NCBI GenBank assembly: GCA_965222305.1
Contig: OZ244943.1
Span: forward strand, 3,974,258-4,038,257
Source: Reichenbachiella sp.
GTDB taxonomy: Bacteria; Bacteroidota; Bacteroidia; Cytophagales; Cyclobacteriaceae
Length of the DNA stretch: 64,000 nucleotides
Direction: 5' to 3'
Shown: piece after piece, positions 1 through 64,000 of the stretch
Layout of the letters: each line of letters starts with the position of its first letter
How positions within the stretch are numbered: position 1 is the stretch's first letter
Program-made: the position numbers and the translations under genes
Notes under the pieces: generated by a model
What the model was told of the DNA's origin: nothing
Database searches by the model: none
The model's input: only the letters and a program-made list of their open reading frames with translations

Positions 1-94
1 ATGTTTCGATACCCAATTCTTCTTTCAGCAACTTGGCCCGGGCGGGCCCTACGCCTTTTAGAAATTCAATTTTGGTATCCAGATAGTCAGGCAT
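1..94 (-). CDS. recG: ATP-dependent DNA helicase RecG, N-terminus (runs off the window edge)
   Basis: Not in the ORF track. Manual translation from ATG at 94 gives MPDYLDTKIEFLKGVGPARAKLLKEELGIET, matching the LKGVGP..A.LL..ELGI start of RecG. It begins 9 nt after the gldD stop. Confidence 0.8.
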   Translation of the reverse strand, partial: MPDYLDTKIEFLKGVGPARAKLLKEELGIET

Positions 95-103
95 ACCCGG
101 TCC

Positions 104-679
104 TTATTTTTTCCACTCCAGGGTATTGAGCATATGCACCATGTCTTGTTTTACATAGTCGATGACCGGCTGCAGCGAGTCGTTTTGCGTGGAGGTCTTA
201 AAATATAGTGCGCACCGAAGGAAGTTTTGCACCGAATCGGTCACATGAAACTGAAACTGGCTGGGTACCTCACCGGATAGCTCCATCAACGTTGCTTTCA
301 TTCCACTTTTGAGTGTCACAATTGATTCATCTATCGCATAGGCCTTGATGTTGTGCTTTGCGGTGAGCTCATAGGAGTCCTTTAGATATTCGTTTAAAAG
401 CCGAGAATTCCCATTTATTTCCTTGTAGGTCACCTGGATATTGGCATCCAGACTCTGGTAATAAAGGTCAATCCAATACCGCTCTGAGATCCATGAGCTA
501 TCCCTTAGTATTTTGGCATAGGCGGAATGTTCAAAAAAGTAGGGTAGGGTATCAGGCAATGCTGTGTACTTTGCAGGGGGCAGTTCAATGCGGTTAAACC
601 CTTTTGGCTTAGGAACGAAGTTTTTTTCACAACCAAAAACACCCAAGGCAAGAAAAAAGAGTAATAGAAGGTGCCGCAT
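104..679 (-). CDS. gldD: Gliding motility lipoprotein GldD
   Basis: Lipobox VFGC, then [29 protein letters not shown] and FLRCALYF motifs; adjacent to gldE. Confidence 0.92.
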
Positions 680-681
680 GC

Positions 682-2001
682 TTATCGTTTAATATAAACC
701 CTAATTTTCTTGATCCGTTTTTCGTTTACTGCCACAGGGGTAAACAAGAAATTTTCAAATTCGATTTTCTCGCCGGTATTCGGCAAGGTTCCGTTGATTT
801 CCAGTAGTAGGCCACCCAGCGATTCACTTTCTCCTTTGACATCTTCAAAAGCGCGATGATCCACATTGGCCACCTTACAAAAATCCATCAGCGAAGTCTT
901 TCCTTCAAAGATGAATGTATTGTTGTCCAATACGTTGTAGGCCACATCTGTGTCTTCATCAAACTCATCATTGATTTCGCCAACGATTTCTTCTATAACG
1001 TCCTCCATGGTGATCAGGCCGGAGGTGCCGCCGTACTCATCCACTACAATGGCTATGTGGATTCTTTTTTCCTGGAAGTCCTTAAAAAGAGTGTCTATTT
1101 TTTTGGTCTCCGGCACAAAGAAGCCGGGCCGAAGTAGTGCCTGCCAGTTAAAATCATCTTCTTCGTTGACGTGCGGCAGAACATCCTTGATGTAAAGGAT
1201 GCCTTCTATTTTATCAATCGTCTCTTTGTAAACCGGAATGCGCGAATACCCTGTTTTGTTGATTTGATTCATCAATTCGTGGAAATCCGTCTCCAGGTCA
1301 ATAGCCGTGATGTCCATTCGGGCACGCATGATTTGCTTTACACTCAGCGTTCCAAAATTCACTATTCCTTTAAGGATCCCTTTTTCTTCCTCGGTGGTCT
1401 CGGTGTCTGTAGCGATCTCCAGGGCCTCGTTGAGTTCGTCAACGGATACATTATATCCTTTTTTCTCTATTCTGTTTTCTATCAGGTTACTCACATTGAT
1501 GAGGAGCCACGACAAGGGGCGAAACAATTTGAACGAGAATATAAGAAGACCCGATGTACGCCTCGCGAAAGGCACAGAGTTTTGGTTGGCATATACTTTG
1601 GGCACTATCTCACCTATAAACACGATAAGGATGGTGATGACAATGGTAAGCGTCGCGATAATCGTTCCAGGAGAGTAGATACCCTCGAATATCCTGAGAC
1701 AGAAAAAGGTAGAGATCATGACGATACCGATATTGATGAAATTATTCAATATCAATATAGTGGCCAATAGCTGCTTGGGGCTGGTAAGTAGTTTTTTAAT
1801 CCTACGCGTGCTCAGCTCAGTCCCGGATTCTCCTTCCAGGTCATGGGGTGCTATGGAAAAGTAAGCTACCTCAGAGCCGGATACCAGCGCTGAACCAACA
1901 AAGAGCAACAAAACAATGGTGGCAAAAAGAATGGAGAAGTAGAGATCAGGCTGTGAAAATACTGCTCCTAATATTGCGTATCCCGGGTATGGGTCGTCCA
2001 T
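682..2001 (-). CDS. gldE: Gliding motility-associated protein GldE (CNNM/DUF21, 2 CBS, CorC_HlyC)
   Basis: [27 protein letters not shown] and [25 protein letters not shown] motifs; lies between ssb and gldD. Confidence 0.9.
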
Positions 2002-2023
2002 TTATTTTATGATAGGTGAAACA

Positions 2024-2464
2024 TTAAAAAGGCAGATCATCCACTTCGTTGGACTCCTCGACAGGTCCTTCAGCCACCGGCTCTGCAGCCGGGGTTGCAA
2101 CCTGAGCGGCTGGTGCACTGCCATCTTCAGAGCGTGGACCTCCAAGTAAAGTCATTTCGCGACCTACCACCTCCGTGATATATTTGGTGACACCCTCCCG
2201 GTCTTCGTACGATCGGGAAGTAAGCTTGCCCTCGATGTATACCTGATTTCCTTTTTTCAGATATTTTTCTGCTATCTCAGCCAGAGGGGTCCACAGCACG
2301 ATGTTGTGCCATTCTGTAGCGGTCACGCGCTCTCCTTGTTTGTTTTTGTATGTCTCGCTGGTAGCAATAGAAAAGTTGGCTACAGCTCGTCCATTGTCGA
2401 GGTGTCGTACCTCAGGATCACGCCCCAAATTCCCCAAAAGTATCACTTTATTTACTCCAGCCAT
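2024..2464 (-). CDS. ssb: Single-stranded DNA-binding protein
   Basis: VNKVILLGNLGRDPEVR, TEWHNIV and the C-terminal DDLPF tail. Confidence 0.97.
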   Translation of the reverse strand: MAGVNKVILLGNLGRDPEVRHLDNGRAVANFSIATSETYKNKQGERVTATEWHNIVLWTPLAEIAEKYLKKGNQVYIEGKLTSRSYEDREGVTKYITEVVGREMTLLGGPRSEDGSAPAAQVATPAAEPVAEGPVEESNEVDDLPF

Positions 2465-2476
2465 GTTTTTACTATT

Positions 2477-3568
2477 TTAGTTAAAATTGGAATTTAGCAA
2501 CAAATCAGCGCTTTTCAAAAACCGCTCAATGGGTTTCGGAACACCAAAATTATCAATTTCTGAAACAAGTATTGACTGCATCTGGTAGTTCTTTTTGATT
2601 CGCTCAAAATCCGAATCGTCTACTTCATATACTTTGAAATAGATGTTGAGTTTTTGATGGGTGAGGCGGTGCTCCATTTTATCCCCTTCGTATACCGGTT
2701 TTTCGCCAATGATCTCGTTGAGTTTATTGAAAGAATCGGAACTGGATGTCGTTTTTTCAATTAATAAAAATTCGAACAACCCTTGCCAGATGCCTCGCCC
2801 TGTTCGCTGGCGGATGAGTAACTTTTCACCGTATTTAATGATATGATAAATCAGTGTTCGCTCAGTGATTTCTAGTTTTTTCTCCTTTACCGGTAATCGA
2901 TCGATCAAATTTTCTTTCCTCGCCCGGCAGTATAAGCGCACTGGGCAAATGTCACATTTTGGACTTGTCGGAAGGCAGATCATCGCACCCAGGTCCATCA
3001 CCGCCTGGTTGAACTGGCCGCAGTTTTTTTCAGGCATGATCTGTTGGGTAGCCTCAAAGAATATTTTGAACGCCGGTGAAGAAGCAATGTTGTCAGAAAT
3101 ATTCAGCAGACGGGATATGAACCGAAAAGCATTGCCATCCACAGCCGGTACTCGCTCGTCAAAACAGATGCTGGCGATGGCCGCAGCGGTGTACTTGCCC
3201 ACTCCCTTCAGGCTTAGGAGCTCATGATAATTGCCTGGGAATTTTCCCTCGAGATCACCACTGATTTTTTTGGCTGTTGAATGCAGGTTTCTAGCGCGGC
3301 TGTAGTATCCCAGCCCCTGCCAAAGCTTTAACACTTCGTCTTCGGAAGCAGTTGCCAGATCATGGACAGTAGGGTATTGGTGGAGGAACTTTTCGAAATA
3401 CGGAAGGCCCTGCGAAATCCGGGTCTGCTGGAGAATGATCTCCGACAGCCAGATTACATAGGGGTCTCTTGTTTCTCTCCAGGGAAGCTCACGATAATTG
3501 TCTGAATACCATGACATTATAGACTTGGTAAGCTTTGATTTATCGTCGAGCAGAAAGGAGGATTTCAA
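2477..3568 (-). CDS. mutY: A/G-specific adenine glycosylase MutY
   Basis: RELPWR, WLSEIILQQT, WQGLGYYSRARNLH, HhH motif LKGVGKYTAAAI and Fe-S motif CLPTSPKCDICPVRLYC. The start could be the TTG at 3568 or the ATG at 3517. Confidence 0.95.
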   Translation of the reverse strand: MKSSFLLDDKSKLTKSIMSWYSDNYRELPWRETRDPYVIWLSEIILQQTRISQGLPYFEKFLHQYPTVHDLATASEDEVLKLWQGLGYYSRARNLHSTAKKISGDLEGKFPGNYHELLSLKGVGKYTAAAIASICFDERVPAVDGNAFRFISRLLNISDNIASSPAFKIFFEATQQIMPEKNCGQFNQAVMDLGAMICLPTSPKCDICPVRLYCRARKENLIDRLPVKEKKLEITERTLIYHIIKYGEKLLIRQRTGRGIWQGLFEFLLIEKTTSSSDSFNKLNEIIGEKPVYEGDKMEHRLTHQKLNIYFKVYEVDDSDFERIKKNYQMQSILVSEIDNFGVPKPIERFLKSADLLLNSNFN

Positions 3569-3694
3569 AGGAGGATATTATTTCTCAATGAATGATTTTT
3601 TGTTTTTATTTGCGCAGCAGGATTCGGAGAGGCTTGGCACTTCATTTGTAGTGAATCCAGATAAATAAAGTACAATAATAAAAGATAAATCGTA

Positions 3695-3985
3695 GTGACG
3701 AAAGCGGATGTGATAAATGAGATCGCGGATAAAACCGGGATCGACAGGTTGGATGTTCAGGCTTCAGTTGAAGCTTTTTTTTCAGTGGTAAAAAACTCAA
3801 TGGCTGAAGGAGAAAATATCTATGTGAGAGGATTTGGGAGCTTTGTAAATAAAAAGAGAGCAAAAAAGATAGCCCGCAATATTTCTAAGAATACTGCCAT
3901 GGTCATCGACGAGCACTACATCCCCAGCTTCAAGCCTTCTAAGGTTTTCGTAGAGAAAATCAAGACAAGCAAAAAAATAAGCTAA
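3695..3985 (+). CDS. hup: HU family nucleoid-associated DNA-binding protein
   Basis: MTKADVINEIA, IYVRGFGSF, ARNI and PSFKPSK motifs. Confidence 0.93.
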   Translation: MTKADVINEIADKTGIDRLDVQASVEAFFSVVKNSMAEGENIYVRGFGSFVNKKRAKKIARNISKNTAMVIDEHYIPSFKPSKVFVEKIKTSKKIS

Positions 3986-3986
3986 T

Positions 3987-4799
3987 ATGTCTGTACGCCA
4001 GTGGTTGGTTTTATTGGCGGCAGCTGTACTGGTAGTAGTCCTATACAACCTTCCTCGTTCGGTGGTAGAAAACACCACTTCAGATGTGGATTTGGAGAAC
4101 GAGGGGGTTTCTAATAGCTCTGGTCATTCATTTTCAATAGCTGAATCCGACCAGGCAATCATATTCTCACTTAGAAACTTAATATCCAAAAGCGAGAGTA
4201 ATAAAAAAGTTGCTATCTTTGCGGACTCTTTGTCCGGCATTTATCTGAAAAGTAATTTTTTGGACAGTGCGGAGTTCTTTGCTGATCTGACATTAGACAT
4301 GGATTCGTCCATTTTGGGTCAGAAATCAGCAGGAGATTTGTACTTCAGAATTTTCGGGATTTCTTCAGATTCTGATCGTACAATGAGAGTAGCAAGCAAA
4401 GCAGCGAATTGCTTTGAAAGGGTATTGGAAGAGCGTGACGATCCCGATATCCGTGCCAATCTAGCCATGACCAAGGTAGTATCGTCGAACCCCATGCAGG
4501 GGATCATGATGCTAAGAGGGATACTAGAAGAGTATCCTGATAATGTCACAGCGATATTCAATCTGGGGATGCTATCCATGCAGTCCGGACAATACGATAA
4601 AGCTGTGGAAAGATTTGAAAAATTGATGACCCTTGATGGATCAAACACCCAGGCCGGATACTATCTGGCCATTAGCTATTTTGAGCTGGGTGATAATACG
4701 AACGCCAAAAAGTGGTTTGAAAAAATTATGACCGAAAGTAGTGACCCGGCAATCGTTAGCTCTGCCGATCAATACTTGAAGGAGTTAAACGAATTATAA
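3987..4799 (+). CDS. Membrane-anchored tetratricopeptide repeat protein
   Basis: N-terminal hydrophobic segment; TPR-like AIFNLGMLSMQSGQYDKAVERFEK and AGYYLAISYFELG. Confidence 0.8.
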   Translation: MSVRQWLVLLAAAVLVVVLYNLPRSVVENTTSDVDLENEGVSNSSGHSFSIAESDQAIIFSLRNLISKSESNKKVAIFADSLSGIYLKSNFLDSAEFFADLTLDMDSSILGQKSAGDLYFRIFGISSDSDRTMRVASKAANCFERVLEERDDPDIRANLAMTKVVSSNPMQGIMMLRGILEEYPDNVTAIFNLGMLSMQSGQYDKAVERFEKLMTLDGSNTQAGYYLAISYFELGDNTNAKKWFEKIMTESSDPAIVSSADQYLKELNEL

Positions 4800-4819
4800 A
4801 ACATTAAAGGAAGAGGAAT

Positions 4820-4909
4820 ATGCCTTGCGGTAAGAAAAGAAAAAGACATAAGATCTCTACTCACAAGAGAAAGAAGAGACTAAGAAAAAACAGACACAAG
4901 AAGAAGTAA
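4820..4909 (+). CDS. 29-aa basic protein, bS22/mS38 (AURKAIP1/COX24-like) small ribosomal protein
   Basis: Below the ORF-track cutoff. Manual translation: MPCGKKRKRHKISTHKRKKRLRKNRHKKK*. Matches the K/R/H-rich MPxGKKRKRHKxxTHKRKKR peptide recalled from Bacteroidota; co-oriented between the TPR gene and rng. Confidence 0.8.
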   Translation: MPCGKKRKRHKISTHKRKKRLRKNRHKKK

Positions 4910-4961
4910 GTGTCGTCCGGGTTATTTGAAATCATAGTTTTAAACTAAAACATCAAACAAG

Positions 4962-6512
4962 TTGAGTAACGAACTTATAATCAACTCAACTCAGAATGGA
5001 TGTCGAATAGCTCTTTTAAAAGATAAAAAATTATCCGAGTATCATCAGGACGAAGATGGTCAGCAGTTTAATGTAGGCGATATATACCTGGGACAAGTCA
5101 AAAAGGTTGTTCCGGGTCTGAATGCCGCCTTTGTTGATATAGGCTATGAAAAAGATGCCTTTCTTCACTACCTCGATCTCGGCCCCCAGCTGCAGTCTTT
5201 AAATAAGTACACCAAGATGGTGATTTCCGGTAAGAACGCCGGTAAGAACCTGACGGGTTTCAAAAGACTCCCTGATATCAATAAACTGGGGAAAATGAAC
5301 CAGGTTCTAACCAAAAACCAGCGCGTGCTGGTACAAGTGGTAAAAGAACCTATCTCTACAAAAGGGCCAAGACTTTCTAGTGAGTTGTCTATAGCCGGCC
5401 GATATGTCGTGCTGGTACCATTCTCTGATACAGTAAGTGTATCAAAAAAAATAGGTGATAGTGCGGAGCGCAAGCGGCTCCTGCGACTGATCGCTTCTAT
5501 CAAACCTGAGAACTTCGGGGTAATCATCCGTACAGTAGCGGCTGGGAAAAACGTAGGTGAGCTGGACAAGGATCTCTCAAATCTGCTAAATAAATGGCAT
5601 GAGGGAATGAAAAAGCTCAAGACGGTCAAGCCGAATGAAAAGGTCATCGGTGAGATCAACCGCGCCAATTCCATCCTCAGAGATGTACTGAACGAATCTT
5701 TCGACAGCATTGTCATCGATGAAAAACCGCTCTACCAGCAGGTAAGATCGTTTATCAGGGAGATCGCTCCTGAAAAGGAAAAGATCACCAAGCTATATAA
5801 TGGTCGCCCTAAGATTTTCGAAGCATACGGAATTGAGAAGCAACTCAAAGGCCTATTTGGTCAATCGGTAAGCATCGATGGAGGAGGCTATCTGATCATC
5901 GAGCATACGGAGGCACTCCACGTGATTGACGTTAACAGTGGTAATAAATCGAATGCCGAGGACAACCAGGAGAGCACAGCACTTAAGGTGAACCTCGATG
6001 CAGCTCGTGAGATTGCACGTCAACTGCGCTTGAGAGATATGGGTGGGATCATCGTGATTGATTTCATCGATATGCGCAAGACCGAAAACAAGAAGGTGCT
6101 CTACAAGCGCATGAAGGACGAAATGAAGGCGGATCGGTCGAAATACACCGTGCTGCCTCTGTCGAAATTCGGTTTGATGCAAATCACTCGTCAGCGGGTA
6201 CGCCCTGAGCTTAACATCAAGACTCGTGAGGTATGCCCGACTTGTGATGGCACGGGTAAGATCACCGCTTCTATCCTGATCACGGATCAGATAGAAAAGG
6301 ATCTGGAGCACATCATCAAAAAGCAGAACGAGAAGAAATTGACTATTACGCTACATCCTTATTTGTATGCATACTACACCAAGGGATTCTTTTCGCGACA
6401 GTGGAAATGGTACTTTAAGTATAAGCGCTGGATCAATTTGATTGAAGATACTTCGATGGCTATACTCGAGTATAGTTTCATCAACAGTCACGGAGAAGAG
6501 ATCGAACTTTAA
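4962..6512 (+). CDS. rng: Rne/Rng family ribonuclease (RNase G/E)
   Basis: S1 region GDIYLGQVKKVVPGLNAAFVDIG, KGPRLS, IDVNSG, RLRDMGGIIVIDFIDM and Zn-link CPTCDGTG; TTG start. Confidence 0.95.
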   Translation: MSNELIINSTQNGCRIALLKDKKLSEYHQDEDGQQFNVGDIYLGQVKKVVPGLNAAFVDIGYEKDAFLHYLDLGPQLQSLNKYTKMVISGKNAGKNLTGFKRLPDINKLGKMNQVLTKNQRVLVQVVKEPISTKGPRLSSELSIAGRYVVLVPFSDTVSVSKKIGDSAERKRLLRLIASIKPENFGVIIRTVAAGKNVGELDKDLSNLLNKWHEGMKKLKTVKPNEKVIGEINRANSILRDVLNESFDSIVIDEKPLYQQVRSFIREIAPEKEKITKLYNGRPKIFEAYGIEKQLKGLFGQSVSIDGGGYLIIEHTEALHVIDVNSGNKSNAEDNQESTALKVNLDAAREIARQLRLRDMGGIIVIDFIDMRKTENKKVLYKRMKDEMKADRSKYTVLPLSKFGLMQITRQRVRPELNIKTREVCPTCDGTGKITASILITDQIEKDLEHIIKKQNEKKLTITLHPYLYAYYTKGFFSRQWKWYFKYKRWINLIEDTSMAILEYSFINSHGEEIEL

Positions 6513-6528
6513 GTTCGATCTTTTTTTT
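6499..6528 (+). terminator. Intrinsic terminator of rng
   Basis: AGATCGAACTT/AAGTTCGATCT inverted repeat across the rng stop codon, followed by a T run ending at 6528. Confidence 0.8.
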
Positions 6529-6530
6529 GC

Positions 6531-7025
6531 TCAATATTTTGAATGATGCAGTTGATCCCTCTTTCGTAGATCAATCATGGTTTTTATTCTTTCGAATTGT
6601 TGAGGTGAGATATTCAGAATCGAGAATATATAAGTTTCTTCTAAGGTCGATATATGCAATTTGTTATTCTTGATTTCGAATGAGGTAATGGCTGAGTAAA
6701 GAATGCTGCGCTTACCATAGTGATTTATAGTAAGGAAATCATCCTTGAAATAGATTGTGGCGGGCAACGCAGCCACCCCCCCAAAAATCAACAATGAACC
6801 GATAAGCAGGTCTGGCCAAAACCCCAGATTAAAGAGAAATTTTGAATCTGAAACATGAGAAACTACGAGTATTCCATATACGATTAGTATCTGTCCTATT
6901 GGCCAATTGATTTTTGTGGTTTTAACAACAATCGATCTAAGAATGAACGGAGAAAAATATGGATACAGATTCTTTATGAGCATAAAGAGGTAGAGAAGGC
7001 AAGCAGCGATGTAGAAAAAATTCAT
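6531..7025 (-). CDS. Hypothetical membrane protein
   Basis: 164-aa ORF with about three hydrophobic segments and a short C-terminal soluble domain. It starts 1 nt after the upstream beta-barrel stop and is AT-rich. Confidence 0.6.
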   Translation of the reverse strand: MNFFYIAACLLYLFMLIKNLYPYFSPFILRSIVVKTTKINWPIGQILIVYGILVVSHVSDSKFLFNLGFWPDLLIGSLLIFGGVAALPATIYFKDDFLTINHYGKRSILYSAITSFEIKNNKLHISTLEETYIFSILNISPQQFERIKTMIDLRKRDQLHHSKY

Positions 7026-7026
7026 A

Positions 7027-7647
7027 TCAAAACTTCAACCCCACCTTCAGCGAAGTAAATCTTGTTCGCACCGTCAACTTTCCAACGGCTGTATGATCGG
7101 CGACAATATTGGCTAGCCCATGATCGTAAAAAATACCCCCGTAAATCACGGTATTCACCCCGGCACCGTATTCTACACCTGCACCACCAGTAAATGAGAA
7201 GTCGTAAAACCGGAAGTCTTCGATCAAGGTATAGTCATTGTCCAGGGCTTCGTTAAACACCATGATCTCTCCCAAAAAGCCCAACTGGAAGTACACCTTG
7301 AGATCGGGCTGCACCTCGCTGGTGAAAAGTTTCAAAGTAGCCGGTATCTGGATGTACTGAACACGATACTCTTCCTTATAGCTTTCGCTCGCTCCGTTAA
7401 CGGTCACCCCGACCCGCTTAGGCGCAAAGATGATCCCGGAGCTAAAGGAATAGTTGTCAGCCATGGGGAAATCGAATTCCAACCCAAACTTTGATCGGAA
7501 GGCAGAGCCATCATTGGTGATGGAGTCTTCGTCGAATTTGACCCTATTGGTAGAAAACCCGGGCGCCACCATCAAACCAATTTTGACCTGGGCCAGACCG
7601 GTGAAGGCAAAAATGAAGAGCAGGGAGGTAATGGAAAGTTTCTTCAT
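7027..7647 (-). CDS. Outer-membrane beta-barrel protein (PorT-like/OMP_b-brl_2 family)
   Basis: Signal peptide MKKLSITSLLFIFAFTGLA-Q from ATG 7647; YIQIPATLKL strand; C-terminal KVGLKF with terminal Phe. Confidence 0.8.
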   Translation of the reverse strand: MKKLSITSLLFIFAFTGLAQVKIGLMVAPGFSTNRVKFDEDSITNDGSAFRSKFGLEFDFPMADNYSFSSGIIFAPKRVGVTVNGASESYKEEYRVQYIQIPATLKLFTSEVQPDLKVYFQLGFLGEIMVFNEALDNDYTLIEDFRFYDFSFTGGAGVEYGAGVNTVIYGGIFYDHGLANIVADHTAVGKLTVRTRFTSLKVGLKF

Positions 7648-7685
7648 GTGAATAAAATAAATAAATAATTTTGTCTTTTTAGTAT

Positions 7686-8747
7686 TTGAAATACTTCTCG
7701 ACAAAACTAAACGACCAAAGATTGAAGATTCATACTTTTCAGACCATTCTCGCTAAAATCTCACTTTTTCTTTTTGCCTTGATTTTGTTGGGCAGCTGTA
7801 AGGAAGACCGCTGTGATCAGGTGAAGCAGTACGAGGACATTACCGTAGATATTGAGTCGGAAAGGCTCGAAGGAGCGCTGCGAAAGTTCAAATCTCCAGA
7901 TGACGCCATTACATTTCTAATAGAAAACAGGACATTGGCTGACTACTTTTTAGATGCCAATCAATACCCTAATGATACGATCTTGGCCCGAAGGATGTAT
8001 CGATTATTTACTAACCAATCTATCGATTCACTGTTCATGGAAGTGGATGGATACTTCACCAATTGGGAAGAAATAGAACGTGAGCTTGAGTCAGCCTATC
8101 GGTTCATTCGGTTTAACTACCCGGAAAAAGAGATTCCGAGAGTTCAAACCCTGGTCACAGGATTTTACAACGATATGTATATCTCGGACTCCCTGATTGT
8201 GGTGGGCCTGGATTTTTTCATGGGCACCCAGGGGTCGTATCATCCCAATGACATTCCTCTATACATCGTGAAGCGCTACAGAAGGGAAAGTCTCGTGCCG
8301 TTTGTTTTGAGCTTTGTTTCCAATGATTTTAACAAAACCGACAGACAGCACAATACTTTGCTGGCCGACATGATCAACCTGGGCAAGTCCTATTTCTTCG
8401 TGTCCGAAGCATTGCCTTGCAAACCGGATTCTTTGATCATAGGGTACACTGCTGAGGAAATGAGGCTGGTGCGGGAAAACCAGAAAGTCATTTGGGCGAA
8501 CTTCATCGAAAATGAACTACTATATGAGACGGATCACTTTATGAGAAATAAGTTCATTGGCGAAAGCCCCAATGTGGTAGAAATCAGTGAAAAGTGCCCT
8601 GGCAGGGTCGGTGCATGGATTGGCTGGCAGATCGTAAGAAAATACATGGAGGAAAACCCCAAAGTTTCTTTTGCCGATCTGATGAATGAAACGGATGCCC
8701 ACAAAATCTTTCAGCAGTCGGGGTACAAACCTAGAAATGCTAAGTGA
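7686..8747 (+). CDS. gldB: Gliding motility lipoprotein GldB
   Basis: Lipobox LLGSC; DSLIVVGLDFF, LLADMINLGKSYF, NQKVIWANFIENELLY, KFIGESP, PGRVGAWIGWQIVRKYM and SGYKP motifs. Exact start uncertain. Confidence 0.85.
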   Translation: MKYFSTKLNDQRLKIHTFQTILAKISLFLFALILLGSCKEDRCDQVKQYEDITVDIESERLEGALRKFKSPDDAITFLIENRTLADYFLDANQYPNDTILARRMYRLFTNQSIDSLFMEVDGYFTNWEEIERELESAYRFIRFNYPEKEIPRVQTLVTGFYNDMYISDSLIVVGLDFFMGTQGSYHPNDIPLYIVKRYRRESLVPFVLSFVSNDFNKTDRQHNTLLADMINLGKSYFFVSEALPCKPDSLIIGYTAEEMRLVRENQKVIWANFIENELLYETDHFMRNKFIGESPNVVEISEKCPGRVGAWIGWQIVRKYMEENPKVSFADLMNETDAHKIFQQSGYKPRNAK

Positions 8748-8835
8748 GGTTGGCAGTTTGTATCCACGACAAAACAGGAATCATCTTAAATAGAAAACCA
8801 ATATTTGAACAAAACTGCCGTTCTTTGCTTCAGCA

Positions 8836-9414
8836 GTGAAAAAAATAATTGTGATAGTGGCTATGTCCCTATTGCTAGGGACAAGTGTGTGCTTATTTTG
8901 GCAGGAAGAGTATAAATTTTATTCGAGCACTCACAAGAACTCGCAAAAAAGAGCAGGTTCTCATGTTGACCTTGGCCTTCAGGTTCTTAATCACCGTCCC
9001 TCATTTCTTCATTTCTATGATAATTCCTGCAAGTTTTCAAGGACAAACCTGGCTCACCTGGGTCTTTTCATTGGATCCGATACGACACTATTAGACTATT
9101 ATGTAGTCTGCAAGGCACGTACTGATACAGCCATGCTTAGGGCAAAATACGCAGTACCCCGGCACATGAAATTCTTGTATGATTCTACCGGGCAGATTGC
9201 GCGCAAATGTGGCGTGGGCTCTACACCGCAGGCCGCAATTATAGACGCTGACCAAAGCCTATATTTCGTAGGAGACTATAGCCTGGACAATAGCCTTTGT
9301 GGCCCTGCAAACATCCAGTATTCAGGTCCGGCAATTGCACTTGATAGAATTCTGAGAAACAAACCATTTATGATAAACCCAACAATCAGCTTCTCAGCCG
9401 GTTGCAACATTTAA
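8836..9414 (+). CDS. Membrane-anchored thioredoxin/redoxin-like protein (resembles DUF6436-type proteins)
   Basis: N-terminal TM/signal; [15 protein letters not shown] (CxxS), STPQAAIID...LYFVGDY and terminal AGCNI resemble AhpC/TSA-like redoxin folds. The family number is recalled, not searched. Confidence 0.55.
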
Positions 9415-9424
9415 CTCGAAAAAA

Positions 9425-11422
9425 ATGAACAAAACAACCCAAAACAGAAACATGGATTACATCCATGAAATAACCAAAAAGTCAGAGCGGCTTTTTTCTT
9501 TTGTTATTATCGGATTATTCCTATTTGGAGTTCTTATATCCTTCCACTACGATACGTGGGTTTTCGGATTGGGAATAGGAGGAGCGAATCTGCTTATGGT
9601 ACTACTTTCCTATCGGTTTTTCGCGGGTACGCTGTTGTCCAAAACTATTACCGGACTGGCCATGGGAATGTTTATGTTGCAGTTTGTGGCTCAGTTACAT
9701 GGCATGTATGAGCAGCACTTTTGGTTCTTTATTTTACCCATTTTCCTTATTCTCTATCAGGATTGGCGGGTTTTTATACCTTTTGGTGTTGTTGTAGTGA
9801 TCCACCATTCATTGATTTTTTACTTATCCTTGATTGGGCAGGATCAGTATATGATTTATCTGGTTGGATTTGGAATGAGCTTCACTACTTTTTTCTATCA
9901 TATGGGCTTGGCTGTAGTTGGTCTGCTTGCAAGTATTTGGATGGCTCTGAGTTTGCGAAATGAGACGATTCGTCGGCATGAAGCTAAATCCAAGCTTGAT
10001 GCACAACTGAATGAGATGTCCAAAATGGCATTGGACGTACAACAAGTGGCGAATAAGATTTTTCATACAGACAACAGAGTAGATGGTACTCAGGTATCAG
10101 TGGGCGTCGCCCTGGCATCGCTTCGTGATAATTTCTTATCAGAGATAGATGGAATAACTGCCGAGATGAATAGTGTGGTGAGATCGGCGGCGGATGAGGG
10201 GAATCTGGGTTCCAGATTAAATGAGCAGACTAAGCAAGGAGTTTGGAAAGAATTGTCTAATTCGATCAATACCTTATTGAATTCAATCGCTCTGCCAATG
10301 CAAGTCATTGGATCGATCATGACCCGCCTGGCTGATGGAGACCTTACCCCCAGATACGATGCTAGCGCTAAGGGAGAGATTCTAAAACTAGCCGGACACA
10401 CCAACAAAGCTCTGGAAAACTTAACCCGCCTGATGGCTGAAATGGCTTCGGGCATTAACTCCGTAAAATCCTCAATGGAAGACCTTACCAATAAGGGTGA
10501 TGAAATGGATGGCAATGCTTCTGAAATTGCTAATTCTGTTTCTGAAATGAGCTCAGGGGCTCAAAAACAGGTTCGTCATATAGACGATACCTCGAAAGTC
10601 CTAGAAGAACTTCTGCAGTCTGCCAGGCTCATGGATGAAAAAACCAAGCTGGTGAACGAGGCTACCATCAATGCGGTGGAATTTAGTAAAGAGGGCAATG
10701 ACGTGATTAGCAATGTAGTTGATGACATCAAGCTCATTTCGAAGTATTCTGTAGAAACAGAAGATTCAATACAGATCTTGAATGAGCGCTCACAGGAAAT
10801 CGCCAATGTACTAAAGGTAATTACTGATATTGCTTCGCAGACCAATTTACTTGCACTTAATGCAGCCATAGAGGCAGCACAGGCCGGAGAAGCGGGACGA
10901 GGTTTTGCTGTAGTGGCCGAGGAAATAAGAAAACTTGCGGAGGACTCACGTAGTTCCGCAACAGAAATAAGCGAGCTGATAGAGAGGGTTCAGCAGGATA
11001 CTCGCAAGGCAGTGGGTGTGATTCATGAGATGAAAAAAAGTGTGGGGACTGGCGTAGAATCCACTGAACGAGTGGCCACTACGTTTATGAAAATCTCAGA
11101 GAGCTCACAGCAGTCGTTTGAAATTGGTGGGCAGATCGTGGATGCCGCAACAGAGCAGTCCGACAAGATAGCTGGGGTTGTAAAGGATATGGAATCTGTG
11201 GCAGTCATAGCAGAAGAAAATGCAGCGAGCTCCGTGCAGATATCAAGCGCGGTGACCAATTTCTCATCAGGCATCACACATTATAATCAGAGCTTTAAAT
11301 CTCTGCATCAATTGGCGGATGACCTCCAAGATAGTATTAGCCATTTCAAACTAAATCAAAATGGACAAGGATTGACGAATGGCATGAAACCCGCATCTTT
11401 AGAAAAGGTGTCAGTAGGCTAA
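9425..11422 (+). CDS. Methyl-accepting chemotaxis protein with integral-membrane sensor and tandem HAMP domains
   Basis: Signalling hairpin [38 protein letters not shown]; multi-TM N-terminus; HAMP-like GNLGSRL...[10 protein letters not shown] and DGDLTPRY...GEILKL. Confidence 0.95.
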
Positions 11423-11433
11423 GAGTAGCTGTT

Positions 11434-12615
11434 CTAGGAATTCAACAGACTCTTGAGGAAATTTTGATGAGTTTCAGTTTGTAGTTGAAGTGCAAATCTC
11501 TCTTCTGCAAGTTTCCTTGCGTTCGATTGGTACTCTACCAACAATTCACGATTGGTTAAGAATGGGCTGATTTTATTTTCAAAATCCTGAGCAGAATCAT
11601 GGATGAATGAAAAGCCGCAATCCTCTGTTTCGATCAGGCTCTTAATCCATCCGTCGAAATTAGTGATGACGAGCAGGCCGGCAGCCAAAGCATCGAAAAG
11701 CTTGTTGGGGCTGCCCGTGAACAGTGAAGGGTAATCGGCAAACGAGATGAACATGGCATCGGAAATGGAAAGGATTTCTTTCATTCCTTCTTTGCTTTGA
11801 AAGTCAACAATCCGGCAATTCTGAAGTTGGTATTCTTCAGCTTGATTTTGTACCAACTCCTTTTCGGCACCCATGCCTATGAACAAAAATTTTATCGGTA
11901 GATGCTGCAAATCTTTGATCACATGAATCATGCGCACCAGATCATTGGCCAGGCCAAAGGTACCGGTGTAGGTAATTACCAACTCGTAACCAATACCGTA
12001 TTTCTTTTTCAAATCGGCAGAAGCGATCTGTGGCTTGAAATAGTCACAGTCTGAGATGTTGTAAATCGTGGCAAGCTGCGTTGAGGGAGATTTGGATTGA
12101 ATGTAATCGGAGATAGGAGGAGATAATCCGATTGACCCCAGAGACTTTCGATAACATAGTTTTTCAAACCAGTAGAGGAAACGTTGTAGTAGAGTACTCT
12201 TGATCACACCCATTTCTATAGGCACGAGAGGCCAGAGGTCTCCAACCTCAAAAAAATATTTCCTTCCTAAGAAAAAGCGATTGAAAAGTGCGATCACACC
12301 GGTAGTCAAAGGAGTGGTCATAATGTAGCAAAAGTCGACACCCTTCAGCTTTATGGACTCAAAGCATGCTTTGACAGCAAACCCTACATAGGCTTTGATT
12401 CTACCCCAGTATCCATAGCTGTTGTCATAGGGTATGGGTAGATAGGTGACGCGAATTCCGTCAATCGTACGAATTTCCTTTTGAGGCGATGTATGAGTGG
12501 TAATCATATGTACCTCAAAACCATTCTGTACCATGGCCCGTGCCAAATAATACGATCGGATACTGCCTCCATCGGCGGGTGTATTAAAAAACTGATGTAC
12601 GTAGAGGACTTTCAA
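11434..12615 (-). CDS. Glycosyltransferase family 4 (WbuB-like)
   Basis: HQFFNTPADGGSIRS, FEVGDLWP, YTGTFGLAN and SPNKLFDALAAG motifs. Confidence 0.9.
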   Translation of the reverse strand: MKVLYVHQFFNTPADGGSIRSYYLARAMVQNGFEVHMITTHTSPQKEIRTIDGIRVTYLPIPYDNSYGYWGRIKAYVGFAVKACFESIKLKGVDFCYIMTTPLTTGVIALFNRFFLGRKYFFEVGDLWPLVPIEMGVIKSTLLQRFLYWFEKLCYRKSLGSIGLSPPISDYIQSKSPSTQLATIYNISDCDYFKPQIASADLKKKYGIGYELVITYTGTFGLANDLVRMIHVIKDLQHLPIKFLFIGMGAEKELVQNQAEEYQLQNCRIVDFQSKEGMKEILSISDAMFISFADYPSLFTGSPNKLFDALAAGLLVITNFDGWIKSLIETEDCGFSFIHDSAQDFENKISPFLTNRELLVEYQSNARKLAEERFALQLQTETHQNFLKSLLNS

Positions 12616-12705
12616 GTTCTGAACAGCGAATGCCGAGATATTTGCTATTTTTATTTCAATTTCGAATTTACTTCTGAATTCTGTAGAGAACTAATCCCAA
12701 TCAAA

Positions 12706-13068
12706 ATGAGCGAAGAAAAACTGACTGTAAGACTGAAAAAGCTGCATTGCTATCAAAACAATGAGGAGCGATTTGATGACATCTTTTTAATCTACAAAGG
12801 AGAGCAGATATGGCCGACCGACAAGCGCCATGAGGATGTGCCTGTGGGCACGATGGAGCTAATGGTCGATATCCCAAACGTGGAAGCCGAAAAGGAAATG
12901 GTGGTAGAGATCTGGGATCATGACAAGATCAGTCCTAACGACCTCTATGGCCACGCACGATTTGTGCCTGATCGGCCGGGTGGTGGCCCTTACACTGTGG
13001 ACATGAAGCCGGCTACCGAAGAGGAAGTGGCGCGATTTAGCATTGACTGGGAAGTGTTAGACAAATAA
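12706..13068 (+). CDS. Small C2-domain-like hypothetical protein (120 aa)
   Basis: Start moved to ATG 12706 because the upstream extension overlaps the GT4 gene antisense. VEIWDHDKISPNDLYG resembles the C2 loop-3 motif. Ends 3 nt before the CHAT gene. Confidence 0.6.
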   Translation: MSEEKLTVRLKKLHCYQNNEERFDDIFLIYKGEQIWPTDKRHEDVPVGTMELMVDIPNVEAEKEMVVEIWDHDKISPNDLYGHARFVPDRPGGGPYTVDMKPATEEEVARFSIDWEVLDK

Positions 13069-13071
13069 CAG

Positions 13072-16000
13072 ATGAGAAAAATCTACGCAGGAATATTATT
13101 GATACTTGGAAGCTACCAGGTCTATGGTCAGCAATGGCTCGAACTCTACAACCAAGGGGTTGAAGACTACAACAATTATGAATTGGAGAGCGCCTTGAAT
13201 AATTGTGAAAAGGCCTTGGAGTTGTTCACGACTGAGGTCGAGGAGTACCACAAGAACTCGGCAGCCATCCTGCGTCAGCTTACGCTCATTTGCTATGAGA
13301 GTGATCAGTTGAAAAAGGGGATTGACCATTCCCTGCGAGAACAAAAAGTACTTCAGGCGATAGGCGAGCAAGATCAGCTCATTTACGGCACTTCTCTTTA
13401 CAACCTGGGTTTGATATATTCAGCAGCCGGGGATTGGGAAAAGTCTGAAAATGCCCTGGACAAGGCCCTGGATCTTCACCTGGTGTATCTTGAAGAAAAT
13501 GATCCATCGGTGGCGGAAGTAAGGGGCAGCCTGGCATCCGCCAATTTTTACCTGGGCAACAATGAAAAAGCGGCTGAGCTATTCAGCAAGTCCATCACCG
13601 TACTCAACGATCAGGAACAGGCCTCTCCGGAGTTTTTCAATATTGTGTATTCCTACTCGGAATTTCAATTGACGAATAATGATCCGGCAGGCGCCATTAA
13701 ATCTCTGAAAGTACTCACTGAGTTTTACGATGAATCTAACTATGATGAAAACTACGGAAGCATCCTGGTTAAAATCGGTAGCACCTATCAGGCTCTTGGA
13801 GAAGTAGAGATGGCCAAAGAGCATTTCCAAAAGGCGGCTGACACATTTAGCAGTTTGGGTGCCTACTCATCTGTGGATAACCAGATCGCCCTGAGTCGGC
13901 TCACTTTCATTTTGTTGAATGAAGGGGGGACAGAAGAAGCCGCCGATCTGATGTCGAAACTCGTGGAAGCTCGATCCGGCAACAAAGATGAGGCCTACTA
14001 TACAGCAGTCGCTAATTTGGGAAACATACACTTTACCAACCTTGAATATGCCAAGGCGGGTGAGTACTATCAGGAGGTGATCAAGGCATATGCTACAAGT
14101 GACTTGGGCAAGGAGCCTTATTACCTGGCTGTCTCCGGAATGGCCCTGGTGGATCTGGAAAAAGGCCAATACGCTCAGGCGGTTAATGAAATTGACAAGG
14201 CATTGGCTACAGTTTCAAATAGTTCTCCCTGGAAGGTCAGGTTGCTACAGTCCAAGGCATCCGCCACCACGGCACAAGGTAAATATCCGGAATCCAAAAA
14301 ACTGCTCAATGAGGCCCTGGAATTAGCAACCTCCGGTTCGGATGAGGCTCTAGATTTGAAGGTGACCCTTGCGACCCTCTACACCACTACTCACGAATTG
14401 GCGAAAGCCGAAAAGGTGTATGCGGAAGTCCTCCCGGATTTTAAGAAAAAGAAAGAAACGGCTCGATTGCAATATGCCTCTTTTCTAGGGGTGTACGCTA
14501 CCTATCTCCAGGAATCGGGAAATTATCTGGATGCGGAAAACTCACTTTATGAATCAATAGAGATCAAAAAGGAATTGCTGGGAGAAAAAAATGAAAACTA
14601 CCTCTCCACCTATGAAAACCTTGGTATTCTCTACCTGACCAAGGGGAAGTTTAGTCTGGCAAAAGAGACCTTTACCAACGTGCTCAATCAAAAGGAGTCG
14701 ATGGCTGAAATTTCGAGCAGTTCACTGGCTTATACTTACAACAACCTTGGGATCGTGTCGAAATACCTGGGTGAGTACAGTGAATCGGAGGATTATTTCA
14801 GGAATGCACTTAAGTTTTACGAAAGGGAGTTTGGAAAGGATCATGCGTACTACGCCAATACCTCCAATGAACTGGCACTGCTTTACATGAAAATGGGCAA
14901 TCTGAAAGCTGCCGAACCTTTGTTCCAATCAGCGCTTTCTGTCTACGAGAAAATTCATACCAAAAAGCATGTCGAGTATGCATCTGCCCTGGAAAACCTG
15001 GCAGCCCTTTACACCCTTCAAGGCGAGCCTCAAAAAAGCAGGAGCATACTTGAGGAGGTGCTGGAAATAGACAATGAAGTATTAGGGACACAGCACCCGC
15101 TGTATTCAAAAACTCTGCACAACCTGGCGAGTACTTTGGAGGAGTTGGGGGAATATGAGCAAGCCTCCCGATACTACGAAGAAGCCATCAGAATCTATCA
15201 GGGATTGTTCGGCACAGATCACCCATCCTATGCCAATACCCTCTACAACATCGCAGTGCTTGAACAGGAGATTGGGAACTATGAAGGGGCAAAAGCCCAT
15301 TACGAGCAGGTGATCGCGATTAGGAAGAAGATATTGAACGAAAATCACCCGGATCTCGCCTATAGTGTTTTTGGATTGGCCTCGGTCCATCAAAAACTGG
15401 AGGATTGGGAGAGTGCGAGAGAGGATTACGATTTTGTGATCAACAGTTATTTGCATAGCATCAACACCTATTTTCCTTCATTGAGCGAAGAAGAAAAGAC
15501 AGCATTTTACGCCAAGATCAAGCCGGTGTTCGAAGCGTATCAGGATTTTGCTATTGAATATGTGACCAAAGAAAAGGGATCGGCTGACTCACGAAATGCC
15601 ACACTGAGCAACCTCTATGATTTACAGCTTTCTACCAAGGCTCTTTTGCTTAATGCCACGAACAAGGTACGTAATAGAATACTCAATAGCGGAGACGATC
15701 AGCTCATCGCAAAGTACAACGAATGGCTTTCCGAGAAAGAGGATTTGGTGAAGGCACTCAACATGTCCAACGAAGAGCTCTCGACCAATCAAATCAACAT
15801 CAAGTCCTTGCAAGCGAAGGTCAATGATACCGAAAAGGAACTTTCAAGGCTTTCGGAATCCTTCGCCAGCGAGTACGAAAAGAAAGTGGTGAAATGGCAA
15901 GATGTGAACGCAGCTTTAGAGCCTGGGGAAGCTGCCATCGAGATCCTCCGAATCAAGAAAAACACCAAAAACGATTCGATATACTACGCCGTATTGATCC

Positions 16001-17067
16001 TGAAAGGAGGCCAGCTAAGCCCTCCTGAATTGGTCATTGTAGATGATGGCGATATCATGGAAGGCAAGTACTTCAAACAGTACAAAAACATGATTGTGTA
16101 CAAGTTGGAGAATACCCGGTCGTATGGGTTGTTTTGGGCACTGATCGACCAGGCGTTGACCGGGGTACAAAAGCTGTATCTATCCTCCGACGGGGTGTAC
16201 AACAAGATCAATATCAATACCCTCTACGACCCGGATAAAAAAGAGTACGTCTTTGATAAATACACGATCTACCTGCTCAGTAATACAAGGGAAATGGTGG
16301 AGCAAGCTGGAGGATCAGATGGGTTGGCCGCTACCACTGCTCAGGTTTTTGGTTACCCCGATTACGAAATGGGCGGGGTGGCGGCTGTCACCGAAGCGGC
16401 AACCGAACGAGGATTTGACAAAGGAGTGACCGAACTGCCGGGTACACTCGAAGAGATCGACAACATCTCTCAGACCCTGGACAAAAATGCCTGGAAATAT
16501 GATCGATACGAGCGTGCAGAAGCCAACGAGCAAAACATTAAAAGTGTTGCCAGCCCAACGCTCCTGCACATAGCTACGCACGGATTTTTTATGCCTACCC
16601 TCACAAACCCGCTCAACGAAAACGCAGGGCTTCAATCTCGGGAGGCTAAATTCAATCCCTTGTTTAGATCCGGTTTGCTCATGGCCGGCGCTGCTGTGAC
16701 CTTTAGGAATGACAAGCTGGATGGTGAAGAAGATGGGATACTTACTGCCTATGAAGCTATGAACCTGGATTTAGATAAGACCGAGCTGGTCGTGATGTCA
16801 GCCTGCGAGACCGGCCTTGGCGAGGTGAAAAATGGTGAAGGGGTATACGGATTGCAACGGGCGTTTATCGTGGCCGGGGCAGACAATCTTATCATGAGCC
16901 TGTGGAAGGTCAACGACGAAACAACACAAAAACTGATGTCGCGATTTTATGACAACTGGATCGGTGGCCAACCCAAACAGGCAGCCTTCCATGATGCTGT
17001 GCAATCCCTAAAAAACGAATATAAGGAACCTTATTATTGGGGGGCTTTTGTAATGTTGGGAAAATGA
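13072..17067 (+). CDS. TPR-CHAT domain protein (caspase-like clan CD protease) with signal peptide
   Basis: Signal-like MRKIYAGILLILGSYQVYG-Q; many TPRs; CHAT motifs LYLSSDG, ELPGTLEE, LLHIATHGFF (His codon 16579), VVMSACETGLG (Cys codon 16804), SLWKVND and PYYWGAFV. Confidence 0.93.
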   Translation: MRKIYAGILLILGSYQVYGQQWLELYNQGVEDYNNYELESALNNCEKALELFTTEVEEYHKNSAAILRQLTLICYESDQLKKGIDHSLREQKVLQAIGEQDQLIYGTSLYNLGLIYSAAGDWEKSENALDKALDLHLVYLEENDPSVAEVRGSLASANFYLGNNEKAAELFSKSITVLNDQEQASPEFFNIVYSYSEFQLTNNDPAGAIKSLKVLTEFYDESNYDENYGSILVKIGSTYQALGEVEMAKEHFQKAADTFSSLGAYSSVDNQIALSRLTFILLNEGGTEEAADLMSKLVEARSGNKDEAYYTAVANLGNIHFTNLEYAKAGEYYQEVIKAYATSDLGKEPYYLAVSGMALVDLEKGQYAQAVNEIDKALATVSNSSPWKVRLLQSKASATTAQGKYPESKKLLNEALELATSGSDEALDLKVTLATLYTTTHELAKAEKVYAEVLPDFKKKKETARLQYASFLGVYATYLQESGNYLDAENSLYESIEIKKELLGEKNENYLSTYENLGILYLTKGKFSLAKETFTNVLNQKESMAEISSSSLAYTYNNLGIVSKYLGEYSESEDYFRNALKFYEREFGKDHAYYANTSNELALLYMKMGNLKAAEPLFQSALSVYEKIHTKKHVEYASALENLAALYTLQGEPQKSRSILEEVLEIDNEVLGTQHPLYSKTLHNLASTLEELGEYEQASRYYEEAIRIYQGLFGTDHPSYANTLYNIAVLEQEIGNYEGAKAHYEQVIAIRKKILNENHPDLAYSVFGLASVHQKLEDWESAREDYDFVINSYLHSINTYFPSLSEEEKTAFYAKIKPVFEAYQDFAIEYVTKEKGSADSRNATLSNLYDLQLSTKALLLNATNKVRNRILNSGDDQLIAKYNEWLSEKEDLVKALNMSNEELSTNQINIKSLQAKVNDTEKELSRLSESFASEYEKKVVKWQDVNAALEPGEAAIEILRIKKNTKNDSIYYAVLILKGGQLSPPELVIVDDGDIMEGKYFKQYKNMIVYKLENTRSYGLFWALIDQALTGVQKLYLSSDGVYNKININTLYDPDKKEYVFDKYTIYLLSNTREMVEQAGGSDGLAATTAQVFGYPDYEMGGVAAVTEAATERGFDKGVTELPGTLEEIDNISQTLDKNAWKYDRYERAEANEQNIKSVASPTLLHIATHGFFMPTLTNPLNENAGLQSREAKFNPLFRSGLLMAGAAVTFRNDKLDGEEDGILTAYEAMNLDLDKTELVVMSACETGLGEVKNGEGVYGLQRAFIVAGADNLIMSLWKVNDETTQKLMSRFYDNWIGGQPKQAAFHDAVQSLKNEYKEPYYWGAFVMLGK
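14590..15470 (+). repeat. Kinesin-light-chain-type 42-aa TPR array within the CHAT gene
   Basis: His codons of HAYY, HVEY, HPLY, HPSY and HPDL lie at 14842, 14968, 15094, 15220 and 15346, an exact 126-nt period. Confidence 0.85.
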
Positions 17068-17085
17068 TGCCAGATTTGGAACAGC

Positions 17086-19134
17086 ATGTATAAACATCTA
17101 CTTTTTGGTTTACTCTTTTCTCTTAGCTGTCTGAATCTGGTGGGACAGGAATCCGTTCGCGATTCTACCACATTGAACGTGGCCCAGGGTGTCGTCGTGC
17201 CTAATATTAATTCTCCGGCAGTGGACTATGCCCCTTCTATCTCTGCAGATGGTAAGACGATGGTGTTTGAAACGAACAAGTCCGGGCGATACGAACTGTA
17301 CGAATCCAAAATAGGCAATGATGGACAGTGGGGTGCTCCCGTTTCCATCGATAGTGTCAACAATTTCGGTAAATCCAACGACCTGATTGGCGGCCCCAGC
17401 ATCACCTTTGATGGCAATACGATGTACTTTTTCAGCTCGTTCAGCGGTGGAATGGGGGCTGAGGATATCTATTATTCAGTAAGGGAAGAGCATGGCTGGT
17501 CAAGCCCAAAAAATATCGGTGCACCGATCAATTCATCAGAATATGAGGGGTTTCCTTCGATCTCTGCTGATGGGAAAACCTTGTACTTTGTTCGGTTTCG
17601 ACCTGAGGGCCCTCCCGAGAAAGACCTGAGGAAGTTTATGGAAAGCCAATTCTGCTTCACCATTTATAAATCCGAAAAGGATAAAAATGGCAACTGGTCT
17701 GAGCCCACGAGACTGCCTGAACCGATCAACCGCGGATGTGAAAAGGCCCCACGGATCATGGCAGACAATCGAACCTTGATTTTTTCTTCCATGCGATTGG
17801 ATGGCTATGGCAGCTACGATATGTACCAGTCCCAGCTCGATGATGCAGGAGATTGGACTTATCCCGTTCCGCTCAATTTCGTCAACTCGGAGTTTAGCGA
17901 TCAGTTTGCGTCTATATCTGCCCAGGGTGACAAGATGTACTATTCTTTCAATTCTACAGACATTTATGCAGTGGACATTCCCGAAGAGTTCCAGCAGTTT
18001 AAGAATAACGTGATCCAGGGCTACGTGCGAGAAGGGAAGACCGGTGAGGCGTTGTACGCGGATATTTATGTACGTGATGCGTTTACCTCTGATGAAGTGA
18101 TGCACATCACCACCAACCCTAATGATGGCCGATTTAGCCTGGTACTGGCTGTGGGGGGTAGTTACAATATTGAATTTCGGGAAGAAGGCCATACCACTTA
18201 TTTTACCTCGTTTGACTTGACGCGGGAAACAGAATACAAGGAATTGGATATAGAAGTGGAGCTGTTCGAAAGTGCCCACCTACGGCTCAATATTTTCGAC
18301 ATAGAAATTTTCGAACCGATCGCAGCGGCTATAAAAATTACGAATGCCACAGGCGATTATCAGTTGGACACGATCAGCAGTCGCGAGACGGGCATGCTGG
18401 ACCTCGATTTGCCTTTGGGCAAAAACTATCAAATTCAGATTCAGAAAGAGAATTTTCATCCGGAGCAGTTTGAATTTGACATTTCCGGTCTTACGGTCTA
18501 TCCGGAGTTTGAAAAGGACATAGAGCTGATACCTATCAAGAAAGACGTGGACATTAATGTGGCGGACTTAACCAACAACAGCAAAGTCCGATCCAGGGTA
18601 AGAATCCGAAACAGAAACCGGGATGAAACGATCGATGTGGAAGGCAATCAGACGGTGGCGCTGCGGGTTGGGGATCGCTACGAAATCGAGGCGACCAGTG
18701 ACCAGGGGTATGCATTTAACTCCACGGTCATTGACGTAAATAACAATTCGGACAGCGAGGTAGTCATGAAACTCCAGCCGCTGATCGTGGGTACCAACCT
18801 GACGCTTAAGGATATTTTATTTGAGTCTAACTCCGACCAGTTGACGGAAACTTCATCGGCGGAGCTGTTTAGGGTGATAGGCCTGATGCACAACAACCCG
18901 ACCCTCGACGTAGAGATTTCAGCACATACCGATGACCTGGGTTCTGATTCTTACAACAAAATCCTGTCTCAGCGTCGAGCACAAAGTGTGGTGGCCTTCC
19001 TGATAGAAAATGAAATTCAGGATGACCGTTTTACTCCTGTCGGATATGGTGAGTCCGAACCCCTGGTGCCTAATGCCGATGATGAAAGCCGAGCGAAAAA
19101 CAGACGAGTGGTTCTTAAAATACTAGCGATATGA
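17086..19134 (+). CDS. PD40 (WD40-like) repeat plus OmpA C-terminal peptidoglycan-binding protein (PorE-like architecture)
   Basis: Signal peptide ending LVG-Q; repeats PSISADGKTMVF, PSITFDGNTMYF and PSISADGKTLYF; OmpA motif EISAHTDDLG...NKILSQRRAQSV...GYGESEP...NRRV. Confidence 0.9.
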   Translation: MYKHLLFGLLFSLSCLNLVGQESVRDSTTLNVAQGVVVPNINSPAVDYAPSISADGKTMVFETNKSGRYELYESKIGNDGQWGAPVSIDSVNNFGKSNDLIGGPSITFDGNTMYFFSSFSGGMGAEDIYYSVREEHGWSSPKNIGAPINSSEYEGFPSISADGKTLYFVRFRPEGPPEKDLRKFMESQFCFTIYKSEKDKNGNWSEPTRLPEPINRGCEKAPRIMADNRTLIFSSMRLDGYGSYDMYQSQLDDAGDWTYPVPLNFVNSEFSDQFASISAQGDKMYYSFNSTDIYAVDIPEEFQQFKNNVIQGYVREGKTGEALYADIYVRDAFTSDEVMHITTNPNDGRFSLVLAVGGSYNIEFREEGHTTYFTSFDLTRETEYKELDIEVELFESAHLRLNIFDIEIFEPIAAAIKITNATGDYQLDTISSRETGMLDLDLPLGKNYQIQIQKENFHPEQFEFDISGLTVYPEFEKDIELIPIKKDVDINVADLTNNSKVRSRVRIRNRNRDETIDVEGNQTVALRVGDRYEIEATSDQGYAFNSTVIDVNNNSDSEVVMKLQPLIVGTNLTLKDILFESNSDQLTETSSAELFRVIGLMHNNPTLDVEISAHTDDLGSDSYNKILSQRRAQSVVAFLIENEIQDDRFTPVGYGESEPLVPNADDESRAKNRRVVLKILAI

Positions 19135-21359
19135 AAAACAGTTTCTTACATATCGCAATCGCTCTGTTGATCTTTTCTATGTCATTATCGGCTCAGAAAA
19201 GGGCCAAATATGAGGACGTCCTTCCCGGTATTTTACAAAGTGAACCTACCTCGGCCGTGGCGGCTATCAAGAGTTATTTGGAAGAAGACCCGGAAGACAA
19301 TGTGGGAAAATACTTTCAGCTTGGTCTGATCTATCATCAGCGTTTTGAGTCAAGCGATCCGCTGAAGGAATACAAAAAAGCGATGGCCAATATTGGGCTA
19401 TGTAAGGAGTCCTTTGGGATGGTGAAGCAATATATTGATGAGCGGGAAGTAAACCGAAACGAAGAAGAGTATTTCAATTTTGGATACACGGATGGCAGAG
19501 GGAAACTTGTGATCAAATATGATTCTATCCTGACCACAATGGATCGATTTCTGGCTACACAGGAAGCTTTTGAGCAGAATATGCCGGGTATCTATGAGTC
19601 ATTCACCAAGAGCTATGCAGACTACAGCAAGGCCAATGGCGGCTTCAGCTCGATTATTGGTCGCTACAAGACTTTGAAGGATTTGTACTTATTGTATGAT
19701 TCAAATTTAGAGTCGGAGTTCAATCAGTTAAAAGAGAACTACCAAAGCTCACTGAAGCATTTTGAAGAGTACAAGGCCAAGACGGACACATTCGATATTG
19801 GCTATAGCCAAAAACTGAAAACCGACAGAATCAATATTTATCGATTGGATGGACTGGACGTGGAGGTCAATTTTCTGCAAGATGCCATTCCTGTGTGGGA
19901 CTATGCGACTTGGGTGGATGAGGTGCAGGAGTACATTGATACGGAAATCAAAGCGCTCAGAACTAAGATGGAGCAAAATGAAAAACTCATAGCCAACAAG
20001 CTAAAGAGAACAGAAGAGGATTTTGCGAATGGTTCTTATGAGCAGCTAAAAGTCGACAAGGAGTTTCTTTTTACGCTGAGAAAGTTTGATTTACGATCGG
20101 TAGTGGAACCATTGTTTTTATACAAAGAATGGAAGCACGCGATTTTGCATCAAGAGCATTGGGCGAAAACGATTGATGCGGATCACTCCCAGGCCTTTCA
20201 CCGGAAGATGGCGAGCTATGGCCGCATGGTGCACAACATCCGAAAAGCTGATACCGTGCTGCAGGAGGTGATCAAACGCGATGTTGCGGGTTCGTATGAA
20301 AAGTACAAGAGTTTTATAGACGAATACTACCAGGGAATCGAGGGCATCAAGACCTACGCAAATAGTGAACTGGCCATCAGCGACAAAGACTTTCTGCATT
20401 ACGTGGATAAAATTCAGGAAATCGCGAGAGAAGAATTCAACGAAGAAATTCCTGAAACAACGCTGAAATATGGAAGGTATGTGATCCCTGATTACGAACA
20501 AAAAGACGGAAGTGAGGAAAACCCTGGTCAGCTATTTACTACCAGCATCGTTCGAAACATTGACGGTAGCGAATACCTCGGAGGAGTATTCTTCAAATCA
20601 AAGGAAAACAAAAAGGCCTCTTTTATCTGTAAAAAAGAACCGAATGGGCGAGTGAGCTGGTTCAAAGAATTTTTGTTGGAAAAGGATAGTGCAGGAGCAG
20701 ATTCCCACACGGAAATTGCGGTGCTTTATGCAGCGCAGACAGGTTGTGTTTTTGTGCTGAATGGGAGTCATATTGAGTCTGGAGAGAAGTTCAACGTGAT
20801 CCTGGGCTATGACGAAGGGGGTAACAGGATCATGGAACATGACATTGAAACCACGTCCTACCCAAGAAGCATAGACTTTGTGCAAAGGACACACTCCTAC
20901 ATGGTGACCTTCAAAGGAGAAGACCGGGCGCACAATTTTGATGATGACTCTGAATTGTATATCGATAATATCAACGACCGGGGCGAGTCTGTATGGGAGA
21001 CCGGTATAAGAGTTACCGGCAACGTGACCGGAGTGGTGGTGGTAGAAGATGGCTATGTGATTAGCGGGAACTACCAGTCTATCGAAAACCTACAGGGGCA
21101 GCAAGTGATCGCACCGAATGCCGAGGCGACCTTTTTAGTCAAGCTGAATAAGAAAGGCCGAATGGTCAATCAGTTGTTGTTTTCTAAAGACGAACCCTAC
21201 TACACTGACATTTTCTTCAAGACAGGCGACCATGCGATTCATCTATTCGGAAGTAAAAACGGTCATGATCGGGGACACATCGAGAAGGACGACAATGCCC
21301 TGGTACATTTTATCGTGACCCGGGATTTGCATTTGGTGAGTGATTCTTTTGAGAATTGA
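19131..21359 (+). CDS. Large exported hypothetical protein (helical N-terminus, beta-rich C-terminus)
   Basis: 742-aa ORF with signal peptide ending SLSA-Q and an ATGA overlap with the OmpA-domain gene. No family recognised. Confidence 0.8.
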   Translation: MKNSFLHIAIALLIFSMSLSAQKRAKYEDVLPGILQSEPTSAVAAIKSYLEEDPEDNVGKYFQLGLIYHQRFESSDPLKEYKKAMANIGLCKESFGMVKQYIDEREVNRNEEEYFNFGYTDGRGKLVIKYDSILTTMDRFLATQEAFEQNMPGIYESFTKSYADYSKANGGFSSIIGRYKTLKDLYLLYDSNLESEFNQLKENYQSSLKHFEEYKAKTDTFDIGYSQKLKTDRINIYRLDGLDVEVNFLQDAIPVWDYATWVDEVQEYIDTEIKALRTKMEQNEKLIANKLKRTEEDFANGSYEQLKVDKEFLFTLRKFDLRSVVEPLFLYKEWKHAILHQEHWAKTIDADHSQAFHRKMASYGRMVHNIRKADTVLQEVIKRDVAGSYEKYKSFIDEYYQGIEGIKTYANSELAISDKDFLHYVDKIQEIAREEFNEEIPETTLKYGRYVIPDYEQKDGSEENPGQLFTTSIVRNIDGSEYLGGVFFKSKENKKASFICKKEPNGRVSWFKEFLLEKDSAGADSHTEIAVLYAAQTGCVFVLNGSHIESGEKFNVILGYDEGGNRIMEHDIETTSYPRSIDFVQRTHSYMVTFKGEDRAHNFDDDSELYIDNINDRGESVWETGIRVTGNVTGVVVVEDGYVISGNYQSIENLQGQQVIAPNAEATFLVKLNKKGRMVNQLLFSKDEPYYTDIFFKTGDHAIHLFGSKNGHDRGHIEKDDNALVHFIVTRDLHLVSDSFEN

Positions 21360-21446
21360 TCCTGGTGACTTTATTCACAATTATTTAAAAATCCCTTCCC
21401 TTATCCATCACATTAGGAGTCCATTTTTGGGACAGATAATAAGAAG

Positions 21447-21608
21447 ATGGAAGAATTGAACAACCAATTTGTACCTGAAACGAACAGGTACGCCGACCTA
21501 TCTCTTGAGGAACAAGAGAACTTGGGTCTACTCGAAATCATAGGTGACGCTGACTCAAACAAAATGGAATCTGACGAAGCGTATTTTGATCTCCTTGTGG
21601 ATAAGTAA
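21447..21608 (+). CDS. Putative 53-aa acidic small protein
   Basis: Not in the ORF track. Manual translation: MEELNNQFVPETNRYADLSLEEQENLGLLEIIGDADSNKMESDEAYFDLLVDK*. It fills the gap and ends 2 nt from the convergent osmC stop; A-rich context before the ATG. Confidence 0.5.
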   Translation: MEELNNQFVPETNRYADLSLEEQENLGLLEIIGDADSNKMESDEAYFDLLVDK

Positions 21609-21610
21609 GT

Positions 21611-22021
21611 TTACCCCTTTACTATATCAAACCCATGAGTAAGATTGATGGCGGGATCCAATGAGGAGGCCACGCTACAGTAGCTGCTCACAGCAAGACT
21701 CACAATCCTTTCGGCCTCCTTTTCAGTGAGGTCTGGAGAGGTGATCTTGTACTGCACATGGATGTCCGTGAATTTTCTTGGGTGATTTTCAGCCCGGTTT
21801 GCAGTAGTCTCAGCACTGAGGTCCACAAATGTTTTTCTTCGTTTTTTGATCATGGAGACAATGTCTACAGCCGCGCAAGAAGCCACAGCACTGAGTACGA
21901 GCTGCATAGGTGACTGGGAATTTTTCTCCTCCGGATCCAGCATATCTATGGATACGGTATTACCAGAGTCGTTAGTGGCTTCCCACTGCTTGTCGGAGAT
22001 GTATTTCAATGTTGATTTCAT
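21611..22021 (-). CDS. OsmC family protein
   Basis: SPMQLVLSAVASCAAVDIVSMIKK and AVSSYCSVASSL give the two conserved Cys. Confidence 0.9.
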   Translation of the reverse strand: MKSTLKYISDKQWEATNDSGNTVSIDMLDPEEKNSQSPMQLVLSAVASCAAVDIVSMIKKRRKTFVDLSAETTANRAENHPRKFTDIHVQYKITSPDLTEKEAERIVSLAVSSYCSVASSLDPAINLTHGFDIVKG

Positions 22022-22026
22022 GGTGG

Positions 22027-22034
22027 CAAATTTA
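22027..22034 (-). promoter_or_regulatory. Bacteroidota sigma-A -7 element upstream of osmC
   Basis: TAAATTTG (TAnnTTTG) on the minus strand, 5 nt before the ATG. Confidence 0.6.
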
Positions 22035-22159
22035 TGAGAGAAAAGGGAGATGAAAAGTCACAAGTCTGAAGACTTGCGCTAGGTAGTAAATTATATGCAC
22101 TTGGATATAATAGTTGATATAATGTAGTAATTATATGCTTTTACATATAGAGTTTAATC

Positions 22160-22207
22160 AAACCTGTCAGGTTTCTCTTCATTCCGGGCTAAAACCTGAC
22201 AGGTTTT
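22160..22207. repeat. REP-like inverted pair of near-palindromes
   Basis: AAACCTGTCAGGTTT (22160-22174) and AAAACCTGACAGGTTTT (22191-22207) share a reverse-complementary 15-nt core, and each is palindromic except for the central base. Confidence 0.7.
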
Positions 22208-22320
22208 CGTTATCCAGTGGCTCATGCGTCACCGACGTCCGGGACGTTCGTAATTTTCAGGAAAAAGACAGAATGCTAGCAATTGCATTGCGGGGGTGCT
22301 GGCAGGAAGGTTGGTATATT

Positions 22321-22356
22321 GAGCGGAAATAACTTCCGCTCTAATAGGTTTTTTTT
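22321..22356 (+). terminator. Hairpin with downstream T tract
   Basis: GAGCGGAA-ATAAC-TTCCGCTC stem, then TAATAGG and a long T run. No upstream gene is clearly assigned to it. Confidence 0.45.
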
Positions 22357-22405
22357 TATACTTATTAAAGGCATTGCAAATGCCAAAAAATATTTCTGGA
22401 GTTCT

Positions 22406-22975
22406 TCAAAATGGTGACTTTTGGTCAAAGTGTTTATTTCTTTCCCATCTGTCAATTTTATGCTTATAAAATGGTTCGAAGAGTTTAGAAAATTTAATCA
22501 GGCCAGCAAAAATAAGTACCAACAAAATACCAAGTGCTATATAAGCTTTTATCGTTGATTGAGATTCTTGATAATAATCAGTTAGCCAAACATGTGTAAC
22601 ATTGTTTATTGCCTTATCAATAGCTAAATAATAGTCCCCTGTAATTGAAAGACCTTCGGATGCCTTGTTGGCAATTCTTTCAAGTTTAGATGCTGTTATA
22701 AGTTCTAATATGTCAGGACTGGCTGATACTTTAAGTAATTGAGAATCTTTTGATACGTGAATTAAGATTTCCCGATGTTCTAATCTGACCTCTTCCGAAT
22801 TAGTCGAAGTGCTGGAAGAGACTAAGAATTCTAAAGAAGCCTCATTCTGAATACGCTTGAGTCGTTTCAAAAGGGTTTTTTCTTGGCTTTCGGTGAGAAT
22901 TCCCGCTTTATCTGCAATTGGACCATCTATCTCAATTGAGATAAATGATAGCACCATAAATAGAATACTGGTCAT
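22406..22975 (-). CDS. TPM (TLP18.3/Psb32/MOLO-1) domain-like membrane protein
   Basis: IADKAGILTESQEKTLLKRL, ITGDYYLAIDKAI and a C-terminal TM segment; AT-rich. Confidence 0.65.
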   Translation of the reverse strand: MTSILFMVLSFISIEIDGPIADKAGILTESQEKTLLKRLKRIQNEASLEFLVSSSTSTNSEEVRLEHREILIHVSKDSQLLKVSASPDILELITASKLERIANKASEGLSITGDYYLAIDKAINNVTHVWLTDYYQESQSTIKAYIALGILLVLIFAGLIKFSKLFEPFYKHKIDRWERNKHFDQKSPF

Positions 22976-23027
22976 TAATTTTTAAAACAAACTCTAATTT
23001 AATGATTAAATCATTCCTCTGACTAAA

Positions 23028-26000
23028 TCACATATTCCTCCTGTACTGCCCCCCAACTTCAAACAGCGCATGCGTGATCTGACCCAGTGAGCAATATTTG
23101 CTGGTCTCCATGAGCTGCTCGAAGATGTTGCCATTTTCGATGCAGACTTTTTGAAGGTTTTTGAGTTCTTCATCTGCATTTTTATGGTGCGAGTGGAGGT
23201 TTTCCAGCATTTCGATCTGGTATTCTTTTTCTTCTGTGGTGGCGCGGATCACTTCCTGAGGGATGATGGTAGGCGAGCCTTTGGAAGACAAAAAAGTATT
23301 CACCCCGATGATGGGGTATTCGCCTGAGTGTTTGAGTCCTTCGTAGTACATGCTTTCTTCCTGGATCTTGCCGCGCTGGTACATGGTCTCCATGGCGCCC
23401 AGCACCCCGCCCCGCTCCGTGATCCGGTCAAACTCAGCTAGTACAGCTTCTTCCACCAGATCAGTCAGCTCTTCGATGATGAAAGAACCTTGAAGCGGAT
23501 TTTCGTTCTTGGCCAGCCCGAGCTCCCGATTGATGATCAGCTGTATCGCCATAGCACGGCGTACCGACTCCTCAGTAGGCGTTGTAATCGCTTCATCATA
23601 GGCGTTTGTATGTAGAGAGTTGCAGTTGTCATAAATGGCGTAGAGCGCCTGCAAAGTGGTTCTAATGTCGTTGAAGTCTATCTCTTGGGCGTGGAGCGAA
23701 CGGCCACTGGTCTGTATGTGGTATTTGAGTTTTTGTGAGCGCTCATTGGCTTTGTATTTCAGCTTCATGGCCTTGGCCCAGATGCGTCGAGCTACCCTAC
23801 CGATCACGGCATATTCCGGATCAATTCCGTTGGAGAAGAAGAAGGAAAGATTCGGGGCAAAATCGTCGACATTCATTCCTCGGCTCACATAATATTCCAC
23901 GAAGGTGAAGCCGTTAGACAATGTCAAAGCCAACTGCGTGATCGGGTTGGCCCCGGCCTCAGCGATGTGATAGCCTGAAATCGAAACGGAATAGAAGTTT
24001 CTCACCCCACTTTGAATAAAATGCTCCTGCACATCACCCATGAGCTTCAGAGAAAACTCAGTGGAAAAAATGCAGGTGTTTTGCGCCTGGTCTTCTTTGA
24101 GAATGTCAGCCTGGACAGTACCTCGGACTCTGGATAGGGCATCGGCCTTTATCTTTTCATAGATTTCTTGATCTAATACCTGATCTCCTGTCACACCCAG
24201 CAACATCAGTCCCAGCCCATCATTTCCTTCTGGTAAGTCACCTTGATAAGAAGATCGCTTTTTGTCCTTATACAGCGCAGAGATTTTTTTCTCAACCTCT
24301 TTTTCCAGCCCGTTTTCCTTGATGTAGAGTTCGCATTGCTGATCGATGGCCGCATTCATAAAGTAGGCACAAATGGTCGCGGCAGGCCCGTTGATGGTCA
24401 TGGAGACCGAAGTTGTTGGATCGCAAAGATTGAAGCCAGAGTAAAGTTTCTTGGCATCGTCGAGACAGCAAATACTTACGCCTGAATTACCAATCTTTCC
24501 ATAGATATCCGGCCGATGATCCGGGTCTTCTCCGTAGAGTGTGACAGAATCAAATGCCGTAGAAAGCCGGGCTGCAGGTAGGCCCTTTGATACATAGTGA
24601 AATCGTGCGTTGGTTCGCTCCGGCCCTCCTTCTCCGGCGAACATTCTAGTTGGGTCTTCCCCTGATCGTTTGAAAGGAAACACGCCTGATGTGTATGGAA
24701 ATTCACCCGGGACGTTTTCCTGTAGAGACCACCTCAGGATATCCCCCCATCCCTCAAATCGTGGCAAGCTGATTTTAGGGATTTTCAGGTGAGACAGGGA
24801 TTCTGTCTTGGTCTCAACCTTAATTTCTTTTCCTCGCACTGAATAGGTAAAATGATCCCCTGAATAGTTGGCCTTTTTCTCGGACCAGTCTTCCAGGATT
24901 TGATGGTTTTCTTTTGATAGCTGATCGACAACTTCCTCTGTTTTGTTTTTAAGCGAATCTGAATCTGGGATTAATTTTTCAGTTCTCTTAAGCGCGAAGA
25001 GGTCATTGGCAAGTGAGGATTGTTGTTCTACCCACTCATCATAGCTTCGGATTTCATCGGATATTTCAGAGAGGTAGCGAGTCCGCTTGGGAGGGATGAT
25101 GAAGATCTTTTCGGACTCGGAAGTTTCCGAACTTTCCGTTGATTTCAAATCACTTGACGTTTTTTCATTCAGTGTTTTGATCACCTTGGAATAGAGCCGA
25201 TTCATTCCGGGATCGTTGAATTGCGAGGCGATGGTGCCAAAGACAGGAAGCTCACTTTCATCGGCCTCCCAAAGCTCGTGATTTCGCTGGTACTGTTTTT
25301 TTACGTCCCTGAGGGCATCGGCAGATCCTTTTTTGTCCAGTTTGTTAAGGGCGATCAAATCGGCAAAATCCAGCATATCGATTTTTTCCAGTTGAGACGC
25401 AGCACCGTATTCAGGAGTCATCACGTACAGTGAAACATCAGAGTGCTCGATAATTTCTGTATCGGATTGGCCGATTCCACTAGTCTCCAAAATGATCAAA
25501 TCAAACGCGCTGGTTTTTAATACGTTGACAGCATCTTGTACATATTTCGATAAGGCCAAATTGGATTGACGTGTAGCCATGGAACGCATGTAAACTCTTG
25601 GGTCATTGATGGAGTTCATACGGATTCTATCACCCAATAGAGCTCCTCCCGACTTTCGTTTGGAAGGATCTACTGAAACGATGGCTAGCGTTTTATCTTC
25701 AAAATCCGCCAGGAACCTTCGAACTAATTCATCAACCAAAGAAGACTTTCCAGCCCCACCGGTTCCTGTGATGCCTAGTACTGGTGTTTTTGAAGATGAG
25801 GCATTTGACAAGACTTCTATTTCTCCTACTCCATTTTCGAATTGGGTAATCGCACGACTCAGTGTTGCCGGATTCTTCTGAGTTAATTCTTTGTTGCTGA
25901 TCTTAATTGAGTCCAATGCATAGTCGCACTGCTCCAGGACGTCGTTGATCATGCCTTGCAGGCCAAGGGTTCTGCCGTCATCCGGTGAGTAGATTCTATT

Positions 26001-26360
26001 GATTCCGTATGCATGCAGTTCCTCAATTTCGGTAGGAAGAATGGTACCCCCTCCTCCTCCAAAAATCTTGATGTGTCCACAGCCTCTTTCTTTGAGCAGG
26101 TCAAACATGTACTTGAAAAATTCCATGTGTCCACCCTGATATGAGGTGATGGCGATTCCCTGTACATCCTCCTGAATGGCACAGTTGACGATCTCATCCA
26201 CAGAGCGATTGTGCCCAAGATGAATGACCTCAGCGCCTGATGATTGGAGGATTCGGCGCATGATGTTGATCGCGGCATCATGTCCATCGAATAAAGATCC
26301 GGCCGTGACGATCCTAACTGAATGGGTTGGTTTGTAGGGTGCTGTTTTTGGGTTTTTCAT
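23028..26360 (-). CDS. icmF: Fused isobutyryl-CoA mutase / MeaB-like GTPase IcmF
   Basis: B12-binding [16 protein letters not shown]-loop [12 protein letters not shown], and mutase core [38 protein letters not shown] and [10 protein letters not shown]. Confidence 0.93.
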
Positions 26361-26405
26361 GGCCTGCCAAGTTACAAAATCCCCATCGAATCGGCGGTGG
26401 ATGGC

Positions 26406-27653
26406 TCAAATGAAACGCTCCAGTGTGAAGGTTTTTTTGACGGTATTTTCACCATCATAAACCCTTAGCGTAATCTTTCTGCCGGGTGATTTCCTCAGCA
26501 TGGCATGCGCTCCGGCAAGCTCAATGCTGGCGTAGGTCATCCCATTGATGCTTAGGATCACATCTCCAATGCGGACGCCGGCTTCATAGGCCGGCGAACC
26601 ATAGCGGACTGCGATCACACGGAAGCTATTGAATTCTTCGCCATTGGCCACAATCGTCATCCCACTCATGTCATGCTCAAACTCCCGCTTGAATTGATGG
26701 TTTTTTTTGAGGTACAGGTATTGGTTATGATAATCTATGACCACATTAAAACGTGATAGAAACTCTCCCCCAATCGTACCATGGTGGCTGCCTTTTTTGG
26801 CCAACGAGCCATAGTCCCCCTTGAGGGGAAAAGAGATGATCGGTTGCTCCAGTTTAAATTCGTCAACCTGTATGGAAGAGACCCTTCCTACGTGACCGAA
26901 AATCTCCCCGCCCAAACCTCTTCCGATTACAGAAGGCACATTTTTCTCCGGAAGGAAGGAGCCTTCGTCCGGGTTGTTGATCAGTAGGGAATGGCTAGCC
27001 CCAGTATCGATCATCAACGGCAACTCCTTAGAACCTTGATCAGCATTCCGAACGGTCACAGGAATGTAAGGTTTAGTGGACTCAAGCGTGATGGGCACTT
27101 TCCTATACTTTTTCTTGACTTTAAATTCCTCGGGTTCATACAGAGTCAAATAATTCTCTTCATAATTGACCTCCACAATAAACCGACTGAAGATATCATA
27201 GCCGATGATGCCAAAAACTTCTGTTCCCAGGCTTTCTCTCAGCTGCAGATAGTCATTTTCCAGAACCAAAAACGGCTGGTATTTGCCGGATTTTACGCCT
27301 CCCGGCAGAGTAAGTGAAACGTTCGATGCCACCAGCGCGGTGATAGAGTCTTGAATGCCGGGTCCCTGAATCATGAGTTTTCTGGGATATTCAAAGTTGA
27401 GAAGATCCCCATAAAACTTCTCCGTCAGGATTGGGTATTGAACTCCAGTATCCAGGATAAATTTTAGGGTGACATCCCCATTGATTTTCACCGGGATCAC
27501 GATGAGGTTATTGAACTGTTCAAACGGGATGCGAATCTTGGTTCGTCCTTCGGGAAGACTGAAGCCCATCTCTTGGCTATTAGCCGAAAGGCATAGCACG
27601 CAGAGCCAGGCAAGCAGAAGGGACTTGAGATAGGTATGGAATAGCTGCTTCAT
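26406..27653 (-). CDS. Exported aspartyl protease family protein with PDZ domain
   Basis: Signal peptide; two DTG motifs (FILDTGV, LMIDTGA); C-terminal PDZ (SPAYEAGVRIGDVILSING). Confidence 0.88.
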   Translation of the reverse strand: MKQLFHTYLKSLLLAWLCVLCLSANSQEMGFSLPEGRTKIRIPFEQFNNLIVIPVKINGDVTLKFILDTGVQYPILTEKFYGDLLNFEYPRKLMIQGPGIQDSITALVASNVSLTLPGGVKSGKYQPFLVLENDYLQLRESLGTEVFGIIGYDIFSRFIVEVNYEENYLTLYEPEEFKVKKKYRKVPITLESTKPYIPVTVRNADQGSKELPLMIDTGASHSLLINNPDEGSFLPEKNVPSVIGRGLGGEIFGHVGRVSSIQVDEFKLEQPIISFPLKGDYGSLAKKGSHHGTIGGEFLSRFNVVIDYHNQYLYLKKNHQFKREFEHDMSGMTIVANGEEFNSFRVIAVRYGSPAYEAGVRIGDVILSINGMTYASIELAGAHAMLRKSPGRKITLRVYDGENTVKKTFTLERFI

Positions 27654-27769
27654 CGGGATTGGTTAATATCGGGGATTCTTTCAAAAGAATCAATTGGGTC
27701 AATGAATATTAACGAATCGAACGAAGGCAGGTTCATGGCTTATTCACTGGCACAGAATTGATTTAACCC

Positions 27770-27777
27770 TATTTTTG
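27770..27777 (+). promoter_or_regulatory. Bacteroidota sigma-A -7 element upstream of hemB
   Basis: TATTTTTG, 5 nt before the ATG at 27783. Confidence 0.5.
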
Positions 27778-27782
27778 TGACA

Positions 27783-28763
27783 ATGATGAAGCGCAGACCA
27801 AGAAGAAACCGAAAAAGCGAAGCGATTCGCAATCTGGTACAGGAAACCCAGCTCACCGTGCATGACCTCATGTACCCAGTATTTCTACTGGAAGGAAAAA
27901 ACAAGAAAGAGGAAGTAAACTCTATGCCCGGAATTTTCAGACTCTCTGAAGATTTCCTGCTCAAGGAGATTGAGAATTGCTTAAAGCTGGGCGTCCAGGC
28001 GTTTGATGTTTTTCCTGTGGTGGACGAAAAGCACAAGGGTAAAATGGCGACCCGCAGCTATGACCCGGATTTTTTCTACCTACAGACACTAAAGAAAATA
28101 AAGGAAGAGTTTCCCGAGGCCTGCATCATGACCGATGTGGCAATGGATCCCTATAGTACCGATGGCCATGATGGGATCGTCGATGCCCAGGGTGAAATCC
28201 TCAACGACGAAACTCTGGAGGTATTGGGCAAGATGACGCTGGCCCAGGCCCATATGGGAGCCGACATCATTGGACCGTCGGATATGATGGATGGACGTGT
28301 AGGTTACCTGAGGGATCTCATGGATGAAAACGGGTTACAGAAAACGTCGATAATGTCTTACACCGCAAAGTATGCCAGTGCATTTTACGGGCCATTTAGG
28401 GATGCGCTTGATTCTGCACCCAAGTCGGGGGATAAGAAGACCTACCAAATGAATCCTGCAAATTCTCGTGAGGCCTTTATTGAAGCAGAGCTCGACACTG
28501 AGGAAGGAGCGGATTACCTAATGGTAAAGCCGGCCTTGTCTTATCTAGATGTCATTCAGAGTCTCAAGAATAATTTTGACCTCCCAATAGCAGCGTATAA
28601 CGTCTCCGGAGAGTACTCAATGATCAAAGCTGCTGACGAGCGTGGATGGCTGGATGGCAAGTCTGCTATGATGGAATCGGTACTGTCGATCAAGCGGGCC
28701 GGGGCGGATATTATACTTACCTATTTCGCCAGGGAGATTGCTGAGGAACTGAGGAAGGCTTAA
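27783..28763 (+). CDS. hemB: Porphobilinogen synthase (ALA dehydratase), Cys-free non-zinc type
   Basis: RRPRRNR, DVAMDPYSTDGHDG (Asp-rich, no Zn-binding Cys), PSDMMDGR, YASAFYGPFRDA, LMVKPA and AAYNVSGEY. Confidence 0.96.
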   Translation: MMKRRPRRNRKSEAIRNLVQETQLTVHDLMYPVFLLEGKNKKEEVNSMPGIFRLSEDFLLKEIENCLKLGVQAFDVFPVVDEKHKGKMATRSYDPDFFYLQTLKKIKEEFPEACIMTDVAMDPYSTDGHDGIVDAQGEILNDETLEVLGKMTLAQAHMGADIIGPSDMMDGRVGYLRDLMDENGLQKTSIMSYTAKYASAFYGPFRDALDSAPKSGDKKTYQMNPANSREAFIEAELDTEEGADYLMVKPALSYLDVIQSLKNNFDLPIAAYNVSGEYSMIKAADERGWLDGKSAMMESVLSIKRAGADIILTYFAREIAEELRKA

Positions 28764-28767
28764 AGAA

Positions 28768-28795
28768 AAAGGCACCCTTTACCAAGAGTGCCTTT
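28768..28795 (+). terminator. Intrinsic terminator after hemB (possibly bidirectional)
   Basis: AAAGGCAC...GTGCCTTT stem directly after the stop, with A and T runs on either side. Confidence 0.7.
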
Positions 28796-29049
28796 ACTAA
28801 CTAAATTCCATTCAAAACAACCTGTTTGAATTCCATAACCTAAAAGATCCAGCAGGTGGGATCATTGCTGATCGGTATTCACAACTCGTTTGTTGCGCTT
28901 TCTTGATTCAATATTAGGGTGTATTGGGCTAAATTCTAACTTAATTCGACCCATCGCCCGGGTTATTCGATTACCAATGCCGCAATCTCGGTGATTCGAT
29001 GAATGATGAGGATTATAGGATAAACATTGAGAATGATAGTCGAAATGAC

Positions 29050-29268
29050 CTAGATCATCTCCATGATGTCAGCCTTGCGCACGGAATTGAGAAACCGTAG
29101 CTTATTGAGCAGCTTCTCTCTGAAAGAAGTGCTGATGTCCGAAAAGGTGTCTAGGATGATAAAGTTTTGAGATTGGTTGCTGTTTTTCAGAATCTCAAGA
29201 TATTCTTCTTTATCTCCAAACTGGTATTCTTTATCGGCGGGATTATACCAAATGAATTCCGTTTTCAT
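29050..29268 (-). CDS. Small hypothetical protein (72 aa)
   Basis: MKTEFIWYNPADKEYQFG...; co-oriented downstream of the symporter; protein-like composition. Confidence 0.6.
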   Translation of the reverse strand: MKTEFIWYNPADKEYQFGDKEEYLEILKNSNQSQNFIILDTFSDISTSFREKLLNKLRFLNSVRKADIMEMI

Positions 29269-29328
29269 TGTACTCGCAAGCATGATCTACGAAGTTATGA
29301 AATTTCGAACAAAAAGTATAATAATAGG

Positions 29329-30246
29329 CTAATTCTGTTGTACTATTTTAATATTGCGCGCCTGCCAGTGAAATGATATAAATGCGCCCGAGATTAAATG
29401 CCAGACGCCCCACCATGCCGCGATGAATGCCATACCCCCCAATCCCTGGAAGTAATCAAAAATAATCACAAGGGCAAGGCCTGAGTTTTGAATGCCCGTT
29501 TCGATGGTGATCGACCTACGGTCAGGATCGCTCAATCCAAAAAGAGAGGAAGAAGAGTAACCCGATCCAAGAGCGATAAGGTTGTGCAGCAGCACCAGAA
29601 ATACGACTTCCATGATGTGGTTGAGGAAATGAGTAAAATTGGCTGACAAGGCTGCTACCACAAATCCAGCGAATATCAGTATTGACAGTTTTTTTATGGG
29701 TTTCGTGATCTTCTTCGTGATTTTGGGAAAGCGATTATTGAACACCATACCTAGAAAAAGTGGAAGCGCCAGGATTAGTACTACCGTGACCACCACATTC
29801 CAAACGTTCAAATTAAATTTTTCCAAAAGATCGGCCGTAGGGCCATAGCTACCGGCCCACAAGGTGAAGTTAAACGGAGTGAGTAAAACCGCGGCAGTAG
29901 AGACAATGGCCGTCAGGCTCACAGACAAGGCCACATTGCCTCTGGAGAGGGAGCTGTAAAAATTGGAAACATTGCCTCCGGGACAGGCAGCCACTAAAAA
30001 CATACCTAAGGCTATGCTGGGAGTCGGGTTTATTATAGAGACCAATAGATAAGTCATAAACGGCAGAACAAGAAGCTGAGACAACAGTCCGACCAATATG
30101 GGTTTGGGTGTCTTAAACAGCAAAGCAAAGTCGCGAATCTTGAGCTCCAGGGCCACGCCAAACATGATAAAGGCAATGCAAATATTGAGCAACAGCAATG
30201 AGTCCTTATCAAAATTTAATACGACCTGATCGAGGGTTGATTCCAT
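29329..30246 (-). CDS. Bile acid:sodium symporter (SBF/ASBT) family transporter
   Basis: IMFGVAL, QLLVLP, ACPGGNVSN, ALSVSLT and ETGIQNSGLA motifs. Confidence 0.92.
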   Translation of the reverse strand: MESTLDQVVLNFDKDSLLLLNICIAFIMFGVALELKIRDFALLFKTPKPILVGLLSQLLVLPFMTYLLVSIINPTPSIALGMFLVAACPGGNVSNFYSSLSRGNVALSVSLTAIVSTAAVLLTPFNFTLWAGSYGPTADLLEKFNLNVWNVVVTVVLILALPLFLGMVFNNRFPKITKKITKPIKKLSILIFAGFVVAALSANFTHFLNHIMEVVFLVLLHNLIALGSGYSSSSLFGLSDPDRRSITIETGIQNSGLALVIIFDYFQGLGGMAFIAAWWGVWHLISGAFISFHWQARNIKIVQQN

Positions 30247-30297
30247 CTAGTTCACTTAAATGCTGCCGAAAAGATAGGCAAATCCTGTCACAATGGA

Positions 30298-31938
30298 CTA
30301 CTGACGCCCGAGGGTCGAAGCATACAACTGCTCATCGTCAAGCACATCAAGGGCTGACTTAATATAAGGATCTTCATTGAGCGTAGACTCCAATACACCG
30401 GCGGTGAGATAGTATCTTTTGATGATTTCTTTTTCGAGCTCCGACCGGATCTCTTCTTTGAAAGTTATCAATCCGTTAGATTTGGCTTTGGTCACTGCCT
30501 GGCTCAGCGCATCAATCTCGTCGGCAAGTTCCTCATAGGCCTTGTCAGCTGATGCCGCCTTCTTGAGCAGTTTCAGTCCTGACTCAACGCTTGACGTGTT
30601 TTCAAATGATTTCTTGTTCATCCATTGGACAAACTTCTCATACTCTGCGTCTGATAACTCAAACTCCTTAGCCTCATTGATGCTATCGTGTGCATAGTAG
30701 TACCGTGTGGCATAGTCAAATATCAGCCCGCTTTTTCTCAGGTTTTTGGTATAAAAGGATTCTTCCTTTTTTTGGATTCTGATGTCAGGATCCACCCCTC
30801 CTCCGTCGAATACCTTTCGGTTGTTTGAAGTGTAAAATTCACCTTTTAGTGAATCCGGGATGGTACCTGCCGTGCCATCAGGGTTTTTGTGAAGATAATC
30901 GAGTGCCTGAATACATCGACCACTCGGGATATAGTACTTAGCGGTAGTGACCTTGAGTTGGGAATTAAACGTTAGGGGTCGTGATACCTGTACAAGGCCC
31001 TTGCCATACGACTTTCGTCCAATGATCACTCCACGATCATAATCTTGCATCACGCCTGATACGATCTCAGAAGCCGAGGCACTATTTTCATCGATCAGTA
31101 CCACCAACGGGATTTCTAAGTCCAGGGGAATCTCCTTGGCCGCATACGACAAGCTCTGAGCGGGAGTCTTTCCTTTTGTCTGCACGATGTTGGAGCCTTT
31201 AGGCACAAATAGATTGCAAATAGCCACCGCCTCATTGAGCAGACCACCCGGGTTCCCCCTCAGGTCGATGACCATACTTTTGGCCCCTTTCATTTTTAGG
31301 TCTATGACGGTTTTTTCTACGTCCTCACCAGCATGTCGGGTAAACTCTGACATTTTGAAATACCCCACCTCCGGAGTGAGTAGTGTACTGTAGCTTATGT
31401 TTGGAATGACGATCTTTTCCCGCTCCAGGCTAAATTCCTTGGATTCCTTGTTATTCCTGAGTACTTCTATTTTCACCTTAGATCCAGATTGACCCTTGAG
31501 CAGTTTTCCAGCATCCTCATCGCTCATCTCAATGATAGATCGACCATCAATTTTTGTGATCTCATCCCCAATTTTCATTCCGGCATTGTATGCAGGTGAG
31601 TCTTCGTACAGGTTGAGTACCAGATGACGGCCGTTCACTTTGTTGGACATGATGCCGATCCCTCCATATTCTCCGGTAGCATTGGTACGAAAGTCCTCAA
31701 TGGCATCCTCAGGAATATAGACTGTATAGGGATCCAGCTCTTTAAGCATGGCGTCTATGCCCGTTTTGATAAGTTCGTTGGGGTTGACTTCATCTACATA
31801 ATACTTGTTCACCTCAGTGTACAGCGAAGCGAATATGTCCAGGTTTTTAGTGAAGGTAAAATACTTGTCATCACTCGAAAACGAGAAGAGCCCGATGGAC
31901 AGAATGAGGACAACGGATATGATTTTGTATTTTTTCAA
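30298..31938 (-). CDS. S41 family carboxy-terminal processing protease (CtpA/Prc)
   Basis: ELDPYT, PDZ domain, IDLRGNPGGLL, SASASEIVSG, GRKSYGKG and KYYIPSGRCIQ. Confidence 0.93.
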   Translation of the reverse strand: MKKYKIISVVLILSIGLFSFSSDDKYFTFTKNLDIFASLYTEVNKYYVDEVNPNELIKTGIDAMLKELDPYTVYIPEDAIEDFRTNATGEYGGIGIMSNKVNGRHLVLNLYEDSPAYNAGMKIGDEITKIDGRSIIEMSDEDAGKLLKGQSGSKVKIEVLRNNKESKEFSLEREKIVIPNISYSTLLTPEVGYFKMSEFTRHAGEDVEKTVIDLKMKGAKSMVIDLRGNPGGLLNEAVAICNLFVPKGSNIVQTKGKTPAQSLSYAAKEIPLDLEIPLVVLIDENSASASEIVSGVMQDYDRGVIIGRKSYGKGLVQVSRPLTFNSQLKVTTAKYYIPSGRCIQALDYLHKNPDGTAGTIPDSLKGEFYTSNNRKVFDGGGVDPDIRIQKKEESFYTKNLRKSGLIFDYATRYYYAHDSINEAKEFELSDAEYEKFVQWMNKKSFENTSSVESGLKLLKKAASADKAYEELADEIDALSQAVTKAKSNGLITFKEEIRSELEKEIIKRYYLTAGVLESTLNEDPYIKSALDVLDDEQLYASTLGRQ

Positions 31939-31960
31939 ATTAATTTCTGAAATGGGAGAA

Positions 31961-31968
31961 CAAAAATA
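31961..31968 (-). promoter_or_regulatory. Bacteroidota sigma-A -7 element upstream of the S41 protease
   Basis: TATTTTTG on the minus strand, 22 nt before the TTG start. Confidence 0.45.
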
Positions 31969-32041
31969 TCAAATAAATGGCTTACAACGACTTCAACGCA
32001 AACCAAAGTGTCTTTTGTTTACGAATGAATTGGTTTTTTGA

Positions 32042-32863
32042 CTAAACTTTTTTCAAAGGAGAACCACATTGATTGCAAAAATTCGCTTCGAGAGGATTGT
32101 TGTATCCGCAGCTCGGGCAGCTTGCTTTTCTCTTTTGTTCCCCTTGTATCAACTCGTGGGTGACAATGCCAGTAGGAACTGCCAGGATCGCATAGCCGAT
32201 GATCATGAGCATTGAAGCCAGCGTTTGTCCAATGATAGTTTGGGGAGCGATGTCCCCGTAGCCCACTGTCGTGATGGTGACGATCGCCCAATAAATGCTG
32301 CGAGGGATGCTTGTGAATCCACTTTCCCGGCTTTCAATCATATACATCAACGTACCTATGATCACTACGATGCAGAGTACAGAGCCCAGGAATACCACGA
32401 TCTTATGACGGCTTTGCCATAGGGCATCAGCCAGCTGCTGGGCACCACCCATGAAATGCGTAAGTTTCAGGATTCTAAACACACGGATCAACCGTATGGA
32501 ACGAATGACTAATAAGGCATGTGACCCGCTGACGATGAGGCTTAGATATGTTGGGATCAGGGAGAGTAAGTCCACAATCCCCATGAAGCTAAATATGTAC
32601 TTCCAGGGCTTGGGTGAGGATAAGATTCTAGCGACATACTCTAGCGTGAACAATACCGTAAAAAACCACTCGATGATCCTGAGTTCATATCCATGTCGAT
32701 CGTACACTTCCCTCACGCTCTCTAGCATGACCACTACGATACTGGCAAGTATTGCTACCAGGAGGGTAATGTCAAACAGTTTGCCATGCCAGGTTGTATA
32801 GCCGAAGATCACTTCGTGAATCTTCTTTTGCCAATTTTTTAAACTAGAATAGTCTTCGTCCAT
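32042..32863 (-). CDS. 6TM voltage-gated potassium channel with C-terminal zinc ribbon
   Basis: Start moved to ATG 32863. S4 segment IRSIRLIRVFRILK; canonical filter TITTVGYGD; CPSC...FCNQCG tail. Confidence 0.9.
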   Translation of the reverse strand: MDEDYSSLKNWQKKIHEVIFGYTTWHGKLFDITLLVAILASIVVVMLESVREVYDRHGYELRIIEWFFTVLFTLEYVARILSSPKPWKYIFSFMGIVDLLSLIPTYLSLIVSGSHALLVIRSIRLIRVFRILKLTHFMGGAQQLADALWQSRHKIVVFLGSVLCIVVIIGTLMYMIESRESGFTSIPRSIYWAIVTITTVGYGDIAPQTIIGQTLASMLMIIGYAILAVPTGIVTHELIQGEQKRKASCPSCGYNNPLEANFCNQCGSPLKKV

Positions 32864-32966
32864 CTCGGTTTTGAAATTAAATATTTTTTTGAAAACGAAA
32901 TTGTACAAAGGAACGGGAATTCGAAGCAAACATGCGGTGACCGGTGGTCTTATTGGCTTTATCGTA

Positions 32967-32974
32967 TAATTTTG
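32967..32974 (+). promoter_or_regulatory. Bacteroidota sigma-A -7 element upstream of the FAD/Fe-S oxidoreductase
   Basis: TAATTTTG, 5 nt before ATG 32980. Confidence 0.6.
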
Positions 32975-32979
32975 CGGCC

Positions 32980-35904
32980 ATGAAAGAGAAGCTGAGATTA
33001 TTGGCCAAAAGCCTGGAGGGAGAGTTTTTTTATGATGATACCATGCGGACGCTCTATGCCACGGATGCATCTGCTTATCGCGAAATGCCATTGGCGGTAG
33101 CCCTACCCAAGTCAAAATCGGATATTGCACTGCTCATCAAGTTTGCCAATGAAAACAATACTTCTCTTATCCCACGTACTGCGGGTACGTCACTCGCTGG
33201 ACAGGTGGTAGGCCAGGGGATCGTGGTGGATGTTTCCAAACATTTTAACCAGGTGCTCGAGGTAAACAAAGGAGAAAGCTGGGTGCGTGTGCAACCGGGT
33301 GTGATACGTGATGATCTCAACCGCCACCTGAAGTCGTTCGATCTATTCTTTGGGCCGGAGACTTCCACGGCCAACCGCGCTATGATCGGCGGAATGGTCG
33401 GCAACAACTCTTGTGGATCCAATTCAGTGGTCTACGGAAGCACTAGAGAGCATTTGCTGGAGGTGACGGGCTTTCTCTCTGACGGTTCCGAGGTTACTTT
33501 TTCAGAACTCGATCAGGTTTCCTTTGATGAAAAGCTGCAGCAGGAGGACCTGGAAGGTTTTTTATATCAGGAAATATATCGTCAGCTAAACTCAGAAGAG
33601 GTACGGTCTGAAATTGAGAAGGAGTTTCCCAAGCCGTCTATCCCACGAAGAAACACCGGATACGCTATCGACCTGCTGGCGATCAACAAGCCATTTAACG
33701 CGCAGGGAGAAGATTTTAACTTTTGCAAGCTGATTGCCGGGTCGGAAGGTACCTTGGTTTTCATCACTGAGATCAAGGTAAAAACCATCCCAACCCCTCC
33801 GAAAGACAAGGCTCTTGTCTGTATTCATTGCAACGACATTCATGAGTCTCTGCTGGCCAATCTGGTAGGATTGAAATATGAGCCACATGCGAGTGAGCTC
33901 ATTGATGACATTATTCTCCAGTGCACCAAAGAAAATATCGAGCAGCAAAAAAACCGATTCTTTGTGCAAGGTGATCCCGGGGCCATTTTGGTTGTGGAGC
34001 TGGCTGCTGATAATGATGAAGCCCTTAATGCTAAGACGGAATCGCTCATTGCTGATCTGAAAAAAGAAAAGCTGGGCTATCATTATCCGGTGCTCAAAGG
34101 CAATGACATTGGCAAAATCTGGAACTTGCGTAAAGCTGGACTCGGACTGCTCGGCAACATACCGGGAGATGCGAAAGCTCAGCCTGTGATAGAGGATACG
34201 GCAGTGGATGTACAGGATTTGCCGGAGTACATTCGGGAATTCAATGAAACGCTGAAAAAGTACAACCTAAGCTGCGTACACTACGCCCATGCAGGATCTG
34301 GAGAGCTGCACCTCCGACCCGTGCTCAATATGAAGACCGAGGAAGGTCACAGAATGTTTAGAGTGGTGGCAGAGGAGATTTCCAGGTTGGTGAAAAAATA
34401 CAAAGGCTCCTTGAGTGGTGAGCATGGTGATGGACGCCTGAGAGGTGAGTTTATCAAAGAGCAGATCGGAGAGAAAAACTACGAGCTCGTCAAGGAAGTG
34501 AAGAAAACTTGGGATCCCAAGGGGATTTTTAATCCGGGCAAAATCACAGAGGCTCCGCCTATGGATGAGTGCCTTCGTTACACGCCTGATCAAAAAGACG
34601 AGGAGATAAAGACGTACTTTGACTGGAGCAAAACACAAGGAGTACTCCGGGCTGCCGAGCAGTGCAACGGTTCTGGTGACTGCCGAAAATCTCCCGAGAG
34701 CGGAGGGACCATGTGTCCGAGCTTCATGGCTACCCGCAATGAAAAGGACACCACTCGCGCTCGCGCCAATATCCTTCGGGAAGTGCTCACTCATTCAGAC
34801 AAACTCAACAAATTTGACAGTCAGGAGATCAAAGAAGTTGTAGATCTGTGCCTGTCTTGTAAGGGTTGCAAGAGTGAATGCCCTTCGAATGTGGATATGG
34901 CAAAGCTCAAGGCGGAATTTCAGCAGCACTACCATGATGCCAATGGAATTCCCTTTGGCGTACGGATGACAGGCGAGTATGCCACCAATATGAAATTGGC
35001 ATCCAAGGTTCCCTGGGCCTATAATGCAGTATTTAAGAGTAAATTTTTAGGGAATATCGGCAAAGCGGTGATGGGCTATCATCCTGACCGTTCTATGCCT
35101 CTTCTGCCTGGTTTTACGGCAAAAGACTGGTTCGTCAAAAATAAGGCCGGCCTGATGAACCAGGACTCTGACAAGGTGGTTCACTTTTTTGTCGATGAGT
35201 TTACTGATTATCTTGACGCTGAAATAGGGGTCAAAACCATCCAGCTCCTTGATAAGCTCGGCTACAAAGTGGTGGTACCTGAGCACGTGCCTTCAGGGCG
35301 CCCGCAGCTTTCCAAGGGCATGGTAAGGGAAGCCAAAAAGATCTGTGATAAGAACATTGAGTTGCTATCCGATGTGGTCACCAGGGAAAGCCCTCTGATC
35401 GGGATCGAACCTTCTGCGATATTGACCTTCAGGGATGAGTACCCTGTGCTTTGCGATCCGGAGCTTAAGGAGAAAGCTGTTAAGCTATCTGAAGCGGTTA
35501 TGACTTTTGAGGAGTTTATCACCAGGGAAGTGATGGCCAAGAGAATCTCTCCTGATCGCTTCACACAAAACAAGGCAGAAATTCAGGTACACGGTCACTG
35601 TCATCAAAAGGCCCTGTCTTCTATGAAGACTCTGATGGATGCACTATCTCTTCCCGAAAATTACGAGGTAAAGGCTATCCCATCAGGATGCTGCGGTATG
35701 GCGGGTTCTTTCGGTTACGAAAAAGATCACTACGATGTGTCTATGAAGGTAGGTGAGCTAGTGCTATTTCCGGCTGTACGGGAGGCACATGGAGATGTGA
35801 TCGTCTCTGCACCGGGTACTAGCTGTCGTCATCAGATCAAGGATGGTACGGGCCGGATTGCCTTACATCCAGTCGAGGTGCTCCTTGACGCACTCATCGA
35901 TTGA
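32980..35904 (+). CDS. FAD-binding and Fe-S-binding oxidoreductase (D-lactate dehydrogenase / GlcD-GlcF-like fusion)
   Basis: PRTAGTSLAGQ, GGMVGNNSCG, GSEGTL, HAGSGELH, SGEHGDG, CNGSGDC, CLSCKGCKSECP and CCG motifs (HGHCH, GCCGMAGSFG). Confidence 0.92.
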   Translation: MKEKLRLLAKSLEGEFFYDDTMRTLYATDASAYREMPLAVALPKSKSDIALLIKFANENNTSLIPRTAGTSLAGQVVGQGIVVDVSKHFNQVLEVNKGESWVRVQPGVIRDDLNRHLKSFDLFFGPETSTANRAMIGGMVGNNSCGSNSVVYGSTREHLLEVTGFLSDGSEVTFSELDQVSFDEKLQQEDLEGFLYQEIYRQLNSEEVRSEIEKEFPKPSIPRRNTGYAIDLLAINKPFNAQGEDFNFCKLIAGSEGTLVFITEIKVKTIPTPPKDKALVCIHCNDIHESLLANLVGLKYEPHASELIDDIILQCTKENIEQQKNRFFVQGDPGAILVVELAADNDEALNAKTESLIADLKKEKLGYHYPVLKGNDIGKIWNLRKAGLGLLGNIPGDAKAQPVIEDTAVDVQDLPEYIREFNETLKKYNLSCVHYAHAGSGELHLRPVLNMKTEEGHRMFRVVAEEISRLVKKYKGSLSGEHGDGRLRGEFIKEQIGEKNYELVKEVKKTWDPKGIFNPGKITEAPPMDECLRYTPDQKDEEIKTYFDWSKTQGVLRAAEQCNGSGDCRKSPESGGTMCPSFMATRNEKDTTRARANILREVLTHSDKLNKFDSQEIKEVVDLCLSCKGCKSECPSNVDMAKLKAEFQQHYHDANGIPFGVRMTGEYATNMKLASKVPWAYNAVFKSKFLGNIGKAVMGYHPDRSMPLLPGFTAKDWFVKNKAGLMNQDSDKVVHFFVDEFTDYLDAEIGVKTIQLLDKLGYKVVVPEHVPSGRPQLSKGMVREAKKICDKNIELLSDVVTRESPLIGIEPSAILTFRDEYPVLCDPELKEKAVKLSEAVMTFEEFITREVMAKRISPDRFTQNKAEIQVHGHCHQKALSSMKTLMDALSLPENYEVKAIPSGCCGMAGSFGYEKDHYDVSMKVGELVLFPAVREAHGDVIVSAPGTSCRHQIKDGTGRIALHPVEVLLDALID

Positions 35905-36694
35905 CGATATATCGAATTTGGAAATGCTCAAATAGCTTGACCTTGAAGTCATCCCCATTTTGGATGGCCGTCTCGGTTGTTTCTCCCAGATGACTTATGG
36001 TCAATTTTTTCCAGGTCAGGGTTTTCTGTCCTTCCCGGGTTGCTTGTGTGATATACCGCCTTCTCACCAGATGGGATTCCTTGTTTCTGTGATGATAATA
36101 GCACATGTCGATAAATTCCACCAGGCTTCTTTTGACTAAAGTGAAACTATAGTCCTGGCGATAATTGATGGTATCTGTAGATGAACTGATCGTATAGACA
36201 TCATCAATGTTTTTATCAAGGCGATAGTATTTGTTGTTGTCCATTTGGACCTCCCCAATGGTCAAATTTTTAGGCTGACGAAAGTAGTCACCAAAACCAA
36301 CGTCTACCAGGTATTGACGCTCATCCAAATGTACAATCAGGGCCATATGATCAAACTCCTGCCTGAGCACACCGTCCGTGTCATACACTCTTGCCGACAC
36401 CATATCCACCTCAAACCCCAGTTTTTTGAGCAGGGTGTAGAACAATCCGTTGAGTTCGTAGCAGAAGCCACCTCGTCGTTTTTGGACGATTTTTTTATAA
36501 ATACGGTCAATGTCCAGGATGATTTCATTACCTAAAAAATTGTCCATGTTTTCAAATGGGACATGGAGCAGGTGCTGCAGATGCAGTTTTTTAAGATATC
36601 GGAGAGAGGGATTTACATCCAGCGGGCAATTGATACGCTCAAGGTACTCAGGTACGCTGAAAGGGGATCGTTTGGATACAGGCGCGTCTGTCAA
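35894..36694 (-). CDS. Arylamine N-acetyltransferase family protein
   Basis: Cys-His-Asp triad in RRGGFCYELNG, FDHMALIV and YLVDVGFG; HVPFENM. Confidence 0.92.
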   Translation of the reverse strand: MTDAPVSKRSPFSVPEYLERINCPLDVNPSLRYLKKLHLQHLLHVPFENMDNFLGNEIILDIDRIYKKIVQKRRGGFCYELNGLFYTLLKKLGFEVDMVSARVYDTDGVLRQEFDHMALIVHLDERQYLVDVGFGDYFRQPKNLTIGEVQMDNNKYYRLDKNIDDVYTISSSTDTINYRQDYSFTLVKRSLVEFIDMCYYHHRNKESHLVRRRYITQATREGQKTLTWKKLTISHLGETTETAIQNGDDFKVKLFEHFQIRYIVNR

Positions 36695-36715
36695 AGCCCT
36701 TTTGAATTTTATGGG

Positions 36716-37453
36716 TTAGTCCTTTTGGAGCTTGTCCAGCTTTTGAGTGATCTCGTCCAGCTTTTTTTCCAGGGTATCAGCCTTTTCAGTCAGCTTGTCG
36801 AGGCTTTCCTGTATGTCCTCATCACCGATAAAGTAATCAGTAATGGTACCCGTCAAGGTCGAGAAGATGATCATCCCAAGTAAGATCAGGGCAATACTCA
36901 GAAACTTTCCTTCCACTGTGACAGGCGGTATGTCTTGCAAAAATCCAACGGTGATCGTGGTAATGGTCGTCCACCAGAGGCTGTCTCCCACGTCATCGAT
37001 AAAAGGGTTTACGTGACGCTCGGCATGGTAAAAGCTCAATGTAAACATCATAATGATCAGGATACTGATGAAGAACAGGTTTCGGAAGGTATTGAAGGAA
37101 TTGTTCTTGCTAAAAAAATTGAGAATATACTTAGCAGATCTCAATACCCTCAGGATTCTGATCACTCTCACGATCCGGCCAATCCTCAGGAATCCTACCG
37201 TAGGAATAGACGATATCAGATCGATCCAGTGAATCTTAAAATATCTCCACTTGTCCTCCGCACGCCAAATTCCGGTAAAAAAGTCGTACAAAAACAATAT
37301 ACAAATACCGAAATCAATGTACTCCAGGATTTCCTTAATGTTGGCCGGATAATCGATCACCGTGCCTACATAGAGTTCGGCTACTACATAGACAGACAGG
37401 ATCAATAATAGTGTCTCAAAATTGAATGAAAGCTTGGTATTGTTTTCTGACAT
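36716..37453 (-). CDS. 6TM voltage-gated ion channel with non-canonical selectivity filter
   Basis: S4 segment LRIGRIVRVIRILRVLR; pore region DSLWWTTITTITVGFLQDIPPVT; C-terminal coiled coil. Confidence 0.88.
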   Translation of the reverse strand: MSENNTKLSFNFETLLLILSVYVVAELYVGTVIDYPANIKEILEYIDFGICILFLYDFFTGIWRAEDKWRYFKIHWIDLISSIPTVGFLRIGRIVRVIRILRVLRSAKYILNFFSKNNSFNTFRNLFFISILIIMMFTLSFYHAERHVNPFIDDVGDSLWWTTITTITVGFLQDIPPVTVEGKFLSIALILLGMIIFSTLTGTITDYFIGDEDIQESLDKLTEKADTLEKKLDEITQKLDKLQKD

Positions 37454-37581
37454 TTAAACGTTCTGTTCTGTTAGAATTTCTAAGCCTGCGGGAAAAGGAA
37501 GTTTGTGACGAAGATAAGAAAATTTATTTTTTCTAAGTTTACGCCATTGTCAAATCTAAGCGCAATCATCACACAGTTTTT

Positions 37582-38478
37582 ATGAAAGTATTAGTCACAG
37601 GTTCGAACGGACTTTTGGGTCAAAAATTGGTAAAACTTTTACTTGAAAATGGCGAGCAGCCAATAGCTAGTTCGTATTCTGAAAACCGTATCGATTACTT
37701 GAAGGAGCCCTTTGAGTTTGTAAATCTGGACATCCGTGATCAGGCCAATGTACAGGAAGTGATCTCACAAGTACAGCCTGATGTGGTAGTCAACACCGCC
37801 GCCATGACCAATGTAGACCAGTGCGAAACAGATCGAGAGGAATGCATCAAACTGAATGTAGATGCTGTGAGGTATCTGTCTGAAGCTTGTGCCAAAAACG
37901 ACATATTTCTGGTTCACCTTTCCACAGACTTCATTTTTGACGGGGAGGCGGGGCCATACAAAGAAGATGATGAACCCAATCCTCTGAGCTACTATGGCCA
38001 GAGCAAGCTGGATGCAGAGGAGATTGTGAAAAATTCTAACTGTCGATGGGCCATTCTTAGGACTGTGCTCGTCTACGGGATTACACCGGGCATGAGCCGA
38101 TCCAATATCATCCTATGGGTAAAAAACAACCTGGAATCAGGCAAGGAGCTCAAAATCGTTGACGATCAGTGGAGGACACCGACATTGGCTGAAGATCTGG
38201 CGATGGGATGCTACCTCGCTGCGAAAAAGCAGGCCGAGGGGGTGTTCAATATTTCAGGCAAGGAATTGCTCACACCCTACGACATGGCCATGAAGACCTG
38301 TGATTTCTTTGATCTGAACAAGTCCCTCATCACCAAGGTAGACGGCAGTATCTTTTCTCAGCCGGCGAAACGACCTCCAAAGACGGGATTCGTATTAGAC
38401 AAGGCACGAGAGGTTCTGGGTTATGATCCAAAATCTTTTGATGAAGGGATAGAAATACTGGCGGGTCAGATTAGCTAA
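37582..38478 (+). CDS. rfbD: dTDP-4-dehydrorhamnose reductase (RmlD) family SDR
   Basis: VTGSNGLLG, NTAAMTNVDQCE, HLSTDFIFDG, PNPLSYYGQSK, IVDDQWRTPT and AKRP. Confidence 0.85.
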   Translation: MKVLVTGSNGLLGQKLVKLLLENGEQPIASSYSENRIDYLKEPFEFVNLDIRDQANVQEVISQVQPDVVVNTAAMTNVDQCETDREECIKLNVDAVRYLSEACAKNDIFLVHLSTDFIFDGEAGPYKEDDEPNPLSYYGQSKLDAEEIVKNSNCRWAILRTVLVYGITPGMSRSNIILWVKNNLESGKELKIVDDQWRTPTLAEDLAMGCYLAAKKQAEGVFNISGKELLTPYDMAMKTCDFFDLNKSLITKVDGSIFSQPAKRPPKTGFVLDKAREVLGYDPKSFDEGIEILAGQIS

Positions 38479-39243
38479 TCATTGCTCGTTCAATGACCAG
38501 TCGTACTTTTTGAATGTTTTCCGGGCATCTTCATGGATGGTGACCGGAGCATATTGGTTCAGGTATTCGACAAGGCTACCTTCTTTAGTAAAGTCGCCCT
38601 GGTACCAGCTAAAAATTTTTGACAATTCCATCTCGTCCTTCGTGATTCTGTTTTTATCCGGGTTGGCCAGAAAGGTACGTGCCTGATCTGTCAATTGCTG
38701 TTCTAGCCGAGCGGCATCATAGGCCTCGTTTCTAAGCTTGGGACAAGACCTGGCAGCACACACCAGAGCAAAGTGTATTCTGGGTTCGTCGAAATTCTTC
38801 CTGATGATACTGTGCTCGATGTTATTAAGGGAAAGCTCCTGATCACCTATCTCAATAAACTTGATGTCCCAGGCTGTATTTACCAAAGGGATTTGTATCG
38901 CTGAGCCAATGTCTTTGATGCTGGCCACAGGATAGTAGTCTAAAATTAGGCGAATCGTAAAGGCGTTGTATGCGTTAATCCAGTAAGTGAGCTGTTCATC
39001 CTTTGTCCAGGTTTGGTCATTGGGTCCGTTTTCTTCCAGGAGCTTCAGGTACTCATTGAGTTTATCCCCCTCGCTTTGCAGCGCCCTATAGTCTACCCAT
39101 CCTTCATTATTTACGTATCTTTTTAGCAGTTCATCAAAAAGCGTGTGATCTATAGGGTCACTCCCTTTTTGCTGAGGGTTCATGCTTTGACATGCTGTCA
39201 ATACGATCAACAGGGATAAAGTAATGAAAAGGCTTTTTTTCAC
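38479..39243 (-). CDS. DUF547 domain lipoprotein
   Basis: Start moved to GTG 39243 (lipobox LTAC). YWINAYNAFTI, SLNNIEHSIIR and EPRIHFALVCAARSCPKL. Confidence 0.88.
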   Translation of the reverse strand: MKKSLFITLSLLIVLTACQSMNPQQKGSDPIDHTLFDELLKRYVNNEGWVDYRALQSEGDKLNEYLKLLEENGPNDQTWTKDEQLTYWINAYNAFTIRLILDYYPVASIKDIGSAIQIPLVNTAWDIKFIEIGDQELSLNNIEHSIIRKNFDEPRIHFALVCAARSCPKLRNEAYDAARLEQQLTDQARTFLANPDKNRITKDEMELSKIFSWYQGDFTKEGSLVEYLNQYAPVTIHEDARKTFKKYDWSLNEQ

Positions 39244-39334
39244 TTTTGTTAATTTCAATATCAAACACCAAATTCTATCGTAAAATTCATTTTTCCAATT
39301 TTCATTCTCACCATGAGAATATGGAGAAATAGAA

Positions 39335-39342
39335 TAAATTTG
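39335..39342 (+). promoter_or_regulatory. Bacteroidota sigma-A -7 element upstream of rpoN
   Basis: TAAATTTG, 25 nt before ATG 39368. Confidence 0.5.
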
Positions 39343-39367
39343 GAAACGATTTGTTTCAACTACCTGA

Positions 39368-40807
39368 ATGCAAAAACTCAATTTAATCCAAACCCTTGGG
39401 CAAAAGCTGTCACCGCAGCAAATCCAGTTTATCAAACTGCTGCAGGTACCCACGGCTGAGTTAGAAGCCCGGATCAAAGAAGAAATGGAGGAAAACCCTG
39501 CTCTGGAAGAAGGAAAGGAGGAGGTTTCAGAGGATGCGCAAAGTGAGGAAGACACGGTCGAGAACACCGACAATGATGAGCTGGACATAGACGACTATCT
39601 CGACGAGGATGATTTCTCTGGGTACAAGATGCAAGGTGATGGCAACTACCCGGAAGAGGATCGGGAGATGCCTATTTCGTCAGGGACTTCGCTACAGGAG
39701 CAACTGATCTCGCAGTTGGGATTTCTAAGACTGGATGAAACACAGGAGGCCATCGGGCGACAACTGATTGGCAGTATCGAATCAGACGGGTACATCCGCC
39801 GGGATCTGGAGGCCATCATGAATGATCTGGCGTTTTCTCAAAACATCGAAACTACGGTGGATGAGCTTGAGGAGATTCTATACAAAATCCAAGGGTTTGA
39901 CCCGCCCGGTATCGCTGCCAGGAGCTTGAAAGAGTGCCTGTTCATACAGCTTGAGAAGAAGGATGACGAGTCCCCAGAGATTCTGCTTGCCATGAAAATC
40001 ATCAACAATTGTTTTGATGAGTTTACCAAAAAGCACTTTGACAAAATAGAGAAGAAACTGGGTATAGAAGGAGAAGACCTGAAGGAAGCCATCAGCATCA
40101 TCACCAAACTCAACCCTAAGCCAGGAGGTACGACAGAAGACGGGCTCGTCAAGACTCAATACCTCATGCCCGATTTTATTCTCAAAAATAATAATGGCAA
40201 GCTGGAACTCACGCTCAATGCCAGGAATGCCCCGGAGCTCAGGGTAAGCAGGTCTTATGCGGATATGTTTCAGAGCTACAACAAGAGCGACAAAAAAGAC
40301 AAAAAGCTCAAAGAGACGGTCTCCTTTGTAAAGCAAAAACTGGACGCAGCCAAGTGGTTCATCGATGCGGTAAAGCAGCGTCAGCAGACTCTGCTGAATA
40401 CCATGAATGCCATCATCAAGTTTCAGTACGACTACTTCCAGGAAGGCGATGAATCCAAACTTCGCCCGATGATCCTCAAGGACATTGCCGAGTTGATACA
40501 AATGGATATTTCTACAGTATCCAGGGTAGCCAACAGCAAATCGATTCAAACGGAATTTGGCATATATCCGCTCAAATATTTCTTCTCTGAGGGCATCGCC
40601 ACTGACTCAGGTGAAGACGTGAGCAGCCGTGAGGTGAAACAAAAGCTGAAAAAATTTATTGATGAAGAGGACAAAGCCAAGCCTTTGTCGGATGACAAAT
40701 TAGAAAAATTGCTTAAGGCTGAGGGCTACAGCATAGCCAGACGGACTGTAGCCAAATACAGGGAGCAATTGAACCTGCCCGTAGCCAGGCTGAGAAAGGA
40801 ATTGTAG
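39368..40807 (+). CDS. rpoN: RNA polymerase sigma-54 factor
   Basis: Region I QKLSPQQIQFIKLLQ, HTH DISTVSRV and RpoN box ARRTVAKYRE. Confidence 0.97.
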   Translation: MQKLNLIQTLGQKLSPQQIQFIKLLQVPTAELEARIKEEMEENPALEEGKEEVSEDAQSEEDTVENTDNDELDIDDYLDEDDFSGYKMQGDGNYPEEDREMPISSGTSLQEQLISQLGFLRLDETQEAIGRQLIGSIESDGYIRRDLEAIMNDLAFSQNIETTVDELEEILYKIQGFDPPGIAARSLKECLFIQLEKKDDESPEILLAMKIINNCFDEFTKKHFDKIEKKLGIEGEDLKEAISIITKLNPKPGGTTEDGLVKTQYLMPDFILKNNNGKLELTLNARNAPELRVSRSYADMFQSYNKSDKKDKKLKETVSFVKQKLDAAKWFIDAVKQRQQTLLNTMNAIIKFQYDYFQEGDESKLRPMILKDIAELIQMDISTVSRVANSKSIQTEFGIYPLKYFFSEGIATDSGEDVSSREVKQKLKKFIDEEDKAKPLSDDKLEKLLKAEGYSIARRTVAKYREQLNLPVARLRKEL

Positions 40808-41415
40808 TGACAGAGAGGATCAGCAAAATCATAGCCTATGTGTTTCACCCATTGCTCATGCCCACGCTTACATTTGGGATGCTATACAGCTTTGCGCCTG
40901 AGCTGGTAATGCCTCTTTCGGTGCGGATGTTGCCTTTTCTTTTTTTCACAACTTGCCTCATCCCTATTGCGAGTATATCATTGATGAAATTGATGGGTCA
41001 GCTGGAGGATCTGCACATGATGGGCAGACGAGAAAGACGCACCCCCTTTATGATGGTGACTCTTTATTATGTAATGACCGCTTATCTCTTTGTTGTAAAA
41101 ATGCAGGTAAACCAGACCGTAGCGGTGATATTTGTTGCCTCTTCCGTGCTATTGATGCTTCTGACAGTCATCACATTTTGGTACAAAATCAGCATTCATT
41201 CAGCCGGCATCGGGGGATTGGCCGGCCTGTTTTTGGCTTTAGTTTTTACAAGCCCCAGCGAACCAATCAATATACTTTTCACATCTTCAGTCATTGCGAC
41301 GGGTGTAGTGATGAGCGCACGACTCAAAGTAGATGCTCATACCGCCGGTGAAGTCTGGACGGGAGCATTGGTGGGTTCTTCTCTTTTCTTTTTTGGATTG
41401 TACTATTTTGGCTAG
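40807..41415 (+). CDS. Hypothetical membrane protein (PAP2-like)
   Basis: About six TM segments; FHPLLMP, KISIHSAGIG and SARLKVDAHT motifs; 1-nt overlap with the rpoN stop. Confidence 0.75.
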   Translation: MTERISKIIAYVFHPLLMPTLTFGMLYSFAPELVMPLSVRMLPFLFFTTCLIPIASISLMKLMGQLEDLHMMGRRERRTPFMMVTLYYVMTAYLFVVKMQVNQTVAVIFVASSVLLMLLTVITFWYKISIHSAGIGGLAGLFLALVFTSPSEPINILFTSSVIATGVVMSARLKVDAHTAGEVWTGALVGSSLFFFGLYYFG

Positions 41416-42137
41416 AAGCCGGAAATAGAAATACCGATGGTAGAATAACTGGTATCCTCAGTGCCAGGAGGTCCCGAGTTAGTGAATACGTCCGTAAAGT
41501 ACCATTTGTAAAATACCCCGAACATCCCGATACCAAATCGGCCATAAGCTGAGAGTCTATTTCCAGAGGTATGAAAGTTGTCCTTGATTTTTTCCTTTAT
41601 CGTCTCACCTCCCACTTCATATTTGATTTTGGTCTTGTCATCAAATAAAAAGCCAAATGCACCCCCTACTGCTAGGTACATTCCTTTTTTGTCGTTACCA
41701 CGGAAATTGTATCTGAACTCAACGGGTATTTCCACAAAATTCAGGGATAGTTGACTTTTCACGGTGCTGCCGGGGATGTCTCTGAAACCTAGCGCTGTAC
41801 CTTGAAGCGAGTCGACGTAGATATAACCGACGGAATAAGGATCCTTAGTTCCCAGTTTTTCCAGACTCAATCCTATGCCGGGTCGGAACGACATTTTCTT
41901 ACTAAGATCAAATGGCTTAATAAAGTAGATGCCCACCGATTTGGATCTCCACCAATTCATGTCCATTTCGTCCGGGGCATTGTTGATAAGATTAAACCCA
42001 AAATCTACAGCAATTTCCCCTGGTATTTCCGGGGTTATCTTCTTCACTTCTTCTGACAATTGGCCTTTGCTGATGTAATGACCCAGGATCAAAATGGCCA
42101 TCAATAGTAGGAGCCTAACATTATTATTCAACCTCAT
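41412..42137 (-). CDS. Outer-membrane beta-barrel (porin family) protein
   Basis: Signal peptide from ATG 42137; FVEIPVEFRY strand; ends in ISISGF. Confidence 0.78.
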   Translation of the reverse strand: MRLNNNVRLLLLMAILILGHYISKGQLSEEVKKITPEIPGEIAVDFGFNLINNAPDEMDMNWWRSKSVGIYFIKPFDLSKKMSFRPGIGLSLEKLGTKDPYSVGYIYVDSLQGTALGFRDIPGSTVKSQLSLNFVEIPVEFRYNFRGNDKKGMYLAVGGAFGFLFDDKTKIKYEVGGETIKEKIKDNFHTSGNRLSAYGRFGIGMFGVFYKWYFTDVFTNSGPPGTEDTSYSTIGISISGF

Positions 42138-42164
42138 CAATATCGTTCTTGAAATTTCGACTGG

Positions 42165-42172
42165 CAAAGATA
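42165..42172 (-). promoter_or_regulatory. Bacteroidota sigma-A -7 element upstream of the beta-barrel gene
   Basis: TATCTTTG on the minus strand. It overlaps the track's TTG start at 42167, which favours ATG 42137. Confidence 0.55.
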
Positions 42173-42213
42173 GATTAATTTTGAAATTATTGATTTAACG
42201 ATCTGTTTATCTC

Positions 42214-42936
42214 CTACAATGCTGAATTGAGTAGGGAAAGTTGCCCTGCTTTTTTAAAGGATTTGGTTTTTAACACTTTGGAGAGAAGGGAGGCCTGCTT
42301 CATGTTGTGCGAATCAGAGCCTAAGAAATGAAACTGGTTGGAATTGATCAGATGCTCTGCGAGTTTTTTCGCCGCGGGCGAATAGTAACCTATGAGAGAC
42401 AGTAAATTAATCTGAAACAGAACGCCTGTTGACAGAATAGACTCAACCTGCTCAAAGTCCTCTTGAATGTATTGGTATCGCTCAGGGTGGGCAAGGATAG
42501 GCTTATAGCCCTGTGATTTGAGTCGAAAAATGGCATCATTAAAGAATGCCGGTTTGTTCATAAACCCCGTTTCGACCAGCAAATATTTGTCACCAAAAGT
42601 CAGTAAAGGAACTTCATCATCCACCCATTGTATAAACTGATCATCTAAAAAATACTCTGCCGCTGCATCGATTTCTATCTCTATGTTTTGCCTATCCAGT
42701 TCGGATCTAACTTCAGCGAGCTTAGTTCTTATTATCTCAGGACTATTGGGGTAGTAATTAGAAATGACATGAGGTGTGGTGATCAATTTTTTGTATCCCA
42801 ACTTTTTCAGTTCTTGAATTACGTTCATGCTTTCGGAGAGGGATTGCACCCCGTCATCTATCCCGGGTAGCAGATGGGAATGCATGTCAACTCTTAAAAA
42901 GTTGTCTGCTTGTGTCGACTTGAGCCATCGAAACAT
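42214..42936 (-). CDS. PHP-family tyrosine-protein phosphatase (CpsB/CapC type)
   Basis: DMHSHLLPGIDDG, ITTPH, LAHPERY and FLGSDSH; immediately after wzc. Confidence 0.9.
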   Translation of the reverse strand: MFRWLKSTQADNFLRVDMHSHLLPGIDDGVQSLSESMNVIQELKKLGYKKLITTPHVISNYYPNSPEIIRTKLAEVRSELDRQNIEIEIDAAAEYFLDDQFIQWVDDEVPLLTFGDKYLLVETGFMNKPAFFNDAIFRLKSQGYKPILAHPERYQYIQEDFEQVESILSTGVLFQINLLSLIGYYSPAAKKLAEHLINSNQFHFLGSDSHNMKQASLLSKVLKTKSFKKAGQLSLLNSAL

Positions 42937-42938
42937 GG

Positions 42939-45308
42939 TTAACCGATTCTAAAGAATTTCTTCAAGCGTGAGGGCTGCTCTCCATCCTCATAGTAGTTTT
43001 CTCCATAGCTGTAGCCATAGCCGTAGGAATATTGGCCGTTCGGCTTGACAGAGTTAAGGACTATTGACAGGTGGTCAAACTGATTGTTGGCAATGATTCT
43101 CTGTATCGATTTGACGTAGTTCTTTCTTGAGTACTCAGATCGCACCACATAGATCGGTAAGTCACTTTTCTTCATGACCAATATGCCGTCCGTGACCAGT
43201 CCTACAGGTGGCGTGTCCAATATGACCATATCATAGGCTTTCTTCAAATCCTCAATCAGCTGCTCAAAATGAGCACTTAGGATTAGTTCTGACGGATTGG
43301 GAGGAGTGGGACCAGCCTGAATATAATGGAGGTTTTCTATCTCAGACTCAGACACACATTCCTTAAATGAATGTCGGCCGATAAGTATGGTGCTTGTTCC
43401 CTTGTCTGATGCTTCATCGCCGAACGCCATATTGATCTTAGGCTTCCTCATGTCGAGATCAACAATGACCACTTTCTGACCAGAGTAGGCACAAATCGCT
43501 CCTAGGTTGACCGCTACAAATGTCTTGCCCTCCCCACTCACTGTGGAGGTTACGGAGATCAGCTTGTTATCCACATTGGAAGCGATAAAATCCATATTGG
43601 TTCGAATGGCCCTTAGAGATTCACTGATCGAAGACTTTGGGTTGTTGTTTACCACCAATCGTGTGATTTTCAATTTTTCTCGCATATACTTTGGCACCAC
43701 ACCCAACACTGGCGCCGTGGTTAGTTTTTCTAGTTCCTTTTGATTGGTGATTTTGTCATGCAGTATGTAGTTGATGATAAGGATTAAGGCACTAATAATG
43801 ACGCCTGCGATCAGGGCAATGCCGTAGATCAAGAATTTTTTGGGATGAATCGGGTCAGCAGGAAATGAGGCAGGAGAAAGAATAACAAAATTGGTGACTG
43901 TGCCAGCTTTAGCGATTTCCAGTTCGATCTTTCTTTTAATAAGTGAGAAGTAGAATTCCTCCTGTAGAGAATAGAGTCTTCGGTTTTTGTTGTAAGATGT
44001 GCCCATGGATGGCAGTTCGGTGAAGTTGTTTTCCAGCAAAGTTCTCTTATTGCTGAGTTCAGCCTGGTTTTTCAGCAGGTTCGTTTTGTACGACTCAAGG
44101 GCGGTAAGAGTGGCATCCCTGGCAAGACCTATTCTTTGGTTTATCCGCTGCATTACCTGAGTATTTTCTTTGTAATTATTAAGCTTTAACTCGCGCTCTT
44201 GCATCAAACTGGTGTACTCACCGATCATGCCGGCTATGTTGGAGGGTATCCTCGTATGAGCCAGCGACTGGTTGTCATTGATTTGAGTAGTAAGAAGATC
44301 TACTGCAGTGATCTGGTTTCTAATATAAAAGCGTTGAGAGTCCAGCTGATTCAGCAATTGAATAGTCTTGTTCAAATCCTGTGATAAATCCGTGGTACGA
44401 TGCTCAATAGTAAAGTTTTCGAAGTATGCTTCGTAAGCCTCAAGCTCTTGGGCAGTTTTAGCCATTTGATTATTTAAAAAATCTATTTTCTGTTCCCCAG
44501 CCAAGTTCTTAGCATTCTTTGTATAGGCCAGGTAGATAGTATCGATTGCTACTACCAGATCGTGGGCTTTGTATTGATTCGGATCAGAGAGGCTAACGCG
44601 AATAGTATTGGCATTGAAATTTACGGGCTCTACGGTTACATTGTTCTGAAAATAATCAATTATAGCTTCCTCACTGTTGAACACAAAATAGAAATCTACA
44701 AGACCTTTTTGCCCCTCAAACTGACTTGTCTTGGTAACAATCATATCTACCATTGAATTTTGGATGCGGTCGCCAAAACGATGTTTAGAACTCGAAGACC
44801 CCGGCAGGGTCATGGTAAACTCTGTGTCTGATTGAATGTCCAATTCGATTGGTTTATTTCTTATAGATTGATGTACATAGTCATACTTGACCAGGAATGG
44901 TGAATTTTTGTAGCGCTCGTCAACAAGGTGGCTTCTTCCGGGATGAAAGTAGGAGACGTCGAGCCCTACGGCATCTACCACCTGACTAAAGAATAGCCGC
45001 GATCTCAAGATTTCAATCTCGCCTGAAAGGCCCTTTATATCTTTTTCCAAAGGATTTTGAATGCCCAAAAGGCCAGCATCACTTTTAATATCGAGCTTGA
45101 GAATGGACTCTGAGCTGTAGATGGGCTTTGTATATCTGATATAAATATATGCACCGGCCAGGCACAGCAATACTACTACCAGTACCCAGGGAAAACCTTG
45201 CCTCGCAACCTGACTGATCTTACCAAAATCAATGGCATCAAGGGGGTTCTCATCTTCTTCGAGTTGTGAGGATCGGTCATGCAATATGTTTACTCGTCTC
45301 GGGTTCAA
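42939..45308 (-). CDS. wzc: Polysaccharide co-polymerase / BY-kinase Wzc
   Basis: Two TM segments around a large periplasmic region; Walker A STVSGEGKT, VDLDMRKP, ILDTPP and Tyr cluster YSYGYGYSYGENYY. Confidence 0.92.
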   Translation of the reverse strand: MNPRRVNILHDRSSQLEEDENPLDAIDFGKISQVARQGFPWVLVVVLLCLAGAYIYIRYTKPIYSSESILKLDIKSDAGLLGIQNPLEKDIKGLSGEIEILRSRLFFSQVVDAVGLDVSYFHPGRSHLVDERYKNSPFLVKYDYVHQSIRNKPIELDIQSDTEFTMTLPGSSSSKHRFGDRIQNSMVDMIVTKTSQFEGQKGLVDFYFVFNSEEAIIDYFQNNVTVEPVNFNANTIRVSLSDPNQYKAHDLVVAIDTIYLAYTKNAKNLAGEQKIDFLNNQMAKTAQELEAYEAYFENFTIEHRTTDLSQDLNKTIQLLNQLDSQRFYIRNQITAVDLLTTQINDNQSLAHTRIPSNIAGMIGEYTSLMQERELKLNNYKENTQVMQRINQRIGLARDATLTALESYKTNLLKNQAELSNKRTLLENNFTELPSMGTSYNKNRRLYSLQEEFYFSLIKRKIELEIAKAGTVTNFVILSPASFPADPIHPKKFLIYGIALIAGVIISALILIINYILHDKITNQKELEKLTTAPVLGVVPKYMREKLKITRLVVNNNPKSSISESLRAIRTNMDFIASNVDNKLISVTSTVSGEGKTFVAVNLGAICAYSGQKVVIVDLDMRKPKINMAFGDEASDKGTSTILIGRHSFKECVSESEIENLHYIQAGPTPPNPSELILSAHFEQLIEDLKKAYDMVILDTPPVGLVTDGILVMKKSDLPIYVVRSEYSRKNYVKSIQRIIANNQFDHLSIVLNSVKPNGQYSYGYGYSYGENYYEDGEQPSRLKKFFRIG

Positions 45309-45311
45309 TGT

Positions 45312-46091
45312 CTACAAATTTTGAAGGACAAGTACAAGTGCCAGTGTGCTGGACAATAAGCTCAGGACCGGTGTAATATCTTTGAGTGCCTCGAAGAATG
45401 GTCGTCGCCATGGTTCGATGTAGATGATATCTCCCGGCTCTATATCGAGCATGGAATCCCTCATTCCCGATATAGTGCTTAGATCCACTTGATAAACCCT
45501 TGGGCTGCTCAGATCACCTCTAAGGATTTTTATATTTTGGACTTTCGATCCCATCTGTGGCCCTCCCGCTACTGCCAGTATTTCTACAAGACTTAGGTTT
45601 TCATTGACCAGCGGAATGACTTGACCTCCAAGAGCGCCTAGCACTACTACTCTTTTATTGGAATACTCTAACCTTACAAACGAATCTTTGTAGTATTCAT
45701 CATATTTTTCCTGTAATAATTTTTCCGCTTGATTGAGTGTGAGGCTGTCTATCTTTATTTGACCAATTATTGGAAACTTCGCGGTCCCGTCAATCTGTAC
45801 CAGATAGGTAAGCTCTTTTTGCTGGCCCATATTATTTCTACCACCCAGCTCTCGCATCAATTCAAAATTGGGATCTACAATCCTCTCTCCTTTGTTTGTA
45901 TAAACATCAAGTGTGAGGTAATCATTTATTTGAATGACGTAGTTTCGCTCTGCCTGGGCAACGGCTATCGCCAGGTCACTTTCCGTGAAATCGTCATCCA
46001 GCTTAAACATGATGTCTTGCTTGTACATCTTACAAGAAGAAACAATGAGCAAGGCCAAGAAGAAAAAAGAGTGGACCGAGAGGTGTTTCAC
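45312..46091 (-). CDS. wza: Polysaccharide export lipoprotein Wza
   Basis: Lipobox VSSC; Poly_export motif YLVQIDGTAKFPIIG; SLBB region and IEPGDIIYIEP. Confidence 0.88.
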   Translation of the reverse strand: MKHLSVHSFFFLALLIVSSCKMYKQDIMFKLDDDFTESDLAIAVAQAERNYVIQINDYLTLDVYTNKGERIVDPNFELMRELGGRNNMGQQKELTYLVQIDGTAKFPIIGQIKIDSLTLNQAEKLLQEKYDEYYKDSFVRLEYSNKRVVVLGALGGQVIPLVNENLSLVEILAVAGGPQMGSKVQNIKILRGDLSSPRVYQVDLSTISGMRDSMLDIEPGDIIYIEPWRRPFFEALKDITPVLSLLSSTLALVLVLQNL

Positions 46092-46169
46092 AACTTACAG
46101 AATTAGAGCAAACAATGGGTTTAAGGTGGCTCTATATTTCAATTTGACTGGAAAATTAGTCAGAATGCA

Positions 46170-47291
46170 TTATTTTCCGACCTTTTGGTTTATAATATTT
46201 GATATCTGATCCAAATATTTGCGTATAACGATTTGCTCGTCAAATTTCTCTTCCACGAGCTTTCTTCCAACTTCACCCATAGTCGACCTTTGATTTTCAT
46301 CTAATTCCATCATGTTTTGGAGCTTATGGGCCAAGTCTTCTGAGTTCTTCACTTGGCACAGAAACCCATTTTCTCCTTGTAATACCACCTCCCTGCATCC
46401 CGGCACGTCGGTAGCTACTATTGGTTTGGCCAAGGCTGCTGCTTCTAGCAGTGTTTTGGGAGTTCCTTCCCGATAGGAAGGTAACACAATACAGTCTGCA
46501 TTGGCAATATATTCCCTGGGGTCATTCTGGGTGCCAAGATAGTTGATGATCCCGCTTTCATGCCAGGAATCCACTTCTTTTTTGGCAATGCCCCTTGTAT
46601 GACTTTCAACCACGGATCCAATAAGTTGAAATTCTACATTTGGGAGTCTACTCTTAATAGTAGCAGCAGCCTCAGCGTATTCGTAGATTCCTTTTTCCAC
46701 GATGACACGGGCAATAAGTAGGAATACAAAATTGCCTGACCGCTGGATTGGAATGGGCTTGAACTGCTCCAAATCTATTCCGGAACCGGGTAGTAGATCC
46801 ATTTTCAGGTTTTTAAGTCCCGTGCCTGCCAGAAAATCCGTTTGATCATGGGGATTTTGAAAAAAAATCAGAGAGGCCCGGTGGAAAGAAATTTTGTAGA
46901 GAAACTTAGCTACAATGGAAGCAAGGCTGTGATCCAGAAACACAGTTCCCAGGCCACTTACATTGTTGATACAGGGGATTTTTAAACTGCTGGCTACCAA
47001 GGTACCATAGATGTTGGGCTTGATGGTGTAATGCAATACGATATCCGGCTTCACCCTTTTATAGATTGTTTTTAGACTGAGAAGTGTCCTCAAGTCACGT
47101 ATTGGGTTTGCACCTGTACCTGTTATGTCTACTGGTTCGAACGAGCACCCCAGCTCAACCAAAAAATTTGAGTAATCATCCTTGGGAGCGATGGCCACCA
47201 CTTCATCACCTCTTTTCAGCAGCGCCTTGATTAGGCCCTTTCTAAAATTGTAAATGTTCCAGGAAGTATTGATGACGATAGCTACTCGCAT
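46170..47291 (-). CDS. Glycosyltransferase family 4 (PglA/CapM-like)
   Basis: YNFRKGLI, HYTIKPNIYG, LPGSGIDL, EKGIYEY, VLPSYREGTPKTLLEAAA and ATDVPGCRE. Confidence 0.92.
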   Translation of the reverse strand: MRVAIVINTSWNIYNFRKGLIKALLKRGDEVVAIAPKDDYSNFLVELGCSFEPVDITGTGANPIRDLRTLLSLKTIYKRVKPDIVLHYTIKPNIYGTLVASSLKIPCINNVSGLGTVFLDHSLASIVAKFLYKISFHRASLIFFQNPHDQTDFLAGTGLKNLKMDLLPGSGIDLEQFKPIPIQRSGNFVFLLIARVIVEKGIYEYAEAAATIKSRLPNVEFQLIGSVVESHTRGIAKKEVDSWHESGIINYLGTQNDPREYIANADCIVLPSYREGTPKTLLEAAALAKPIVATDVPGCREVVLQGENGFLCQVKNSEDLAHKLQNMMELDENQRSTMGEVGRKLVEEKFDEQIVIRKYLDQISNIINQKVGK

Positions 47292-47368
47292 ACAAGGCGG
47301 ACAAAGGATTAAGAGTAAAACTAATTTAAATCACATTATTTGATCAATTTTGTAAAAAAATTGATGGG

Positions 47369-48538
47369 ATGGGTGACTATTATTTGACACAGAAGGAAAC
47401 AGAGAGAGCCGTGTTAGTGGCATTGTCAGGCAAAAACGACACACTTGACCGTACCACCGAATATCTCGATGAATTGGAATTTTTGGCCGAGACATTGGGT
47501 ATCAAAACTGTAAAGCGGTTCACGCAAAAACTGGACAAGCCGGATGTACGATCCTTTGTAGGAAAGGGCAAATTGGAGGAAATCATTACGTTCATCAAAG
47601 ACCAGGAAATCGATGTGATCATATTCGATGATGATTTGTCTCCATCTCAGCTACGAAATCTTGAGCGCGACCTTAAAATTAAGATCTACGACCGTAGTTT
47701 GCTTATTCTGGATATTTTCCTGAAAAGAGCCCAGACCTCCCAGGCGAAAACCCAGGTTGAGCTGGCGAGATACCAGTACCTGATGCCACGATTGACACGA
47801 ATGTGGACCCACCTTGAGCGGCAACGAGGAGGTACTGGGACAAGGGGTGGTGCCGGAGAGAAGGAAATAGAAACAGATAGAAGGAATATTAGAAACCAAA
47901 TTTCTGTCCTGAAAAAGAAGTTGGAAAAAATCGACAAACAGGGAGAAACCCGAAGAAAATCAAGAAGCAATGTGGTAAGAGTCGCCCTTGTCGGCTACAC
48001 CAATGTGGGAAAATCCACGATCATGAAAATTCTGTCTAAGGAGGACATTTATGCCAAGGACGAACTTTTCGCGACGGTGGACTCTACCGTCAGAAAAGTA
48101 GTGATCAATGCGGTTCCCTTTCTTCTATCAGATACAGTTGGATTCATCCGCAAGCTCCCTCACAATTTGATCGAGTCGTTTAAGTCTACTCTGGATGAGG
48201 TTCGAGAGGCCGATATTCTATTGCATGTGGTGGACATATCTCATCCCTCTTTTGAAGACCACATGAAGGTGGTGAACGATACTCTGGTTGAGATAGGCGC
48301 AACGAATAGCGAGCGCATTGTGGTATACAACAAAATCGACCAACTTGACAGTCAGTCAAATGGTCAGGATTTCGGATTTGTACAGGGAGTGGACACCACT
48401 TCTCAGAAAACCTCTAGCATATTTATATCGGCAATAAACAAGGAGAATATTGCTGAATTCAGAAAGATGCTTTTCGAAAAAGTCAAAAAACATCATCTTA
48501 AAATCTATCCTAATTACTTGGTACCTGAATACTACTGA
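47369..48538 (+). CDS. hflX: Ribosome-splitting GTPase HflX
   Basis: QVELARYQYLMPRL, GTRGGAGEKEIETDRR, GYTNVGKST, LFATVD, DTVGFIRKLPH and NKID. Confidence 0.96.
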   Translation: MGDYYLTQKETERAVLVALSGKNDTLDRTTEYLDELEFLAETLGIKTVKRFTQKLDKPDVRSFVGKGKLEEIITFIKDQEIDVIIFDDDLSPSQLRNLERDLKIKIYDRSLLILDIFLKRAQTSQAKTQVELARYQYLMPRLTRMWTHLERQRGGTGTRGGAGEKEIETDRRNIRNQISVLKKKLEKIDKQGETRRKSRSNVVRVALVGYTNVGKSTIMKILSKEDIYAKDELFATVDSTVRKVVINAVPFLLSDTVGFIRKLPHNLIESFKSTLDEVREADILLHVVDISHPSFEDHMKVVNDTLVEIGATNSERIVVYNKIDQLDSQSNGQDFGFVQGVDTTSQKTSSIFISAINKENIAEFRKMLFEKVKKHHLKIYPNYLVPEYY

Positions 48539-48541
48539 TTA

Positions 48542-49129
48542 TTAGTAGTCTTTGACGCAGCGGCAGCTGTTTTTATTTCGTGCGCTGATCACAATATGAG
48601 AAACTTCGTCATAGTCAGCGTAGAGCGAAATGAGTCCCGCAGTTCTTTTATCGCCAATCTCAGCATCCCATAGGTGGGCAGTTTTTCCAATGTCACTGAA
48701 TTGTCCATCTTCATTAGAAAACCCAGCCATAATGATGTTCAATCCGCTTGAGCCTCCATCTTTGAGAACAGATCCGGCCATCTTGTATCCACCAAAACCG
48801 AGCATCAACTCCTGCCATTCGAGTTGAGTAGATAAATGCCACCCCTCAGGGCAGGCTGTCTTAGCTTCTACCCAGTTGTACAAGCGACCGTATTTCGAGC
48901 AGTAAGCTTCATAGTTTTTGTAGCAAACGGAGCTTTCAGTTTTGAAATTGAGGTTTTCAGCCATCCATTCCCTTTCTATAAATATTCCACCTTCTAATGG
49001 AATCTGGATATTTACAGTCTTGTAAACATTACCATCCCTGGGGTCTTTGAACGTACGTTTTTCCTGTGCAAGGGAGCAAAACGCTAGTGAAAAAATTACA
49101 GCTACAAGTAAAAGTTTTTTCATCGTCAA
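48542..49129 (-). CDS. FISUMP (Fibrobacter succinogenes major paralogous) domain protein
   Basis: FKDPRDGNVYKTV, WMAENLNF, YGRLYNW, ACPEGWHL and SCRCVKD. Confidence 0.9.
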   Translation of the reverse strand: MTMKKLLLVAVIFSLAFCSLAQEKRTFKDPRDGNVYKTVNIQIPLEGGIFIEREWMAENLNFKTESSVCYKNYEAYCSKYGRLYNWVEAKTACPEGWHLSTQLEWQELMLGFGGYKMAGSVLKDGGSSGLNIIMAGFSNEDGQFSDIGKTAHLWDAEIGDKRTAGLISLYADYDEVSHIVISARNKNSCRCVKDY

Positions 49130-49352
49130 TTCAATTTGGTTGTTTTCGGTTTAAGATAGATAAGCTGAAAATATAAATATTTTGAGTATATCTGTTCAAA
49201 AATATAAAATTTTCAACCAATCAAAACTCATTTTGCACTTTCTTCAACAATGTATTATTTTTAATTATCGGTGCCTTAGACCCAATTTGCCCAATCTTAT
49301 AAGAGAGGTAATCTAGTTCGCAGTATATGCCAGTTATGTTAAAGCACAAACA

Positions 49353-50036
49353 ATGAATGGAAATCGCGGTAAATTGGCCTCAAGTGTCTTTTTTGTACTA
49401 CTCATTGCCATATGCGTTTTTTTGATGGAGGTGGCTTTTCATGATTTTAGTCGTATTTCTTCTGACCACCCTCACGAAATTGTACTTATTTATGATACGC
49501 TTAGGAGTCAACCCAATCGATCAGTAAGTGATTCCAGTAAATCTTGGGCTGTAGTAACAGATACCGCGACTGTGCAGGCTATAGAGACCCCTAACACGGT
49601 ATCAGTGATAGAGGAAAAAAGCACGGAAACAATAACGACAAAGCCTGAAGACCCTGAGTTGGTTAAAGAGGACGCAGAAGTAAAAAAGCAATTGTCGGTT
49701 TCTGAGCAAAAGCCCATAATAAGGTATTACAAAAAAAGCCTGGATGATCAAAAAGTGTATGAATTGAGAAAACTGGGATACTACATACATGAGCGTGAGT
49801 CCCAGGGTTTGAATCAATACCCTTCAAATGCCATTTTTTATGGCAGTGAAGTGCAAGGGAAATACATATATGAGGTGGCCTCACAATTGCTGAAGGTGGG
49901 CATTGAGATCAAATCCATTGAACAAACCCGCTACAGCTGGAAATCCAAAGCCATTGAGATAGGCACAGACACCACCATTGTGGATATGGCTTCCATGTCT
50001 AAAGAGGAGCTACGCAATGATTGGGGAGATAAGTAG
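49353..50036 (+). CDS. Hypothetical single-pass membrane protein
   Basis: TM segment, S/T/E/K-rich linker and compact C-terminal domain (SNAIFYGSEV...AIEIG). Confidence 0.72.
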   Translation: MNGNRGKLASSVFFVLLIAICVFLMEVAFHDFSRISSDHPHEIVLIYDTLRSQPNRSVSDSSKSWAVVTDTATVQAIETPNTVSVIEEKSTETITTKPEDPELVKEDAEVKKQLSVSEQKPIIRYYKKSLDDQKVYELRKLGYYIHERESQGLNQYPSNAIFYGSEVQGKYIYEVASQLLKVGIEIKSIEQTRYSWKSKAIEIGTDTTIVDMASMSKEELRNDWGDK

Positions 50037-50045
50037 TTTTGCGCC

Positions 50046-50915
50046 ATGAGCCTTTCCTCACACCTACACCTTCTCAAAAATGCCCTATTGCTCAGCAGGG
50101 TCAACAACCTGATCATTATTTTTTTTACACAATACCTTACCGCATGGTGCCTATATGATCGTTTGTCGGGCACATCGCTGATTATGAACCTGCCTTTTTT
50201 CGTCATGGTATTGAGTACAATCGTGATAGCCGCATCCGGATATTACATCAATGACTACCATGACATCAAAATGGACCTGATCAATAAGCCTCAAAAGGTG
50301 ATTGTGGGGAAGCACATAAAAAGACGGCATGTGATGATGGCACATATGATACTCAACAGTGTCGGAATATTGATGGGGGCATGGGTGTCGCTTTGGATAG
50401 GACTGGTCAATGCAATAGCCGCCTTTATTCTTTGGCTCTATTCTTCAGTTTTGAAAAAAATGCCCTTTGTGGGAAATCTTACGGTCGCTTTTCTCACCTC
50501 TGCCACACTGCTGATGGTCAACCTGTTTTTTTGTGAGCACAACCTTAAGGTTTATGTATTTTCCCTGTTCGCATTTGGAATCAATCTGATCAGGGAGGTT
50601 ATTAAGGACATAGAGGATATTAAAGGAGATTCGTCTTTTGGGAGCCACTCCCTGCCTGTGGTGATGGGCCTGCGGGTCACTAAGAATATCTTGTTCGTGC
50701 TAATTTTATTCTACTGTATAGGTTTGGTGGCTTTTCTGATACTCCTACGCAACGAAATCTTGAGTATTTACTTTGGTGCACTAGCTGTGGTTTTTCTCCA
50801 TTTTATTTATTTACTATGGAAGGCAGATACCAAAAGCCAGTTCACATTTTTGAGTAAATACGCCAAGTGGATTATCCTTGCAGGGATTTTCAGTATGGTA
50901 TTTTTGAGACTGTAA
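50046..50915 (+). CDS. UbiA-family prenyltransferase (DGGGP synthase-like)
   Basis: Multi-TM; Asp-rich motifs YYINDYHDIKMDLINKP and REVIKDIEDIKGD. Confidence 0.85.
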   Translation: MSLSSHLHLLKNALLLSRVNNLIIIFFTQYLTAWCLYDRLSGTSLIMNLPFFVMVLSTIVIAASGYYINDYHDIKMDLINKPQKVIVGKHIKRRHVMMAHMILNSVGILMGAWVSLWIGLVNAIAAFILWLYSSVLKKMPFVGNLTVAFLTSATLLMVNLFFCEHNLKVYVFSLFAFGINLIREVIKDIEDIKGDSSFGSHSLPVVMGLRVTKNILFVLILFYCIGLVAFLILLRNEILSIYFGALAVVFLHFIYLLWKADTKSQFTFLSKYAKWIILAGIFSMVFLRL

Positions 50916-51490
50916 TGGCAAAAAAGAAAATAGCAATATTCGCCTCGGGTAGTGGTACGAATGCCGAGGCTTTGGTGAGATATTTTGAGAATAGGGCGGA
51001 CGTTGAAATTTCATTGATCCTGGCCAATAAACCTGATGCCTACGTTTTAACCCGGGCTGAAAACCTGGGAATTCCTTCTTCGGTATTTAACCGTACTGAG
51101 TTCAGAGAGGGTATTGTCTTGGAACGATTGGTTGATCAGCAGATTGATTTCGTTGTATTGGCGGGGTTTCTCTGGTTGGTCCCCTCCGAAATGATCGCCC
51201 GATTTGAAAACAAAATCATCAATATCCATCCATCTCTTTTGCCGAAATACGGAGGAAAGGGTATGTATGGCGCTCGGGTGCATGAGGCGGTCATAGCTTC
51301 AGACGATACACAAAGCGGCATTACTATACATCTGGTAGATGAGATATATGATAATGGCCGAATCCTTTGCCAGGAAAAAGTACAAGTGGCTCCAGACGAC
51401 ACGCCAGATTCGTTGGCACAAAAAATCCACAAGTTGGAGCATATCTATTTTCCACAGACTGTAGAAAAGTACATTCGAGAATTCGGTTGA
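50915..51490 (+). CDS. purN: Phosphoribosylglycinamide formyltransferase
   Basis: Start moved to ATG 50915. IAIFASGSGTN, VVLAGFL, IINIHPSLLPKYGG, SGITIHLVD and EHIYFP. Confidence 0.96.
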   Translation: MAKKKIAIFASGSGTNAEALVRYFENRADVEISLILANKPDAYVLTRAENLGIPSSVFNRTEFREGIVLERLVDQQIDFVVLAGFLWLVPSEMIARFENKIINIHPSLLPKYGGKGMYGARVHEAVIASDDTQSGITIHLVDEIYDNGRILCQEKVQVAPDDTPDSLAQKIHKLEHIYFPQTVEKYIREFG

Positions 51491-51542
51491 AAGACAAAGC
51501 AATCTTTCTACTTTGATCCTGTATCACTCAGGATTAAATAAC

Positions 51543-51550
51543 TACTTTTG
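51543..51550 (+). promoter_or_regulatory. Bacteroidota sigma-A -7 element upstream of purH
   Basis: TACTTTTG, 24 nt before ATG 51575. Confidence 0.55.
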
Positions 51551-51574
51551 CGCTTTGTTTTTTGGGAAGTGAAT

Positions 51575-53101
51575 ATGGGATCTAAGAAAATAAAGTCAGC
51601 ATTAATATCAGTTTATCACAAAGACAGACTCGAATCTCTGGTCAAAGTCTTGGCGGATAACGGAGTACAAATTTATTCCACCGGAGGTACACAAAGTTTT
51701 ATCGAGGATCAGGGAGTGGCTGTAACGGCCGTGGAAGACCTTACCAGTTATCCTTCGATTTTTTCCGGAAGGGTCAAAACCTTACATCCGGCTATATTCG
51801 GTGGTATCCTAAATCGCAGGGACAACACCAGTGATCAGGCTGAAAAAGAGCAGCACAACATACCGGACATTGACCTGGTGGTCGTTGACCTGTACCCATT
51901 TGAGGATACCGTGGCTTCCGGAGCATCCGAAGCTGAGATCATTGAGAAAATCGATATTGGAGGTATATCCCTAATTCGTGGCGCTGCCAAAAACTTCAAT
52001 GACGTGCTCATAGTGTCGTCCATGGAGCAGTATGATGAGGTAATTGAGATGCTATCTGCTCAAGCATGTGAGACTACCTTGGAGCAGCGAAAGCATTTTG
52101 CAGCCAGGGCATTTGATATTTCGTCGCACTACGACGCAGCGATATTCAATTATTTTAATGCTGAAGAAGGCATTCCGTCCTTCAAGCAAAGTGTGCGAAA
52201 AGCTAGTGAACTGCGCTATGGGGAAAACCCTCACCAGGAAGGGTCATACTATGGCAATCTGGGTTCGCTCTTTGAAAAACTTAATGGAAAAGAACTGTCG
52301 TACAACAACCTGGTGGATGTCGAAGCAGCGATTAGCCTGATCAAGGAATTTGACGGTGAGTTGGCCTTTGCCATAATCAAGCATACCAACGCTTGTGGAG
52401 TGGCTAAGGGAGCCACTGTGAAGGAAGCCTACCTTCGCGCTCTTTCGTCCGATAATATATCCGCTTTTGGAGGCATCCTGATCACCAACGAGAAAGTTGA
52501 TTTGGCAGCAGCCGAAGAGATCAATCAATTGTTTTGCGAAGTGTTGATTGCTCCTGATTATGACCAGGAGGCACTTGACCTATTACAATCTAAAAAGAAC
52601 CGAATAATTCTAAAGCTCAAAGACTTTGACCAACCTAAAAAGCAGTTCAAGTCTTTGTTGGGAGGGGTGCTGGTACAAGATGCCGACCTCAAAACCGATT
52701 CGAAAGAAGATTTGAAAACAGTCACAAAAAAAGCACCATCTGACGATGAAGTAGAGGCCATGATTTTTGCTTCTAAGGTGTGTAAGCATACAAAGTCCAA
52801 CACCGTGGTTTTGGCTAACAAGGATATGATGCTCACGAGTGGTACGGGCCAGACCAGCCGGGTTGATGCTTTGAACCAGGCCATAGAAAAGGCCGGAACT
52901 TTTGGCATGGAACTCAAAGGCTCCGTGATGGCATCAGATGCTTTCTTCCCATTCCCGGATTGCGTGGAGATCGCTGACAAGGCTGGAGTGGCCGCTGTGA
53001 TACAACCTGGGGGATCGATCAAGGATCAGCTTTCGGTCGACTACTGTGATGAAAATGGGATGTCCATGGTAATGACCGGCACCCGACATTTCAAGCATTA
53101 A
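51575..53101 (+). CDS. purH: Bifunctional AICAR formyltransferase / IMP cyclohydrolase
   Basis: ALISVYHK, STGGT, GRVKTLHP, IDIGGISL, LRYGENPHQ, KHTNACG, ASDAFFPF, IQPGGS and RHFKH. Confidence 0.97.
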   Translation: MGSKKIKSALISVYHKDRLESLVKVLADNGVQIYSTGGTQSFIEDQGVAVTAVEDLTSYPSIFSGRVKTLHPAIFGGILNRRDNTSDQAEKEQHNIPDIDLVVVDLYPFEDTVASGASEAEIIEKIDIGGISLIRGAAKNFNDVLIVSSMEQYDEVIEMLSAQACETTLEQRKHFAARAFDISSHYDAAIFNYFNAEEGIPSFKQSVRKASELRYGENPHQEGSYYGNLGSLFEKLNGKELSYNNLVDVEAAISLIKEFDGELAFAIIKHTNACGVAKGATVKEAYLRALSSDNISAFGGILITNEKVDLAAAEEINQLFCEVLIAPDYDQEALDLLQSKKNRIILKLKDFDQPKKQFKSLLGGVLVQDADLKTDSKEDLKTVTKKAPSDDEVEAMIFASKVCKHTKSNTVVLANKDMMLTSGTGQTSRVDALNQAIEKAGTFGMELKGSVMASDAFFPFPDCVEIADKAGVAAVIQPGGSIKDQLSVDYCDENGMSMVMTGTRHFKH

Positions 53102-53391
53102 TGCATATAATAAATATCCAATATACCCGACCACTTGTGGAAATCGATGCCCAGCTTGATGCGCATGTGGCCTTCCTCAATGAACAATATGCCCTGGGCA
53201 ATTTTCACATAAGTGGTCGCAAAACACCCCGAAGAGGAGGAGTCATCATTTCTACCCTGGATGACAGGGAATTATTATTAAAAATAATTGAGGAAGACCC
53301 CTTTAAAAAGCATAATTTAGCGACCTATGAATTGATAGCGTTCGAGCCATCAAAGACTTCTGCGGAGTTTGAGTTTCTACTCAGCAAGTAG
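53101..53391 (+). CDS. YciI family protein
   Basis: LDAHVAFL, SGRKTPRRGGVII and IIEEDPF. Confidence 0.82.
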   Translation: MHIINIQYTRPLVEIDAQLDAHVAFLNEQYALGNFHISGRKTPRRGGVIISTLDDRELLLKIIEEDPFKKHNLATYELIAFEPSKTSAEFEFLLSK

Positions 53392-53497
53392 ATTCCATTT
53401 ACATCCTAATTCTAAGTGACTTAGGTGTTGATCGGGAGGATTTTTTTTGTAATTTGTACGCTTCCAGTCAGTTCGATATTTTGATCAGGATAATACT

Positions 53498-54526
53498 ATG
53501 GGACTTTTTGATTTCTTTTCTAGTGATATAGCCATTGACCTGGGTACGGCCAATACCCTAATCATAAGCAAAGACCAGGTGGTGGTGGATGAACCGTCGA
53601 TCATTGCCATCGACAAAGCCAAAAATAAAGTGCTCGCGATTGGTCGGGAGGCCATGCAGATGCACGAAAAGACCCATGAAAGCATCAAAACAATACGTCC
53701 GCTTAAGGACGGCGTGATTGCCGACTTTCAGGCTGCAGAGTCTATGATCCGAGGCATGATCAAAATGATCGACAAAGACAAGAAAAAGTTTTTTCCTTCC
53801 TCACATCGGATGATCATCTGCATTCCCTCTGGGATTACTGAGGTAGAAAAACGAGCAGTGCGAGACTCAGCCGAGCATGCCGGTGCTAAAGAGGTGTACA
53901 TGATCCACGAGCCTATCGCAGCAGCCATTGGTATTGGAATCGATATTGAACGACCCGTTGGCAGTATGATCGTGGATATCGGAGGGGGTACAACAGAGAT
54001 CGCTGTGATTGCCCTTTCAGGAATTGTTTGTGACCAGTCGATTAGAGTAGCAGGAGATGCTTTCAACAAAGACATACTCGATTACATGAGGCGACAGCAC
54101 AATCTGCTCATCGGTGAACGAACTGCAGAGAAAGTGAAAATCCAGGTGGGTTCGGCCCTGACGGAGTTAGATGAAGGTCCTGAAGACTTTGACATTCGTG
54201 GACGAGACCTGATGACCGGGATACCTAAGGTCATAAAACTTTCTTATTCTGAAGTGGCCTTTGCCATAGACAAATCGGTATCGAAGATAGAAGAGGCGGT
54301 ACTGAAAGCCCTTGAGATTGCACCTCCTGAGCTGAGTGCAGATATCTATGACAATGGCATCTATCTGACCGGTGGAGGAGCATTGCTTAGAGGGCTGGAT
54401 CGAAGGCTCGGAATGAAAACGAAATTGCCCATCCATATAGCTGAGGATCCGTTGAAAGCCGTAGTAAGGGGTACCGGAGTAGCCCTCAAAAGGCTGGATC
54501 AGTTCAAGGCGGTACTAATGCAATAG
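53498..54526 (+). CDS. mreB: Rod shape-determining protein MreB
   Basis: AIDLGTANTLI, RPLKDGVIADF, VDIGGGTTE and GIYLTGGGALL. Confidence 0.98.
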   Translation: MGLFDFFSSDIAIDLGTANTLIISKDQVVVDEPSIIAIDKAKNKVLAIGREAMQMHEKTHESIKTIRPLKDGVIADFQAAESMIRGMIKMIDKDKKKFFPSSHRMIICIPSGITEVEKRAVRDSAEHAGAKEVYMIHEPIAAAIGIGIDIERPVGSMIVDIGGGTTEIAVIALSGIVCDQSIRVAGDAFNKDILDYMRRQHNLLIGERTAEKVKIQVGSALTELDEGPEDFDIRGRDLMTGIPKVIKLSYSEVAFAIDKSVSKIEEAVLKALEIAPPELSADIYDNGIYLTGGGALLRGLDRRLGMKTKLPIHIAEDPLKAVVRGTGVALKRLDQFKAVLMQ

Positions 54527-54530
54527 TAGT

Positions 54531-55364
54531 ATGCAGCGTCTATTGCAGTTCCTCTTTAGGTACAGGGTATTTATCCTGTTTTTATTTATCGAGGGAGTTT
54601 GCTCTATCATTATTGTCAAAAACAACAGCTACCAGGGCGCCAAATATCTCAGTGCATCCAATACATTAAGTGCATCGGTGTTAGGTACGGCCAATGACGT
54701 TGGCGATTATTTCAATTTGAAAACTGTAAACCAGGATCTGGCAGCAGAAAATGCCAGATTGAGACAGACGCTGTTTCACCTAATGGCCGTCGATTCCACC
54801 TCCCCTGATTCCATTGCTGCATTGGTGAGCGATACATTAGGCAGGGCAGTCAAGGCCAAGGTCGTCGACAACAGTCTTTTTTTTAGAAACAACTATCTGG
54901 TCATAGACAAAGGAGCAGAGGACGGAGCCTTTCCGGGTCAGGGAGTCGTAGGCCCCAATGGCATAGTAGGGAAAGTACAGCGTACCTCTGACGAATACTC
55001 CACAGTGTTGTCTCTGTTGCATAGCAAGACGCTGATTTCTGCTCGGCACAACGAATCCGGATATTTGTGCTCTGTGGTATGGGAGGGTGAATCACCCTAT
55101 CAAGCCAATGTACGGTACTTGCCTCGACACTTGGATATTGCTATTGGAGATACGATAGTCACCTCGGGTTTCAATTCAGTCTATCATGAAAATAGCCCCA
55201 TCGGGGTGGTGAATGATGTAGGCCTGGGATCAGAGTCGGCATTTTACGACGTTACGATTGACCTGGCGACAGACTTTAGCAAATTGTCATTTGTCTATCT
55301 CCTGGATCTGAAGGGTCGGCAGGAAATTGATTCATTAAAAACAGAATCTCAGCAGGATGGGTAG
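54531..55364 (+). CDS. mreC: Rod shape-determining protein MreC
   Basis: TM segment plus coiled coil (LAAENARLR), VIDKG..DG, GIVGKV and VTSGF; directly after mreB. Confidence 0.94.
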   Translation: MQRLLQFLFRYRVFILFLFIEGVCSIIIVKNNSYQGAKYLSASNTLSASVLGTANDVGDYFNLKTVNQDLAAENARLRQTLFHLMAVDSTSPDSIAALVSDTLGRAVKAKVVDNSLFFRNNYLVIDKGAEDGAFPGQGVVGPNGIVGKVQRTSDEYSTVLSLLHSKTLISARHNESGYLCSVVWEGESPYQANVRYLPRHLDIAIGDTIVTSGFNSVYHENSPIGVVNDVGLGSESAFYDVTIDLATDFSKLSFVYLLDLKGRQEIDSLKTESQQDG

Positions 55365-55869
55365 GAATGCTATATCGACCATGATGGCCCCTGTGCTGAT
55401 ATTTCTCGTTCAGGTCCTCGTACTCAAGGACATTGTGTTGTATGGGTATGCCTTCTGCTTCCTATATGTTTTCCTGATTTTGCTATTACCTATGGATATG
55501 AATCCATTGGCTCAGTTGATTTCCGCTTTTGTGATCGGTATACTGGTCGATGTATTCTACAACACACCGGGCCTTCACGCTTCAGCTTGTGTGTTGATGG
55601 TTTTCCTCAAAGTCTATTGGCTGCAAATCATGACGCCAAGCGGAGGCTATGATTCCGGGGCCAGGATCAACGTACGCACCCAGGGACTACAGTGGTTTTT
55701 AGGTTATTCGTTTCCGCTTATTTTGGCCCATTCATTGGTTCTGTTTTTTGTAGAGGCTAGTGGGTTTTCTATGTTTTGGTCTACCCTCGGCAAAGCCTTT
55801 TATAGCGCACTATTCACATTGGTGATGATTCTGATCGTGCAGTATTTGTTTTATAAAAAAGTGCGATAG
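55357..55869 (+). CDS. mreD: Rod shape-determining protein MreD
   Basis: About five TM segments, FVIGILVDVFYNTPGLHASA; lies between mreC and mrdA. Confidence 0.9.
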   Translation: MGRNAISTMMAPVLIFLVQVLVLKDIVLYGYAFCFLYVFLILLLPMDMNPLAQLISAFVIGILVDVFYNTPGLHASACVLMVFLKVYWLQIMTPSGGYDSGARINVRTQGLQWFLGYSFPLILAHSLVLFFVEASGFSMFWSTLGKAFYSALFTLVMILIVQYLFYKKVR

Positions 55870-55870
55870 G

Positions 55871-57675
55871 ATGTTTGACGACAGGCGTCATATCATCCGA
55901 ATCATGGTCGTCCTTGTAGGGTTGATCTTTCTGGTGAAGCTTTTTTCGATACAGATTCTTGATGAGAATTATAAAGCAGCGGCAGAGAGCAACATAATCC
56001 AAAAAGTGGTCGAATACCCCTATCGTGGGCTGGTTCATGACCGGGATCAAAACCTATTGGTGTATAACGAGCCCGTCTATGACCTGATGGTCATTCCCAA
56101 TGAGGTAAATGTACCCGACACCACGAGGTTTTGCGCAATGCTGGGCATTACCACGGAGGAGTTTGTTCTTAGAATTAATAAAGCCAAGCGCTATTCTTAC
56201 ATCCAACCTTCGATATTCGACAAGCAGATTTCTATCAAAGCATTTGCCAGGATTCAGGATCAGCTATCAGATTTTAGGGGCTTTATGCCAAAGGCCCGGA
56301 CAGTGCGCGGCTATGAAGTAAATGGCCTGTCAAACGTGCTTGGATATATCGGGGAGATCAATAACCGTCAGCTAAGAGCGGATAGCAGCAACTATTACCG
56401 ACTCGGAGACTATATCGGCATCACAGGTCTGGAGGCCGAGTACGAAGATTACCTAAGAGGTCAGCGTGGTGTGAAATATAAAATGGTCAACGCTCGAGGA
56501 GTCGAAAAAGGGTCTTTCAAGAATGGTTCGTTAGATACCTTATCCATTCCCGGTGATGACCTTATATTATCTGTCGATTTGAAACTGCAGCGTTATGCTG
56601 AGAAGCTGATGACTGGCAAGGTAGGGTCGGTAGTAGCCATTGACCCACGTACAGGGGGGATATTAGCCTTTGTATCCTCTCCTACCTATGACCCCTCATT
56701 GCTGGCGGGCCGGGAGTTTGGTCAAAATTTTGGGACGCTCAGCGAGGATAGCCTCAAGCCGCTGTTTAATCGACCGCTGATGGCTATGTACCCACCGGGA
56801 TCAATTTTCAAGATCATTCAGGGATTGATTGCGCTTCAGGAGGGGGTAGTTTCCGCTAAGGAAAAAATATACTGTGATGGCACGCTGATCGGTGACCATG
56901 CACCGCCCGGTTATTATGACATGCACCGTGGGATCATGCTTTCTTCCAATAACTATTTTCATAAAGTATATCGTAGGATCATCGAGCGAAACAAAGAAAT
57001 CAGCCCATTTGAGGAGGCTCCTATCGGCCTGAAAAGGTGGCAGGAGCAGGTGATGCGCTTCGGACTGGGCCGGCCGCTCGGTGTTGACCTTCCAAATGAA
57101 CGATCAGGGCTGGTGCCGGGAGTGGAACTGTACAACAAAATTTATGGTACGGGTCGATGGAAGTATTCCAATATATCTTCCATGAGTATCGGCCAGGGGA
57201 ATTGTTGATGAATCCCATTCAAATGGCGAACCTAGCTGCGATTATCGCCAATCGAGGACATTATTACCGGCCTCATTTGGTTACTTCTATTGGAAGTGCA
57301 GGGTATATCCGACCAGAGTATCGGGAGAAAATTGATATTGGAATAGACCCTGTACACTTTCCCGTGATCATTCAGGCTATGCAGGACGCATTGAGCGGTA
57401 CGGCACCCCGTGCAGTGATCAGGGATATAGACATATGCGGTAAAACGGGTACAGCGCAAAACCCACACGGCGAAGACCATTCTGTATTTATGGCTTTCGC
57501 TCCAAAAGATGAGCCGGTCATCGCCATATCGGCGTATGTCGAAAATGCCGGATGGGGAGGTCGGGCGGCTGCTTCTATTTGCAGCCTTATGGTAGAGAAA
57601 TACATAAAGGGAGAGCATAGCCGACAATGGCTCGAAGATTATGTTTTAGTTGGTGATTTCGCAGACAAGGAATGA
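55871..57675 (+). pseudogene. mrdA: Penicillin-binding protein 2 (MrdA), split by a one-base frameshift (possibly a sequencing artefact)
   Basis: Fragment 55871-57208 has RGLVHDR, SxxK (PGSIFK) and SxN (SSN). Fragment 57157-57675 has NPIQMA and KTG (GKTGTAQ). One extra G in GGGG at 57196-57199 restores IGQGELLMNPIQ and a 601-aa protein. Confidence 0.9.
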
Positions 57676-58937
57676 GAGGAGAAGGAATACTGGATCGAAT
57701 GGATTGGGTGACCGTGGGCCTTTATGTGGCCTTGGTTGGTTTCGGCTGGTTCAATATCTATGCAGCAGTCTACGACGATAGCGTGACCGACTCCTTGCTG
57801 GCCTTGTCATACAATCCGGGCAAACAATTGCTGTGGATTGGCACATCGATCTTGCTCATTATCGGAGTGATGAGTTTGGACTTTAAATTTTACAGCTCTT
57901 TCGGGTTTATCATTTACGGGGTAATGGTTCTGCTGCTGGTTGTGGTGTTGCTGTTTGGTCGTGAGGTAGCAGGATCCAGGTCATGGTTTGAGATCGGGGC
58001 TTTTAGGCTTCAGCCCTCTGAGTTTGCCAAGTTTGCTACGGCTCTGGCACTGGCGGCCTATTTGGGGGACATCAATGTCAAAATACAAAACATCAAGACG
58101 CAGCTAATTGGCGCAGCACTCTTTGCTGTTCCTATGGTTCTAATTGTGCTGCAAGGTGACACAGGGTCGGCTATGGTGTATGCGGCATTTTCGATCGTAT
58201 TATTTAGAGAAGGCTTGTCCCCGCTTTACTACATCGTGGGAATTGGGTTTGTAGCCCTATTTGTACTCACATTGTTGGTCAATAAAGTAGCCATCATGAT
58301 CATAGCCGGGATTATTTGCTTAATTGTAATTGGGGCCTCTGTCAAAAAACCAAAGCGGATACTAATAACCATTCTGGTTGGCTTGGCTGTATTTGCCACG
58401 ATTATTAGTGTGGATTTTTTGATGACCAAAGTCCTCAAGCCTCACCAGCAGAGCCGTGTGATCTCACTGATCAATCCTGATGCCGATCCTCTGGGAGCGG
58501 GTTGGAATGTGACGCAATCAAAAATTGCTATCGGTTCTGGCGGCATGTTTGGCAAAGGCTTTTTGCAAGGGACACAAACGAAGTTTGATTTTGTGCCCGA
58601 GCAAAGCACCGATTTCATTTTCTGTACTCTGGGAGAAGAACAGGGTTGGTTTGGCAGCTTGATTCTAATAGGACTGTTTGTCACTTTGCTAATTAGGATT
58701 TCGATAATTGCCGAACGGCAGAAGGCGAAGTTTGCCCGGATCTATGGCTATGGAGTGCTTTCGGTATTGTTTTTCCACTTTGCAGTGAATATTGCCATGA
58801 CTATCGGGTTGTTTCCGGTGATCGGTATCCCGCTGCCATTTTTTAGCTACGGTGGATCGTCGCTATGGTCATTTACCATCCTCTTATTTATCCTGATCAA
58901 ATTGGATTCTCACAGGATGCAGGTCTTGATGAGGTAA
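57672..58937 (+). CDS. rodA: Rod shape-determining protein RodA (SEDS family)
   Basis: GSRSWF, LQPSEFAK, LQGDTG, QSKIAIGSGG, PEQSTDFIF and GIPLPFFSYGGSS. Confidence 0.96.
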   Translation: MRGEGILDRMDWVTVGLYVALVGFGWFNIYAAVYDDSVTDSLLALSYNPGKQLLWIGTSILLIIGVMSLDFKFYSSFGFIIYGVMVLLLVVVLLFGREVAGSRSWFEIGAFRLQPSEFAKFATALALAAYLGDINVKIQNIKTQLIGAALFAVPMVLIVLQGDTGSAMVYAAFSIVLFREGLSPLYYIVGIGFVALFVLTLLVNKVAIMIIAGIICLIVIGASVKKPKRILITILVGLAVFATIISVDFLMTKVLKPHQQSRVISLINPDADPLGAGWNVTQSKIAIGSGGMFGKGFLQGTQTKFDFVPEQSTDFIFCTLGEEQGWFGSLILIGLFVTLLIRISIIAERQKAKFARIYGYGVLSVLFFHFAVNIAMTIGLFPVIGIPLPFFSYGGSSLWSFTILLFILIKLDSHRMQVLMR

Positions 58938-58965
58938 TTTATTTCAGAAGGATAGAGGCTGGGTA

Positions 58966-60108
58966 TTAGCGGAATCGCTTGAAAATAATTTTCAAAAACT
59001 CTTTCACTTCATCAGAGCTCATATCCCAGCTATACTTTTTTGAGAAAGTCTGCATCAGATACTCTACCGCATCATCAAAAGTGCTCTGCATTTCGATATT
59101 CTCCAGCGCAGTGTTGTAGTCTGGTTCGCTGCCCTCAAACAGATCACTAAGAAACATGTATCGTTGATTGATGCTGATAGTCGCTGCGATCTGCTCTGAT
59201 CCGGCATTTTCATGCTTGGTAGCGATGGTCTCTTTTACCTCCTTTTGCTCAAATTTTTGATTCAGCGTTTTGATGTCTTCTTCGGCAAACTGATCATGAA
59301 CAAGCGAAGCATCCGCTTTCTTTTTAGCACTTAGTGGCTTAAACTCTCCCTTGATTTCCTCTTCAATGGGTGCATCATGACCATTAATATTTTCCGGCGA
59401 CTCTTCAGGAGTTTTTTCTTCTACAGGGCTGGCGGGTGGTTCGACCACTTCTTCTACTTTCTTCTGGGGAGCATCATCGCTAAAGTCAATTTTCAAGACC
59501 GAGTCAAACAAAGCGATCACTTCAGATTGTTGTTGTGCATCGATCTCGTATCCTTCCAGCACAGGGCTCATGATGGCCTTCTGCTCCTGGTCGGTATTGT
59601 GCTCTATGGCTAGGGCCAATTGATCAAAGAGGTCTTTGTATATTTTGATGTACTTGCCCATCCCCCTAAAATCTTTCCTTTTGGTCTTAGAGACATTGCC
59701 GAAATAAAAGCCTTCCGGGTCATAAAGCAGCGTGAGTGCATCTCGACTAGCCTCCTCAAGCAAGGGCTTGAAATCATCCTTTTCGATCAGGATGTTTTTG
59801 GAAAGCGTATTGACCAGGTTTTTGAGTGCGGTGTTTACCTCCTGATTTTTGTAGTTGAAAAGCGGGCTCTTAAATTTCTTCGTTTCTTCCTGCCATTGCT
59901 CAAACAGCACTTTCAATACGAAAAAGTTGACCTGTTTTACTGGAGTGACGGAAATGATCTGCTGCCCGTTGATTCCCTGATTTTTGCTAAAAAAATCGTC
60001 GAGGATAATGCTGGCAAAGGATTGACAATATGTGTTGAGGGCCTCTTGGTTTAATTTGCTACCGTGCATAATATTGGCTTCTTTTGTAAAGGTATAGAAT
60101 ATGCTCAT
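58966..60108 (-). CDS. Hypothetical protein (helical N-domain, acidic linker, conserved-looking C-domain)
   Basis: 380-aa ORF ending ISINQRYMFLSDLF...YSWD...EFLKIIFKRFR. The start may instead be ATG 60069. Confidence 0.78.
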   Translation of the reverse strand: MSIFYTFTKEANIMHGSKLNQEALNTYCQSFASIILDDFFSKNQGINGQQIISVTPVKQVNFFVLKVLFEQWQEETKKFKSPLFNYKNQEVNTALKNLVNTLSKNILIEKDDFKPLLEEASRDALTLLYDPEGFYFGNVSKTKRKDFRGMGKYIKIYKDLFDQLALAIEHNTDQEQKAIMSPVLEGYEIDAQQQSEVIALFDSVLKIDFSDDAPQKKVEEVVEPPASPVEEKTPEESPENINGHDAPIEEEIKGEFKPLSAKKKADASLVHDQFAEEDIKTLNQKFEQKEVKETIATKHENAGSEQIAATISINQRYMFLSDLFEGSEPDYNTALENIEMQSTFDDAVEYLMQTFSKKYSWDMSSDEVKEFLKIIFKRFR

Positions 60109-60256
60109 TTCTGATGCATATATCTAAAAACTCATGGTCTCCTTCTCGCAAAAACGATTATTTTTCTGATTTGAGTATGGCTCATAATAAAAATTCAAGG
60201 GCTTTTTGTGATTTCATGGGTATGATTAACTTCATCAGAATTTTGCTGTAAGGCGA

Positions 60257-60856
60257 ATGTTTATAGAACCACATATATCACAGGAGGGCAAGGGCCCTGC
60301 AGGCAAATCAGGTTGGATAGAAGTGATCTGTGGTTCGATGTTTTCCGGTAAGACTGAGGAGCTGATCCGCAGACTCAATCGTGCCTTAATAGCCGGCTAT
60401 AAAGTAGAAATTTTTAAGCCATCGGTCGATAAAAGGTACAGCGACTCTGATGTGGTATCACACAATCAAAACTCGATCCGGTCTACGCCCGTACAGTTTG
60501 CCAACGATATCTTGTTGCTATCTGGTGATCCTGATGTGGTAGGTATAGACGAGGCCCAGTTTTTTGATCTGGAACTGGTCAATGTAGTTCGTAAGATAGC
60601 CAACAAGGGTAAGAGGGTAATTGTAGCAGGACTGGATATGGACTTTAAAGGTGAGCCCTTTGAACCCATCCCATCGATAGCAGCGGTCTCTGAATATGTG
60701 ACCAAGGTGCGTGCTATTTGCATGAAATGTGGAGATGTAGCTACCTTTTCGTACAGAAAAACCTCATCTGACGAAAAGGTGATGTTGGGCGAAAAAGAAA
60801 GCTATGAGTCACGGTGTAGAAAATGTTTTTACGAAGATTTGAATAAAGAAAAATGA
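60257..60856 (+). CDS. tdk: Thymidine kinase
   Basis: GWIEVICGSMFSGKTEELIRR, GIDEAQF, VAGLDMDF, Zn Cys pairs and YESRCRKC. Confidence 0.97.
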   Translation: MFIEPHISQEGKGPAGKSGWIEVICGSMFSGKTEELIRRLNRALIAGYKVEIFKPSVDKRYSDSDVVSHNQNSIRSTPVQFANDILLLSGDPDVVGIDEAQFFDLELVNVVRKIANKGKRVIVAGLDMDFKGEPFEPIPSIAAVSEYVTKVRAICMKCGDVATFSYRKTSSDEKVMLGEKESYESRCRKCFYEDLNKEK

Positions 60857-63066
60857 GGATTGGGCTGATCACATTATTAGTGGGCTTTACATTTCTGGCA
60901 TTGGCCCAGGAGCTAATCCCCGTGGGCACATGGAGGACGCACTATAGCTATGAGAGTACTCAAAACGTGGAACAGGTAGGTGAAAGAATCTTTGCCAGTA
61001 CGCCCGTTTCGTTGATATTCTACGATCCATCAGACAACAGCCTCAATCCATTCTCCAAAGTAGATGGGCTTAGCGATGTAGGCATCAGTACGATCTCTTA
61101 CTATGCCAACCAGAACGAGTTGGCAGTGGGCTATGATAATGGCAATCTTGACCTGATCACAGACGAGGAGATTATTAATATGCCCGTATTAAAAAATAGG
61201 GATCTGATCTACTCCAAGCGTATCCTGGATGTCTCTTTTTATCAGGAAACCCTCAATCTCAGCACGGAATTTGGCGTGCTGGTGATCAACCGGCAAAACG
61301 GATCGGTGGTGGAAAGCTACGAGACCCTCGGTCCCAATGGAGAAGTGACACAGATTAACAATTCGGTATTTGTTGGGGATTTAATGTTTTTGGCAAGCGC
61401 CTCAGGGGTGCTGACCGGCGACCGATCTTCGGATGACAATTTGCAGGATTTTAACAATTGGGAGCGATACGAAGGGTCTCCGGTTTTTGGTGAATTCATA
61501 AACTCGGTGGTGAATTTCAACGAAACAGTCTATGCGGCCGGCAGTTCAGAAGTGTATTATCTGTCAGGAGATCAATGGCTTGCATACAATTCCTTTCTGC
61601 AAGCAGGTGAAGAGATCACCAAAATTACGGGTGGATCGACCAAGATCATGGTACTCACCGATCAGGATCACATGTATACTCTAGATGGTGCAGGAGGAAG
61701 TGAAAGAGTTGATCTTGAGGATGGGGATCGTGCCAATGATATGATACAAACGGGAGATACATATTGGTATGCAGATCAGGGCAAGGGTTTATCACAGTGG
61801 ATGCAAGGCAGTGTATTTCGCTATGTACTGAATGGGCCATTTTTCAACATTGACCGCCTGGGTGTTGCAGGTGAGAAAATTCATGCCTTTCCTGAATTGG
61901 ATGATGACATTTTCGATCCGGTAAGCAATGGTCTGGGTTACAACGTATTTGAAAATGGTACCTGGACAACAGTCGAGCCAGAGGACATTGGAGGCCTTGA
62001 CAATATTTCCGATGTAGTGATAGTAGATGACAAGACCTATATTTCATCATTTGGTGGCGGTGTTTTTGAGGTCTCTCAAAATGTAATTTTCGATCACAAC
62101 AATAGTGAGCTGCCTTTGCACAATTCCCTTACGGGTAATGTGCTGGTGACTGGAATGTATGAAAACCAGGGCGTTTTATGGTTTAGTGCGATGGGTGATG
62201 ATCCATTGGTGAGTTTGGATACGGAAGGTACCTGGAACGGATATGCCGTGGGTTCATTCACTCAGCCAACGGATATACTCGTTCACCCGTTTGGGTACAT
62301 CTGGATGTCCATGGGATTTTCACCAAAACGTGGATTGATCGTGGCGAATCTGGAGTCCGATCGCGTACGGCAAATCACTTCTACCAATAGCAGCTTGCCG
62401 TCGGAAACCGTATACGACATCACTTTTGATATTGATGGTGAAGTGTGGATTGCGACCGCTCAGGGTGTAGCCTATTACCCTTCGTCCTTCGGGGTGATTG
62501 AAGATACATTAGACGTGATCATACCCAGATTTGACAATGGATACCTCTTTGAAAGGGAGCCAGTGAGGGCGATCACTATCGATGGTGGTAACCGAAAGTG
62601 GATGGCCACGGAAAACGGTGCGTGGCTATTTGAGGATGGGGTACAAGATGTGGTTCATCATTTTACTACCGAGAACAGCCCTTTGCCGTCAGACAATGTG
62701 CAGGACATAGTGATCAATCATGAAACAGGCGAAGTGTTCTTTCTTACAGACCTGGGAATCGTGTCCTATCGCGGAGATGCGACTGTCGGGTTGTTTACCC
62801 ATCATAATGTGAAAATCTTCCCGAACCCAGTATTGCCGAATTACCAGGGGCTGGTGGGTTTTGATGGTTTGGCTTATAAGTCACGCCTCAAAATTACCAC
62901 GGTTTCGGGCCGATTGGTTCGGGAGATCAACTCAGCGGGTGCCGGTGCCTCATGGGATCTGTCAGACTATAATGGCCGCAGAGTCAATGGCGGAATATAT
63001 ATGGTCTTTAGCTCTTCGCCGGATGGCACTGATACTTTTGTAGGTAAAATAGCCGTGCTGGACTGA
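60853..63066 (+). CDS. porZ: T9SS-associated PorZ-like beta-propeller protein
   Basis: Signal peptide, IPVGTWRTHYSY, KVDGLSD, DGGNRKWMAT, NSPLPSDNV and T9SS C-terminal domain VKIFPNPV; upstream of recO. Confidence 0.85.
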   Translation: MRIGLITLLVGFTFLALAQELIPVGTWRTHYSYESTQNVEQVGERIFASTPVSLIFYDPSDNSLNPFSKVDGLSDVGISTISYYANQNELAVGYDNGNLDLITDEEIINMPVLKNRDLIYSKRILDVSFYQETLNLSTEFGVLVINRQNGSVVESYETLGPNGEVTQINNSVFVGDLMFLASASGVLTGDRSSDDNLQDFNNWERYEGSPVFGEFINSVVNFNETVYAAGSSEVYYLSGDQWLAYNSFLQAGEEITKITGGSTKIMVLTDQDHMYTLDGAGGSERVDLEDGDRANDMIQTGDTYWYADQGKGLSQWMQGSVFRYVLNGPFFNIDRLGVAGEKIHAFPELDDDIFDPVSNGLGYNVFENGTWTTVEPEDIGGLDNISDVVIVDDKTYISSFGGGVFEVSQNVIFDHNNSELPLHNSLTGNVLVTGMYENQGVLWFSAMGDDPLVSLDTEGTWNGYAVGSFTQPTDILVHPFGYIWMSMGFSPKRGLIVANLESDRVRQITSTNSSLPSETVYDITFDIDGEVWIATAQGVAYYPSSFGVIEDTLDVIIPRFDNGYLFEREPVRAITIDGGNRKWMATENGAWLFEDGVQDVVHHFTTENSPLPSDNVQDIVINHETGEVFFLTDLGIVSYRGDATVGLFTHHNVKIFPNPVLPNYQGLVGFDGLAYKSRLKITTVSGRLVREINSAGAGASWDLSDYNGRRVNGGIYMVFSSSPDGTDTFVGKIAVLD

Positions 63067-63752
63067 TGCTGTCTAAGACCCGTGGCATCGTACTCAACTA
63101 TATAAAATACCGGGAAACCTCTGTCATAGCACGGATCTATACTGAAGAGTTCGGCTATCAGTCTTTTGTGATCAACAGCATCCGTAGCGCCAAGTCTAAG
63201 AAGGGACTAGCCTTGTTGCAACCACTTACCTTACTCGATCTGGTGATCTATTTCAAAAAAGACAAGCACGATTCGATCCATCGTATATCAGAATATAAAT
63301 GCCTGGAGCATTTTCTTTCCATCCCATTCAATATTAAAAAATCGACCATGGCTTTGTTTATCACTGAGCTTTTGGTAAAGGTCCTAAAGGAAGAGGAGCA
63401 TCATGGTGCTGCTTATTCATTCATTCATGACTTTGTGGTTGCGCTGGATCGGCAAGAGAGTCAATTTGAAAATATGCATCTATATCTCTTGATTAGATTG
63501 ACTCACTATCTGGGTTTTGGCTTAGGTGCTGATGCAGAATCTGGTTTTGACCTTCATCATAGTGATGGGGATAGGAAAGAGATAATGGATGCGATTTCCA
63601 TGATAGCGCGCGAACCGGCAGGCCACGATGTTATGATTTCCAACGCAATGCGGAGGGATGTTTTGTTTTACCTCGTTCGGTATTACGCAAGTCATGTCGA
63701 GGGGTTCAATAGCATGAAATCATTGGAAGTTTTGAATCAAATTTTTGAATAG
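63066..63752 (+). CDS. recO: DNA repair protein RecO
   Basis: KTRGIVLNYIKYRETSVIARIYTEEFG, LQPLTLLDL and SLEVLNQIF. Confidence 0.93.
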   Translation: MLSKTRGIVLNYIKYRETSVIARIYTEEFGYQSFVINSIRSAKSKKGLALLQPLTLLDLVIYFKKDKHDSIHRISEYKCLEHFLSIPFNIKKSTMALFITELLVKVLKEEEHHGAAYSFIHDFVVALDRQESQFENMHLYLLIRLTHYLGFGLGADAESGFDLHHSDGDRKEIMDAISMIAREPAGHDVMISNAMRRDVLFYLVRYYASHVEGFNSMKSLEVLNQIFE

Positions 63753-63813
63753 ACGCGGGTCATTTATTGCTGGATACATTAAATTAACTGCCGCATCCTA
63801 AAACCATTTAACG

Positions 63814-64000
63814 ATGAAAAAACTAATCCCAATTGTATCCCTGGCAATGTTATTTGCCTGTGAATCCAAGCAAAAGACTACTGGCAGTGAGCCCGAAAAA
63901 ATAGAAGAGGCTTCCGCCGTGGAGACAGGTTCAGCCTATGTGTTTTTCAAATACCCCGAAGATGGGGCCACCGTAGCCAGCCCTGTATTTGTAGAGATGG
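63814..64000 (+). CDS. Lipoprotein, DUF4399-like (runs off the window edge)
   Basis: Not in the ORF track. MKKLIPIVSLAMLFAC-ESKQ...YVFFKYPEDGATVASPVFVEM has a lipobox and a VFF..P.DGATV.SP motif. Confidence 0.7.
   Translation, partial: MKKLIPIVSLAMLFACESKQKTTGSEPEKIEEASAVETGSAYVFFKYPEDGATVASPVFVEM

Follow-up and report, generated by a model that had tools for sequence, protein, structure and literature searches.

The gene group described here raises the question of why a CHAT-type protease, a class whose characterised members (separase, HetF, Csx29) to our knowledge all act intracellularly, should carry an export signal and lie beside a gene for a predicted peptidoglycan-binding protein, and of whether that protease is the centre of the group or a later arrival. 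Within the window (the whole 64,000-nucleotide stretch of DNA that was analysed, from the marine Bacteroidota bacterium Reichenbachiella sp.), open reading frame calls place four genes, all on the + strand, across positions 12706-21359:

12706-13068, + strand: g1, 120 aa with an ATG start; predicted stand-alone C2-fold protein
13072-17067, + strand: g2, 1331 aa; long-form TPR-CHAT caspase-like protease, predicted exported (Pfam)
17086-19134, + strand: g3, 682 aa; PD40 propeller, CarboxypepD_reg and OmpA_C, predicted exported (Pfam)
19131-21359, + strand: g4, 742 aa; helical domain and beta-propeller, predicted exported, without a Pfam family

The junctions, read off the sequence, are 3 nt (g1/g2), 18 nt (g2/g3) and a 4-nt ATGA overlap (g3/g4), which directly confirms the co-oriented layout given by an earlier sequence-only reading of this DNA; the domain contents it assigned were also borne out, with C2 (by fold) in g1, TPR-CHAT in g2, PD40, CRD and OmpA in g3, and no family for g4. 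Co-transcription is suggested by spacing and conservation; scans for sigma-70 promoters, terminators and the Bacteroidetes -7 motif TAnnTTTG gave matches at chance level and were uninformative on operon structure. The region 3' of g4 has a weakly structured fold (z -2.3), and a 53-aa open reading frame downstream of g4 was dropped as a further gene because it is not conserved. Elsewhere in the window there are no paralogues of g1, g2, g3 or g4.

The operon is real and undescribed. As the sequence-only reading had anticipated, g2, g3 and g4 are co-inherited in relatives, colinear and tightly spaced in every one of the 30 species-level loci whose upstream DNA reaches far enough to be informative, and the arrangement is therefore not due to chance; in three further loci g2 is cut off at a contig end. 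Gaps within the trio range from -4 to 26 nt where starts are callable, and the flanking genes vary from locus to locus. The proposed four-gene module did not hold up, because g1 is confined to Reichenbachiella (loci L009-L012, L041 and L042 only) and has no signal peptide. This small protein scores 19.6 bits against the Pfam C2 model, under the cutoff of 22, and its AF2 model (pLDDT 87.4) is that of an eight-stranded C2 beta-sandwich; in a Foldseek search against the PDB, only C2 domains appear among the matches listed (n=50), at TM values of about 0.45-0.64. An alignment of homologues (n=22, all with at least 56% identity) reveals an invariant loop, D71-x-D73-x5-D79 (DxDx5D). Since it lacks a signal peptide, g1 cannot share the compartment predicted for g2-g4, and it is probably a cytoplasmic, peripheral add-on outside any periplasmic machine.

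Comparison with more distant loci also changes the place of the protease, around which the module had been thought to be built. A g3-like gene always precedes the g4-family gene in the loci examined, and lies directly upstream of it in all 25 distant loci with upstream DNA; a CHAT gene is present in only three of these 25 (L070, L071 and L075), and the absence of any CHAT gene beside g3 and g4 can be called, on sufficient upstream sequence, in no fewer than 14 distinct distant loci. The conserved core is thus g3 and g4, an old pair that is adjacent across Bacteroidota. Loci L074 and L075 are syntenic (OEP, MFP, GT9, Maf, then g2 in L075 only, g3, g4, purL), with 150 nt between Maf and g3 in L074, and the two differ by insertion or loss of g2 at one site. 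On its sequence relationships, g2 is a clade-specific addition that entered a single time, in the Reichenbachiella/Marinoscillum/"Cyclobacteriaceae" clade. In a simple NJ distance tree that carries no support values, all 38 operon-linked g2 sequences group together, with only two others, both from short contigs, in the same clade.

Bacteroidota encode a TPR-CHAT family with more than 4,900 matches at the least, which includes solitary paralogues of ~940 aa; these are annotated 'CHAT domain-containing tetratricopeptide repeat protein' and are uncharacterised. The solitary proteins do without g3 or g4, and g3-g4 do without CHAT in most lineages, as would be expected if g2 were a chance neighbour upstream of the pair, co-transcribed with it and acting independently as its solitary paralogues do. 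We consider this unlikely, however, as tight adjacency is kept in 30 of 30 informative loci despite divergence of g4 to ~30% identity and changed flanks, and the operon-linked g2 is a separate, longer form whose TPR region has ~390 additional aa and which belongs to one clade.

Where the products act is indicated by their N-termini, in which signal peptides were called by inspection and by conservation across orthologues:

13072-13128, + strand: g2 signal peptide, aa 1-19; predicted signal peptidase I cleavage between VYG and QQ
17086-17145, + strand: g3 signal peptide, aa 1-20
19131-19193, + strand: g4 signal peptide, aa 1-21

With predicted cleavage, the N-termini read MRKIYAGILLILGSYQVYG followed by QQ in g2, MYKHLLFGLLFSLSCLNLVG followed by QE in g3 and MKNSFLHIAIALLIFSMSLSA followed by QK in g4. 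On inspection, all three possess n, h and c regions and, around the cleavage site, small residues at -1 and -3 plus Gln at +1, in agreement with the Bacteroidetes Q-rule, by which signal peptidase I substrates carry Gln at +1 (PMC5837995, PMC10653852). In all g2 orthologues, many of which begin at TTG or GTG, a run of hydrophobic residues precedes [AS]Q[DE]W; the hydrophobic N-terminus and Gln are likewise conserved among g3 and g4 orthologues, and Q22 of g4 is invariant in the alignment (18/18). Within the mature g2, g3 and g4 proteins, nothing is hydrophobic enough to pass for a transmembrane segment. The T9SS C-terminal domain (Por_Secre_tail) has no Pfam or NCBIfam match in any of the three, and an identity as T9SS cargo was rejected on this ground. 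The claim that the last three genes open with a signal peptide and then Gln therefore stands, now with conservation in orthologues behind it. Export of the CHAT protein, also claimed earlier, is supported by a signal peptide and +1 Gln in all orthologues and in the solitary paralogues, and from these N-terminal features g2 is almost certainly exported. Export of CHAT is not peculiar to this gene group, being general across the huge Bacteroidota TPR-CHAT family.

Beyond the signal peptide, g2 is composed as follows:

13129-15438, + strand: TPR solenoid, about aa 20-789 (Pfam TPR_12, TPR_10 and others)
15439-16128, + strand: middle region, aa 790-1019, conserved along with CHAT family-wide
16129-17064, + strand: CHAT domain, aa 1020-1331
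16579-16581, + strand: putative catalytic His1170, in HIATHG
16804-16806, + strand: putative catalytic Cys1245, in SACETG

The CHAT match (PF12770) covers aa 1020-1330 with E 1.7e-57 and 195.5 bits against a cutoff of 24. The middle region is 49-72% identical among orthologues, which were found in 33 loci, and paralogues align to it with 100% query coverage; a phmmer search of the middle and CHAT regions against PDB chains returned no similarity. Solitary paralogues share with g2 the signal peptide and +1 Gln, the dyad, and 40-48% identity over the middle and CHAT regions, and differ in having ~390 aa less TPR, in falling outside the operon-linked clade, and, in the three gene neighbourhoods looked at, in standing apart from g3- and g4-type genes. 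The Cys1245/His1170 dyad is intact and conserved, with a putative catalytic role. Bacterial pseudo-caspase homologues exist (PMC6426788), and g2 might by analogy be a non-catalytic scaffold, a pseudo-protease that binds through TPR and CHAT. Such a role is highly improbable, given that known pseudo-variants replace the His and Cys motifs, which are kept here in 32 of 33 orthologues and 119 of 120 paralogues. A free catalytic Cys in the oxidising periplasm needs protection, which is feasible, to judge from secreted clan CD enzymes, gingipains among them. Gingipains, clostripain, legumain and the prokaryotic metacaspases with predicted signal peptides combine a caspase-hemoglobinase fold and a Cys/His dyad with an extracytoplasmic location, demonstrated or predicted (PMC4357240, PMC3501461). 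The same fold, dyad and non-cytoplasmic work are predicted for g2; these enzymes, however, belong to families C25, C11, C13 and C14 rather than CHAT, and have neither a TPR sensor nor an operon partner that binds peptidoglycan. Our literature search found no description of an exported or periplasmic CHAT protein, or of one linked to OmpA.

The closest functional parallel may be Csx29 of the type III-E Craspase, which shares with g2 an N-terminal TPR solenoid followed by CHAT with a His/Cys dyad. Csx29 cleaves Csx30, and characterised CHAT-type proteases cut a specific partner of their own system (PMC10028731, PMC11106740); by analogy, specific and regulated switch proteolysis of a partner protein is what one would expect of g2. 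The differences are substantial: Csx29 is cytoplasmic, whereas g2 has a conserved Sec signal peptide, about twice the length and envelope-protein partners, and no Cas7-11, CRISPR array or Csx30/31 lies near it. Membership of Craspase was rejected on the absence of cas genes and an array and the presence of the signal peptide.

The immune role of Craspase (PMC10028731, PMC9729208), the setting from which CHAT proteases are best known, nonetheless invites the suggestion that the locus is an envelope defence or conflict system, in which an exported TPR-CHAT protein would detect molecules of phages or competitors in the periplasm and set off proteolysis. CHAT proteins are also encoded in a T6SS region of B. 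fragilis that is variable (PMC11854122), and the TPR-CHAT family is greatly expanded, as is often the case with conflict genes. The surroundings of the group speak against this: its neighbours in the window (GldB, an MCP, GT4, OsmC and TPM) are ordinary housekeeping genes, GC content is even, no tandem CRISPR array was found, and the group and its neighbours contain no cas, gasdermin, STAND or other defence gene. Searches of the group proteins with PADLOC-DB 2.0 gave no system-specific match, only generic TPR and ZorB/MotB-like OmpA models. The absence of nearby CRISPR, gasdermin and STAND genes asserted in the sequence-only reading was upheld by these array and defence-model searches, and a defence island was rejected on the housekeeping flanks, even GC and lack of defence matches. 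Moreover, there is one locus per genome record where loci were recovered, inheritance looks vertical (identities track taxonomy, and the g2 clade is near-monophyletic), and the g3-g4 pair is widely conserved without CHAT. We therefore regard a defence function as quite unlikely, more so than chance adjacency.

The nature of the envelope partners is clearest for g3, in which three Pfam matches exceed their cutoffs:

17203-17985 (approximate), + strand: PD40, 2.1e-22
18013-18252, + strand: CRD (CarboxypepD_reg), 4.2e-8
18817-19104, + strand: OmpA_C, 1.6e-20

The OmpA_C match (PF00691) scores 73.7 bits against a cutoff of 27.2, contains the D...R peptidoglycan-contact motif (TDDLGSDSYNKILSQRRAQSV; TDDLGS...LSQRRAQSV), and is related to 63 solved OmpA_C chains in the PDB, including the PorE C-terminal domain (6top). 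The earlier point that OmpA C-terminal domains bind peptidoglycan applies here, the domain being of the standard peptidoglycan-binding type by Pfam and PDB relatives, and g3 is predicted to be a peptidoglycan binder. A Cys within its signal peptide is not conserved in orthologues, nor is there lipobox conservation, and a lipoprotein anchor was rejected accordingly. A comparable set of parts is found in Tol-Pal (TolB, Pal, CpoB/YbgF), where a PD40 propeller, an OmpA-like peptidoglycan binder and a TPR protein are periplasmic and encoded side by side. The likeness extends to the joint encoding of PD40, OmpA-like and TPR parts and a weak YbgF TPR match at our locus, but propeller and OmpA_C are fused in g3, tolQRA is not adjacent and a protease is present; identity as a Tol-Pal operon was rejected because tolQ, tolR and tolA are not adjacent and no NCBIfam model reaches its cutoff, those for Pal and YbgF included.

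Similar proteins are PorE (PG1058, T9SS) and CHU_0125 of Cytophaga hutchinsonii, which are periplasmic peptidoglycan binders with PD40/WD40, CRD and OmpA_C (PMC7192894, PMC12773672, PMC5891637), the same three C-terminal modules as in g3. However, g3 lacks the N-terminal TPR and lipoprotein anchor, is always paired with the g4 family, and scores 182.7 bits against 620 for CHU_0125_OmpA (NF053607) and 164.8 against 600 for PorE (NF052230). Membership of the CHU_0125 family was rejected on score, and that of PorE on score, the missing TPR and the lack of a conserved lipoprotein signal. These resemblances bear on another explanation, in which g2 would process or quality-control other clients in the periplasm, whether of the envelope, T9SS or gliding, and g3 would be a PorE/CHU_0125-like wall anchor that aids outer-membrane integrity or secretion rather than serving as substrate. 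Besides the shared PD40, CRD and OmpA_C (PMC12773672, PMC5891637), it draws on the disturbance of outer-membrane integrity and protein localisation when CHU_0125 is lost (PMC5891637), on gldB ~4 kb upstream in the window, and on a PorE-like TPR-PD40-OmpA gene near g2-g3-g4 in L004 and L007. Further, as most lineages keep g3 and g4 with no CHAT gene, the clients of g2 could be unrelated to the pair. Yet g3 falls far under both NCBIfam cutoffs and has no TPR or lipoprotein signal, the flanks, gldB included, are not conserved across loci, and neither T9SS components nor T9SS cargo recur beside the genes from locus to locus. This explanation is a minority possibility, if a more serious one than chance adjacency or defence.

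The second member of the pair, g4, has two parts:

19209-20438, + strand: helical domain, aa 27-436, with one weak TPR
20460-21344, + strand: beta-propeller, aa 444-738

No match to g4 was found in Pfam, NCBIfam or PADLOC, although nine of 18 family members have a weak TPR_11 match. Its AF2 model (pLDDT 87.7) as a whole retrieved only generic beta-propellers in Foldseek, with CylK first and no lead on function, and the helical domain had no informative structural match. An HMMER profile search yielded 928 matches at E<=1e-3 and 329 clusters (50% identity) at E<=1e-30, overturning the narrow family suggested by 35 close matches in a word-indexed protein search.

Taken as a whole, we favour, at somewhat better than even confidence, a locus of three layers in which a wall-tethered g3-g4 scaffold has recruited g2 as a site-specific Cys/His switch protease. 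The first layer is the ancient, Bacteroidota-wide two-gene envelope pair: g3, predicted to be soluble in the periplasm and made up of a PD40 propeller like that of TolB, at least one carboxypeptidase-regulatory-like beta-sandwich and an OmpA_C domain that would hold peptidoglycan non-covalently, and g4, a predicted periplasmic protein of helical domain and beta-propeller. In the second, long-form g2, drawn from the very large family of solitary exported ~940-aa TPR-CHAT paralogues, was inserted once directly 5' of the pair in the Reichenbachiella/Marinoscillum/'Cyclobacteriaceae' clade; the third, in Reichenbachiella alone, is the upstream gene g1 for a small, predicted cytoplasmic C2-fold protein. 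Together g3 and g4 would form the wall-tethered scaffold onto which the extended TPR solenoid of g2 may dock, and the Cys1245/His1170 dyad would carry out site-specific 'switch' cleavage rather than bulk degradation. The target may be g3, g4 or a client that they hold, such that the link between peptidoglycan and envelope would be remodelled. Of this picture, the export signals, domain content, intact and conserved dyad, kept adjacency and succession of gene gains are established by the comparisons above, while a complex, proteolysis in the periplasm, its substrate and its physiological role are inferred. The ligand gating and the part in envelope stress, secretion quality control or defence that the sequence-only reading proposed are speculative. 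A narrower version, which we put forward tentatively and think distinctly less probable than the three-layer locus, is that of a 'periplasmic separase', in which g2, docked by its TPR arm, would respond to an envelope signal with a single-site cut of one of its operon partners, thereby releasing or rewiring the link between peptidoglycan and outer envelope.

Bacteroidota possess a very large TPR-CHAT family with conserved Sec signal peptides, none yet studied, of which one lineage has become fixed in an operon with a predicted peptidoglycan-binding protein. The g3-g4 pair is itself a widespread, previously undescribed envelope module, and Pfam has no family for g4 although its relatives form more than 300 clusters at 50% identity. 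For a substrate search, related lineages that carry g3-g4 with or without the protease gene (L075 versus L074) offer a natural comparison. Should g2 prove active in the periplasm, the reach of caspase-like switch proteolysis would include the bacterial envelope, and if the 'periplasmic separase' proves true, the thousands of solitary paralogues would represent an unrecognised class of extracytoplasmic signalling proteases.

The sequence-only reading had described a four-gene envelope module built around an apparently exported TPR-CHAT protease, possibly for envelope stress, secretion quality control or defence. Direct reading of the DNA confirmed the co-oriented genes, here designated g1 to g4, and the junctions proposed for them: 3 nt (g1/g2), 18 nt (g2/g3, TGAtgccagatttggaacagcATG) and an ATGA overlap (g3/g4).

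12706–13068, + strand: g1, C2-fold gene, 120 aa ORF
13072–17067, + strand: g2, TPR-CHAT gene, 1331 aa ORF
17086–19134, + strand: g3, PD40/CRD/OmpA_C gene, 682 aa ORF
19131–21359, + strand: g4, helical plus beta-propeller gene, 742 aa ORF

A longer version of g1 with a TTG start at 12481, overlapping the divergent glycosyltransferase gene, was rejected because every homologue is 117–122 aa long and has its start where the ATG of g1 lies. An acidic 53-aa ORF in the same orientation 87 nt downstream of g4 (21447–21608, +) is not conserved in the related loci and is therefore probably not a gene.

At the N-terminus of the g2, g3 and g4 products, a few basic residues precede 12–15 hydrophobic ones, then come small residues at –1/–3 and Gln, the pattern of signal peptidase I substrates that defines the Bacteroidetes "Q-rule" (PMC5837995, PMC10653852). 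The proposed signal peptides were borne out by inspection and conservation: the pattern recurs in all g3 and g4 orthologues, Gln22 of g4 is invariant in 18/18 aligned family members (Gln in 136/139 of the wider family), and in all g2 orthologues [AS]Q[DE]W comes after a hydrophobic segment. All three proteins are accordingly predicted to be exported, and the mature sequences contain no segment of transmembrane-helix hydrophobicity. Type IX secretion (T9SS) cargo was rejected as a reading, given that Pfam and NCBIfam detected no T9SS C-terminal domain in any of the three; a lipoprotein assignment for g3 was rejected since the Cys within its signal peptide varies among orthologues. Many g2 orthologues begin at TTG or GTG, so that first-ATG gene calls would lose the signal peptide, and the CHAT proteins would then seem cytoplasmic; the first ATG falls within or past the signal peptide in loci L011, L012, L013, L014, L041 and L042, among others.

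The g2 protein matches numerous TPR families and CHAT (aa 1020–1330, E 1.7e-57, Pfam), with caspase-type motifs HIATHG (His1170) and SACETG (Cys1245) supplying a putative catalytic dyad, and is thus a CHAT-family protein; membership tests rejected its assignment to Csx29/Craspase. The middle-plus-CHAT region has at least 4,900 homologues, most of them ~940-aa TPR-CHAT proteins belonging to Cytophagales or other Bacteroidota, 40–48% identical across the whole query. A signal peptide followed by Gln was present in all 12 paralogues inspected (60/68 by a crude test), and the dyad motifs are kept in 119 of 120. That g2 serves as a non-catalytic scaffold is very improbable beside this conservation. 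For prokaryotic metacaspases (family C14), possible signal peptides are on record from surveys (PMC3501461); our literature search found no description of exported CHAT proteases or of a g2-g3-g4 operon.

When each GTDB species was scanned through a single genome, 36 loci were recovered; they belong to Reichenbachiella, to Marinoscillum and to MAGs that bear the labels Cyclobacteriaceae, Roseivirgaceae or Flammeovirgaceae.

State of the g2-g3-g4 triad in the 36 loci
g2-g3-g4 colinear, sufficient upstream DNA: 30 loci
g2 truncated at contig end: 3 loci
Uninformative: 3 loci
g2 missing despite upstream DNA: 0 loci

Wherever starts could be assigned, neighbouring genes of the triad are –4 to 26 nt apart, and the flanking genes vary between lineages. 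A contig in a MAG labelled 'Rickettsiales bacterium' (L014) carries a Marinoscillum-like triad, its g4 37% identical, and is probably a mis-binned Bacteroidota contig. The proposal of a four-gene unit holds for g2-g3-g4 and fails for g1, which is confined to the six Reichenbachiella loci. This g1 scores slightly under the Pfam C2 cutoff; its AF2 model (pLDDT 87.4) retrieved C2 domains alone among the PDB matches listed, and an alignment of homologues (22 known, each at least 56% identical) reveals an invariant loop D71-x-D73-x5-D79. Loops of the DxDx5D type bind Ca2+ in eukaryotic C2 domains. The g1 product lacks a signal peptide and is a stand-alone, genus-restricted bacterial C2-fold protein.</replace><value></value><why>g, statement of what is unexplained</why></edit>
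<edit><find>The g4 protein, whose closest named relatives are from Reichenbachiella, has no match in Pfam, NCBIfam or PADLOC, apart from a weak single TPR_11 match in 9/18 family members. Its AF2 model (pLDDT 87.7) comprises</find><replace>The g4 protein, whose closest named relatives, like the window itself, are from Reichenbachiella, has no match in Pfam, NCBIfam or PADLOC; a weak single TPR_11 match occurs in 9/18 family members. Its confident AF2 model (pLDDT 87.7) comprises

The g4 protein, whose closest named relatives are from Reichenbachiella, has no match in Pfam, NCBIfam or PADLOC, apart from a weak single TPR_11 match in 9/18 family members. Its AF2 model (pLDDT 87.7) comprises a helical domain (aa 27–436) and a beta-propeller (aa 444–738), for which Foldseek returned nothing beyond generic propellers. 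With the g4 alignment as profile, a full HMMER search recovered 928 representatives with E≤1e-3, of which 329 have E≤1e-30; almost all are full length. Distant members are 20–25% identical to g4 and have the signal peptide, Gln and a "KY.D" start in common. The distant contexts inspected, with a tblastn check, included that of Breznakibacter xylanolyticus, a member of Marinilabiliales, as well as loci on metagenome contigs and from a metagenome scan; most of the distant loci are metagenome contigs. A g3-like gene of 658–710 aa lies immediately upstream in all 25 distant loci with upstream DNA; just three of these also have TPR-CHAT (L070, L071 and L075; g4 ~30% identical to that of the window). 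L074 and L075 are syntenic (OEP, MFP, GT9 and Maf on one side, purL on the other; common proteins 54–69% identical), and differ in that a 1320-aa TPR-CHAT gene lies between Maf and g3 in L075, compared to 150 nt in L074. With CHAT absent from at least 14 distinct distant loci having enough upstream DNA to judge, gene content indicates that the module is not built around the protease, as had been proposed, and that the CHAT gene is not its core.

In a simple neighbour-joining distance tree, computed with no support values, the 38 operon-linked g2 sequences form one clade with just two others, both on short contigs and probably truncated orthologues. Operon-linked g2 is a long form with ~390 additional TPR residues relative to the ~940-aa paralogues, and the single clade indicates that it joined the g3-g4 pair through one recruitment. 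The paralogues were solitary in three genomic contexts inspected; two different ones (L045/L046 and L047) each lie in divergent orientation beside the genes for both glutamate synthase subunits, large and small, which may be a conserved position for that paralogue group. Given the conserved colinearity of the triad, we judge it distinctly unlikely that g2 is an independent neighbour of g3-g4.

The module sits among housekeeping genes, and GC content is even. Upstream are GldB, an MCP and a GT4; downstream come OsmC, a protein with a TPM domain and a fusion protein of the MeaB/methylmalonyl-CoA-mutase family. A 192-aa ORF lies in the ~680 nt that separate gldB from the MCP downstream of it (HAMP plus MCPsignal; 9425–11422, +); gliding Bacteroidota are not usually linked to MCP-based chemotaxis. 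The downstream fusion (23028–26360, –; 1110 aa) joins B12-binding, MeaB GTPase and methylmalonyl-CoA mutase-family domains in an IcmF-like architecture. A 415-aa protein with retropepsin-like aspartyl protease and PDZ domains (26406–27653, –) weakly matches PDC-M08B, a candidate family in PADLOC (E 1e-7). The reported absence of CRISPR, gasdermin and STAND genes nearby was upheld: the window contains no CRISPR-like array, and defence models matched nothing except generic TPR and MotB-like OmpA. Membership tests matched the module to no known defence system, and a defence role, which kinship of g2 to Csx29-type proteases might suggest, is very unlikely.

In g3, PD40 repeats, CarboxypepD_reg and OmpA_C each exceed the Pfam cutoff; the OmpA_C domain contains the usual peptidoglycan-contact motif TD..G....N..LS..RA..V and is related to 63 solved chains, including the PorE C-terminal domain. 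The nearest NCBIfam models are CHU_0125 (182.7 bits, cutoff 620) and PorE (164.8 bits, cutoff 600), and membership of either family was rejected because both scores are under cutoff; nor is the module a Tol-Pal member by membership tests. Two lineages carry a separate TPR-PD40-OmpA gene of PorE/CHU_0125 type (~665 aa; L004/L005 1–435, –; L007 1–540, –), located upstream of the triad at a distance of a few genes; it is absent from the window. PorE and CHU_0125, the nearest characterised analogues of the proposed g3-g4 scaffold, have roles in secretion and outer-membrane integrity (PMC7192894, PMC12773672, PMC5891637). Processing or quality control by g2 of other envelope or T9SS clients would suit such roles, an alternative that we regard as unlikely. 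The CHAT-type proteases so far characterised cleave one specific partner, as Csx29 cleaves Csx30 (PMC10028731, PMC11106740).

From that specificity, the likeliest mechanism is that g2 would act, presumably in the periplasm, as a site-specific switch protease on g3, on g4 or on a client that they hold. The OmpA_C domain of g3 would hold peptidoglycan, and protein-binding surfaces may be offered by its propeller and beta-sandwich domains and by the helical domain and propeller of g4, such that g3 and g4 together would form a wall-tethered periplasmic scaffold. Within a single clade, a TPR-CHAT protein that carries an export signal and an intact dyad became fixed with g3-g4 in a putative operon.
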